Source: Dicyema japonicum (lineage: Eukaryota; Animalia; Dicyemida). Taken from it: DNA of 64,000 nucleotides. The stretch covers positions 2,119,761-2,183,760 of the forward strand of contig RDEW01000003.1 of the NCBI GenBank assembly GCA_011109175.1, given 5' to 3'. Made by a program: the position numbers and the translations under genes. Shown here in pieces: positions 1 to 64,000 of this stretch. The notes under the pieces were generated by a model, which was not told the DNA's origin, made no database searches, and saw only the letters and a program-made list of their open reading frames with translations. Positions within the stretch are counted from its first letter, which is position 1. The number at the start of each line of letters is the position of its first letter.

Positions 1-1644
1 TAACAGCAAGGCTCGCAATGCCTACAATGACCACATTACTTGATGAGGAAACAGCCATAATTGGCATCTTATAATATTTAATCTCCTTCAGAACATCAGA
101 TATAGTACACTTCCCATCACAATCGGGGATTATGGAGAATGAGTCAACAGATTTGATAGATTCATACATCTCAGGAACATCGAGGACCGTTCCCTCCCAA
201 CTGCCTGCAATTTCCGTTTTGGGGGTCAATAACTGGTCGGTAGATTGTTCCTCCACCTCACTGTTTACGGAGATGATTGGTATGGGGAATATCTGTAGTA
301 CAGGCAACCTCACAACCTAGTCACATGGGTTTGATTGTAGAGTCTACGAGAAGTGGAATAGTCCTGACGAACGTCCAGGTAGCAACGACCAGAGAACATA
401 TATCTTGATTGACGAAAACTCCCCCCGGAGGTTAGCTGGACTTTCTGGGATTTGGAAGACCTGAGAATAATACATGGGCTAACTGGAAGAAGATCTTTTG
501 GTCGTTTGCTGCTCGCCATGCGTATTTGCAGGTAGATCTGGTCTCGAATTTGAACAGGATCGAATGAATTGTGTCATTTTTCTACTAAATCACCAAAATA
601 CCTTTTTTCGACCGAAAAATCCGGATTTCTGAAATTCACTAACAAATCGATACCTTGGTCTTTTGCTGGTAAGATTGAACCTGCAATCATAAATTATAGT
701 AACCGAACTGACGTCCCAACCACTCAGTTTCACTTTGAGGACGTTGTTGTCGAACGTTATCTTGAGGATATCATCCCTGTCTAAGTAGTTGACCATGAGC
801 TCACCATGGACTAACAAAGTCGACCGAGTTGTTCACTAGGCACATCATACCCCGGTGGGAAAAATGAAGCATGACAGCGTTCTCGGAGACATTCTTTGCC
901 TCGTGGGGATCCATTCCATAGCTAGGCTGGAGTGCTGCAAGCTTGTTGAACTTGGTCTCAGCCACTGACTTGTCCATCCCTCTGAAATATGTCACATATA
1001 AAACCTCAATGACCTATATTGATCGATTACTCTGGAATCCAGGTTTGATCGAGCGTTCACGTTTGGAAGAATGAAGAATTTCTCGTAAAGGACTGTTTCC
1101 TGAGGAGAAAAGGTGCCGTAAAAGGCTTACCGATAAAACAGAAACCAACCTTGCAGTGAAAGGGATTTGAGAGAGACAGTGTCATTTTCATTACAAATGA
1201 GTCTTCCACACAGCAAATCTCGTTTGAGTTGTAAAAACAGGTAATACCTGCTTATAAACACAGCAAACCCGGTGATTTGGTCCAAGTCCATGAGAACGTT
1301 AGGAGGGGGATAATATTTGATCCTCAGCAAGAGAACCGTAGAAGATGAGTCTACAAATGCTTACAAAGCTCACGTTTTAGCTGTTTTCCCACGGGTTTGT
1401 GTAACTGAAGCCATCGCTAAAAATAAAACACTATAAAACTCGCTGGTGATTTTTGTCAAAATACCTCAGCCCGAAATACTCCTTTTCGAGAATATTTAGG
1501 CTATCACAAACAATTTGAAACACATGAGAACCCGGCGAGTCACTCTAACACGTGACTGAACACACTAACCGTCACAGTACTCTCAATGGGGTTTACATCC
1601 TCAAATGACATGATTGTCAAAGTCAGCGGGCGACCCGTTACCAT
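1..1644 (-). CDS. FERM-domain protein, FRMD3/FRMD5-like, multi-exon, runs off the window start
   Basis: Spliced translation gives LNILEKEYFGLRYFD..RWL, LRIKYYPP..RYYLFLQLKRDLLCGRL and YGMDPHEAKNVSENAVML (FERM N/M/C lobes). A hydrophobic stretch begins at the window edge. Introns are about 23-25 nt. Confidence 0.8.
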
Positions 1645-1716
1645 TAGAAAATTCAAATAAAGTTTATTCCAAAATTAAAGGATTTGAATAATTTTAAGTT
1701 AAAATATATTAAATGA

Positions 1717-3478
1717 CTAGGACACACAACCCTTCAGATATTGTGGGGATCTGTTACTCCGGACGGTCTCCATGTCAATGCGGACACCACAGAACTTCTC
1801 CGGAGAATCAGGCAACTCAAACATAGGGTCTAGCAAGATCTTCTCCTACAAGGTCACCCTAGAATGCCTACAACGATGGCTCGAAGTCCTCTGGCTCCTG
1901 TTCCCTTCTTTAATGCCTGTTTCGCAATTTCTGATAGAGCATCGTCAGTAAATTCAAGTTTCATCTACACATCAGCCCATCCCAACCTGGTCCATCTTAA
2001 AGAGGGTCTCAAACTGAGTTATCAGAGCGTTGTGAGGTTCTGTAAGAATATTGACAAGCATATTATGGTTTAATCCATGAAAGGGAACAGTAATCGGGAA
2101 CCGACCCAACAAACTCAGGGATCATTCCAAACTCAATTAAGTCCTTCCCCTCAACCTTCAATTCAACCAAACAAGTACCTCATTGAACAGCCTATCCATC
2201 TCCTCCTGTCTGCGAACAGCCTCTTCTAAAGACTCACTATCAGATGACAATTCCAACTGTGACACAGAGGAGTTTGATCGATCGTTTGCGGTTTCCAAAT
2301 TAAATCCGATTGACTGAAATTAGCAAAACACGACTTTTTTACTCAGCCTTTTAGAGATTATCTTATCGATTGAGTTAAATGCCCCAGAGGCTATAAAGAG
2401 AATATCCGTAGTATCGAATGAGATCATTTCGCCCCTCAGTTTGCTGTTAACCTTCTCAGGGATCTTTATTACGGTCCCTTCAAGCATTCTTAGCATCGCC
2501 CTTTGAACTCCTTCACCTCCTACGTCTCTGTGCTGATGTAAGCTCGATCTGTTAGACCCTACTTTGTCCACTTCGTCAAAGAATACAATCCCTAGCGTCA
2601 GCCAAAACCCAAACCCTGCTGAGCCCTGTCCACGTTGTAATCGGCTTCTTGTAGTAACCTGACAATCACGGATTCCACGTCAGCCCCGACATACCCAGCT
2701 TCAGTTAAAGTAGTGCAGTCACATATCACTATTGGGACATTCAAACACTGAGCTATCGTCTTGGCTAACAAAGTCTTTCCTGAAATGAGGATATAATGCT
2801 AACCAGAACCAGTAGGGCCTAACATGATAATGTTGCTCTTTTCCAGCAGTAGAGGAGGCTTTTTGTCCAGGAAGACTTCAAAGGCTTCACTTGACTTGTC
2901 AGTGTCATCACTAGTGTGGTAAGGAACAACTGGGGGAGCCGAATTGTTAGCTTTACTGCCATTATAAAGACGTTTGTAGTGATTGTATATGGCAACAGAC
3001 AACACTTTCTTTGCGGTCTCCTGCCCGATAATATAATTCCCCAAATAATTGAAAATCTGTCGGTTAACATAAATGGGACCTGCCTGGGAGCTATTGGTTT
3101 GTATTTGGGGTCGTTTGTTGGGTGGGATGGAACCATATTAAGGTTAGGTATTCCAGAATCTGTGGTTATGCTGTTGAGGAATAAATGATTGCATTTCACG
3201 CATTTTATGAATCTCACAAGGGCTGGGATAACATGAAAGCACTACCTCCAATATTCTCTAAACGTGACTCTGGGTGGTGACAGCGAGGACAGGCTATCAA
3301 ACTGCTGTATTTCTCTGCAAGACGACTTTCTGCGAGTCCTCAGTTTCTTTCCCCCATCTCCATTGATACTCATGGTCCTTTTCACAATGAAAGGGGACCC
3401 CATCTTCCACTCAGAATAGTATCTGGGCAGTACATTGGGGAGAACACTAATCCTGCATAGAAAGCGGATATACGACAT
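1717..3478 (-). CDS. CLPX: Mitochondrial ClpX AAA+ unfoldase
   Basis: CPRC..FIKCVKC zinc motif, [23 protein letters not shown], Walker [34 protein letters not shown]. Introns 22-26 nt. One extra base at about 2105-2107 breaks the frame between EFVG and RFP. Confidence 0.95.
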
Positions 3479-3545
3479 GGCAAGTTCAATAGAGAAGTTT
3501 TAAATTTCGATTTTATAATTATAAAACAAATTATATATTTGAAAA

Positions 3546-8276
<4,731 letters not shown>

Positions 8277-8346
8277 TTAATGAACTCGATGACTTTTAAA
8301 TTATTTTATTTTAATTATAAAATTTTTAAATTTTTTATATTTAATC

Positions 8347-9839
8347 ATGCCTAATTTGCTAACGTTAATTTCACTCAGACGATTTCTTTCTTCTAAGAGT
8401 CTTCAAAGTTCGAACAGCAAGTCTCAGTCATTCAAGACTAATTACGGGACCGTGACTTTTGATTCTCCATTAGTCAATGGTTCTCAGTCCTGTGACTATT
8501 CTAGTCCCCTCGATTTTCAAAGAAGTATATAATTCGAAGCAGTCAGTCAAATGCAAGGATTTATATTACGAGATTACAGAGGATACTTCAAAGAGTATTC
8601 AAAATTCATCCACTAACGGGAAACATGGGTCATTCAAGACCAGCTACAAGAGTATGACTTTGAATTCTCCTTTAAACAATGGTCGTCTGTGTTATGAGTT
8701 ACTTAGTCCCCTCGATTTTCCGAGAAATGTATAAACCGGAGATGAAAGACAAACACAAGAATTTGTGCCACGAAATCAAGAGTACTTTGAAGTTGTATTG
8801 TAGACAGTGAAAATTCGATTTTAAAGACTTAAGACCGACTCTCCGTGTTATTTAATGAACCACAAAACGTGGAAGAGTCGGGAAGAGATTGTGAATATTT
8901 GTGCCAACTCTGTGATCCACAATGACGGTTGAGTTAGTCATGATTTGAAGATTCAGTTTTAGTTGTGGACAAACCATATGGGATAACAGTCCATAAGGGT
9001 AGTATTCTGGTATTCAACAGATGTCAACTATCCTTACGACTTGAGGACTGTTCTATTATCTGTGGCTGCACAACTCGGCATCAATGACCCGTCGTCCTTC
9101 CATCCGATTGGAAGACCTGACCTTAGGACCACTGGGGTGGTCATTTTTGCGAAGTTAGTCCTTTTTGTCATATTAGAACGCTTGAAGCTGCCAAAATGTA
9201 CAGGGTTCTATATAGCAATGGGCAAGTCGATAAAACTTACAGAGCCGTGGTTCGGGGGATTCCTGATCAGCTCGTGGGTTTGTAATTTGTTAATGTGGGG
9301 ATATTAACGTACCTGTTGGTGAGATCAAATGTTCAGATAGCCGATATAAGGTTCTTCTGTAGCTAACTGTAGATCTCTATTCCTTCCTCCGCCTTTATGA
9401 ATCAGCCTAGCTTCAAAAAGCAGATTCACGACAAACGGTCCTCACTCACATCCTACAAAGTACTAAGATCTAATTCAGACTCAGTTTGCTCCCTCATTGA
9501 GTGTACCACTAAGCAAGGTATATTCTTTGTAATAGTATTAGGGAGAAAACACCAGCTTAGAGTCCACCTCTCATATTTTTTGAATACTCCGATTCTGGGG
9601 GACCATCGATATTCTACCATATTAGGGAGAGTTCCTCAAGTTTAGCTGTTTCCTAATTTTAGAAACTGCTTGATTCTACGGCAGAATGTCTTGGAGTAAG
9701 ACCTTCCCTCTGCCGTCATCTTCCTATGCTTCTTCATTGCCATTCTGTTAAAATTCCCTCTCTTTCTGGAGGTGTAAAGTCATTCACAGCTGATATTCCT
9801 GATTTTTACTCCCATATATGTAAACTATTGGGTTTATAA
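8347..9839 (+). CDS. RPUSD4: Mitochondrial RluA-family pseudouridine synthase, RPUSD4-like
   Basis: VLVVDKPYGITVH, GRPDLRTTG (motif II variant), KTYRAVV, GRKHQLRVHLSYFLNTPILGDHRYS..VPQKL, LPMLLHC. The N-terminal exon structure is uncertain. Confidence 0.78.
8428..8785 (+). repeat. Two diverged tandem copies (offset 202 nt) in the RPUSD4 5' region
   Basis: TCATTCAAGAC..TAGTCCCCTCGATTTTC recurs at 8428 and 8630. Peptides: SFKTNYGTVTFDSPLVNG..SPLDFQR vs SFKTSYKSMTLNSPLNNG..SPLDFPR. Confidence 0.75.
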
Positions 9840-10592
9840 ATCCTATTTTTCTTTAATGTTCTCATTTCTGTCGAGCCTCACGCAAGTTCCATACGTGCGA
9901 TCATTTTATTAATCTTACAATGATGTAAGATTATCTGACCCTTAAGATCTAGTATCCCACATCCTTAATGTTCCTCTGAACTGCTTTTGATATTTTAGAA
10001 GAATTTGCCCTAAGCAGTAATTTGAAATTGATCGGTACATATCGAAAACTTTTTTTAAAAGCCCCAAGATTACTAAGAAAGGTGTTGAGTAAATTAATTG
10101 AGTGACCCCACCACCAAACAATTTCAAAATTTTTTCGAGAATCATGGACGAGAAGAAATAACTACTTTTCGTTAAAATTTTCTATCATTGATCTCAGGTG
10201 GGGAACACTCCCTAAGCAGTCTTCGCATGCTCTGACTTGAAGGAAGTGTCTTCCTAGGGGGAACTCCACTGGATGGTTGGTTCAAGCTCCATGGAGCCAA
10301 CAAGGAAAAAGAGGAACATGGAGTCACACTAACGTTGGCGCCACGTGACATAATTGCCATTTATGTTTGGATTAAAACGAGTCTCCGAGATATGAGAAAG
10401 ACTGTAGACTGCGGCCCTGTAATATTTTCGCTAATTCGTTGAGTTTGGTGGAATGCCTAAAGGGACACTGAAAACAATCAATCTTAGCAGCTTTCCCCAT
10501 GTCTTAATAAAGAAACAGAAAACAATTCAAATAAAAAAACACATAAAATGAAAGTTTATTAGAAATAAAACCGAATAGTAAAAGAAAGAAAA

Positions 10593-11629
10593 TTAACCAA
10601 AGATATCGGAAAAAGCATCACTTTCCTCTTCTTCCTCAACAGCGGATGATTTGGTCTCCTCCACTGCCACAGTTTCTTCGACAACCTCAGCCAGTTCCTC
10701 TGTTCTGAGAAACAACTCAGGGTTCTCCAGCATCTCCTTCAACTACGACATAATTAGACAAGATACAGAACGTGCCTCAGGCAAATCATATTCAGCGGCA
10801 AGGGCCACATTAATCATATCCCTCAAACAAACTCCAATAGAATGGGTCACTGACATCTGAGTGGGGTACTCTATGGCCACAGAAAATGCGGAGAAATCAT
10901 TCAGGGTCTCCTTCAAGGATGTGTCGAAGTCATCAGTTCCAATATCCAACAAGGAATCATCGAAAACACAACCATCGTCAAAAACTAGAGTCAGGAAAAA
11001 AGCAACCTTTAAGCACAGTGAGTCCGTAGAGAAGGGGAGTTATTTTAAGAGCTCTAAAGTAAAGCTTCGTTGGGTCCGACTTTCTGACCTTCTCTCAGCA
11101 CGAGTTTTGCAGTGGTCATTTCCAAGGTCCCCTTCACAACTTTGGTGGGGACTCCAAGGACCTGGAAAAGGCCGATCTTGTCAGGGGGCATTCCAGTGTT
11201 GTGAGGTGGAATTACGACCTCTTTCTGAGCGATGGACCCCACTTTAGCCGCAGCCACACGTGTATTGGCTACAAGGCGCTCTCTCACAGTCATCATATCG
11301 TTCTTCACAAATACGATTCCGACGTTGTGATTCAAATGGTTGTAAAGTCTACCTATTATACATAGAAATACTGATTAAAGTCGGCCCCCATCTCGTCCAT
11401 GTTCTTCAGGGCATATTTTATGAGTGTTTTCTTTCCAAACAATAGCGTAGCATCTCCCTTGAGGGTCTTTCTTACTTGATGAATCTGAGAGGAAGACACG
11501 TTATCACATTTTACTATAAAACACTTTTCATGAGTAGCAAATAACTAATATCGGTCAAAACTCCAGTCCTACCTCTCTTGTTCTGCTTATGCACTCATCT
11601 TTCCACGCTCTTCTATTTGCACGTACCAT
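10593..11629 (-). CDS. RPLP0: 60S acidic ribosomal protein P0; 5 exons, introns 11545-11572, 11349-11371, 10985-11006, 10743-10766
   Basis: Fully in-frame after removing 28, 23, 22 and 24 nt GT-AG introns: MVRANRRAWK..DNVSSSQIHQVRKTL..GKKT..NVGIVF..IPPHNTGMPP..GQKVG..acidic tail EEEESDAFSDIFG*. Confidence 0.97.
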
Positions 11630-11849
11630 ATAAACGTTAACTGCACGTTTTAAATTTAAATACTATTTAGATTATTAATTTATTATAAATAAGAATATAA
11701 AATATTTATTTTTTAATTAAAATCGCTTTCTAAAAGATCAACTGCTATTCTTAATCAGTTGCCTTTGACATCTTTTTAGTGATCTTGAGGTTTCTTAAAT
11801 TAATAAACGAAATCGAAAAACAAAATTAGAGTTATAGGGGTTTGGATAA

Positions 11850-12960
11850 ACTACGTGACAATCTTCCTAATGTTCATGAGAGAAATCCGTTCGAATAGCC
11901 AGCAACTTTTGAAGATTACCTGAAGGGGCTGAGATTCGTTTTTCCAAGTTTTTTAAATAAATCGTTGAAAGAGATTCCGAGAGATTCAGAGTTTTTATAG
12001 CAAGAGAAACAAATTTTACATCTTCGATGAGATCAGCATACTTTCGGTGCTTAAATGTATCAGCCTTCCAAGTGGCTGTACATACATTAAACCTTTCTGA
12101 GGAAAGTTGCTTAGAGCGGAGATGTCTCAGACTCGGAACTTACAAGAAGCAATCAGAAAGAGTTCATTTCTTAGGACGTTTTCACTTCGTCTCCACATCA
12201 CATCAGGTTCGAGCACGAAAAGAAAAACCAGGCTTTTTAAAAGCCTGTCGGACAACTTCGTTTAATAGTTGGCGACTGGGGACCCTGCTGGCACTCCACT
12301 TGAAACCGAGTGGAAGTATTCTTAACTGTCAATCCTTTCAACGCGTCTGAACTGGTTAGTATACGGATCTTCGGTCTAAATCACAGCAAGACTCCGATTC
12401 AAATCGAGTCGTCTTCGTGAAGACTTCCCAATACTGTTTGGACTCACGTTGAATCAGGACCCACTTTTTGAAAAGACTCTTGACAACAAACAAGCATGTG
12501 TGGTTCATGGACTCGAGCAATTTTTCAAAAGATTTCCCCCAAGCAACATTCCTTGTATATCCAGGGATGGAGAAAAAAGAATAGGCACGATTCCAGATCT
12601 CGACTTTCTGGTCTGAAGAAAATTCTGGGAAGGAGTATAGTATCTTCCTGGTTATAGAATTGGAGGACACAAGAGACAAAGGCAGAAAAACATTGAGAGA
12701 GGATAGAATCCCAAGACCACTGAATCTGACAGGCAGTGTGGCCGTTGTAGCGAACGTTGCAAATGTGCTCGGCCACTTCGTGAAGAGAGAGTCAATACAA
12801 GTTGATTTGGGGACTTCCAATTTTCAGTATTTGAAACTATCAAGAAGTCTTCGCTCTCTATTGAAGACCCTAGTATTCTCGAGAACGTAGTTAAAAGGAC
12901 GAATGGAAGGTTCATCTCACTTGAACGCTTGCCAGTGACCCAGCCCTATAGAAAGTGTGG
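11850..12960 (-). mobile_element. Degenerate CRE-like (REL endonuclease) non-LTR retrotransposon, 3' part
   Basis: ATLPVRFSGLGI (RT thumb), KHRKYADL..KFVSLAI and the WLFERISL-like terminal motif, with frameshifts. Confidence 0.7.
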
Positions 12961-13859
12961 GATCTTGAGAGGAAGAGGGAGGTATCACGTAACTGTCGTG
13001 TTTTTTTTAATTTAATTGTTAGTCTTGAAAAAATGATGTGATAGAGGCAACTAAGAGTTCTTTGTAAGAAAGTGATCCTGTATTTTGGAAGACTAGAGCA
13101 AGTATGCTTAGGATTTTAATTTATTAATCGGGAATTAAGGTAACAGTCAAAAACTAAGTTTATCCAGTTTCCACAAGCATAGAGACAAGCCCTTCCAAGA
13201 CACAAGTTCATTCAGAACCACAGTTGTAGGATGGACTGACCCAATGAAGTAGGTGGGAGCAAATGATCTTTTTTGATGCCGGTTTGGCACTGGGCGTCTC
13301 CTAGGCAAGTGGCCACATAAATTAAAAATGAAGCTAAGAAACAAGTCGAAAGGCTCTTCGACCTACTAACTTTATCCTCCTCCACTTGTTTCTGTTACAA
13401 GCGAATCCCTAGTCGTTTTGTCATCCACAAAATCTTCCAGGTTAGCTAACTCTTCCAGGTCCATTTTAATGCATGTTTAAAGACCTGTTATTCAGATTCC
13501 ACGATTTCAATTGAGATTAACGGACATTCCATCCAATCGTAGACAGTAGTTGTCATCCAATCAAAACTGCTTCCAGAGAGGCGGAAAAAAATTGCTGCCC
13601 TGTCCCTTCGAATGAAAGAAACCTGTGACTAACAATAACTTCACAGAGGGACATTCCCAGAGATCGACAGGTTTATTTGACTCTGTTCAGAAATCTGAGG
13701 TGGACCCTACCAAATAGTTTGTTTACTGGCTACGGGATGAGAGCCAAGCAACCGTTCCAAGATTTCTTTAATCAGGTTAGGAGATCCCTTGAACCATTTT
13801 TGATTTTATCTATTTTTTTATTTAACCCAAGATCACATTAAAACAAAACTAATTATCAC

Positions 13860-14770
13860 GTGATCCCGATGCATTCAAACAGGGACCTCATCTTTTCCCG
13901 ATGTTTTTTTTCGTGCCCGCACATGAACGTACAGGACGGCTGCCTGAATTTTCAGGGCCACCTTCCCGTGATCTTGAGTCTAGTCTCATAAGGGCCTTCA
14001 GAGGCGTAGGTCCGGTTCAGTGACCTTCACAAATTCAACGCTCCGTTACTCTGTAAGCCCTTTTTTGCATTTCCTCATATTTGTCCAAGATATGGACGGT
14101 CTCCACGAGGCGCATGCGTGGAGGATTATTATTATTACCCCCAGGATCACTGGGTCAAAGAGAAAGAAATAAAAGTTCTCATCTAACTAAGTGATCCCAG
14201 ACCGACAAAGGTGAGGACGAGTCCGGCGGGGTCGAGAATCCTGAACAGCTCTTCTCATTGGACATGGCTTCGGCTCAAAATTTTTGTATGATTGTAGATA
14301 ATTCGATAGTATTTGGAATAGAGGGCAGCTCGGTAGAACGGCCTCCTTTAATAGTTTCCGTTGTAGTTCAATTAAAAAATTTTCAATAGGTTGGATATTG
14401 TGATCTGGTCCAATTAACCTTATTGCAGTCTCCTCGATTGCAGGAGGAGGATTATTATTATTATTTAAGCCAAAGAAACACCGTCTTAACCAATAACTAA
14501 TATTCAGGTGATCCCGGCATCTCTCAATAATCGGGCCATTTTTTCTCGATGCTCCGACTGTGATCCCACGCATTTTCTATACGGACGGGGTCTTTTTCCT
14601 TTTCTCTTCTGAAATTGCCTCCAGTTGCCTCTATGATAGACTCGAGTGCTCTGGGGGCAATTTCTTTATCTGTATATTTTTCTAGTAACTTTTTTGCTCT
14701 TGACTGGATATCTTGAATTTTTGTTAGGTTCGTTGCCGACAGGTTAGATCCCCATGCAGCACATTAAGAG
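13860..14770 (-). mobile_element. Stack of three 5'-truncated APE-RT LINE 3' ends
   Basis: Three co-oriented ORF ends, each finishing G-I-T-stop (about 14510, 14190, 13865). (TAA)n tails follow the first two. The direct repeat GGAGGATTATTATTATTA is at 14120-14137 and 14446-14463. Confidence 0.6.
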
Positions 14771-14809
14771 ATCTATAACAATATAATAGCACGTGACAAT
14801 TTAAGAGAC

Positions 14810-15509
14810 CTAATTAAATTTATCTTTAATAATTTCAATCAATTTTTGACAAAATAAGAAGACGGGAAATCCGGTAACATTATAGAAATCGCCTTCTATT
14901 CTCCTTACCATCGTCAATGCCCCAGACTGAACACCAAAACCACCGCATCTCCCACTACTAATCAGCACTGATAACTCACTAGGCATCCCCTGTTTTTACG
15001 TAATGTTCAATTACTTGGTCGCTCAGTTCCCCCATGAATACAAGTGTCTCATCAACGAATGAATCAGTCACCCATTCTAATGAAGTATTATCGTAATATA
15101 GAATACACACTCCACTTATAACCGTACACTGCCTTCCACTCAGTCTAAAATAGCTTTATTTATCCACTTTTTTAGCGTTTGGTAGGCGTCGTCATAATCT
15201 TTGGGTTTGCCGATGATTTCCCCTTCAAAGTCAACAATTGTATCTGCGGAGATAATTACGTCATTTTTCTGAGGATTTATTATATCTGAGGCAGCCTTGG
15301 CCTTTCCTTCCGCTGTTTTTCTAGCGAATGATCGACTGTCGAAGGAAGAATACGTTCCTTCGTCGAAATCTGATTTGACGACTGTGACTTTCAGGTTCTG
15401 TAATAAACATTTATAAAACCATTCTGTCGAATAGTTCTTTCCTTGTCGGGGACCCGCTCGCTAAGTATAAATTAATATTGTCCAGATATTGTTTATATGG
15501 AGCAAGCAT
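14810..15509 (-). CDS. Maf-family nucleotide pyrophosphatase (ASMTL N-terminal type)
   Basis: LYLASGSPTRKEL, VIISADTIV..IIGKP, GGFGVQ..RIEGDFYNVTGFP. Introns about 22-23 nt. One apparent indel. Confidence 0.88.
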
Positions 15510-15648
15510 GACCAGATTTCAAACTGCAAATAATTTAATTTTAGTGACTTTATATATAAAAAGTGAAAATAAATTATATCAAAAAATCTGAAAAATCTCA
15601 ATTTGAAATTTAATTTTAATATTATTGACTTTTTATATAACAAGCGAC

Positions 15649-16142
15649 TTTGAAAAGTATGTCCGAAAAACACGAAAATTGCAACTTAAATGACTTCTTT
15701 CTTTTAACGTTCAATGTCAAAGGACTCTCTAGTGCATGGAAAAGAAAAGAACTTTGTGAAGACCTTTCAAAATACAAGATATCTATCGGATGTCTCCAAG
15801 AGACAAAAATATCGAAGGAGTTTGAAATCTTATACAAGAGAACAGGAACTGAGCCAATATCATGTGAGATTACTGATTCAAGATGGAGGCTCTTTGGACA
15901 CATACTCCGCTACGATATGGGGACCCCTGCCAACATAGCAATGGAGGAGTATTTTGTCTTAAAAGCTTCTCGTTTCCGCGGCCGCCGAGGACAACACTGC
16001 CGGGTATTCTAGATGAAGATCTCAGGATATGCTACGGAACATGGCAACGGATCGAAAAAGATGGGGGACGTTAATTAGATCGTTAACTTTTCGTGTTGCA
16101 CATGCTTTTCATGATCTTGGCATCACGTACATGCCTATAATA
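15649..16142 (+). mobile_element. Internally deleted (bipartite) RTE-like element with a 14-bp target-site duplication
   Basis: APE start (TFNVKGL..GCLQETK) is fused in frame to the RT C-terminal motif (SRWRLFGHILR..FRGR). ATATAACAAGCGAC flanks it at 15635-15648 and 16143-16156. Confidence 0.75.
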
Positions 16143-16199
16143 ATATAACAAGCGACAATAAATGATTTCAGAAGAAATGAGCCTTCGTTGGATTAATTA

Positions 16200-16620
16200 G
16201 TTGCGACTTTATAAAAGTGCTGTTGTTCACCATTGTCCGGTGTTCCCCCAATTACCCCACCACTGAAAGTAACCACGTCGTTTCTCGCTCACGAGAGTTT
16301 GTAGAAATGTGGGCCTCTTGCAGAACGCGCTGGGTTTTGAGTTTCCAATGACGACAAATTTTATGTATCTGACTTCTCGCTGCGTAGTCGGAGGAAACAG
16401 AGTCCACTCTTTTTAATCGCTAATGAACTCAGGAAGGGAAAGAAGTAACTAGGGTGATCACTACAGATTTGAAGGAGTTGAGTTCCTTTTCGTTAGAAGG
16501 TGGAAAGTCGGATGAGGCAAGATCATTTGTTATGTCGATCTAATATTGATATCCCTGAAAATCCGTCGAAACCTGAAAGTGATTTGATCAACGAATTCCT
16601 CCCAAGATGAGGGACCAGTC
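16200..16620 (-). mobile_element. Possible BEL/Pao-type gag zinc-knuckle remnant
   Basis: Frameshifted Cys/His pattern KSGLCFL..KICR..AFCKRPH. Confidence 0.3.
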
Positions 16621-16659
16621 TTAATCGATTTCGTTACTACGACGACGTCGTCGAAGAAA

Positions 16660-18142
16660 AATTTGATTGATATAACTCGCTAGATACATATATTCCAGTA
16701 ACACTCCTTTTGCTGCTGTAGAACATCCGGAATTTTCAAATTCGTCAAATGCTTCTTCCTTGGGGTCTACTGGTTAGTATACGGTCGACCAATGAAGGTG
16801 GATCGTGTGTACGACCAAATACATGAAGACTGTCGGTAAAGACTCCAGGACAAGACAGTGTCTATGATGTTGGACGGGTGGAGTAACATTCATAATGAAC
16901 CTGTTATTTGTGTGTCAGTTGTAACATCGGATGGAGAAAGCTATCTAATTGACACTGTGGACACCTCTGGATATAGCCACACCGCGGAGTATCTTCAATC
17001 TGTTGCTTTAGCCTCTGCAAAGTCCGGCGAGCAACGGTTTGGGTGTAAAATCGGGAGTCTTGTAACGGACAATGCTGCCAACATGACTAAAATGAGGCGG
17101 ATAATGATGCAAGATGACGATGAAATTATTACACATGGTTACTCGGCACAGTATCTCAACCTTCTCTCAAAGGATGTCAAAGTAGCTGACGTCAAAGAAA
17201 CCATCTTAAGAATAAATACTTTCGAAACGTCCATCTTCCAGCAGCATGGTACAAATCTGCTGAAGGAAAAAAACTTGTTCTTCCGATTGATGTTCGCTGA
17301 AACACTTTATCAGACTGTCCACAATCTTATGTTGATAATTGTAATTTTGAGAATTTGTGAGGAACACAGATCGAATATTGATACAGAGATTGCTTCCAAA
17401 GTACAAAATATTTTCCTAAAACGACGGGTTGAAGAATATTTGCGGCTGATTAAACCAATTGCTGTCGCTTTAGACAAAATTCAAAATGATTCTACGACGA
17501 TTAGTCATGCTGTAGAAATTTGGAAAGAACTTGAACAGACTTAATTGACTATGAATGTACGACTATTTTAGAAAAAGTGAAAACTCGACAGATCAAGCAT
17601 TAACACCTTTCCACTTGCGAATCTAATGGACCCAACACGTTGTGGGAGATCTCTTTCAACTGCTGAAATTGACCTCGCCTGAACATTATGAATATGCTCT
17701 TCCGACTCTGATTAATTTCAGAGCAAAAGCTGATCCAATCAAACTATACATGTTCGTCCGAATTTATTGAGCAAAGTATCACCTATAGCTTGGTGGGAGT
17801 CGAACTCTTACCAGTTACCTTCTGAAGTAACTTTCACTCTGCAAAAAAATTCTTGGAGCAGTTGCTTCCACAGGTGGAATAGAACGAATTTTTCCGACTT
17901 TTGGATTCTTACATTCAAATGTACAAAATAAGCTGGGAATTGAAAAAGCTGACAAACTTGTCTTTTTTACGAGCTTTTAAATAAATAAATACGATTTCCA
18001 TTGTTTTTATTTTTTTTACTTTGTTTCCAAATAAAAATCATTTAATTCAAAAAAATCTGATTTAAATCAAAAAATTTTGTTTAAATCAAAAAAATCGGAT
18101 TTTTCGATTTTTTCATAAAAATCATGATTTTTAACAACCCTG
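16660..18142 (+). mobile_element. hAT DNA transposon, left end missing
   Basis: LDGWSNIHNEP and VTDNAANM catalytic motifs. C-terminal dimerisation motif WWES..ASTGGIERIF..F..H..KL. A/T-rich subterminal repeats and terminal CAACCCTG (reverse complement CAGGGTTG) at 18135-18142. Confidence 0.85.
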
Positions 18143-19399
18143 CCAAGAGTGCACAATTTGCAAGTTTTCAATTCACTTAAAGTAGAAAATTGATATATAT
18201 AATAGGTTACCGATTCTAAATACCACGTGACTGCCAATGTTTCAGGTATTTATTGTATAAAGTATGCTAGAAAGCTTAGATTCAGATCAATTTGGTCTTA
18301 ATTTTTCTCCTGCAAATCTAAATTCAGCCTATTATAAGCGGATGAACAAAAGAATGAACGTTCATCAATCAAAGTATGATTTTTCTATTGGAAATGAAGT
18401 ATGTTTACGGAATAAATTTAGATACGAGTTTTAAAAAATTATGGGAATAATCCATCGCTAGAGTTGAGCAGATTTGAATCTCCAAATAAAGAGCCAAGTA
18501 AAATTACTCAAATTTTGTCAAACAATCTAATAGAGGTTCATCTACTGTTGTTATCACAGATTAAGGCACATTCAGGAGAAGTGAAAATAGTCAACATGGG
18601 TCGAGTCAAGAAAATACTGACTTTAAAAAATAAATTCTTTGATTTTTGATTATGAACCTGTTAATCTGTAGTTAATCTGTAGTCTGGGAAAATCTAAGGA
18701 GAAGCCATATTTGATAGTTTGCAGTTTGAAAGATCTTTTCAAGAGGATAAGTTTTTCCATCACATGTGATAGATATGATGGAGACCGGTAGATAGAGGGG
18801 ATGGGCGGCTAATTTTGCCTCAGAATAGGGTGACTCAAGGATTTCTTCCATTAAGATGGATCTCTTAAACTATGGAGTTTTTGATGTTCTTAAAAGAAAT
18901 TTGTTAATAATAATAACTAAGGAAGTAACATTAGTCAACTTCTTGGGAAGACCTTTGATGTTCAAATGGAGGATTATTCACTTTCGATGAGTTGATTCTA
19001 GTCATAGTTAAGCTCAATGTCATTACACTTCCAAAAAATCTGCGAACAGTAGTTTGATCCTTCCATGTAAAGGAAAAGAGATATGTTTTGTCTGTAGGTT
19101 ACAATTGCAAGTAGTTTTCTCAACGAGCAATGGCCCACGTAAAAACTTACGACTAATGCAGACTAATGTTATTCATTTGTTATTCGGTCAAGATCTCCCT
19201 TTTTTGTTACAGAAATGCGTTCAAATTTTTTAAAACAAACAAGACAAGCCGAGCTCAAAGACAGTTTGTGCTTGAAGAATGAAAAAACCTATGCAAGACG
19301 CTTCTTACTTGCTGTGATTATCATCCCATGTTTTCATCTCCTCTTTCTATTTCTTTATTAATATTAACTTTAATAATTTGCAGAAAGTAGATTATTGAT

Positions 19400-20478
19400 A
19401 TTTTAAAAAATTGCACAAATAATAAAAAAGCCTCTTCCTATTGAGAAACTGCTTGTCCATTCCAAGATTAAACTATTTACTAAGGACTGCACCATGTTAT
19501 AAGTGTGATTCCCTTTTAATGGAATACTCTGATTGCCTCAAAAGATGTACTGAATTCGTACTTAAAGTTTCCCTTGACACCCCTGGATGGATACAGACTC
19601 AATTACCGATATCATTGGGTGGAATCGGTCTTACTACTCCCTGCTAAATTGCTGGCCCGGCATATTTTGCCTCAAAACTTTCATGCAAAAACCAAGTGGA
19701 CTCAATTCTTTCAAAGCTTCCATCTCGGAAACTGTCCAATGACTTGGTTGAATACATGGACGTGTGGCGGAGTGAAGGGCTTAGCGAGCCGCGTAATCCA
19801 AACCAACAATCGTCTTGGATGATCCATAGATGGAATGCTCTGGCATCCAACCTAGTCAGCCGGCTCTCTGGACATCGCCTGGACTGTTTCCAAAATTCGA
19901 GGGAGGCGGTTGATGGATCTTGGCTTGGGGTTTACCCATGTCAAGAAGTTGGTGGATTGTTGGATGATGACTCCCTTCGTATAGCTGTATGTCTACACCT
20001 CGGATTGCCTGTTTGCACCAAATCGAAGTGCAAATGTGGCTGTCTATCGGACGAACTGGGTCTCCACCTCCTCTCATGCCGGATCGAACCGACTGGTCTA
20101 TTTGACAACGGAAGACGCCCTGACGGCATGACCTCCTTTCCTTTCGAGCGAGGGCGAAACCTTGTATGGGATGTGACCTGTGTCTGCTCTTTCGCCCCAA
20201 GCAAAAAAAATAATTCTCCGGGCAGACCTTCTTCTCAAGCAGAGGAAATGAAAAATGCTAAGTATTCGGATATCAGCGACAGGTACATTTTCGCACCTGT
20301 CGCGATTGAAACTTCGGGGAACTTTGGCCCTAAAACGCTGAAGTTTTTGAATCATCTTGGAAAACTACTATCCAACAAAACTGGTGATCTTCGTGAGACG
20401 AGATGGCTCAAGGTGAGGCTCTCGTTGGCTGTTGTCCGTGGGAATAGCATATGCATCTCCCAACAGCTGAATAATTAA
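19400..20478 (+). mobile_element. CRE-like non-LTR retrotransposon 3' part (RT thumb + REL)
   Basis: LRNCLSIPRLNYLLRT, QLPISLGGIG, SWL..P..G.LLDDDSLRIAV, RRPDGMT..WDVTC..KNAKY..FAPVAIETSG..RLSLAVVRGN. Confidence 0.88.
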
Positions 20479-20618
20479 AATTAACTATTCTTTTTCCTTA
20501 TAATAAAATAATTAATAAATTTATAAAAAGTTTACTTAGAAAGCTTTGGAGACAAAAATGAATTTCAGAATAAGCAAATCAACAATAAAAATTTTAATAA
20601 AAAATATCAAATTATGTC

Positions 20619-21230
20619 TTAATGAATAAGATTTCTCTTTAGAAGGCGTATTTCATAAAAAATAAGAATAGCTGATTCCAAAGGAAGTTTAAGTTGATTC
20701 ACAACTTCATCCCGTGTTATAAAGAGAAGATCAAATCCTTCAATTTTCTGCCAAATGACTCAAACTGTTACCTGTTCCAAAAATACCTGAGACTCCACAG
20801 GAAACCCCAATCCCTTCACCCAATCAGAGACTTCTGATGGCTTCCATTTTGCTAAGTCGACAGCATTGACACTTTTATGAGGCAAACGGCTGCTGCAGTT
20901 AAAGCAGATCGAGGACATAGGAATTCCGACGAGGTCATCATAGGAGAAATCATCACAATCAAGGTGAAATGCGAGATCACATCGCGTACACACGACGAGT
21001 TCCTCAAAGTCATTTTCGCAACAAATTGCACAGACTTTGCAGTCCATGCAAATCCATCCTTCAGATTTTCCGATTTTTTTGGGATCAATTTGATAGTTGA
21101 TGCAGGATGTGTGATCTAGAAAACTTTAGAGATCGGGTTTACGTGAGTTCTCACATTTGGAGCACTTAAGAATCTCACTACTGTAGCCGATTGCTTCACA
21201 TACCCTGCAGGTTGATTGCTTCTTGACCAT
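20619..21230 (-). CDS. Double PHD finger + SAM domain chromatin protein (invertebrate SAMD1-like architecture); may have further 5' exons
   Basis: CRVC..KCSKC..H.SC..WICMDCKVCAIC..VVCTRCDLAFHLDC..ICFNC, then the SAM domain KWKPSEVSDWVKGLGF..F.EQKIEG.DLL. Introns 24 and 27 nt. Confidence 0.75.
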
Positions 21231-21984
21231 CCACCAATAATTTATCTAAATGAAGTGTAACGATGCTATATATGCGTGTAAATCACATTTTAATTACCTC
21301 AACCAATAAATGCACTTGATTTGGATATTTAAAGTAATAATCTGACTTTATTCGGCTAACAATTTCCTGTTTACAAAACACATAATCTTAGTTTTGCATA
21401 CTTATATGGATCGAGGTCACTTAACTATAACTTTTCCACAGTAACTCTCACCTACTTCTTAAGGCTAGGGGTCACTTCTTAATTATGTCTAACAACTCCC
21501 CTTGTATAATTCTTGAAGGCTAATGAGATCACTTTTGTACACTTCCCATGACTATTGCATACTTCCTGTATTTTCAATATTTTGCTTATTTTCACCAATA
21601 AAAATTTCTGGAATATTAGCGAAATACTGTAATTAAAAAATCTTTGAATTATCTTGGATAGTCGATGAATTCATTCCACGACTATAAGTCTATTTAAATA
21701 AAGATTTCTTATGTTTCTCATCTCCTTTTTCACAGAATGACGTCATACCAATATTGCCTAAGTTCCCTCTAATTCCCAATATTGCCTATTTTTCGTCATA
21801 AACTCAGAAAATATCTTCAACTCGTTCTCCAACTAAGTTTCGTGTCTTCTCAAATCATTCCCTCCTTTGCCAAATACAATCTCCTAAGCTCAGTCAGAAC
21901 CTCCAATTTATCCACATATTATAGAGTTTAGTGCATTACCGTAAAATGGTGATTAAAACCTGTTATGAGTATATCCGTTATAGT

Positions 21985-23540
21985 GACAATCCTAACATAC
22001 TTCCAACTGAGAGATAGAGAGGTATCCGAGTATTTCAAGTTGTTCTGCTTTGGTTTAAGTGACTTTCAGGATGATCTCTATGAACATCCCCATGATCGAG
22101 TCCCATTCAGGCTGCGAAAATTCAAAATTGGTAACTTCACATTTCGAGGTGTTCAGAGTTAGACATAGGGATTCCATTTGAACTATCAGACTTTTCAAAC
22201 AATCCAGCACATTCTTCAGATGACCCCCATGGTGCAATCATCCAAATACCATACTTTCAGAGGAGTAGAACAATATCATGTGATACGGGCAATTCCCATG
22301 CTGAACAAGGCAGGGTCCAATGGGTCTCCTTGTTGGACTTCAGAGGACGAGGGAATAAAGTACCGACCTTGGACTAGACTGGAAGGTTTTCCACATGAGC
22401 TACGAACATAGATGTACACTGATGGGTACCCTATCGTGTTAAAGGCGTTTTTGACATCAATTTTGACGATTGCATGAGGAATATTCTCGTTCTTATTATA
22501 CGGACAGCATGAATTACCCTTCACAGCCCTCGGGTGTGCCGACTCCTATTTGGGTTGGTTGTAGCTGTGTACAAGCACAGGAAGGGTTGCTCTGCATACG
22601 AGCTTTGAGGCCAACCAAACCAAAATCAATAGGGCATATTCCTCCTCCCTTTTTATCGAATGTGGTTAACTTTGCCGAGAACATGAAGTGTCGAATTGCT
22701 TCTGATGGTGTCCCTGAAAGCATCCTGTTTATTAGCCAACACAAGTCGGACGCAAGAGTTGCCGTGTTCTGAGCAATGAGGTCTTTGAGGTGTCCCGGAC
22801 AGAGTCCATCAAGTTCTCCACTGCTGCTCGGGACGAAAGAGAGAATCCCATCTTTTAAGTCCTTTTCAGAAACAAGTAGATTAGGTAATTTTCCAGGGAA
22901 AGGTGGGATCCGATGGTCATTTGGGGGACTTGGGTGTCGCTCAACAAGTGCTGCGTAGGAATGTTCAGATGGCTCAAGTATACGGTTCTGATTCAAGAAT
23001 CCTCACGGCAGCACGGATTCCACCTTCGGGAAGTGCACTTTCTTAATCTTTGTGTCCGAGACGACTATGCTTCTCATAGTTTTGGAATGTGTAAGTGTGC
23101 TTTTCTGAGTCATAAGTTCCCAGAGGAGGATGTGTGGATATTTTTCGTACTATTGACGTGAGTGATTTCTCTTCTTTCCCCCTCCTATGGGGTATGCATA
23201 GTGTGAATGGAGCGAAGCAAAATAATCGCACCCAATCCTCATCGTCAGAAGAGACTACCATTTCAATACACTCGCATAGGCAGTCCGCAACAGATACACG
23301 GGCAGCTTGAAATTCCTGATCAGGAGTCTTCGTGTGTGTAAGGTTTGAGATCAATTCAAGTATTTCCTGATGATCCGGTGGAACTTGTTCAGAAAGATAG
23401 TGTAGAGTCGAGGATGTCGGATTCTCTGGTGAGAGACATGACTGACAATGCCGTTCGGAAAAAATAGCCAGGGCTCTTCAGTCATTCCTACACAGAACAC
23501 GTGGAAACCAAACGAACAGGCCGTGCAGTGGATCAATCTT
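21985..23540 (-). mobile_element. Degenerate CRE-like element: partial PHD finger, N-terminal region and RT
   Basis: IHCTACSFGFHVFCVG..CQSC, DWVRLFCFAP, LCPGHLKDL, KIDVKNAFN, SSEVQQGDPLDPALF, WYLDD. Confidence 0.8.
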
Positions 23541-23581
23541 AATATATTGAAAATTCAAAAATATATTGAAAACTACACAAA

Positions 23582-25636
23582 TCAAATCAAAGTTTTGCAT
23601 GGAAAACAAACTTTCCCACAATTTTCCGAGCAATCCAGGCAGAGGGAACAATGACAGACTCTGCAATGAAATTCCACCGACAACCTGCAATAACGGCCAT
23701 CCTTGATATCGCAGTTACATATTTTGCACGTGTCATCCTTATCGAATAGAAAGTCCTGAATATTCTGCTTAATCTGAGATTTAATCTGACATGAAATATT
23801 TCCATTACCACGTTAAACTCATCAGCCTGGGGACACATTTCACGGTACGACGTCTTCCATTTGTCCTCGATTGCCGGATCTATCAAACATAGAAGCCCGT
23901 CGTCGTCCACGTGCAAATTCGAAGATGATCCTCCTTCCTCTGAAAAGTCATATGGCAACATAGGCGAATATCGTGGGTCCATAAAACGCAGAGAAGCATC
24001 AAGCACGTGACAGTTTTCTTGGTCTTCGTCAAAAAGCTCCCCCCAAAACTGGTAAGAATTTTCGTTAAATGTCGGAAACAGACACTACCGTTTACTGAGA
24101 ACACTACAGAACTCCCACGTTGATACATCAGGTTATGGAAGGAAAAATCACCGGGTTTTAAAAGGGACCACACAGAGAACACGGAATCCTCCAAGTCGTC
24201 CAACTGTTTTTGACAATTTTTAAGAAAGTCGCCAAAAATAGTCGAATACACGTGCTCGGTCAGTTTTTTCTTATCAAATAAAGATAATGTTTACAATAAA
24301 ATGTTTATTAAACTGAAATTTATCGGGAAACTGGGAAATCAGTTGATTAACGCAGTCAAGAAATTGGAGGAAGATAGGGGACTCCTCCTCGTGGGAACAA
24401 CGGTGGGCGAACTGATGTCCATAAAGAATCCACTCTTTTTCTACTAGAAGTTCGAATCCCTAATGAATGAGTCAGTCCTATCAACCAGTATAGTTCTGTA
24501 GAAAGGATCAATCATCAGCTGTATGAGACTTGTTATTTGAGGGGTTCTGTCCCAGCCATCGCTGCAGTGGACCAGTACAGTTGTTCCCGCTAGAAGTGAC
24601 CTTCCCAACCACGTGGCCTGTTTAAGAAGACTGACAACCGAGTCCCCCCAGTCCCTCAAATATAAATAAATGAAAACTTGTAGGAACATGATGACTTTCT
24701 AATTTGTTTAAAGTAACTCCTTACTGAGTGAATATTAACGAGGTTGAGGAACTCCACACGAGCATTTTTGTAATAATCTACTATAAATACGGGTATTACC
24801 TGTGTTCTCGAAGCCTCCTCCCCTCACTCGGTTGGCCATGGCAGTTGAGTATGACCGACAGTCCGCGATGATCATGTTACTCCCAAAGAGTCCCACATAC
24901 CGCTCATCCTGGCTACATCGGTACCCTATAATGGAAATGGAAGGCTGAGATGATCTAAGCAGGACTGCTTTGGATTTAACGGACCTTCATTTATGAGAGG
25001 AATCAACCTCCACACAACTGAAGGAATTCGGCCGTTAAAACGGAAATTTGCGGAGACTCTCAAATCCTCGTCCTTCACTCTACGAGGGACGATCATTAGT
25101 TTTGGATAGGAGGGACATAATCTAAGATAATTTCTAAAAATACGAATAATCAGAATTTATGAAAGAAATTCGCCACGAGGACTTTGTGTTAAATCTCAGC
25201 CTCCTGTACTCACTAAGGAGAATATCAGTGCTTTCTGAGTTTCCTTTCTCGAGGACTTTATCCCTCCATTCCGACCGGGTAAGGAAACCACTCCTCCTAT
25301 TCGTCCTCGAGTTAAAGAAGTCGAAGGCTGCCGGGGAGAAGAAGTGGTTATTAAGTACTTCAAATACTCTCTTGGAGACATCACAGCACCAGAAACCCAG
25401 TCTTCTAATAATCACCCAAAATACTTGTGTATGCCTCCGTCCATTCTCGTAATTTGTAAAGTCGCTTCATTAAGGGAAATAATTTGTTTTATCATTTTGA
25501 TGAATAAAATGATCTTTTGATTGCTCAGAACTGCGGCAAATCTGAATTTAGTGATAAGCACAAATTCTGAGTCTTTGAAGTAAAGGAGAATGATTTCTTC
25601 TCCTGGCAGCAAAAATTTAGTTAAATTTCTTTCCAT
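23582..25636 (-). CDS. Myotubularin-related phosphoinositide phosphatase with a C-terminal FYVE-like domain (MTMR3/4 type)
   Basis: Catalytic [40 protein letters not shown], terminal CKIC..HCRVC..LCLDC..VCFPC*. Confidence 0.88.
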
Positions 25637-26102
25637 AAATTATTATATAATGTTATCACATTTAAAAATTATTTTAACCTTAAATTACCAAATATTTAAT
25701 TTTTTAATAAAATAATTTAATTTATTAAAAAAATAATTTTAGTTTATTAAAGTCGTGAACAATAGCAATTATTTCCCGCTAACGACTCACATGGTTGAGA
25801 GCCAATTTCCTTTGTATTGTATCGATTAAAAAGTATCAATAATAGGTGATTGATTTAAATTTGTGGTTTGCGTTAAATTATATTAAATTACAGTCTTACA
25901 AAAAACAGACTCTTCAAATAAGATTAAGTATGCGCTAAAAATAGAAAATTTTTATAGGTGACGTCATTCTGATCCAATTATAGCCTTTTCTATTATTATG
26001 GAACTCAGTGTCCTCATGCAGTGAATTACACTCGAGAAGGATTCTGTTGATGTTTAAATTTACTGATTTGACTACTTTTGGCTTTACTAGTTTGTGGGTT
26101 AC

Positions 26103-26480
26103 TCAGAGCTGATGACTGTAAAATATTCTGTTCAACATTTCATTGGATTTTACTAATATCGATCGCTGGTATTGATCATGCTTAATATAAACATCTGCGG
26201 TCTGGCTTAATCTTGGTAAAATGTCCACACTTAAACTTTTCACAAAGAAGACCATGAGCGAGTTATAGCTCAAGACGACCTCCAAAGAATGAAGACAGAA
26301 TGTTTGAAATCTCACATGGAATCCGTAAATTAATACTGTGACAACTTGTACTTGACAATACATATTATTCGCGTGCATGCAAAGAATGTGCGCAAAGCCA
26401 GCGATTGAGGCACAAATTCCAATGATAAATATTATAGAAAAATTCCCATTCGAAGATTTCCAATGGATTTAATGGATCTG
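26103..26480 (-). CDS. Hypothetical membrane-protein fragment
   Basis: Open hydrophobic frame FSIIFIIGICASIAGFAHIL.. continuing into the 91-aa ORF. No family recognised. Confidence 0.25.
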
Positions 26481-26679
26481 ACAGATGTGTTCAGAAAAAG
26501 CTCTAGTTTCGAAAAAAAGCAACCATTATTTTTTCAGAACTATTTTTATTGTTCTGGACCTCCAAAAATTCTAAAATGGAAAGGAATTCAAAAACGATTG
26601 TATAAAATGTCTATGCAGAGGATTTAGCGTTCTATAGAAGTTTAGTCGTCCGAGGCATCCACAGTCCCAAGGCCAGTGG

Positions 26680-29400
26680 AAATATGTATGTTATGTTATT
26701 CAAATTAAGTAGTGTCCGACCCTTGGAGATCTCATGAGCCAATTTTCTACACTCTCCCTGATCCATCGCAATTTGGAGTAGCCTTGATATAGGCATTCCC
26801 GTGACGTCTTCTACCGTGGATAGCCACCGAGTCCTCGGTCGACCAGGTCTTCTTTTCCCAGTAATATTGCTCAGTATAATGGTTCTTCCCAGGGAATCAG
26901 AGCGGACAGCATGCCCAAAGAACGCCAATCTGTGTTTTACGATTCTTCCTTCTAGCGAAATGTCCGTCTCCACCCGTTTGAGTACATCGGTGTTTGTTAT
27001 TTTGGAAGTCCAAGGGATTCTTAGTAAACTCCTCCAGCACCAAAGTTCAAAAGCATCAATTTTCGTCTATCCGCCTTTTTCAGTATCCATGATTTGCGCC
27101 GTATAGAAAAACCGGGAACACGATTGCATTAACCAGTCTGCATTTGGTCCTTAAGCTAATATTTTTGCTTTTCCAAATTCTATTCATTCTCAGTCCCATG
27201 GCAATTCGCCTCTTGATTTCCAAGCCTCCGTCACCATTCCGATTAATTTTTTTTAAAGAAAGAAATTTTATTATCAAATGAATAAAAATTAAATTAAGGC
27301 ATCTGAATGGCCATGCTATTTCCCCTAACAATTCCGATTAATTAGACATCGCCACTCTCTATTTTCTTATTCCCAATTTTTAGTTCCATTATTAGCAGTC
27401 GTCATAATTTTGGTCTTCTTGATATTTAGCAATAAACCAAAGACGGCGCTCTCTTCTCTTAATCTTAGAATCAACTCCCTGAGGCCATCCTCTGTTTCAG
27501 CCAGTAAGGTTATATCGTCAGCATAGTACAAATTATTGATATTCCTGCCTCCAATTTTAATCCGTTATTTGATACAGTATCCAATTTAGTCATGATCATT
27601 TCGGCATAAATATTGAATAGGATGGGAGATAATAAGCATCCTTGTTTTACTCCTTTACCAATTTTGAACCAATCGGTATCTCCATACACTGTTCTAACAG
27701 CAGCTTCTTGATTCTTATAAAGAGATTTTATAAGCAATATCAGATAAGCATCGAATCCAAATTCTTTTAAAGCGAACCACAGCTTGTCATGTATAACGGA
27801 ATCAAAAGTCCACCGGACATTTGCTATATGGTCACGTGTGCCTCGTCCCTTCTTGAATCCTGCTTGGACGTCCGGTAGAATCATTTCGGCATTTGGCATT
27901 AGACAATGTTTTATTATCTTTAGAAGCATTTTGCTGACGTGGGGAATTAAGGCTATTGTACGATAGTTTGAACAGTCCTTGCTATCCCCTTTTTTCGGAA
28001 TTAGAATAAATATAGATCTTTTCCACTCACGTGGCCAAATACCAGTTTCCCAAATTTTTTGACATAGACTGGTGATAGCTGTCAGCGGTATAGCCTTCAA
28101 CAACGAGATGTTGTCAATCTCCGGTGCCTTGTTCCCCGTTAATTGCCGTGTAGCCCACACGCATTCCTCCTCAAGGATTTTATGCCTCTCACCCAACGTT
28201 GCTTCATCAACACAAATGGGTGGGCACACAGTTTCTGAATATATGCCGTATATTCTCTCCAACGATTTCGGATGTTCTGTTGGCTTAGCAATTCTACACC
28301 ATCCTTGTCCTTGATTTTGCCCATCATTTTCGTAAAGGGGGTTTGTAATCTTTTTAGTTGTAAATACGCATTCCTAGTGTGACCTCTCTTATAGTCATCT
28401 TCCAATTTTTTGCAGCGTAACCTCCAGTAGTCTTCTTTATCCTTCCTGGCTGCTTTTTTGAATTCAGAGTTAAGTTTTCTTGTCTCGTCTCGATTCCCAG
28501 AGACTTTAGCAGCTTTACGAGCCTCAGCAATGTTTAGGATGTTGGCAGAGAGCCACTCAGAGCACTTGGCTGGCGTTTTGTCTTTGACATGTTTTATTGC
28601 AGCGTTCCTGATAACCAACTGCATATCATTCCACAATTTATCAGACATCCTTCCGTTCAAATGCAGTAATCCAATATTGTGCTAAACTTCCATTGTGTAT
28701 TCTGGTGGTATGTTTGAGACATCGAATTTCTTTAATCGGGGGTATTCCAAGTTTTACTGAATTTCGTCCTAATTTTTGCAACAAGTAGTTCTGTTCCACA
28801 GTATGTCCCTGGATATGTTTTGACGGCTGTTATAGAGCTTTTCCAGCGTTTGGCGCACAAATATAATCAATCTGGTTCCTAGACATTCCATTTGGCGACG
28901 TCCAAGTGTATAATCGTTGTTTGCGCTGTTTGAACCATGCCCCCAGCATCATTTCTTTTCCCCAAACCAAAACCTCCCACAATATGTGGCATACACCCAA
29001 CTTTTAAGTTGAAATCCCTCATTATGTAGATTATGTCCTTTTTGGTATTAGTTTTAGTGCCTCTTGAAATTCATAATAAAATTGATCAGTTTCGTCATTC
29101 CTGGCAATAGATGTTGGGGGATACACTTGCATGACTGTAATTTTCAATGGTCGTCCAGTGAAGTTCGCTTACTCCAAGCAGGTCAATATCAAGCCTTCTC
29201 ATTTCTCTTTTTTACGACTTTTAGTTTTCCTTCGCTTAAGCCTACGATCCATGTTGCGAACTTGTGAGATTCTGTGTGACGAAGACTCGAGATTTGATGT
29301 TTTGCAGTAACGTTGCTTCCAATAATATCGTAGGAGAGTTTGCTCATAAGATTTTTTAGCATTTAAATACAGGGTAGGTTGCCAGGTCTTTCCCCATCAA
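26680..29400 (-). mobile_element. Near full-length degenerate RTE (BovB-like) LINE
   Basis: APE (IDLLGVSELHW), RT (GFKKGRGTRDHI, GVKQGCLLSPILFN, YADD), C-terminal RLAFFGHAVR..GKRRPGRPRTRW, and an (ACATA)n-like tail. Confidence 0.88.
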
Positions 29401-29613
29401 CAGCTCTTAATGAATTTCCGTAGATATATTTATAGGAGACAGCAGAAAGAAAACATACTCGCGGAACTCTGGAGCCGATCAGTTTGGTTGCCATGGAGGG
29501 AACTGAATTGATCTTTTATATATTCGTCATTTTCGAAAAGATAAATGACAACAAAATAAAATAATTTTAAATAAATTTAATAATTATTTATTTATTTTTC
29601 AAAAACACAATTA

Positions 29614-30189
29614 ATGAATCGTCTTGTCTGCTCTAGATTACTTTTAGAACGGACTAGAGTATCTCCTTTAAGATTAAGTAATACTTTGTAACCCACAAAG
29701 ACCTACTAAGACATGCTGGGGGACCATCAACTATGAAAATTCAGCCCTCAACGTATTCGAACCACAGAATTGTTAACAACATTGTAATCCGTTTTCTTAG
29801 ATTTCCAGCACTTATACTGCATGATCTTCGGGATCCCAACCGCCCTGCTTATCCTTTACTCAAATATCTTTATTGGTTCGGCCACTCTCGCAGACATCCC
29901 AGAAGGCTACGAGCCTAGCGTTTATGAATACAACAGGGTGACTTATTTTCGACTATAGAAGCATCCAATTCAACGGTTTTTCGCAAGGTGGATTCAGGAT
30001 CCGATTAAAAAGTACGAGATCTGTCTCGCCCACCACGTGCGTCTTTATGAATCACGGGATTTTGCGTCTGGCTGTTATTTTAGTTGCAGAAAACTTGAGA
30101 GAAAAGTTAGTGATTTGATGAAGAAGAATGACGACTACAAAGCCTGGTATTTTGTGCCTGCTGTCTCCCCCATCGCCGACGATGACTAA
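29614..30189 (+). CDS. NDUFB5: NADH dehydrogenase 1 beta subcomplex subunit 5 (SGDH)
   Basis: Spliced translation MKIQPS..GIPTALLILYSNIFIGSATLADIPEGYEP..EY..HPIQRFFAR..DDYKAWYF matches the NDUFB5 pattern (IGQAELAEIPEGY..EYYKHPISRW). Introns about 23-25 nt. Confidence 0.88.
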
Positions 30190-30475
30190 CTTGCTTTACT
30201 AACTTGTTAACATGTTGAATTACTATCTAAATCATGAAATGTGTTGTGGACATTTTTAGTTTAGTTTGTCTCATTTAGATCGGTTCGTTTCTCCCTGTCA
30301 ATATTATTAAACGCTAAGCATCAACTCGTCACAAAATGATTGATTAAATAGGGGAAATGTCATGTATTCTTCATATCATGGCTTGTTTAATATCGTTTTA
30401 ATTGTGGCGAGTTGATGCTCTTTTGATAGTGACTACTTTGTTGGCGAGTTAGCCTCAACTCGTCACAATTAACTT

Positions 30476-31500
30476 TTATGATAAGAATAAATTTTCAAAT
30501 CCTCCCTCGTTACACGCCAAACTTCTCGTAGCATCCAGATCCTCCCCACTTACGTGCCTCCGGTTGATTGCCTTGAGATCTTCATCCAGCACCCCCGGTA
30601 GCGTAGTACGCGAGCCCCCCGATATTTCTTTCCACCTTAAAGCGAAAAATTCCTCCATTTCCAAATTTGCAGGTGATGTGGGGTCCATCCGTAGGACGTG
30701 TCCAAACAGTCTCCATCGGGCCTCCACCACATTCCAAGTCACAGGTTGCGTTGAGCACTTTCGGTACAGTGCCTCATTGTTGATCCGTGTCGGTCATTGT
30801 ACCCCGCATATTATTATTATTATAAGCAACTACATAGAATCATATAAACTATAATTCTATTCGTGCCGCGTCTGAACAATCCTCTTAATTAGCCTTTCCC
30901 ATCCCCTCCTGTCCGATGCCAAGTGCCGCAGACTACTAAGGTCTTCACCGTCCTTTAGTAGTCTGGTTACTGATCTCAGGTCACCATTAAGGACTTCCGG
31001 AAGAGTTATTCTTGGACGACCTCTGAACTTCTCCCCTGACGTATCGAAGTATTCTTCCATGACGACGTTTGCTGGCGTGTCTTGTTCCAATCTGAGAATA
31101 TGGCCAAACAATCTCCAGCGAGCCTTCATGATCATGGTGCTCAGAGGTCCGGAACCGCATCTTCTATATAAATTTTCACTCCCTACACGCATTGGCCACT
31201 TTAGTCCCAAGAGAGACCGAAGTTGCCTTCTGTGAAAGGAGTCAAGGTTTTGTTCGTCCGTTTTCGAAATTCCCCACGTCCCAGAGTTGTATGTTAGTAT
31301 GGGCCTCACGAACGCCTCATACAACCTGACCCCGCATAGTACTCGTAATTGCCTTCGGTGGAAGGAGTTAATATTTTTGGTTTCTGAGACCGAGATCCCC
31401 CAGCAGGAAGAGTTATATAGCAGGACCGAGTTCACGGAAGCATTATAGAAGCGTGACCAACACAGACAGGAAATGCTTTTTGCAGTCGGAACGTATCAGG
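30476..31500 (-). mobile_element. RTE-like 3' fragment with a second RTE-like fragment (30811-31328) nested inside it
   Basis: Duplicated YNS.WGIS..SFHRRQLR and ARWRLFGH motifs. 10-bp TSD ACCCCGCATA at 30801-30810 and 31329-31338, with a (TAA)n tail on the inner copy. Confidence 0.8.
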
Positions 31501-31539
31501 ATTAACCAGTGAGAAAAATCAGAAAATTAACCAGTGAAC

Positions 31540-32030
31540 ATGTTGCAAAAGTTTTGGATGCCAGGCTAAAGGAAGTGGAGAATCTAAAGGATTGTGCACA
31601 GATGTTCTTGGCAATGCGCCTGCTTAAGAGGAGGAACCAAAAGGGCAAACTAAAAATTCAGGATAACAAAGGGAATATGATTTTTTGACGCTACGGAACA
31701 AGCCGAACTTATTGCTGCTCATTTTGAACGACTCTTTGACGTTGACGGGGAAAAGGTGGACCTAATCACTGGTAATGCAGGAAATCTTGTAAATGAAATC
31801 ACGGTGGGAGAAGTTATGTGAAAAATCTGCGGCCAGTCATCCTTCTCAATACGCTAAGAGAGGTCCTTGCTCTGGTGGTGCTGGATCGTGTGCAATAGCC
31901 TGTGAATGAATTTCTGTCATCGAGCCATAGTGGATTCAGGACAGGCAGATATACCGCTGATGTGGTCTGGGGGCATAGATGGCGTTGTGCCACTTACCAA
32001 AGATGTGAGAGTGCGACTACAATTTTGGGG
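31540..32030 (+). mobile_element. RTE-like RT fragment, opposite orientation
   Basis: NLRPVILLNTLREVLALVVL..SGFRTGR.TADVVWGHRW, with frameshifts. Confidence 0.6.
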
Positions 32031-32189
32031 ATCTGTTTTTCGGGGCACAAAGTGCCTCAAACTGGGGTTACACTGTAAATTGAATTGGTTGCTAATGGAT
32101 TACATCTTGGCATTTCTCTTTAGTGCCCTCATCTCGTCACAATGTTCCTCCCTTGAGTCCACACAAGATCATGATGGGTGAGTACTGCA

Positions 32190-35030
32190 TGGTTACTATG
32201 TAGCAGACACACCACTCCATTTAGACGAATTAGGGTTTCCACAGAAATTGGTGACAAATTCCTTTCCAGCAATCTACTGTTTCGTTGCTTTGCACGACCT
32301 TAATATGGATGACGCGATCTTCACGGCATTTGTATTCGGAGGTGTCGTTCTTGGTCTTCCACGGAATCCTGCTTCTGTGTGTGCGAATTAGTTATCCATT
32401 GTGACTTTTGCAGGGATCTGGTCATTTAGACGTAACACGTGGCTAAAGAGGCTCCATCTTGATTTGAAAATATTTTTATTAGTATAAAGGTTTACATTAG
32501 AGATCTTCATAGGCCAGTTGATCTCGATTACCGATTTGAGCTGAGCTCTGTGGAAAGAGTTAAGACTGTCCATTTCCCGTTTAGGGATTCCCCAAGTCCC
32601 ACAGTTGTAGGTTAGAACCGGGATGACATAATCTTTGTATATTCTAAGCCTGGTGCTTAATCCTATCCTCTTGGCCCCATATTGACGATATTGTTTTTCA
32701 GTGCACTTATAGCAAAGATCTTCCTACAAATAACATCTTCAGAGTCTCCTAGAAGCGAGCCAACCTTCTTTTGCTTTCCCCATGACTCGTCCGATCTCCT
32801 ATCAGTACCTATAGCGTTGTAAACTCTGTTTTGTTGGGATTTAGGGATTAGAACCATTTCGAAAATATGTGGGAGTACGTTGAGCATGTGCTGAAGTGTT
32901 TCAGTATCCTCAGAAACAACGTCCAGATCGTCCCCTGAACTCTCTTAGTGCAGCTTCAAGGTAGACAACGAAGAGGACCGGGGATAGCGAGTCCCCTGAG
33001 GAACTCCACGTGAAGTCGAAAAAAATTGGATGCACATTTGTCAATTTTGACAGAAAGATAAGTGTTCTGCATGAGCAGGCGTATTATTTTAACGTCGTCG
33101 GGGACAAGAAAACTCTTCAGAACTTCCATAAATTTTCCCTGGTGTACCGAAACGAATGCACGGGACATATCAATGCCAAGTATTTCAATAGATTTTTTAT
33201 ACTTTGGGCATAGGGCACAATACTCACACTAAATCGGCTGTAGACCTGCTTGTCCGAAACCCACTTTGGCCGGGGGATAGGAATTTGTTCACTTTGTTTT
33301 TTATCTGGTGTAACGCAATAAGAGACAGGTCTAAGGTTGCAAAAGGACATTAAGCTTTCCCGGGTTTTTGTAGAGGTATTAGCCACTCTTTTCCCAGTTC
33401 CAATGTATTGTCTTCCTGAAGAGATCGATTGAAAACATTGGTGATCATTTTGGCTAGCTCCTCCGGGGCTTTAAAAGTTCTGCTGGGATATTGTCTGGTC
33501 CTGCAGATCTTCCGGTGTTCAGTTTTTGATTGCACGAAAAGTTTGCGTGCAATAGAGTGGATTTGTCAGGTTTCAAAGATCAAATTGCGATGCCGTGATA
33601 TTAGCTTTATTAACGTCCCCAATGACAGTACGGCCGAGGTTATGGTGGACAGTGATCGGGGCCGAACCCTGTGTTAAGGAGGCGAATTGCAATAAACATC
33701 TTTGGTTCGTAGTTACGTTTCGATATTTCGGAAATTTGATTTTCTGCTTCACTTCTTGCAAGGAATTTTGTATTTGTTTGATCTTTGTTAGGACTCTGCC
33801 TCTCTGGGATCGGAGCTCGTTGATTTTTTCTAATGCAATTGTTTTTTCGGATTGGAGGCTGAGCTTTTTTGTATTACAGAAAGTTGTCTGATATTCTGAC
33901 TGCTTTGTTTGTGACTGGGTTTGGGGGTGAGACCCAAAACACTAGAGGCTGCTTTTTGTATAGCAACGACTATTTCCTTCCATATTTTATTCGCTGGTTG
34001 ATTTTCGTTAAAGGAGTTGATGCTGTTCCTCAGAGTTGCACTATATCTAAGATTGGTAGATTCTTCATAACGTAGCCTCTCCGTGTCGTATCGTACTGAG
34101 GAGATACCTTTGCGTTTTCCGTGTATTCCATGAATTCTGTTTAGTATTAGCCGAGCGACAAGTTTGTGATCGCTGCTAGCTTCAAGTCCGTCATATGTCC
34201 TCGAATGTTGCTTGCAGAGAATATAGTCAATCTGGTTGTATATTCGGATTGTGTTTCCTGATTTGTATTTTCTGGTGGCAACCCAAGTGATCTCGTGTCT
34301 TGCTGAGTGCCTGAAACAAGTATTGCATAAGAGTAAGTTAAACGCCGAGCAAAATTGCATCAATGATTCACCGAGAAGGTTGCGAGGATTTCTCCGTGGG
34401 CTCCAACGCACGCTTCCCTATGGTTTGGCTTTTCCAGCCCTGGCGTTCCAGTCCCCGGCGATAGGAATGTAAGAGAACGAAAGCGAGTTGTATACACTCG
34501 TGAGAGAGACTAAAATGCGTCCAGCTCTTCGATATTTGTTAAGACTCCCGCTCCGGTTGGGGCATATGCGTTTATGATGGAGATGACTGAGTTGATTTTA
34601 TTTCCGCATTTGATTTTCAGCACGGTCAGATGCCGTCCACAGTCTTGTAACAAAGTGAACCAGATCCTGATGGACTGCAAATTTAAGACCATAATGTCGA
34701 CAGGCCGATGAGAGGGTGAGAAGGTGGAATTTGCCAAACAGTTCCGTAAATTGTACGGTCGTTTTTGTCTCTTGTAGACAGCAGACATAGATGTTTATTG
34801 GAAGACATCCAGAAGCCTGTTTGTACGAAGGGTTCTGGTGATATTAATAGAAACCAAGTCATGGATCGTCTTAAAGCGCGACAGAATGAGCTCAGTCTCT
34901 GGGATGATTTGAAGAATGCGAACTTAGTCACCAATGGTAGGTATGATTCTCCTTTTGCTTTTGGAAAGTCAAAAGCAGTGAGTCGAGTTGTCAGTGTTTT
35001 AATTTGCAGAGGAATTGTAGACAGAATCAT
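32190..35030 (-). mobile_element. Degenerate APE-RT LINE of the same RTE-like family
   Basis: VCCLQETK, INAYAPT, YNQIDYILC, SDHKLV, LIPLQKPGK, KKVGSLLGDSED, RWSLFSHVLR. Confidence 0.8.
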
Positions 35031-35819
35031 GTAATGGTCCCTGATTGGGGGAATTTTTGATTGCTAGTATAGGTGGTCAACCGGTAGTTGTTCTTAGAGC
35101 AGAGTTTTAATCACGGGAAGGAGTGTTGTTTAGAAATAACGTCGGTTCTCCCAAGGTTCTTCGTCACTTCCATCCCCTTTATTGCTCAACCTATTCAGGC
35201 CGATCTTCCTATCTCAGAAAAAAAACGACATCCTATTTATGCAGATGACAGTTTTGGCATCATGTGATCTGAATAAACTTGTGGGATCACCGACACCACG
35301 TGTGGTTTTCACAACACGTCAAAAACGCAATTATCGAATTGAGAATAACCTTCTGAAAGCCCATCAGGATTATCTCTGTGCGTGTGCTTCCTGGGGTCCA
35401 TTCATCTCTTGGACAGATTTCTTGAAGATTGAAACTAGTCAAAATGGGATTTTTAAAAATTACTGAGCGATGACTTCTGAAAAGGTACCCTCCTCAATGC
35501 CTCTGGATCCCTAATCTGTAAGAAATGAGGAACGCGCGCGTGGGACTACGAGCATTCAGATATACGATCGATATTTGCCTCTATAGACTCCGGGAAGGAG
35601 CATCGGACCAAGTTGAGGTCTTTGTTGTAGCGTTCCAGGATCACATGAGTAGTTAGTTTGATGTTACTAAATTTTTTGGAATTTTTTTCATTAATTCAAG
35701 TTGAACTGACTACGGTTGTAGTAAAAAAGCGTTATGGATGACTTTTCGGGAGAAGGGCTGAGAAGATTTAGGTCCAACCAAAAGGAAATTAGATTAACAT
35801 AGTCTGCCTAGTCTCAGCA

Positions 35820-36368
35820 TCTAAAAGTGAGAGAGGTTCACGGCTCATGGCTCTTCCCTGTACATCGTCCGGAAATAGGAATCTGTTTCCGGTTCAATGT
35901 TTCCATGATCCACAGGTGCAAATAGGGGAAGATGATTGACGTTAAAGGACTTCACGTACTCTCCTGCCGAGGTGGGAGCACAAGGGACATGACGGTGAAT
36001 AAAGTAATTGCGAGAGGCTGGAAATCGCGTATATCCTGTACAACTGGAGCCCCTTGACTATAAACAACTCTTTTCCAGTGAAAAGGTGAAAAATACCCGA
36101 CTTGTAACTATGGTTTCTCCGTTTCCAACCTTACACCTACTCAAGAAAGATAAAAATTAAAAAATCAATAATTAAAAGACGGTGATCATACTAAAAATCT
36201 TACCACCCAAAGTAAAAATCCCAACGCCCAGGTTGAGAACTATTGGTATAGGGAATCGGATTTCTACACGATCAGGAGATCTTCATGAGCGCTACTTGTT
36301 ATTTGAGCGATTCTCGCTCGCCATCCTGAGAGGGAATAACCACGCAGTCAGGGCAGCCGCTATATGAC
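35820..36368 (+). mobile_element. CRE-like 3' remnant
   Basis: GLHVLSCR zinc motif and terminal LFERFSLAILRGNNHAV. Confidence 0.6.
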
Positions 36369-36524
36369 CATTTGTTCACTTTTTTGTCATTAATAAATAG
36401 TATTAAACACATTCCTGTGAAGAACCTGGGTTTTTCATATCCAATGTGGAATTCTAATCTCAATTGTCCTATGTTGCTTATCCGTTAACTTCACAGTTAT
36501 GAAGGACTCTGTTTCCGTGGCGTC

Positions 36525-39230
36525 ATGTGGTCTACCAGATATGAATGTTCTGGAGGAGCTCAGGGTGCACTTAATGCACCGCGGAAAAGGACCATTAACT
36601 ACCTCCCATCCGAAGAAGGACTCTTCGGACGACGGTCTCTTCCCTTTCTTAATCCCCCTCGGCTAACTGGGTTTCTGATGATTCTCGCCGGTGACATTGA
36701 ACTTAATCCAGGTCCTCCACTCTCAATTCTGCAGATAAACATCAACGGAATCAAAAGCAAAATTCTCGAAGTACGGTCTTTCATTAAAGAACAGAACATT
36801 GACCTGATTTACTTCAAGAAAGCAGACTTACTCCATCACCTACCCCGCATTTTCCAGGATACCACTGCATCCGCCTGGACCGCTCAAACCGTCGTGGTGG
36901 GGGTCTCCACTTCATTATAAGAGATAACATTCGATTTACGGACACCTCAGCGAAACTACAATCACTAATAAACGATGGGACCATGGAAATATCTGGGATA
37001 TCAATTACAAGTGGATTCGGAACTCTCAACATTACAAACATCTCCATCTTCTTGCCCAAAAGGATTCTTTCTAAACCTAACCAAGTTAAACAAGCTCGGA
37101 AACCTGATTTTGTGTGGAGATTTTAATGCTAATCATCCATTCTGGTTAAAATCACATCCAGCAGACTCAGGAGGATCATCCTTATTGAACCAACTCGCCT
37201 CTCTGACTATCCTCAACAAACCCAGGAAGCACACTAGGAATCCTTACAAGGAATACTAATTCAACGTCCCCAGACATTACCTTGTGTTCCCCAAACCTTG
37301 TACCGGAAACATCTTGGATGGTACATTATGGATTATCCCGGACAGAAACATCAAACAAAAACTCTCAACGACGAAATATCTAAAAGGATTAGAAAAGCTG
37401 AAGCCAACAAATGGGACAAACTAGTATCTTCCATTTCAGAAATCTGCTCAGAAGATATGGAGAGAAATTAAACAACTTGGTCCAAAAGGAAATTTTAAAA
37501 GAACAGACGGATCAGCACAGTCTTAACAAGCTCATGAAATATTACGCCAATATAAGCCACAAACCTTTCAGGAAAATGGATGAGCCTTCTTTATCCTCAA
37601 TAAGACCGAAAGAACACAGCCGATTAACCTTATCTCATTCAGATGTCAGTGAGGGTTTGAAGAGGATGAATTCTTCCCTCTCATGTGGGCCAGATTCTAT
37701 CCCTGGTATTTTACTAAAACACCTTGGACCTATTGCGATTGATGCAATCACAGTGATTTTCAACTATTCAATAAACATGAATACAATTCCAACTATCTGG
37801 AAACTGTCCTATATACGCCCAATCCTTAAGCCTGGAAGCCTAAGGACAATCCTGCATCATTTCCACCAATCTCTTTACTATGCACCTTATCAAAGTTATT
37901 GGAAAAATTGATTCTTAATCTTGTAACCTTTCCCTTCCTTTTTCGTCTCACAACATAGATTCAGAAGGGGTCATTCAACTTCCACCCACCTAACTTCCCT
38001 CAACCAATTTATCATTGAAGGCTTTAACACAAATCTCGTCACCTCAAAACAGTCGTTTGCTCGATCGATTTACAAAGAGGCGCTGTTTCAAGGAAAACCC
38101 TAACCCAGAAATTGTTTGTTCTCCCCGTCAACCCCAATATAAAACTTTGGCTTGCTAACTTCATAAATGGAAAAAGGGCCCGGGTATACATGGATGGGAC
38201 CAAATCAATTTCAAGATTACTACCCAATGGTGTCCCACAAGGTTCCCCTTTATTACCCGCCTTATTTTACTTATACATGTCCGATTTACCACAACCCGAT
38301 AATAAAGACGATTTCATCCTATCATATGCTGATGACTTATTAATCGGATCCCAGCATCAAGATATCCCAAAGGCATCAGAAAGACTACAAGAATACCTTC
38401 ACAAAATTCAATTTTAGCTAAATTATAACCGGCTTGATATATCTACTGAAGAATATTCTTGGTCTTTATTTACCTCAGACAAACGACTTGGACAAATGAC
38501 AGTGGAGCCATCAACCAGACAAAAATACCTTTCCGAAGAAACTGAAAATCTTGGAGATCACCTTCGACACACACATGTCCTTTTCATCTAGCGTCGACGC
38601 TGTCTCTGGAAGCTGCTCAAGAAAGCTAGGGATAATCAAAACTATTTTCGGTGGCAGTAAAACCCCTTTCCCAGCTTTGAAATTTTGTACAAACAATTCA
38701 TTGAGCCATCTGTCAGCTATGCCTGTACGTCATGGGGAATCAATCTGTCCTGGACGATCAATCAAAGAATCCGAGACATTCAGGCCTTAACAGCCACTAC
38801 TATTAGTAATCTCGGGAAACTAGAAAAACTANAAACCCCTTTCCCAGCTTTGAAATTTTTGTACAAACAATTCATTGAGCCATCTGTCAGCTATGCCTGT
38901 ACGTCATGGGGAATCAATCTGTCCTGGACGATCAATCAAAGAATCCGAGACATTCAGGCCTTAACAGCCACTACTATTAGTAATCTCGGGAAACTAGAAA
39001 AACTAATACTCTCATCACTTGAATACCTTATCCGACAAAATGGAAAGGGATTTGCTACCCTGTGTAAGCAGTGCACCTCTCAACAATACACAGCCACGAC
39101 GTGCCTTATGAGAAGGGAATACATCACCCCCTCTCCAATTCCCGAAACCACCCCGCCCACAGAGAAGTTGTGTTGGATCCCAGAAGGCGCACGAGGAGAA
39201 AATAAGAATTTTGATTGAGGCCTTCGAGAT
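36525..39230 (+). mobile_element. APE-RT LINE (I/Ingi/L2-group-like) with an N-terminal 2A-like StopGo motif
   Basis: LAGDIELNPGP immediately before the APE (LQININGI, LCGDFNA), then RT (CGPDSIP, GVPQGSPL.P.LF, SYADD). Frameshifted. Confidence 0.85.
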
Positions 39231-39296
39231 CACTTAATTAATTTATTAATTAAATTTTTTTAAATTAACAATTTATTGAAGAATAAAACCAAATAG

Positions 39297-40120
39297 TTAA
39301 AGGCTACTGGCTGCTCTCAGGATTGAGAGCTCATTTCCCCTTACGATCTGTAAGGAGATGCGCTCAATGAGCCAGCCCTTCTCTCTGACATCCCTCCTCC
39401 TTTTAGCGACTAACGATCCAATTTTGTTGAGCAGGACTAACGACCTGCTTCCTATGACTCTCGAAGTTTCGACTGCGACTGGTTCAAATGTGTACTGCTC
39501 GCCGAGGCATGTGTACTTCTTTGCTTTAAGTATTTCTGCTTTCTCTGCAGCTGAGCCTGGATTTGTCGCACTCATTGTAATATTGGAAGGGGAGAAGCTA
39601 TCTACGCAGGTGGCATGCCAGGTACTTCCCAGCATCCCACGGGAACAGAGTCGCTCCATCCGGCCTTCTGTTTGCCGTGGCAAGTCCTAGGGGCTCCATC
39701 TGGACAGGGAATCCGGCAGCTTCTAGTCCCCACGCAATAACCTTGTTGATTGCACTATGTCTCAGGCTCCTTCGGCAGGAAAGTGCGTGGAGTCCTTTCG
39801 CGTCGACTATTCCTCCACATCTACAGCGATGGATTGCGCAAACATCGATTCCGAGGCGGAAGCAAACCCCAATCCTCGTGGAGTCATCGTCCAGAAAAGT
39901 TCCGAGTGAAATGCACGGGAATGCTTTGAGCCATGAACCACTTACGTTTGTTGATGCGGTAGCCAGACAAGCCAGACGATGCTGGTCGAGTTGTGGTTTT
40001 AGCTCATCGATGGTCCTCGAACATACAAGTTCGTTCCAGTCTCATTGTTTGTTGAAGTTCTTCGGGAGTCCCAAATTAAGTCCAATCCAAACATCGTGAG
40101 CCATGCATGCCATAACTATT
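39297..40120 (-). mobile_element. CRE-like element 3' part (REL)
   Basis: WHATCVDSF..AAEKAEILKAKKY..FEPVAVETS..WLIERISLQIVRGN. Confidence 0.85.
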
Positions 40121-40842
40121 GGTGTTCTTAGGTTAATAATAAGGACTAAAATAAGCACTTCGATAGGTGAACTACTAAACAACAAGTAAATCATGTCACC
40201 GACTAATATGCTTATTAGAAAAAAATTAAATTAACTGATCATAGATTTTTTCACCTATAGTGAGATCTCCTCTAGCAAAGATATACGTCAACTTCTTCTC
40301 ATAACTCTACGCAATTGACGACAGACCAGCCCAACATCATAGCTTGCACTAACGAGCTTCTGGACGTTAAAGGAAGCAGGATCCCCCCAACCGAGGGAAA
40401 TCCATATCCAGTTGGTGACACTCAGCTATAATCACCATGTTGATTTACGAGACTGTTTGAACAGAATCGAATGATCGGCTTCGTCACTATGTCATTTCTG
40501 CATTCCAGACGACCACAAAACAGACCAACTCATTTCCTGGTCCGCCTTCGAGTTCTGCAGCACATTATATACACATGACGGATCTCTGGAAACTTCCGCT
40601 TTTGGTAGTTACTTTCTTGTTAGCAACAGGTTTCCCTTACTTGAAGAAACGGGAAGTAAATGAATAATAAATCTCCTAGCATATAGACGTAGTCTAAAAG
40701 TAGTTTAATCACAGTGCAAATATATAAACGTAGAGATTCATGTCGACTACCCGACTGACTCTGTTAACCATAACCTAATATAATCACCAAAAAAACTAAA
40801 AAAATCTATTAAGCCGAACAAGGAAAGAATGAAAAAATCAAA

Positions 40843-41639
40843 TCAATCCCGACGTGAGGCAGACCTACTACTCTTTGATCGACTCCTCGAGGATGATCTT
40901 CTCGACTCACTACAATAAACACATCCACACCTGCTTTCAGGGCTTCGCCTCCTATACCTTGATGACCTTGTCTTTCTGTACGATTCAGAACTCGATCTAC
41001 TGTAGGACCGATTCCTTCTCCGACTCGTGGACCTATGAATAACTCCCAATTCAACCTAGATCTCATCGATCTGTGTCTCCTGTCCAACGAACGGTCTCTT
41101 GAGTATGATCGACGCCTCGGGGACCTGCGAAAACGTTAATCACGGCCGACGGATCGTCGAACGGCGAGAAGACGGTGATCATACTAGCTAGCTGCGCATG
41201 CATAACACACACTCAGATATCGCACATAGCTCAGCCCGCCAGTACCTTGAACCTCCTTTCCCGCCAAATCTTGAACAGTCGTAGGCGTAATGACCTCGCT
41301 CATTGCACTTAAAACATCGGTCGTTTGGGTTGAAAGCCTTCCGCTCTCTTCCATTATGTCCCCTGTTAGATGGACCATTGGAATGTTCAACTCGAACTCT
41401 TCCCCACAAACGTGGGATCCATCGAGTTTCTTCACTGCCTGGTCGGCGTCTCGAGGATCTTCAAATTCGACAAATGCAAATCCAGGGGGGTTACGTGCCA
41501 CCCAAACACTACGAATTGCTCCATAGCGAGAAAATGAGTCTTCTAATTCTCGTTCAGATGCATTTTTCGATAAATCACCGATAAATACTTTAGAAGGATT
41601 TCTTTTATGTTAAAAACAGACAAACCTCGAATCAGACAT
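40843..41639 (-). CDS. SRSF7: SR splicing factor with RRM, CCHC zinc knuckle and RS domain (SRSF7/9G8-like)
   Basis: [55 protein letters not shown] tail. Introns of 24, 121, 23 and probably 21 nt. One 1-nt deletion near 41405. Confidence 0.9.
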
Positions 41640-41899
41640 ACGTCAACAACGTGAATGTATTTTTTCTAGAAATTTCTATTTTAAATTATATTATTTTATA
41701 ATATTTTTTTTCAATTATATTTATAATTTTCACTTTATTTAAATTTTTTATCAAAACTTTTTAAAGTTTTTAATTTTTCTTGACACAACAGCTGAGAGAA
41801 CAATCATTGTACGCATGTGAGGTGGGCTGGTATTAAAGTAGTCAGAAATAAATTGAGGCAGCTTAGATAAATTCATTGTGGCAGATTTTCCAGGACGGT

Positions 41900-44200
41900 A
41901 ACCTAATCCTGGTTGAGTAAGATATGGATTAATAGCGAGAGTACAAGTTTTTCAAGTGTGCAGGTTAAGGAGATGGGCCTGTATGAAGCAGCATCTCCCT
42001 TTGGTTTCCCAACCTTCACTAATTTGTGATAAGCGATTTTTTCCAGTAGTTCACAGACAGGTTAAAGCTTATAGGGCGGTAGCTACTAGGATCTTCAGGA
42101 GGTTTTCCTGGTTTTCTTACAAAAACCAGTTCCGCCTCCTTCCAACGCCAGGAACGTAACCCAACCTGAGGCTACCGTAGTACAGCCTTACCATCGCCGT
42201 CAGCAGACTTGCAGACGCTTTCTTGAAGAGGGCCATGGGGATCTTGTCCTGGCCCTGGGCGTTGTTGTTCGATTTCTGGATAGCAGCTAGGACCTCCTCC
42301 ATGGTTATCGCCTGGTAAGAGGCGCTCGGGTCCTTCCGAAAGCTGCACATTCTGCGTCTCTCCGGAGTGATAACATCCTGCACACACTGACGGGCAGACA
42401 TCTCGACAAATTCCCTTGGACGAACTGTCGAGATGGCACCAAAACTTGCTGTAAATATCTCAGCAATTTCTGTCGGGTGATGATTCCTCCCCTCCGCTCG
42501 ACACGCGCTTCAGCTGCTTCCAAAAGTCCGGCCATGCGGGTTCACCCTCTCGCAGGCTTTCTAACATTTGTCGCTCTCCAAGTCCACAACCCCTTTTCTG
42601 ATCTCTCTCTTCAAGTTATTTATTTTCTTATTTTAGTAGATCCGGTTCTCCTCGAATTTGCATTTCGCACGGAATCTTATATACCTCTTTCTATGTGTTA
42701 TTTTACTTAAAATCGGGCCTAGAGTTCGCGTGTAGCTTTCACCATGAGGACGCATCCGGAGGTTGGTCCCCATGTATTCCTCGAGGATGTCGCGGAGGGC
42801 GGCATCCATTTTTTCCAGTTCTACTTCACTACAAACTTACTTTTTAAAAGAAGGGAGTTTTATATCCATAAACGACTCCAGGTTATCCCAATTGACAGAG
42901 CCCAAGTCATAGCCAATTGGGCCTGAGGGGCCGGTGATCACTTTCAATGCTCCTTAGTACCCGAGGTAACGACCACATACCAATGAACGATGGAGAGGCT
43001 ATGGCCATTCCCAGGTAGTCCTCTCCTTTTATCACGTCCTTATGATTGGGATCCGTTGATGTTGTATCGGAGAGCCCAAGATCGCTTGCCAGGTCAAATA
43101 GTGCCGATCCCTCTTTAATGTTCGCAAAACAGCCAAAATCTGAATGCAAAACATTCAGATCGCCAAAAATGACGCAATCGGGATGTTGGAAGTCTTAATG
43201 TGATCTTTACACAACCACAACTGCTTGGCATACATTGGCCCAATAACGATAGTAAAACAAGGGAGCCTGACGAGTAATAATATTAGCTTGCAATGAGGGC
43301 ATTTGGAAATACCTTGAACAACTGCTGCTAGACTCGTCCTCAAATAGATACTATTGCCCGAACCTCGATGTGTATCATTCTACAAGAGATGACAACTAGT
43401 ATTGCCTCTAAAATCTGCAGCAGTTGTATCCTTGCAGTTGGTCTAATTGAGGACTAAGATGTCGACTTCCAGGGTGTCGAGAAAATCTTCAATGGCCTTC
43501 CTTTTCCTCCGGAGGGATCTTATATGATATTGAGCATCATTTCGGAGCATTTTCCTTCCTTAGCACAGCGCAATGTCCCTAAGCGCGTTAAGGAAAATAG
43601 AGCCGGAAGTGCTCCTTCTACCATACGATAGATAGCGCTTACATCGCTAGCCATTCCAGAAGAGGGCGCCTGCCTTCTCCCCTTTAGTACCTTCTCCGTA
43701 GCCTTTTGATACATGGGCATCTTGAGTGGCTTGCCCTGTGTCCTTCATCGCCACAGTTCACGCACTTGAAAGATCTGACTTTAGATTGGCAGTCTTCCGC
43801 GAATGTGGACCCCCGCAATTAAGGAACTTCTCTTTATAAGTGTATCGGGAGCTGGTGTGGCCGAATCCTTGGTAGCTATAGCACTGTGTTGCTGTTGGTC
43901 GCTTTAGGGCCACACTGAACCTAAAATAACCAATGCGTACTTTCTCAAGGTAGATCCTCTTTGCCTCTGCTCCAGAGCGAAGCCAGACCTTCAAGGTCCG
44001 GAGCGTTCCCCCACTCTTGAAGTCATAATTAACGGGGTGAACTTTTCCTGTTGATGCGACTGACCAGCTGTCGTCATCTCTGATCCTGGTGTTCTCGTAT
44101 GCTCACTTTTATTGAGTTGGCTTTTGGTTTTCAAAGACTTCAAGTCCATCAGTTGGTATCGTTTCACAAGATTTCTTCGTTTATGGGGTAAATGTGCGAG
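41900..44200 (-). mobile_element. Degenerate LINE with gag-like CCHC ORF1, APE and start of RT
   Basis: QCY..QGFGH..CGGPH knuckles, EVDILVLN, SDHRP, AQGQDKIP..LFK. Confidence 0.65.
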
Positions 44201-44630
44201 AGTTGGGGTAATGTAGGTATAAAATTCGTATATGATAAAAGAGAATACACGTTCTTCACAATAGTGGGCCTCTCTGGAGATCCTCACTATGTATCCGGGG
44301 ATAGATGATGTTGGTGTAGAGGATGAGAGCTTAGATTTCTGTATGAGAGCGAGGTCAACTTGGTTTACGGAGATGAGATCCCGAAGTTCCAGAATTTTCT
44401 TTTTAATTCCATTTGCCTTTAGTTGCAATATTATTAAATCCCCACGTGGACCAGTGTTTGTTTCAATGTCGCCACATACGAGAATCTATAGTCCAGAACA
44501 ATGATGACGCCAGACGGAATCAAAAGCATACAGCATAAGGGAACCACCATAAGAGACGATCCAATCTGGTGTAGAAAAGATAGTGACTCTGTTCCTTTTT
44601 GTTGAGTCACAAGACACCACGCTAGCATTA
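44200..44630 (-). mobile_element. Truncated APE LINE 5' part with a degenerate 2A-like motif
   Basis: ILVCGDIETNTGP followed by LIILQLKANGIKKKILELRDLI..DLALIQKSKL, paralogous to the 36525 element. Confidence 0.7.
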
Positions 44631-44929
44631 TTAAGTCTTCTGTGATGGGAGCATAGGATTGTAGTCATTAAGCTACCCGGTCAATAAATGTCACTACAAG
44701 TTAGTTAAATTCACTCCCGGGTTACCCATAAGCATATGAATACTTAGGGTTCCACTTGTGTCGTGTTCTTCATTATGCGTTCTACTAGTTTTCTCCACGT
44801 AACTTTCCTCCTCGCACGTGTCCTCATAGTTTAGTGTTCGAAGTGAGTCCTCTGAGGTTATTGTTATTAAAAACCAAAAATCACAGACAAATTAAATAAC
44901 TACATAGCCGTCAGATGATTCCGGCCGCC

Positions 44930-45570
44930 TCGAGTTGCCATCTCATTCTTACTCGCTGTTCTTCCCGGGTTCCAACGCATTTCCGGATTGGGCGGGGTTT
45001 CTAACTTTTTTGAAACGTAGTAAGGCTCCAGTTTTCCTCACTAATTCCTCAAAAGGTGTAGGGTTTAGAGGTGTCCAAGAAAACCTTTGCATCATGGAGA
45101 TCATTCTAACTTCAGGTGTGTTCCGTAAAGTCGACAAAATTACTGATGGGCTGAAGAGTTGGTCGTCGGTTTATGAAGAAACCCTTCTTGATCCACACAG
45201 ATTGAGGAACAGACCAACATTTCGTACAAAAATACTCAATCGACCACTTTGGAAGCGGATATCGACCAATTTCACTGTCGGCTTGCATTCTATCAACCTC
45301 TTCCCCCACAGTAGTGATTGGCTGAACGCGTTTCCATCATTTCCAATTGGTTCCCTTTTGAAACAGGACGCCCTCCGAAATGGGATATTCATTCGTCTCG
45401 GATCGACCTGTACCAGCCTCATCCGTGCCCTTATGGATCCATTGTGAACTGCAAAGACTTCCCCCACTCTCTTGCTGTCTCAGCAGTGGCCGGTTCCCAA
45501 AGCATGCCGCCATCAACTGAGTTGTGAAGCGCTCTCATGAGACGGCTAATTCCGTCAATGGGGGCTGCTC
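44930..45570 (+). mobile_element. CRE-like fragment
   Basis: SSDWLNAFPS..GSLLKQDALRNGI.IRLG..HPCP. Confidence 0.7.
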
Positions 45571-45959
45571 TAACTTTCGAGAATTTCAAATAAGAAAATA
45601 CGACCGCCTCTCAACAAATTATATGTACAGTCCGTAGTCGAGACGAGCTGAGTTTTCGTTCCCAAGATGGTGTCTTCTCTAAAATCGCGGGGGTCAATAT
45701 AACGAAAGCGAGTAACAACGTCAGGGAACTGAGTGCCTGTTCCAAAAGATTTCTCAGGCAGTTGTCAGGGGAAACAGCACTCAATTACTCTAGCTGGATT
45801 ACTTTGATTGTTTTGTACGTAATAAATTATTCTTTCATTTTTTTATTGTTGAAGATAACATAGGCAGAAACTATATTCACTTTTTCAGTGTCATTCGTTA
45901 CTATTCGTCAGAGTTGGTGATGAATAATGATGTTCTCGGGCCCTTTTTTTAATAATCCG

Positions 45960-46560
45960 AATTGCTTTGAACATTTTGGTTCATCTTTATACCTTTCGAT
46001 TTACTCTATCTGTTTGTCGACTTTTCCTTTCTCCATGGAAAGAGAATCCAAGACCAAATGTCGACAATCAGAGTCAAAGTAGTTATATGTTACCAATTTC
46101 TTCCGAATGGGTCCCGCAAGGATCCTCTCTCACCCATTCTCTTCAACCTCTTTATGAGAGACATGCCTTCCAACAGTAGTGACGATACTCTGTTCCTATC
46201 CTATGGTGACGACATAATCCTGTTAACAAGGGACCAGTGTATCCACAAACTTTGTAAAAACGCTACTTGGATACTAAAAAAGATGTTTCCACTCAACATT
46301 AAATCATCTATACCAATATATACTACCGTCAATCGGCTACTGCTGTGCGGAATGGGGTACTAACCTATCCTATACCAACCTAAAGATAATAAGCTCCTTC
46401 CAAGAAATAGTAAAGATGACTCTATGAAGGTCTTCCTCCTCTGTACTAAAGCCAACCCGTTCGAGGAACTCGTGAGAACGGAGCCAAATATCGGGAGCCC
46501 AGTTGAAACCTCAAACATCCGAAAAGTGATTCATCTATACAGGCAGTGTGTCAGCTCTCG
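45960..46560 (+). mobile_element. LINE RT fragment
   Basis: LSPILFNLFMRDMP..SYGDDI. Confidence 0.6.
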
Positions 46561-46911
46561 GGAGGAACACAAGAAAGGATGAGGCGACTGTTTAAGGAGG
46601 CTGGGATCACCTGACGGCCCCCACTCTCTTTTATTTTGTTGGTGATTCTTGTTTTAAGTAAATAGCGTCCAAGTTGATGTTTTTTTGCAATGAACTTCAA
46701 ACGTTGAGTTTTGAAAGTACCGAGGGAGAATGGACAACGAGTAATCAAGCGTGAAGAAGACATTTTTTAAAAAGGGACGTCACTACCTCAGCCAAAAGGG
46801 ATATAATCCCCAAGTTAAAGATTTCGAAATAAATATAGTCAACCACTCTATTGGTAAAAATACTAATTAATATTAAATGAATAAAACAATGAATAATTAA
46901 TAAAATAATAA

Positions 46912-49329
46912 ATGGCGGAAATTTATTTTACTGTTGTAATGGGTGATAGGCGTAAAGTTGCAAAAAATTTATTAAAAGGAAATACAGTTAGGACACACAA
47001 ACTGATACTTCCGATAGTAACTGATATTATTTACATTTACAGGTGTTACTGAAGATGAACAACTACTTGTTAATGAACATCACTCTAATTTGGAAAGTAC
47101 TCGTGTTGACAGCAATGAAACGTCAAATCAAATATTAGATCCCCGAGATAACGGACTTTTTTATTGTATTCACATTTATAATATCTAGGACGAATATTTG
47201 AGCTTATTTACTAACAAAACAAAAGTCGTGGAGAAACTAGGAGATCATCACGTAATAAATATAACCACGAGAAGTTACAACTAGAAAGTCTGCATATCTG
47301 GAAAAAATAAATGAACAAAGAGAAACTTCAAATTTACCAGTTATGTCTTCTCATCACACATCTTTATGTCGAATCGTTCTGTTACTCCACCTAAAAGTTA
47401 TCTTAAAATCTGGTTTTGGATGCAATGCCTGTGAGGGAATCTACAAGACAGGAGAGTAATGTTGGAGGAGAATCTTTATCTGACCGATCAATAGAGAGCA
47501 ATGTTCGAAGAGGTTCCAAATTGAGGAGGACTATAGAAGATAGCATTGGAAGGGATTCACTATTAGATGAAACTATAAAAGATACTACTGAAAGAGATTC
47601 TGTTTCGAAGGAGACTATAAAGATACTACTGAAAGAGATTCTTTTTCGAAGGAGACTATAAGAGATACTACTGAAAGATATTCTGTCTCGAAGGAGACTA
47701 TAAAAGATATTACTGAAAGAGATTCTGTTTCGAAGGGGACTATAAAAGATACTACTGAAAGATGTTCTGTTTCGAAGGGGACTATAAAGATACTACTGAA
47801 AGAGATTCTGTTTCGAAGGGGACTATAAAAGATAATACTGAAAGATATTCTGTTTCGAAGGGGACTATAAAAGATACTACTGAAAGATATTCTGTTTCGA
47901 AGGGGACTATAAAAGATACTACTGTGAAGAATTCTTCATTTGGGGTGGATAAAGATAATACTGAAATGAATTCTATCTCTGAGGAGACTATTGCAGATAA
48001 TATTGAGACGAATTCTTTGTCGGAAGAGACTATTGAAGATAATACTGAGATTAACTCTCCGTTGGAGGAGAATATGGAAGATAATATTGGAATGGAGATT
48101 ATAGAGGACAATATTGGGAATGATTCTGCTGTCTCCGAAGATTACATTCATAGTGATGTCGTATTAGAGGGTTCTGTAAAGAAAATTGAAATCCCAGATG
48201 GTCAAAATGATACAATAATTATGTCAAGAGAAGGAAAAAGACATTGATTGATAGTAGCGATGAGTCAGTTCACACGGATGTCAATGTAAAGTCAACTGTG
48301 GAATATATTCCCAATAATAATACAATGTATTAAATTAACTAAATGTAGTGTATCTAAAAAGGACGCACAAGTGATGACCGACATATTAATGACTGATTAC
48401 CCAAATATTCATAGAGTTCATTTGTGCTTATTCTAGTCAAAATATAATAAAAGACAAAAAAGACCCGTGCGTCGCAAAGTGCACGATTCAATGATGAAAC
48501 TTCGGAAAATAGATGACTATGATGATATGGTAGAGAGGTTCCGTGGAATAAATGAGGTCGTCTGTCTTATATATCTTAGAAATTGTCTCGTCGGGGAATT
48601 CGAGGGAGAATAGGTTAACACTCCATAAATATTGTAGTAATCCCTGAGAAAGGACCCCCGGATGTAGAAGATCAACAAGAGTACGAGTCGTAGGTTTGGA
48701 TATACCTAATGGAGAGAGGATAGAGTATATGGATAAAGGACGTTTGTTATCAATTAATATATAGGTGGACTGGAGATTGTGGAATAACAAAGACAACATT
48801 TTCAAGTTTATCTACATATCATCTTAGATGTTTATCGTAGAATTCCACTTAAGAAAAAGGATCCAAAAGAAGTTGTTATCCCCAATTTACTAACGATTTG
48901 AGAGAGGAAACGACAGAAGGTTATCTATTATCTTGATTATAGTATGCGTTCGATTGGAGGCTAAAGTCGTGGGGGAGTTTGAGGGGTATAGAATCTACTC
49001 GCATTTGGGTGAATCGTTCAATAAGTTAGGATATTTGATTATATCACCTCACTCAAACAAACCAACAAAAGTATTAAGTGGAATATCTGTGGTTGTAATA
49101 GTATTTTATTAGTAGTATTACTATGTTACTACTGGCTATGTTTATGTAGAGCAAGGGGATAATAATCCTGTGGTTTTTGAAAAGTTTAGTGCATTCTTTA
49201 TTCCCGATGGTTATTATTTGTTATAATCCTATTAGGTGACTCTTACTCTATTACTAATAGTACTGGAGGACTGTTAGATTAACATATGTACTTGATTCTG
49301 ATGCTACAACGTGCATAACTAATTTCTAA
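46912..49329 (+). CDS. CENPC: Centromere protein C (Mif2/CENP-C): acidic repeat region, CENP-C motif, C-terminal cupin
   Basis: TPGCRRSTRVRVVGLDIPNGERIEY (48654-48728) aligns without gaps to the vertebrate motif TPNVRRTKRTRLKPLEYWRGERIDY. Spliced C-terminus YRIYSHLGESFNKLGYLIISP..YYVTTG..FFIPDGDSYSITN fits the CENP-C cupin. Start, exon borders and final stop (49282 or 49329) are uncertain because of indels. Confidence 0.75.
47455..48106 (+). repeat. Coding 42-nt (14-aa, DTTERDSVSKGTIK) tandem array
   Basis: Eight near-identical units at 47581-47914 (two are 41 nt, at A-runs), with progressively diverged units on both sides. Confidence 0.92.
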
Positions 49330-49350
49330 TTATTGTGTTTACTTTTTCTA

Positions 49351-50576
49351 TTAGTTAAATGGGGGTTCAGAGTAAATATCAAAGTCGGGTGACTATTATA
49401 ACTACTTATTAAACCTGTATATGATGGCAGTGTAGGTTAATGTGTAAGTTGGAAGCATCTAGGGTAGAGTTTGATAGACAGATAACACAACAGTTATCCC
49501 AGGACATTGTTTCTTAGCTTCTTCATATTCTGTCCGATTTCCATAATAAGGAATATTATAAACCATATTTTTCATAGATTTTAGTTCATCATTAATCTAT
49601 GTAGATAAATATGAATACTTGGGTCAGTGTGGCCTCATATCCCCCTTTCCTTTATTAATCCAAAACAGTGATTGTTGTACAGCCAGTCATTTACGATCGG
49701 GAACCCAAGGTACTGCAGATGTACTCGAATTTGATGAGTTCTTCCAGTTATTAGATGACCTCAATTATAACATGTATTCCAACATTTAACAAAACTGCAC
49801 CCTTCGTTGTAAGAAATTCTCTCGAAAACAGTCATCGACTTCTTACCTTCCAGAGAAATAACCGAGAAGGTTTTGTTGACACATAGAATAGGTAAATGGC
49901 ACTCGACGATGCCACTGGAACTTATATTTATCATACTTTGGAAAATTCCCTTCTACTTGACAAATGTACTCCTTTCTTAGCTTTCCTTCATCATCCGATA
50001 ACATTTGACGATATCTATCAGACATTTTAGAAGATTTGGCAAATATTAGCAGTCCTGACGTGTCTCTGTCCAATCTATGAACATCTTTAATATCTCAAAA
50101 CACAAACTTAGTAAGGGACCAAAGTTATACTCATGTTGAATTATTTGCTTTAGTGAATTGTAGTAATATCTCCCAGATTCGTGAGTTACCATGGAGGCGG
50201 GTTTATCAACAATGAGGATATCAGAGTCATTGTGATGAATTTTTATGTCTTCATTCTTTACCGGCATTTCGTGACTAAACTAAGGTGATATTCCAACCAA
50301 TGAGCATGTAAAGTGAGCAAATCTTCACATTGGAGTTCATAGTCTATACTAGTTGGTTTCTTGTTTATCAGTAGACGATTGAGTTTGATATTGTCCTCCC
50401 TCAATGAACCATCTAATTATACTGTAATTAAATGGAGGTGTATTGAAGAAATGTTCATATAAGTAGGCGACTGTCAGTCCTACCCATTGTTTCTTGCAGC
50501 GAGCTCTGAAAGTCCTGTAATATGGGTGTACTTTCCGGAATCCGTCCTCAAAGTAATAAATCTGACTGTCATTCAT
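49351..50576 (-). CDS. RPUSD2: RluA-family pseudouridine synthase, RPUSD2/Pus9-like
   Basis: [67 protein letters not shown]. Confidence 0.88.
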
Positions 50577-50689
50577 TCTATTTAAATTTCTGTTTAAATA
50601 ATGAAAATTAACTTTATTTTATTAAACTTTTAAAATTCTTCATACAAACTTTGTGTATTTCCTTAGATGTCACTCATGTCTGCTCTGAA

Positions 50690-50882
50690 AAATACTATCG
50701 AATTATCTACAATCATACAGAAATTTTGAGCCGATGCCATGTCCAATGAGAAGAGCTGTTCAGGATTCTCGACCCCGCCGGACTCGTCCTTACCTTTGTC
50801 GGTCTGGGATCACTTAGTTAGATGAGAACTTTTATTTCTTTCTCTTTGACCCAGTGATCCTGGGGGTAATAATAATAATAAT
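50690..50882 (+). mobile_element. Short LINE 3' end with (TAA)n tail
   Basis: Near-identical reverse complement of about 14125-14310. Confidence 0.8.
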
Positions 50883-51425
50883 GTCGTGATTACTTGTAGG
50901 CTAGATTCCAACATTGCTACATGATCGAAGGATTCCTTTTTTGGTCTTTGCCAGCTTCAAAGCCCTAGCCTCGAATTTTCCGATTCACAAGTTTATTTTA
51001 ATGTTTGAAGAAACGTAATAATTTTGTGTTGACATGTTCTCCACAGTTACACTCCAACGTTTCACACTTTAGCACATCTGTGGTCAATTCTAGGTTATAG
51101 TCTTTGTAAAATTTGAGATGGCCATTTATTGACTTATTTTGTAGAGATATCCCTATGTTCAAAATGAGGATGCTCAAGTTCCCTGAAAACTTTGCTGGAA
51201 GAGAGGTATTAGATATTTTCTGTAGCTGAAGCAGTGGAAAATCAAATCCATTCTAAGAAAATCGGTATAAAGATAGGGTAGACGGACTCCAATTAACATA
51301 GGATAATTTTATTATATAAACCAAGAATTTCATGTGATAAACTAAATAATCTGTTTTTTATTTATAAATTTGTTAAATATTTTGTTTATTTAAATTTAAA
51401 TTTGTTTGACTGTTGTGTGCCAACT

Positions 51426-51937
51426 ATGGAAAAAAACAAGTTAAAAATAACTTCATTGAAAATGTAAAAAAACGAAAATTTTTGGAAGACAAGGCTCTTC
51501 AATCTGTCATGGATTTGATTGAACCAAACATTAAAATCGAGGATTTCGAATCAGCCGTAAAATATAATACTTATTTTAGCTGAAAAATCTCAACAAGCAA
51601 TATTACGAAGATGTCGAGGAGGAAAGATCAATTCAGCATGTTTGCGGTTATCCTCTGTGTGATTCACCTTTGAGATCAGTTTATTCTATATTCTACACTC
51701 TAGGTCCCCTCCCAAAAGTACAAGATTTCCCTTAAATCTAAGAAAGTGTATGACATCACAAACTTCAAAAAATTTTGCAGTGCGGAGTGTTTCGGGAAAT
51801 CTAAAAGAGTAAAGGACAGCCTCACTGCTGAGCCTGTGTGGACGATGACGAGTGAAGGGACATTTGTTAAGAAATTTGATGAAGATGAGGTATTTGATTA
51901 TTCCTTATCTATTGACCTCAATGACAAAATTGACTAA
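51426..51937 (+). CDS. RPAP2: RNA polymerase II CTD phosphatase Rtr1/RPAP2
   Basis: YEDVEEERSIQHVCGYPLC, QKYKISLKSKKVYDIT..FCSAEC..S..EPVW. Introns of 23 and 25 nt. An A-run near the ATG appears one base short. Confidence 0.88.
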
Positions 51938-52474
51938 CTCACTTTGGGCTTTTAATTTTTTGTACATAAAATATTTCTATTTATTTAACAAACTACCCTT
52001 ATCATTATTCCAAGAACTACGATCTGTAAATGATGAGTGTGTGGCTTAGAGGGAGGAATTTTTTACAATATCTCCTATGAAGCTACGTATCTTTTCTCGA
52101 TTATGATCATTAACTCTTAGGGGATTGAAATTTCTCAAAATAGAGCGTAACCTGAAAATAATTGAACGTACAAATATCATACCAACTATTCAAGCGCCTA
52201 TTTGGCAGATGGTTGAGCTGCTTACGTACTATCGCACAAATGTCTCAACCTTTTCAAGAGGAATGTGACCTAGACCTGCGCAGTAAGCAATTATTATGAG
52301 AACAAAAAGTCGCCATTAAATTAAGGGGAACAAGTATTAGGAGATCTCGGCTTCTCTTAGTAACCTCCTCATGGTTTTCTTCCTCAGATTCCACTCACTC
52401 TGTATTCTCGCTTTATAGGTAACGTGTAAGATGAACTGCATCCCAGTCCTCCTGACTAAGATCTCAAAGTGAGT

Positions 52475-52567
52475 AGGGTCTTTCACTGGACGGAAAACTT
52501 ATTTAGAGTTCCAGCATCTAAAGGGTCTTTCACTGGACGGAAAACTTATTTAGAGTTCCAGCAACTA
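52475..52567. repeat. Two-copy 47-bp tandem duplication
   Basis: AGGGTCTTTCACTGGACGGAAAACTTATTTAGAGTTCCAGCA at 52475 and 52522. Confidence 0.9.
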
Positions 52568-53473
52568 AGGACTGGAAGTCCTTGGTGAAGATTAAATGGA
52601 GATATTAATTTGTGTCATTTAGTGGATTCGGAAAAAGACTTGAAACAAGCAGAGCTGAGATCAAACTTGGATCTGCGAGCGAGCAATTCGTGAAATATCG
52701 ACACCCTTCCGCTGAGGTGGATAATATTTCCATTGCTTAACCTCCACTCAGGCAGGACACACACTTAATTTTTAGGATAGGAGGAGATGCATTATCAACC
52801 TGCAACTACCAAAATTATGCAATGGTTAATGCCCTCATTTAATAGAAGCAATTATTTAACAGGGCAGAGAAAGGGAGAGGACGTATTTGCCGTGAAAATA
52901 CCATTAATTTCTCTTCAAGATTTGAGTTCGTGTTAAGACAGTATGACGATGAATAAATCCCATTAAAAGTGGTAGGCCTTACTTTCTTAATGACAGTAAG
53001 GAGCTCAAGAGATGGGAGGTGATCGAAGAAAATGCCACGCGTCTCACTACGACTCGAGGTGGCTTATGGAATTCTCTGAGTACATCACAGACTACGTCTA
53101 CAACAACCTTTCAAAAAAAGGCAGCCTTGAGCTCTTTACTACGAAAAACCGTCTCCTCAATTCTACCCCTCAATTTTATTAACGCATACCTCTCCCTTCA
53201 TGTTTATTAACTTTTCTGAGAATTTCTTCCTTTCTCAAACTCAAAAACATAATCGGTTTCTGGATTCGCATTACTCGAGTAATGAAACCTCTCGTAGGAG
53301 TCGACAAAAAAAACAAAGCAAAAAATTGACCAATGGCTATTAGAGGGATTTGAACTATGGCAAGACTCGAAAGTCACCACAACCACCTAACCATCTGGCC
53401 ACCTCATTTTAACTTGTCTTTTATGACCTTTTTTTAAACTCTTTAACTTGATATTATTGAAGGTCAAAATATT

Positions 53474-54050
53474 TACCGTATTTACCGGTGTATATGTCGA
53501 CCCCTAAAATTCGACGAAAAATTACGATTTTATGATATATCCTATTTATGATATAGAAAGTGATTTATTATTAGTTAAGAAACATTAAATTAGAATTATA
53601 AATTGCTTACATAGAGTTCAAAATCCGTCTTCATCGTCACTATTTCCAAAAAGCTCGTTTTATTGATTTTCGTATAGTCTGTCTTCCGTGGCCTGCTGTT
53701 CTCACGAGAAAAGTTTTTTTTCACTTTTGACAGATACAGTTTTCCATGTAGGCATATCAAACCATAACGGTGTTTCGTCCATATTTCCAATTTGTGATAA
53801 TTCATATTGTGTTTTTCTCATCTTGATTACAATTAATTTAAAGAGTTATCTTTTCCTCTAATCTTCAGCCAGTTTCTGAGCAACTTTAGTACTTTGTCGT
53901 AGCACAAGGTCTTTTCTCTTTAAAAATCGTGAACACCAACTAATAGTTCCTTTGGAATCGGTAATCTTATTTTGTTTGGCACAAGCCAAAGCTCGCAAAT
54001 GAATCATATTTCATGTGATAACGAACCCACACTTTCGTTGCTCCTCGACC
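53474..54050 (-). mobile_element. Internally deleted pogo-family DNA transposon
   Basis: CENP-B-type HTH (WCSRFLKRKDLVLRQSTKVAQKL) and GNMDETPLWFDMP. TA followed by the TIR-like CCGTATTTACCGGTGTATATGTCGAC at 53474-53501. Confidence 0.78.
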
Positions 54051-54749
54051 CATCATAAAGTTCTTGTTTAACTGCTGGCCACTGGCAGCCTTTCCCTTTA
54101 TTAGCACATTTGTTTCTTGGCATCACTGCTAGCTGTGTTCAACTCTAAGATCATTTTCTGTGACTGAAACCCCAAGATTCTTTCATCTTTTATAACTCGA
54201 CAAATTTCTTGGAATATATTTGTCCCTTTGATGAGTGGTGAAGTGAACATGACAAAAGAAATTCTTCATAAATTTAAAATCCGGGATTACTCTTTTTACA
54301 AACACAATTAATTGTTCTATGTCAGTAACATCTTAAGAGCAGTTAATAGCCAATGAATAGTAAACGAATTTGTTTTTAGCACTAAAAATATTTATTTTAT
54401 AAAAATTACTCAACAAGCTGAGAATGAATACTATTTGATCTAGATTCAATTCTTCTAGCAACTGTTTCATTGCTGAGTGTTAATTTTTCACTATATCTTG
54501 GATCCTTTGAGAACAACATTCTTCGAAAAATATTGTAGTAGCCTCCTTTAAAATTTCGCCATCAGTTGATATGCTTTGCAATAAGGTGACTAATTTTTGT
54601 AGAAGCCATATTTGTATCTACTAGAAAGACTTCATTATTCAGATGATCCAAAAGCCAGGAAAATCGAGGACAGACCCCCTGGGCTATAGACCAATTATTC
54701 TGGTAAACTCAATCTCAAAAACATAGAGAGGCTAATTTATCAAAAACTT

Positions 54750-56270
54750 AGCACTGAATAGACTGTAACCAACGTGGCTGAGATATTATTATTATTAGCA
54801 CTTTCACGAGAGCCAAATATTTATGGCACAGCATGTGCAGCAAAAAAATAAGAGAATTAGTTAGGTTACTCCAAGCTCTTCTGTTCTTAGCTAGGTCCCT
54901 CAGTGAGTCCAGATCGTCACCAGATGCCAATGTTTTCTTCACGGCTTTCAGATCGTTTTGTAGAATGACCGGGAGGGTAGTTCTCGGTCTTCCACGAAAG
55001 CGTTTTACATTGAAGGAGGAGTAGTAATCTTTCATTGCGATATTCGGAAGGAATTCGGTCCAACTCAGGACGTCCAAAAAGTCTCCAACAAGAGCGAATG
55101 ATCTCGTGGCTTAGTGGTGTACAGTCACACTTATTGTACAGTACATTCCGCGAGATCTTGGATGGCCGGGACATTCCAGTTATGTTTCTTAGATGATTCA
55201 TGTGAAACGAGTCTAGCCTCTCCAATTCCTCTTTAGAGGTGTCCAGGTCCCAGAGTTATATAGTAGGATTGGTTTGATGAAGTGTCGTATAACATTATCC
55301 TTTGTTTTATGTTATTCCTTTCCGTTTTAGCCAAAGTTTTTCAGCCTGGTAATGCCGCGTTTGCCATGGTTTTTCTATGATATCTTCACTATCACCTAGT
55401 AGGAGCCAAGTTTCTTTGTGTCTCCATTTTCTTCGAGAGAGTTATTCATTCGTTTATTTGTCCGTTCTGTTTTTCCCCTGTTCACGGTGAGAAACCATTT
55501 CCCAAGTATATCTGGTGCTTTTTCTAGTACATGCTCCAGGAGTTCTTTGTCTTCAAAGATTAGGTCGACATCATCAGCATAAATCACTTCTTCTATTTTT
55601 CCTTGGTATAATGGTCTCAGTTCCCTCATAGCGGCCTCCAAATATTGTGAATAGTATCGGAGAGAGGGAGTCTCCTTGAAGATTGCCTGTGTTTGTTTCA
55701 GATTTTCTTGAGTAGGTTTTTCCAACTCTCACAAGGAGCTCTGTGTTAGATAGAAGGATTTGAATCATTCTTAGACTCGATTCGTCAATAAACCCTTCTA
55801 GCACTGTCATCAATTTGTTCCTGTTAACCGAGTCAAAGGCTTTTGATAGATCTATTCCCAGAATGTGGGTGGCATTGCAATTTCTTTGATGTGTTGCACA
55901 TCTCTGTGACTCCAGACAGCATCAGCTGTTGATCTTTTTCTGAACCCACTTTGATTTTTGGGTAGGTTTTCATAGGCGGGTCCTTTCATTCGTTCCAATA
56001 CAATGTTAGCTAAGACTTTCCGTAAAGAAATTGATAATAATAGGTCGTAAGTTTTCAACCGGTCTTTGGGTTTATTGGGTTTTTGTGGCTGAGATATGTG
56101 CATGTTCAAAGACCAGTAAATGTTCGACTATGAAATGCATTCATCATACCCAAACTGCCATACAACTCGGGAACAGGATGACTATATCAGACATGGAAAA
56201 CAACCTTAGATAGCCTCCAAAAAAAGCAATTACTAGAAGTACGTAAAGGAGTCTAACAGGCTGGATCATC
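54750..56270 (-). mobile_element. Degenerate RTE-like RT element
   Basis: SGFRKRSTADAVW, GNLQGDSLSPILF, IYADDVD, CWRLFG..FRGRPRTTLP. Confidence 0.8.
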
Positions 56271-56399
56271 TGGGGGTGTACAAGTGACGGAAGAATATAA
56301 CTTTCTTATTTCGAATCGTGCACGATTTGTCGAAAGAGAGCCATAACCTCTTAACCACCAAATAATAACAACAGCAATAATAATTTATTAACAAGAGAG

Positions 56400-57060
56400 T
56401 TAAAAAGTTTTCTGGAGGGTATTACATCTGAGTCCTACCATAATGTTTAGACTCCACACCTGGACCCTTCCTTTTTAAATTTTTTTCTGAAAGTTTTTCC
56501 CAGTTTTAAATATGTCCTGGATCTTTTATCTCCCCCTGAAAACATTATCTAAATTGAAAGTAAATTATTAACCAAAGTTTCGCCAACATATAGGAAACTG
56601 ACAACTGTCAAAAGGACGCTCCCAGAGATCTATTACTTTGACTTCCAAAAGATCCAGGGAAGCAAAGAGTTACTGAACCACTCTCCAACCAGAGACTGTA
56701 TGCAAAAAACCCAGCTTCGGGAGGCATAGATTATCGTCTTCCTAATTTATTGCTTGTTCAAAAAGGTAAGGCACTAATTTTGCTGACCGTTCGAGTGGCC
56801 AAGGTTTTCGAGATATGGGTGATTTGTTGTCCTCTGGCGTCTGATAACTGAGTCGAATACACTAGTGAGTTCTTAGCATTAAGGTCACCGCAAATGATAA
56901 AATTATTGAAGTTGAGTAGGATATCCAGGTTGGGGTGGAAGGCATTCTTGCAGCATGATGAAGGTGGGATGTACATATTAACCGTTAAATCATACTTGAA
57001 CAATATGCCCACCCATACCAGGGACGATATACTTTTTCTCGATATTCTGACGTTATAATC
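56400..57060 (-). mobile_element. APE/RT LINE fragment
   Basis: FIICGDLNAK (APE), with downstream RT-like residues. Confidence 0.5.
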
Positions 57061-57212
57061 ATCATATCAAGAGATCAGTTTGTTCACACTTTTCTTAAAC
57101 ATCAATGGAGAATTAATCGTCTCTACAAACTCTTTCAAGTTATAAAATGTCACGTACGGCTCTTCCATTGGAGTGAAAAAAGCGAAATCCTTTTAGGACC
57201 AGGCAATAGACG

Positions 57213-57750
57213 TTACTCGAGTAATGCGAATCCAAAAACCTCTCTTAGGAATCACAAAAAAACAAAGCAAAAATTGACCAATGGTTATATGAGGGATTTG
57301 AACTATGGCGAGACTAGAGAGTCACCATAACCACCTAACCATCTGGTCATTCTATTTTAACTTGTCTTTTTATGATCTTTTAAACTCGATATTATTTATC
57401 ATGTTTACTCGTGTATATGTCGACCCCCTAAAATTCGACCAAATTTACGATTTTATGATATATCCGATTTATGAAATAGAAAGTGATTTATTATTTGTTA
57501 AGAAAGATTAAATTAGAATTATAAAGTGCTTACATAGAGTTCAAAATCCGTCTTCATCGTCACTATTTCCATAAGCTCGTTTTTTTCATTTTCGTTTAGT
57601 CTCTCTTTCGTGGCCTGCTGTTCTCACGAGAACAGTTTTTTCACTTTTGGCAGATACAGTTTTCGATGTCAAACCATACCGGTGTTTCGTCCATTTTTCC
57701 ATTTTACGATTATTCATATTGTTTTTTTTTCTCATTTTGAATACGATGGA
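57213..57750. repeat. Second diverged copy of the 53261-53830 segment (flank + pogo end)
   Basis: Long colinear matches, e.g. GCTTACATAGAGTTCAAAATCCGTCTTCATCGTCACTATTTCC. Confidence 0.85.
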
Positions 57751-57814
57751 CGATGGATTGAAAGAGAGTTAAAATTATCGAAAAAACGAAAAAAAAATTA
57801 TTGATTGATTTTTT

Positions 57815-60290
57815 CTTCTGCCTGTGGAGGCTTCTTTCACCTCGGGTGTTTGAAGCTCTCTTAGGCCTTTATCCGCCCCCTTGGGATATGGCATTGCCGC
57901 TCGTGCCTTGGAATTGGCTGGGGGTTTTCTAAAGGTCACGCGAGTGCATACACCTCCGGAGAAGACTTTTCCTATTCGGATCCAGATTCGCTACTCAGAC
58001 TTATCAATGAACGCCGTTCATCGAAGAGTATCTCGGTGAAGATCTCAAAAGCAACACGCCCATAGTTGCCGAAGCCTTAACCAAAGCAATCGACAATGCA
58101 CTCAGCTCCGACTCTATAAACGACTGGATACGTTTGTTTAATTTTGCTCCTTTCGCACTTGCCTCCCCTCGAGATCGCACTGAGAAAGAGTCTCCTCTCG
58201 ATTGAAATGAAGAACAACATCCGCGCATTTATGGATGGAACTCACTTTACGGACCTCCTGTTTTTTTGCATCCGTTCAGAGACCCGAAGTTCAACTCGGG
58301 AAACGGAGATTTTTCGCCTAAGAACAATCGAAGTTGCTTGAAGGAGGAACCCTATCCGCATTTAAGGCCCTCTCACTCTCAGGCGGACCACGCAATCCAA
58401 CCGTTGATACTTACAAGATTCTATCGGAGAAGCATCCACCCTATCCGAATGACCTACGCCACTGTTCACCCCCATCAAAAGTGACCCCTTTGACCACGTC
58501 GCCTGACGATGTCATCACGGCGTTATGGAACTTTGCACCAAGTAGCAATGGAGGTCTCGATTGCTTAAGGCCCGGCCATCTTAAAGACCTTATTTCACGA
58601 CTATTGGAGACCAAGCATGTCGTCTCTCCTTCTCACTCACTTCTCTTATGAACAGGATATTATCTGGATTATGGTAAAGCTGGACATCAAGAACGCTTTT
58701 AACTGTTTAAGAAGAGATTGCATTCTGGAGGCCTGCAAAGAAAGATGCCCATATATATTTGAACTGGTCAATTATTCATATGGAAAGCCTACGTCACTAT
58801 TGCACGGGGATTTCATGGTTCCATCGTCCTCAGGTGTTCAACAGGGCGACCCCTCGGACCACTGCTGTTCTCCCTCGGAATTGAGAAAATTACGAAGCTC
58901 TCTCGATGCCCACTCAACATCTGGTACCTCGATGACGCTGTCTTAGGAGGTCCCCCGGAAACGGTCTTCCAGGAGTTAGAAGTACTCATCTCCGCGTTGT
59001 CCGAGGTTGGTCTTGAGTTGAATACAACGAAATGTGAAATAACAAACTGTGGTCTTGCTGACGATGACTTCTCTTCAATTGTTCCAAAATTTTACTCCTT
59101 GTTTCCTTGTGGGATTTCGACCCCTGAAAACGAATTGATTTTTCTTGGATCCCCGATCACTAGGAATGGAATGAAGCATGTCCTCCTTGACAAAAAATAA
59201 CTCCTATGAGAATCGCTGGACATATTACAGCTACTTGATTCACACTCAGCACTATTCCTCATGAAAAGAAGTCTCAACATTCAGAGAATCGCCTATTTAC
59301 TCAGGACAGTCCCTTACTATTCCCAACTGGAGCAGCTTGAGCATTTTGATCTGTCTTTCCTCATAGCAAATATTTAATGTCAAATTCGACGATGCTACAT
59401 GGAAGCAAGTTACACTCCCAGTTAGATTTGGGGTCTTGGAATCCGTCGTACTTTGGACGTCTCACTTTCTGTACATCTGTCTTCACTCACAGCCTGCTAA
59501 CCTTTGGTCAGGAGGATTATACACTCCTTACCTGAATTCTCAATCGACCAAGACATAATCCACGCACGAGAATCCTGAAATGCTACCAACCTTCCTCTGC
59601 CTCCTTCACAGCTCAGTCAATCAACACCGACGCGCTTGTTTGCTTTCTGGGCCTTCCCGAGAACGGAGCTTGGCTAAACGCCATCCCCAGTGGAGTTCTG
59701 GGCACCTTTCTGGATGATGAATGTGTTAGAAGTCGTATCTCTCTGCGGCTGGGACTAAAAGTATGGCATCCTGATAGACTGCTATGGCCTGCACCCTTTT
59801 GCCTGCAAGAGGAGCACGGGTAGATCTCCAAGGCACAAGGCTCTGAATGAGATTGTCAAGCGGCTATGGATGCTGCTGGATATTCGGCCATTTTTGAACC
59901 GGTCGGGTTATGCAGAAGTGACGGGAATCGACCGGACGTGATGACCATATTTCCCTTTGAGGCCGGGAAACCACGTGAAATGTACAGACACGTTCTCCCC
60001 GAACAATCTTCACGAGTGCGCTTCAAAGGCCTGCTCTGCAGCCGTCAAGGCGGAGAAGGCTAAACTCGAAAAATACGTCGACCTTCCCGATAATGTTAAA
60101 TTTGTTCCCCTTGCTATGGAGACTTCCGGATCCTACTCCCCCTCTACACTCGAGTTTTTCGGACGTCTTGGAAACCGGATAACCTCATGCACTGGAGATC
60201 TCCGTGAACGCCGCTGCTATTTGAGCGAATTTTGCTCGCAATTCTGAGAGGGAACAGCCACGCAGTTAGGGCGACAACTGACTAACTTAT
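57815..60290 (+). mobile_element. Longest CRE-like element: partial PHD, RT, CCHC, REL; degenerate
   Basis: ACGGFFHLGC..WHCRSC, DWIRLFNFAP, LRPGHLKDL, KLDIKNAFN, GVQQGDP, WYLDD, RHKALN, RPD..FPFEAGKP, FVPLAMETSG, ILRGNSHAV. Confidence 0.88.
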
Positions 60291-61309
60291 GTTTTAACCA
60301 AAATAAATTCTTGATTGATTAATGTAAAGTTCAAAAAGTCTCCGTGGAATAAAGGCAGATTGAAGTCATTATTGTCAGCGAATATCGGATCATTTTTACA
60401 GCCAAAGCACCAAGAAGTGACTAAAGTTTTCAAGTCTCACTTCAACAGCATGAAGTTTGCTGATATTATTCAAAAAATTGAGGCCAGAAAAGATCCTTAT
60501 GTTTTACACAAAGAAATTAAAAACACATATCATTCATGAAAAAAACCGAGGACTCGAAGAACTGTTTCAAACATGCAAACAGGAGTACTAAGGGGCGCCT
60601 AATAATAATTGTGGGGAAACACGAATAAATAAAATTGTTCCAAAGACCAAGGCAAAAACCAAACTAATTCCTTGATCTGACGCGTTCCAGAAAACTTTCA
60701 CCCAAGAACAGTGATCCTGGTGACGTTGTCCGGGGAGCTGAGGTCGATTACAGAACTCGTTACCAGGGAACGAAATTGTCTCCCGGTGGAATGAATAGCT
60801 GGATCTTTTTGAATGCCAGCCAGGTATCGGGCGTCTTCTTAGTAAGGTGGATCCAATGATGTCATCAGAGGGAAGAAAGATAAATTTTTAACCAAATAGC
60901 CACATAGTGACACGTGGCTTTTTAAATAATGGTTCATACATTAAATAAAAATCAATAATCCACTCTAACCCGCCATTTTTTTCAGTCCCAATTCGAGAGG
61001 ATTTACTGTACATTTTTTGGTAGAAAAATATTCTAATAATTTGTCATTTATATGCTACCAACAAAATACGAGCCCATATTTTGTTTTGCTGTTCTACATT
61101 TGGGCTTGTTCCCCCATTTGGCACTTCCTTACAACTATGTGTTAATACCCCATCCCAGCACTCTGCGAAGCCATTTAAGAAATACTTGTCTAACCTCCAT
61201 AAAAATAAAATTAGAATATGCGTTTATTTTCAAGTCATGTGGCTACCAATAAAGTATAAAATCTACTGGATTTTAGCGAACATTGTGATTTACATTGAGT
61301 TTTAGAGAT

Positions 61310-62170
61310 TTATGCCGAAATGATCATGACTAAATTGGATTCTGTATCAAATAACGTGATTAAAATTGGAGGCAGGGACATCAATAATTTGCGCTATGCT
61401 GACGATACAACCTTACTGGCTGAAACAGAGGATGGCCTCAGGGAGTTGATTCTAAGATTAAGAGAAAAGAGGGCCGTCTTTGGTTTATTGCTAAACATCA
61501 AAAAGACCAAAATTATAACGACTGCTAATAATGGATCTAAAAATTGGGAATGAGAAAATAAAGAGTTGCGATAATGTTGTCTTTCTGGGATGTCTAATTA
61601 ATCGGAATGGTGACGGAGGTCTAGAAATCAAGTGGCGAATTGCCATGGAACGATACACCTTTCAGAGGATGAATAGAATTTGGAAAAGCAAAGATATTTC
61701 CTCAAGGACTAAATGCAGACTAGTTAATGCAATCGTGTTCCCGATTTTTTATACGACGCAGAATCATGGACATTGAAAAAGGAGGATAGGCAAAGAGTTA
61801 ATGCTTTTGAGCTGTGGTGCTGGAGGAGGTTACTAAGAATCCCTTGGACCTCTAAAGTAACAACCATCAATGTACTCAAACGGGTAGAGACTGACATTTC
61901 GCTAGAGGGAAGAATCGTAAAACACAGATTGGCGTTCTTTGGGCATATTGTCCGCTCTGATTCACTGGAAAGAACCATTATGCTGAGCAATATTACTGGG
62001 AAGAGAAGACCTGGCCGACCAAGGACTTGGTGGCTATCCACGGTGGAAGACGTCACGGGAATGCCTATATCAAGGCTATTCCAAATTGCAACGGATCGGG
62101 AGAGTGGAGGAAACTCGTTCATGAGATCTCCAAGGGTCGGACACGACTAAATTGGACAACATAACATAAC
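61310..62170 (+). mobile_element. 5'-truncated RTE (BovB-like) copy
   Basis: INNLRYADDTTLLAE, NAFELWCWRRLLRIPW, (ACATA)n tail. By eye about 90% similar to the 26680-27600 copy. Confidence 0.9.
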
Positions 62171-64000
62171 ATTTAGAGATTCACCAAGCTCTTTAGACCC
62201 GATAAACATTTCCATCCTTTCAAATCGAGATGGTGAAATTATATTTACTTATGAAGTACGGAGATGCCTACGGAATGTCGCCAGTATTTTATTCAAATGA
62301 TCCACATTAATGATAATACCATTAAATGTATTAGTCATGCTTTGAAGGTGTTCTCCGCGTTAAAATTCAAAATTTATTCATTTAGAACCAAAATATAGAG
62401 TTTCGCGACCAAGAGCGTCACTTTCCCGATCAATAGGATAACTTTCTAATCATTAAGGTTGGATAAGGGTGAATATATTTTAAGACGTGGAAAATATATT
62501 TCAGGATCTTGTAAATCCTTTTTTAACAATTTTAGTTGAAACTGATGATCTCAAAATTGAAGAGTCCTTGATGAACTCAAAAGCTCTCATGAGTCATTCA
62601 TTTTATTAGAGGAATTCGCTGAGCCATATACACCCATAGGCAATTTGGAAGGAAACTTGAGTGACGCGAACTTCAATTAACATCGGGGATTATGAGTGAT
62701 AACTTCCTCATTTCTCCTCTATAGTGTTAATTTGTGCCAGGGAGATTTGAACCCCATACATTGAAGTTCCGTTTCCGATGTCTCCTAAGTCCGAGAAGGG
62801 AACGAAAAGGTTACACATAGATTGAGGAGATGAAGACGTTAGCATAGTAAATCTGTGAAATAGTGAATCCAAGCGACGTGGTCAGAACAACCGTACGACT
62901 AATTAGCTACCAACTGGTCTATTATTGAGATTAATAATTCTCGAAGTATGCCTTATTAGCAGGATTGAACAGTTCTCCCTCCATTTTGGGTGGTTTTTGA
63001 TTCGTAAATCAAATTGTGGTTCACCCTTAAGCTTAGTCGTGGACTGACCGTGAATATCATTATTTGCTCGTTAGGTCCAAAACGTCAGCATATTCACTAT
63101 AGGGCAATCTTGCTCTCCAAAGTTGTCTTGGATGCCAGTTGATAATTCATGTCTTCATTGACAACAGGGGATGGGCAAATTGAGTTACTTGTAACAAGAA
63201 TCTCATACTTGGAATTGATTCCATGAGATGGATACTTGGTCGAAGGTTTTTTATGCTCTGTCGTTTTCTTGGTTCAATTACCGTGGCACCATGTGATTCA
63301 ACCGTTTCTAAAGGGGCCCAGTGCCAGAATGTCGTCGTAAGGGATCATTAACCCTTCCTTACTAAACTTATAGGACTTTCATAACTGGTTTTGGATAAAC
63401 CTGACTGTGCTAGGAATTGCCCTTATGAGCTAGGAACTGGATACACTTAATATGGTAATGATAACACGTGTATATAACTATAGCAGTACAGATATTTGTG
63501 ATATTGTCTTAAGCACCCCCATGTACAACATCTGTGATCACAAAAATGTTGAAATTCCTTTTTAGGAGATGCATCATCCTCGCACCCTACATTATACATA
63601 GAGTCGCCAAATAGATAGCTTCATATATGTGGTTTTAATTTATTCCAGAAACATCTCCCAGCACGTAAATTTAAAATATTACCCGAAAGAGTCATACCAG
63701 AAAAAAAGGTACTAGATTTTGAGTGCCACAAAAATTATCTAAAAATTTCTCAAACTGCCAGTCACTCACATCCTTAACTTCTCTTATTATAAACCAATTA
63801 CACATCAGAAAAAAGGCATCATTTAAACGAGTCCACTACCCACAATCTCCCAAGTCAACCCAAACATATATCTATCTATCGAGAAGACAATGACTAGTAT
63901 ATGAACCCAAGAGGAACGACCCAGTAGGTCAAAGATCCTACATCTAAGGTCTCCTCGTCAATAACAAGGAAAAATGAGTAAGATGTATGACCAAGCAGTA

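Follow-up and report, generated by a model that had tools for sequence, protein, structure and literature searches.

The window analysed here, a stretch of 64,000 nucleotides from the octopus parasite Dicyema japonicum, carries on its forward strand what appears from its sequence to be a genuine and intact CENP-C gene, set in the very reduced genome of a dicyemid (Table 1). The coding sequence is modelled as one open frame of 568 codons from 47425 to 49329, obtained after homopolymer correction and the removal of nine introns, and these coordinates give the minimum extent of the gene. The predicted protein follows the usual layout of CENP-C: an acidic, repetitive part, then the CENP-C motif and then a C-terminal cupin. 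The first modelled exon, whose product is probably disordered, needs a one-nucleotide correction at three points, the first two following approximately 47621 and 47788 and the third following 48225. The third is shown by reads; the other two lie inside the tandem repeat and were deduced from 41-nt units (with AAA) among the 42-nt units (with AAAA). The repeat comprises 8.5 near-identical copies, or 12.4 if the degenerate ones recognised by TRF are included. Further upstream, the candidate 5′ stretches include RRSSRNKYNHEKLQLESLHIWKK (47239-47310); joining them to the coding sequence takes about four additional assumed homopolymer errors, and they were set aside as joined 5′ exons after dynamic programming yielded contrived paths only. 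The N-terminus of the model is provisional; for the N-terminal part, which in CENP-C binds the Mis12 complex, the pieces scanned against Pfam gave no match.

Table 1. Features of the putative CENP-C locus, in window coordinates.
Feature	Position	Strand	Description
Possible further 5′ exons (candidate)	46912-47343	+	Hydrophilic, coding-looking stretches in shifting frames
First modelled coding exon	47425-48326	+	ATG at 47425; acidic, Ser/Thr-rich, with basic KRRKK at the end
Tandem repeat	47572-48086	+	TRF; period 42 nt, 14 aa, TIKDTTERDSVSKG
Micro-intron 1	48327-48348	+	22 nt, GT..TAG; required for the open frame
Micro-intron 2	48416-48436	+	21 nt, GT..TAG, T-rich
Micro-intron 3	48557-48579	+	23 nt, GT..TAG, T-rich
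Small exon	48580-48613	+	Product KLSRRGIRGRI, bearing the second RRxxRxR arginine cluster
Micro-intron 4	48614-48637	+	24 nt, GT..TAG, phase 1
CENP-C motif exon	48638-48741	+	105 nt with the added C, phase 1 at both junctions; product VIPEKGPPGCRRSTRVRVVGLDIPNGERIEYMDKG
CENP-C motif	48654-48728	+	Arginine anchors RRSTRVR, GLDIP replacing PLEYW, then NGERIEY
Micro-intron 5	48742-48764	+	23 nt, GT..TAG, phase 1
Linker exons	48765-48805, 48828-48919	+	Read-supported G after 48780 and C after 48879
Micro-intron 6	48806-48827	+	22 nt, between the linker exons
Micro-intron 7	48920-48942	+	23 nt, GT..TAG, T-rich
Cupin exons	48943-49094, 49116-49209, 49236-49329	+	TAA stop at 49327; read-derived G after 49264
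Micro-intron 8	49095-49115	+	21 nt, between cupin exons
Micro-intron 9	49210-49235	+	26 nt, between cupin exons
Patches matched by deeper contigs	48411-48468, 48507-48573, 48719-48782, 48895-48953, 48992-49060, 49247-49297
Patch matched by deeper contigs in the 3′ flank	49465-49497

All nine model introns run from GT to TAG and measure 21-26 nt, with a T content of 46% compared with 28% in the exons; in 1.1 kb there are just nine T-rich candidates ending in TAG, and seven of the model introns are among them. In a survey of 51 animal genomes, introns this short were found only in D. japonicum and in myxobolid myxozoans (PMC13644364), and the D. japonicum genome has a mean intron length of 38 bp, a GC content of 36.7% and 49% repeats (PMC6736024). 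The spliced 3′ part spans 446 codons in which the two alternative frames contain 32 and 58 stops, and none of 300 block shuffles of 48229-49326 left an open path. In the linker between motif and cupin (48765-48919) the exon boundaries are less certain than anywhere else in the model: several threadings are formally open there, and an open path also occurs in 6.7% of shuffled linkers. Micro-intron 5 removes an in-frame TAG at 48762 and moves the reading into the frame of the cupin. Long introns from one of the donors 48741, 48745 or 48764 to one of the acceptors 48943 or 48992 were discarded, as micro-introns explain all stops and frame changes. A reassignment of TAG and TAA codons (in-frame TAGs at 48762 and 49110-49115) is likewise unnecessary, because each in-frame TAG sits within a T-rich GT..TAG intron of 21-23 nt.

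The assembly was checked against short-read contigs from three runs of one sample. Over the 1.75 kb from 47950 to 49700 it has nine single-nucleotide homopolymer deletions relative to the read contigs, which account for the apparent frameshifts; every apparent frameshift of this copy that is checkable with reads proved to be an assembly error. One deletion falls at the start of the motif, where a run of C at 48654 has six letters in all three read contigs and five in the assembly, and further read-supported insertions lie after 48225 and in the linker and cupin exons (Table 1). Intact genes are masked in this assembly by homopolymer deletions combined with micro-introns.

The CENP-C motif peptide is encoded as ...PGCRRSTRVRVVGLDIPNGERIEY, and the assembled letters of 48654-48728 translate as TPGCRRSTRVRVVGLDIPNGERIEY. 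The corrected reading at the start of the motif is ...EKGPPGCRR, or in fuller form ...VIPEKGPPGCRRSTR...; with the additional C, the T at the start, like the upstream frame, turns out to be an assembly artefact. Of the peptide originally proposed, the GLDIP core thus stands and the initial T does not. Corrected in this way, and unlike canonical CENP-C, the sequence has no Thr-Pro beside the motif, where the uncorrected version had resembled the CDK1 site of chicken. From 48655 to 48779 the three read contigs are free of substitutions and indels relative to the assembly.

A phmmer search of 177,635 PDB sequences with the motif peptide returned three matches, and all three are CENP-C motif peptides: 4x23_V from rat (E 0.037), and 7bxt_K and 7by0_K, both from chicken. 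The original prediction had proposed that the motif aligns without gaps and keeps both its arginine anchor and GERIxY, and these alignments bear it out. RRS.R.R, a leucine and GER..Y match, with GLDIP opposite PLEYW. Column for column, the anchor R-R-S/T-x-R-x-R reads RRSTRVR here, RRSNRIR in rat and RRTKRIR in chicken, and the terminal G-E-R-x-x-Y reads GERIEY against GERIDY and GERVTY. The core P-x-x-[YFW]-W is absent. The codons ATA and CCT of GLDIP, which had been argued to lie beyond a single-base error, are identical in the three read contigs; a tyrosine codon would take two changes from ATA, and TGG would take three from CCT. The proline, tyrosine and tryptophan of the motif core are truly replaced, and the tyrosine-tryptophan pair has been lost from the real DNA. 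Nor is a YW or WW motif supplied by another exon of the modelled gene, a possibility raised at the outset: the modelled protein of 568 residues is devoid of tryptophan and has no other canonical motif, and R....P..[FYW]W does not occur in the forward frames of 45500-49400. The model does include an additional arginine cluster of the RRxxRxR type, RRGIRGR, 17 residues upstream of RRSTRVR.

The assignment to CENP-C, claimed originally from the motif, is borne out by the C-terminus. When 113 spliced, read-corrected residues were compared with Pfam, they matched PF11699 (CENP-C_C) over profile positions 3-83 of 85, with an E-value of 6.3e-6 and a score of 26.8 bits, slightly below the curated cut-off of 29 bits; single exons gave no useful Pfam match. 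The PDB matches of this region are three CENP-C cupins only, each with a marginal E-value: 7xhn_C (human CENP-C, residues 856-930), 7x85_A (chicken CENP-C) and 6o2d_A (S. pombe Cnp3). The cupin lies about 60 residues downstream of the motif in the same spliced frame. The motif is encoded by an exon whose length and phases (Table 1) fit the conserved CENP-C motif exon, reported as 105-108 nt long with phase-1 junctions on either side, and as 105 nt in the mouse and the chicken as well as in Arabidopsis and rice (Talbert et al. 2004, PMC549713). Searches for relatives were less informative. A word search of protein libraries with the cupin open reading frame and the 161-aa repeat open reading frame found no relatives and no self-match, and the ESM Atlas gave no usable match. 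The sole HMMER match, obtained with a 54-aa cupin exon among 1.84 billion representatives, was a 681-aa protein with repeated VVGEFAGYGIYE and was judged spurious.

These data also bear on the possibility that there is no CENP-C motif here at all, GLDIP being a product of chance resemblance or sequencing error. Such a reading could draw on the modest E-value of the single peptide and on an assembly that is error-prone down to the first codon of the motif. It is nevertheless extremely improbable and has been refuted by the agreement of the read contigs across the motif together with the PF11699 and PDB matches of the cupin. In addition, RRSTRVR and GERIEY flank the core in one frame without a gap, the exon keeps the conserved length and phase, and a search of the window in six frames with a relaxed pattern, [RK]R[ST].R and GE[RK] separated by 8-10 residues, found a single occurrence, where shuffles lead one to expect 0.005.

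KNL2 proteins have a SANTA domain but are not known to possess a cupin. The Dicyema protein ends in a cupin of the CENP-C type, which identifies it as CENP-C and excludes KNL2, and no SANTA domain was found by Pfam in the protein pieces scanned. The CENPC-k or CENP-C-like motif of KNL2 (M18BP1) belongs to the arginine-plus-aromatic class of nucleosome-binding motifs (PMC11879092, PMC10015371), and the Dicyema motif is of the same general kind.

A further question is whether the expressed peptide is the one read from the DNA. An extra micro-intron or alternative splicing in or beside the motif exon could alter it, such that GLDIP would not be made: retention of the intron at 48742-48764 would yield a cupin-less isoform ending in ...GERIEYMDKGRLLSINI, terminated by the TAG that lies in frame at 48762, and a second example is excision of a GT..AG stretch that begins at 48690. 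Many GT..AG paths are formally open, reduced signals have been reported for micro-intron splicing (PMC13644364), and the alignment to chicken continues into ...GRLL, within the proposed intron. However, the GT..AG candidates within the motif differ from the nine T-rich introns ending in TAG in being rich in purines and closing with GAG, their excision would destroy the ungapped GER..Y match, and the motif exon as modelled is the conserved 105-nt, phase-1 exon, all of which makes an altered peptide very unlikely.

Short-read contigs that are 90-95% alike and two to six times deeper than the main contig cover patches of the 3′ half of the gene (Table 1). They are duplicates at the DNA level, and the existence of such diverged paralogous copies means that the present copy may not be the working CENP-C. 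It also weakens strong versions of the consequences proposed at the outset for GLDIP, under which there may be a co-evolved CenH3 tail, binding to H3 nucleosomes, or a CenH3-independent or holocentric centromere. This copy could be a paralogue, superfluous or in decay, within a small CENP-C family whose working gene, maybe canonical, lies elsewhere, with GLDIP the outcome of drift under relaxed constraint; along with the duplicates, the RNA-like run, which yielded no contig on this gene copy, would agree with such a history. We regard it as unlikely, however. A frame that stays open over this length through nine introns and preserves the arginine anchors, GERIEY and an undamaged cupin is unexpected for a dead gene, and the frameshifts that reads can check are errors of the assembly. 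Moreover, the single paralogous contig extending into the motif region (from 48719) likewise lacks YW: it reads VGFD, a frameshift and VNGQKIEY, has stops in every one of the three frames and looks like the dead copy.

The reading we favour, and consider quite probable, is that an apparently intact CENP-C gene supplies this peptide as its CENP-C motif, and that docking on the acidic patch would be kept, and aromatic reading of the histone tail lost or replaced. According to PMC7475651 and PMC4830207 (citing Kato et al. 2013), solved CENP-C/nucleosome complexes have the motif arginines entering the H2A-H2B acidic patch and the canonical Tyr/Trp of PLEYW packing on the hydrophobic CENP-A tail; mutation of Tyr/Trp in vertebrate CENP-C reduced nucleosome binding (Kato et al. 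2013, cited by PMC4830207). In the Dicyema protein, the arginines of RRSTRVR would still dock on the acidic patch, perhaps aided by the upstream RRGIRGR cluster and by dimerisation through the cupin. The aromatic pair's role in reading the CenH3 tail would either have disappeared or have given way to weaker aliphatic contacts (Val-Val-x-Leu-x-Ile) to a tail that changed in step. Dicyemids are a fast-evolving lineage, and for this reason relaxed or shifted constraint may be the simplest cause.

Comparison with known systems places this motif among partial changes. Like vertebrate CENP-C and yeast Mif2 (4X23, rat; 7BXT and 7BY0, chicken), the Dicyema protein has its motif upstream of a C-terminal cupin and on a 105-nt, phase-1 exon; like the canonical motif it aligns without gaps and shares the acidic-patch arginines RRS.R.R, the leucine of PLEYW and the GER..Y end, and it departs from the canonical core R....P..YW in having Gly, Ile and Pro for Pro, Tyr and Trp. 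In dragonflies (Odonata), CenpC has retained its cupin while its CenpC motif has decayed and CenH3 has been lost (Drinnenberg et al. 2014, PMC4359364). Dicyema resembles them in combining a recognisable CENP-C cupin with a motif devoid of CenH3-reading residues. Its motif is nonetheless clearly recognisable, with arginine anchor and GERIEY intact and CENP-C as the top PDB matches, and is a partial change, not a decay of the Odonata type. The motif position of a putative shark CENP-C lacks the tryptophans of RxxxxPxxWW, which are present in a second motif in the central region (Kral 2016, PMC4830207). The shark protein is thus a natural parallel for a CENP-C motif position without the aromatic pair; in contrast to sharks and teleosts, where another motif supplies the tryptophans, the modelled Dicyema protein offers no substitute.

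The CENP-C motif is the sole defining motif common to animal, fungal and plant CENP-C (Talbert et al. 2004, PMC549713), and structures define its Tyr/Trp pair as the element that reads the tail of the centromeric histone, hence the weight of the pair's loss. With frame, exon structure, arginine anchor and cupin kept and the aromatic pair exchanged, the locus can be seen as a naturally occurring separation-of-function allele, on which one could ask whether binding to the acidic patch and dimerisation suffice to target the protein to centromeres, or whether there has been a matching change in the CenH3 tail. A stronger version of the favoured reading, which we hold to be distinctly doubtful, is that this is the only working CENP-C of dicyemids: it would dispense with aromatic reading of the CenH3 tail and bind through the acidic patch alone, perhaps with two arginine anchors in tandem on a dimer, and centromere identity would reside in a re-shaped CenH3 or in a diffuse or CenH3-independent kinetochore. 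Our literature search on dicyemid centromeres and kinetochores found nothing, and the two dicyemid genome papers do not mention them; in the somatic cells of dicyemids, chromatin is eliminated and DNA selectively amplified (PMC6543705).

Finally, one deeper paralogous contig joins 48765 directly to 48992. As a splice, this joint would put motif and cupin out of frame and was rejected; it lies between two copies of TATAG and is therefore probably a deletion in a paralogue.

Translation of window positions 48654-48728 (+) gives TPGCRRSTRVRVVGLDIPNGERIEY. With a 36-residue open stretch as query against all 177,635 distinct PDB sequences, phmmer returned three matches in all, and these are exclusively CENP-C motif peptides, from rat (4x23_V, E 0.037) and chicken (7bxt_K and 7by0_K). 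The alignments are gap-free and pair RRSTRVR with RRSNRIR, Leu with Leu and GERIEY with GERIDY, bearing out the original prediction of an ungapped motif with its arginine anchor and GERIxY; the columns of PLEYW are occupied by GLDIP. Scanning all six frames of the window for a loose motif pattern gives a single match, where shuffles would be expected to give 0.005.

Five sequencing runs, dated 2017 and 2019, contain the stretch, none of them recorded as RNA, and contigs of four of the five were compared with 47950-49700. Three contigs from a single sample (run X1 record 1, X2 record 10, X3 record 17) carry neither substitutions nor indels over 48655-48779; therefore the codons ATA CCT, and with them the predicted replacement of PLEYW by GLDIP, are real. 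In the same contigs the 1.75 kb of 47950-49700 reveals nine single-base homopolymer losses in the window. One falls within the first codon of the motif as originally read, which alone among its codons has to be revised: the corrected text at the motif start is ...VIPEKGPPGCRRSTR... in place of ...ERTPGCRR. Most apparent frameshifts in this region thus arise because the assembly dropped homopolymer bases, and intact genes of the D. japonicum assembly can often be mistaken for pseudogenes in ORF-based readings. Frame breaks in an SRSF7-like RRM near 41400 (41184-41501, minus strand) probably stem from similar losses, as do those at 47621 and 47788 in the 42-nt repeat. At 48912 the window has G and the matching read contigs A, a synonymous difference (ACG to ACA, Thr) in a linker exon that reflects either an allele or an erroneous base.

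Because an in-frame 'tag tag' interrupts the cupin-like frame, very short introns were proposed, and the gene model was built on the read-corrected sequence. Removal of nine GT..TAG introns of 21-26 nt each leaves one open frame of 568 aa, starting with the ATG at 47425 and stopping at the TAA (49327-49329), given two inferred A insertions in two 41-nt units of the 42-nt tandem repeat that accounts for a large share of the modelled protein's disordered part. The spliced 446-codon 3′ part has 32 and 58 stops in its two alternative frames, and none of 300 block-shuffles of 48229-49326 yields an open path. T content is 46% in introns vs 28% in exons, and a filter for intron-like segments (19-30 nt, T at least 45%, at most two internal G, TAG end) finds just nine candidates in 1.1 kb, seven of which are chosen introns. 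The model is least secure in the linker that joins motif and cupin, for which many formal paths exist and 6.7% of shuffled versions are also open. Among 51 animal genomes, introns of 21-26 nt are reported exclusively from D. japonicum and myxobolid myxozoans (PMC13644364).

Features of the CENP-C locus and its surroundings (window coordinates)
Feature	Position	Strand	Remarks
Micro-intron 1	48327-48348	+	GT..TAG
Micro-intron 2	48416-48436	+	GT..TAG
Micro-intron 3	48557-48579	+	GT..TAG
Micro-intron 4	48614-48637	+	GT..TAG
Micro-intron 5	48742-48764	+	GT..TAG
Micro-intron 6	48806-48827	+	GT..TAG
Micro-intron 7	48920-48942	+	GT..TAG
Micro-intron 8	49095-49115	+	GT..TAG
Micro-intron 9	49210-49235	+	GT..TAG
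Missing A	after 48225		read contigs
Missing C	after 48654		read contigs; within first codon of motif
Missing G	after 48780		read contigs
Missing C	after 48879		read contigs
Missing G	after 49264		read contigs
Missing bases	after 49497, 49600, 49640, 49654		read contigs
Tandem repeat	47572-48086		42 nt, 14 aa TIKDTTERDSVSKG, 12.4 copies
RRSSRNKYNHEKLQLESLHIWKK stretch	47239-47310		upstream of ATG; Arg-to-Trp spacing non-canonical
Reverse-transcriptase fragment	46058-46363		1 kb upstream of gene; read from translation
RVT_1 ORF	27513-28262		transposon remains around gene
hAT-type DUF659 ORF	16858-17541		transposon remains around gene
RluA-type pseudouridine synthase	49431-50576	-	by eye from ORF translations; tail to tail with CENP-C

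After splicing, the 113 residues at the C-terminus match Pfam PF11699 (CENP-C_C, 'Mif2/CENP-C like') over profile positions 3-83 of 85 (E 6.3e-6; 26.8 bits, slightly below the curated 29-bit cut-off), and their sole PDB matches are human CENP-C 856-930 (7xhn_C) and the cupins of chicken (7x85_A) and S. pombe Cnp3 (6o2d_A). With the missing C, the motif exon (48638-48741) is 105 nt long and in phase 1 at both junctions; plants and animals carry the CENPC motif on an exon of 105-108 bp, with +1-frame flanking junctions in mouse and chicken as well as Arabidopsis and rice (Talbert et al. 2004, PMC549713). The motif, the exon structure, the cupin and their order therefore identify the gene as CENP-C, with a variant motif. 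The sole defining feature that the predicted protein lacks is the aromatic core.

The suggested search for a second, intact motif in the gene came back empty: the 568-aa model contains no tryptophan, and R....P..[FYW]W is absent from every forward frame of 45500-49400. Directly before the motif exon, the exon at 48580-48613 encodes KLSRRGIRGRI(VIPEKG), a second RRxxRxR cluster followed by IVIP with its hydrophobic IP, 17 residues upstream of RRSTRVR(VVGLDIP). In its residues it resembles a half-copy of the first half of the motif, and the cluster may be a tandem half-motif or a second arginine anchor. Further 5′ of the modelled ATG, 46912-47343 holds hydrophilic, coding-looking stretches in shifting frames (MAEIYFTVVMGDRRKVAKNLLKGNTVRTH..., ...VTEDEQLLVNEHHSNLESTRVDSNETSNQILDPRDNG, RRSSRNKYNHEKLQLESLHIWKK), which may belong to this gene as 5′ exons masked by further homopolymer errors; joining them to the CDS requires about four more assumed errors.

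In the solved complexes, both nucleosome-binding modules of CENP-C make two kinds of contact, one of them electrostatic with the H2A-H2B acidic patch (PMC7475651), and mutation of the arginine or of Tyr/Trp weakens binding (Kato et al. 2013, as cited in PMC4830207). In D. japonicum the first half of the motif is intact, and the second has been altered to aliphatic residues and Pro. Judged from these residues, the protein is probably a working CENP-C that has kept acidic-patch docking. We infer that docking would persist through the intact arginine half, and that reading of the CENP-A tail would be weakened, or retuned to an altered CenH3 tail. The other options raised originally, namely H3 binding and a CenH3-independent or holocentric centromere, are not supported by any computation here, and the literature searched yielded nothing on dicyemid centromeres. 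Dragonfly CenpC kept its cupin while its motif decayed following CenH3 loss (PMC4359364), whereas the D. japonicum motif is in other respects well preserved; in a putative shark CENP-C the tryptophans are absent from this position and present in a second motif (PMC4830207), which the D. japonicum protein does not possess. Neither precedent is an exact match.

Contigs 90-95% alike, at 2-6 times the depth of the main contig, match no more than patches of the gene's 3′ half and 3′ flank (48316-49497), so DNA-level duplicates exist elsewhere in the genome. Only one extends into the motif region: there a frameshift separates VGFD from VNGQKIEY, each of the three frames contains stops and YW is missing as well; from its sequence this copy looks dead. 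In another, 48992 follows 48765 immediately, the junction lying between two copies of TATAG. No orthologue, and none of the proteins of this genome itself, came up in protein searches. Run X5 (43,489 contigs, 12 Mb), from a separate study and recorded as 'DNA?', appears RNA-like because it skips 22 nt at 49597-49618, a minus-strand GT..AG micro-intron in the RluA-like gene; no X5 contig represents the CENP-C copy, which at that depth speaks neither for nor against expression.

GC content in the window is about 35-45%, compared with 36.7% for the D. japonicum genome, 49% of which is repeats (PMC6736024), and 29% for Henneguya (PMC13644364). Chromatin elimination and selective amplification have been described in dicyemid somatic cells (PMC6543705). 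Transposon sequence is abundant in the window, including reverse-transcriptase and hAT-type domains.
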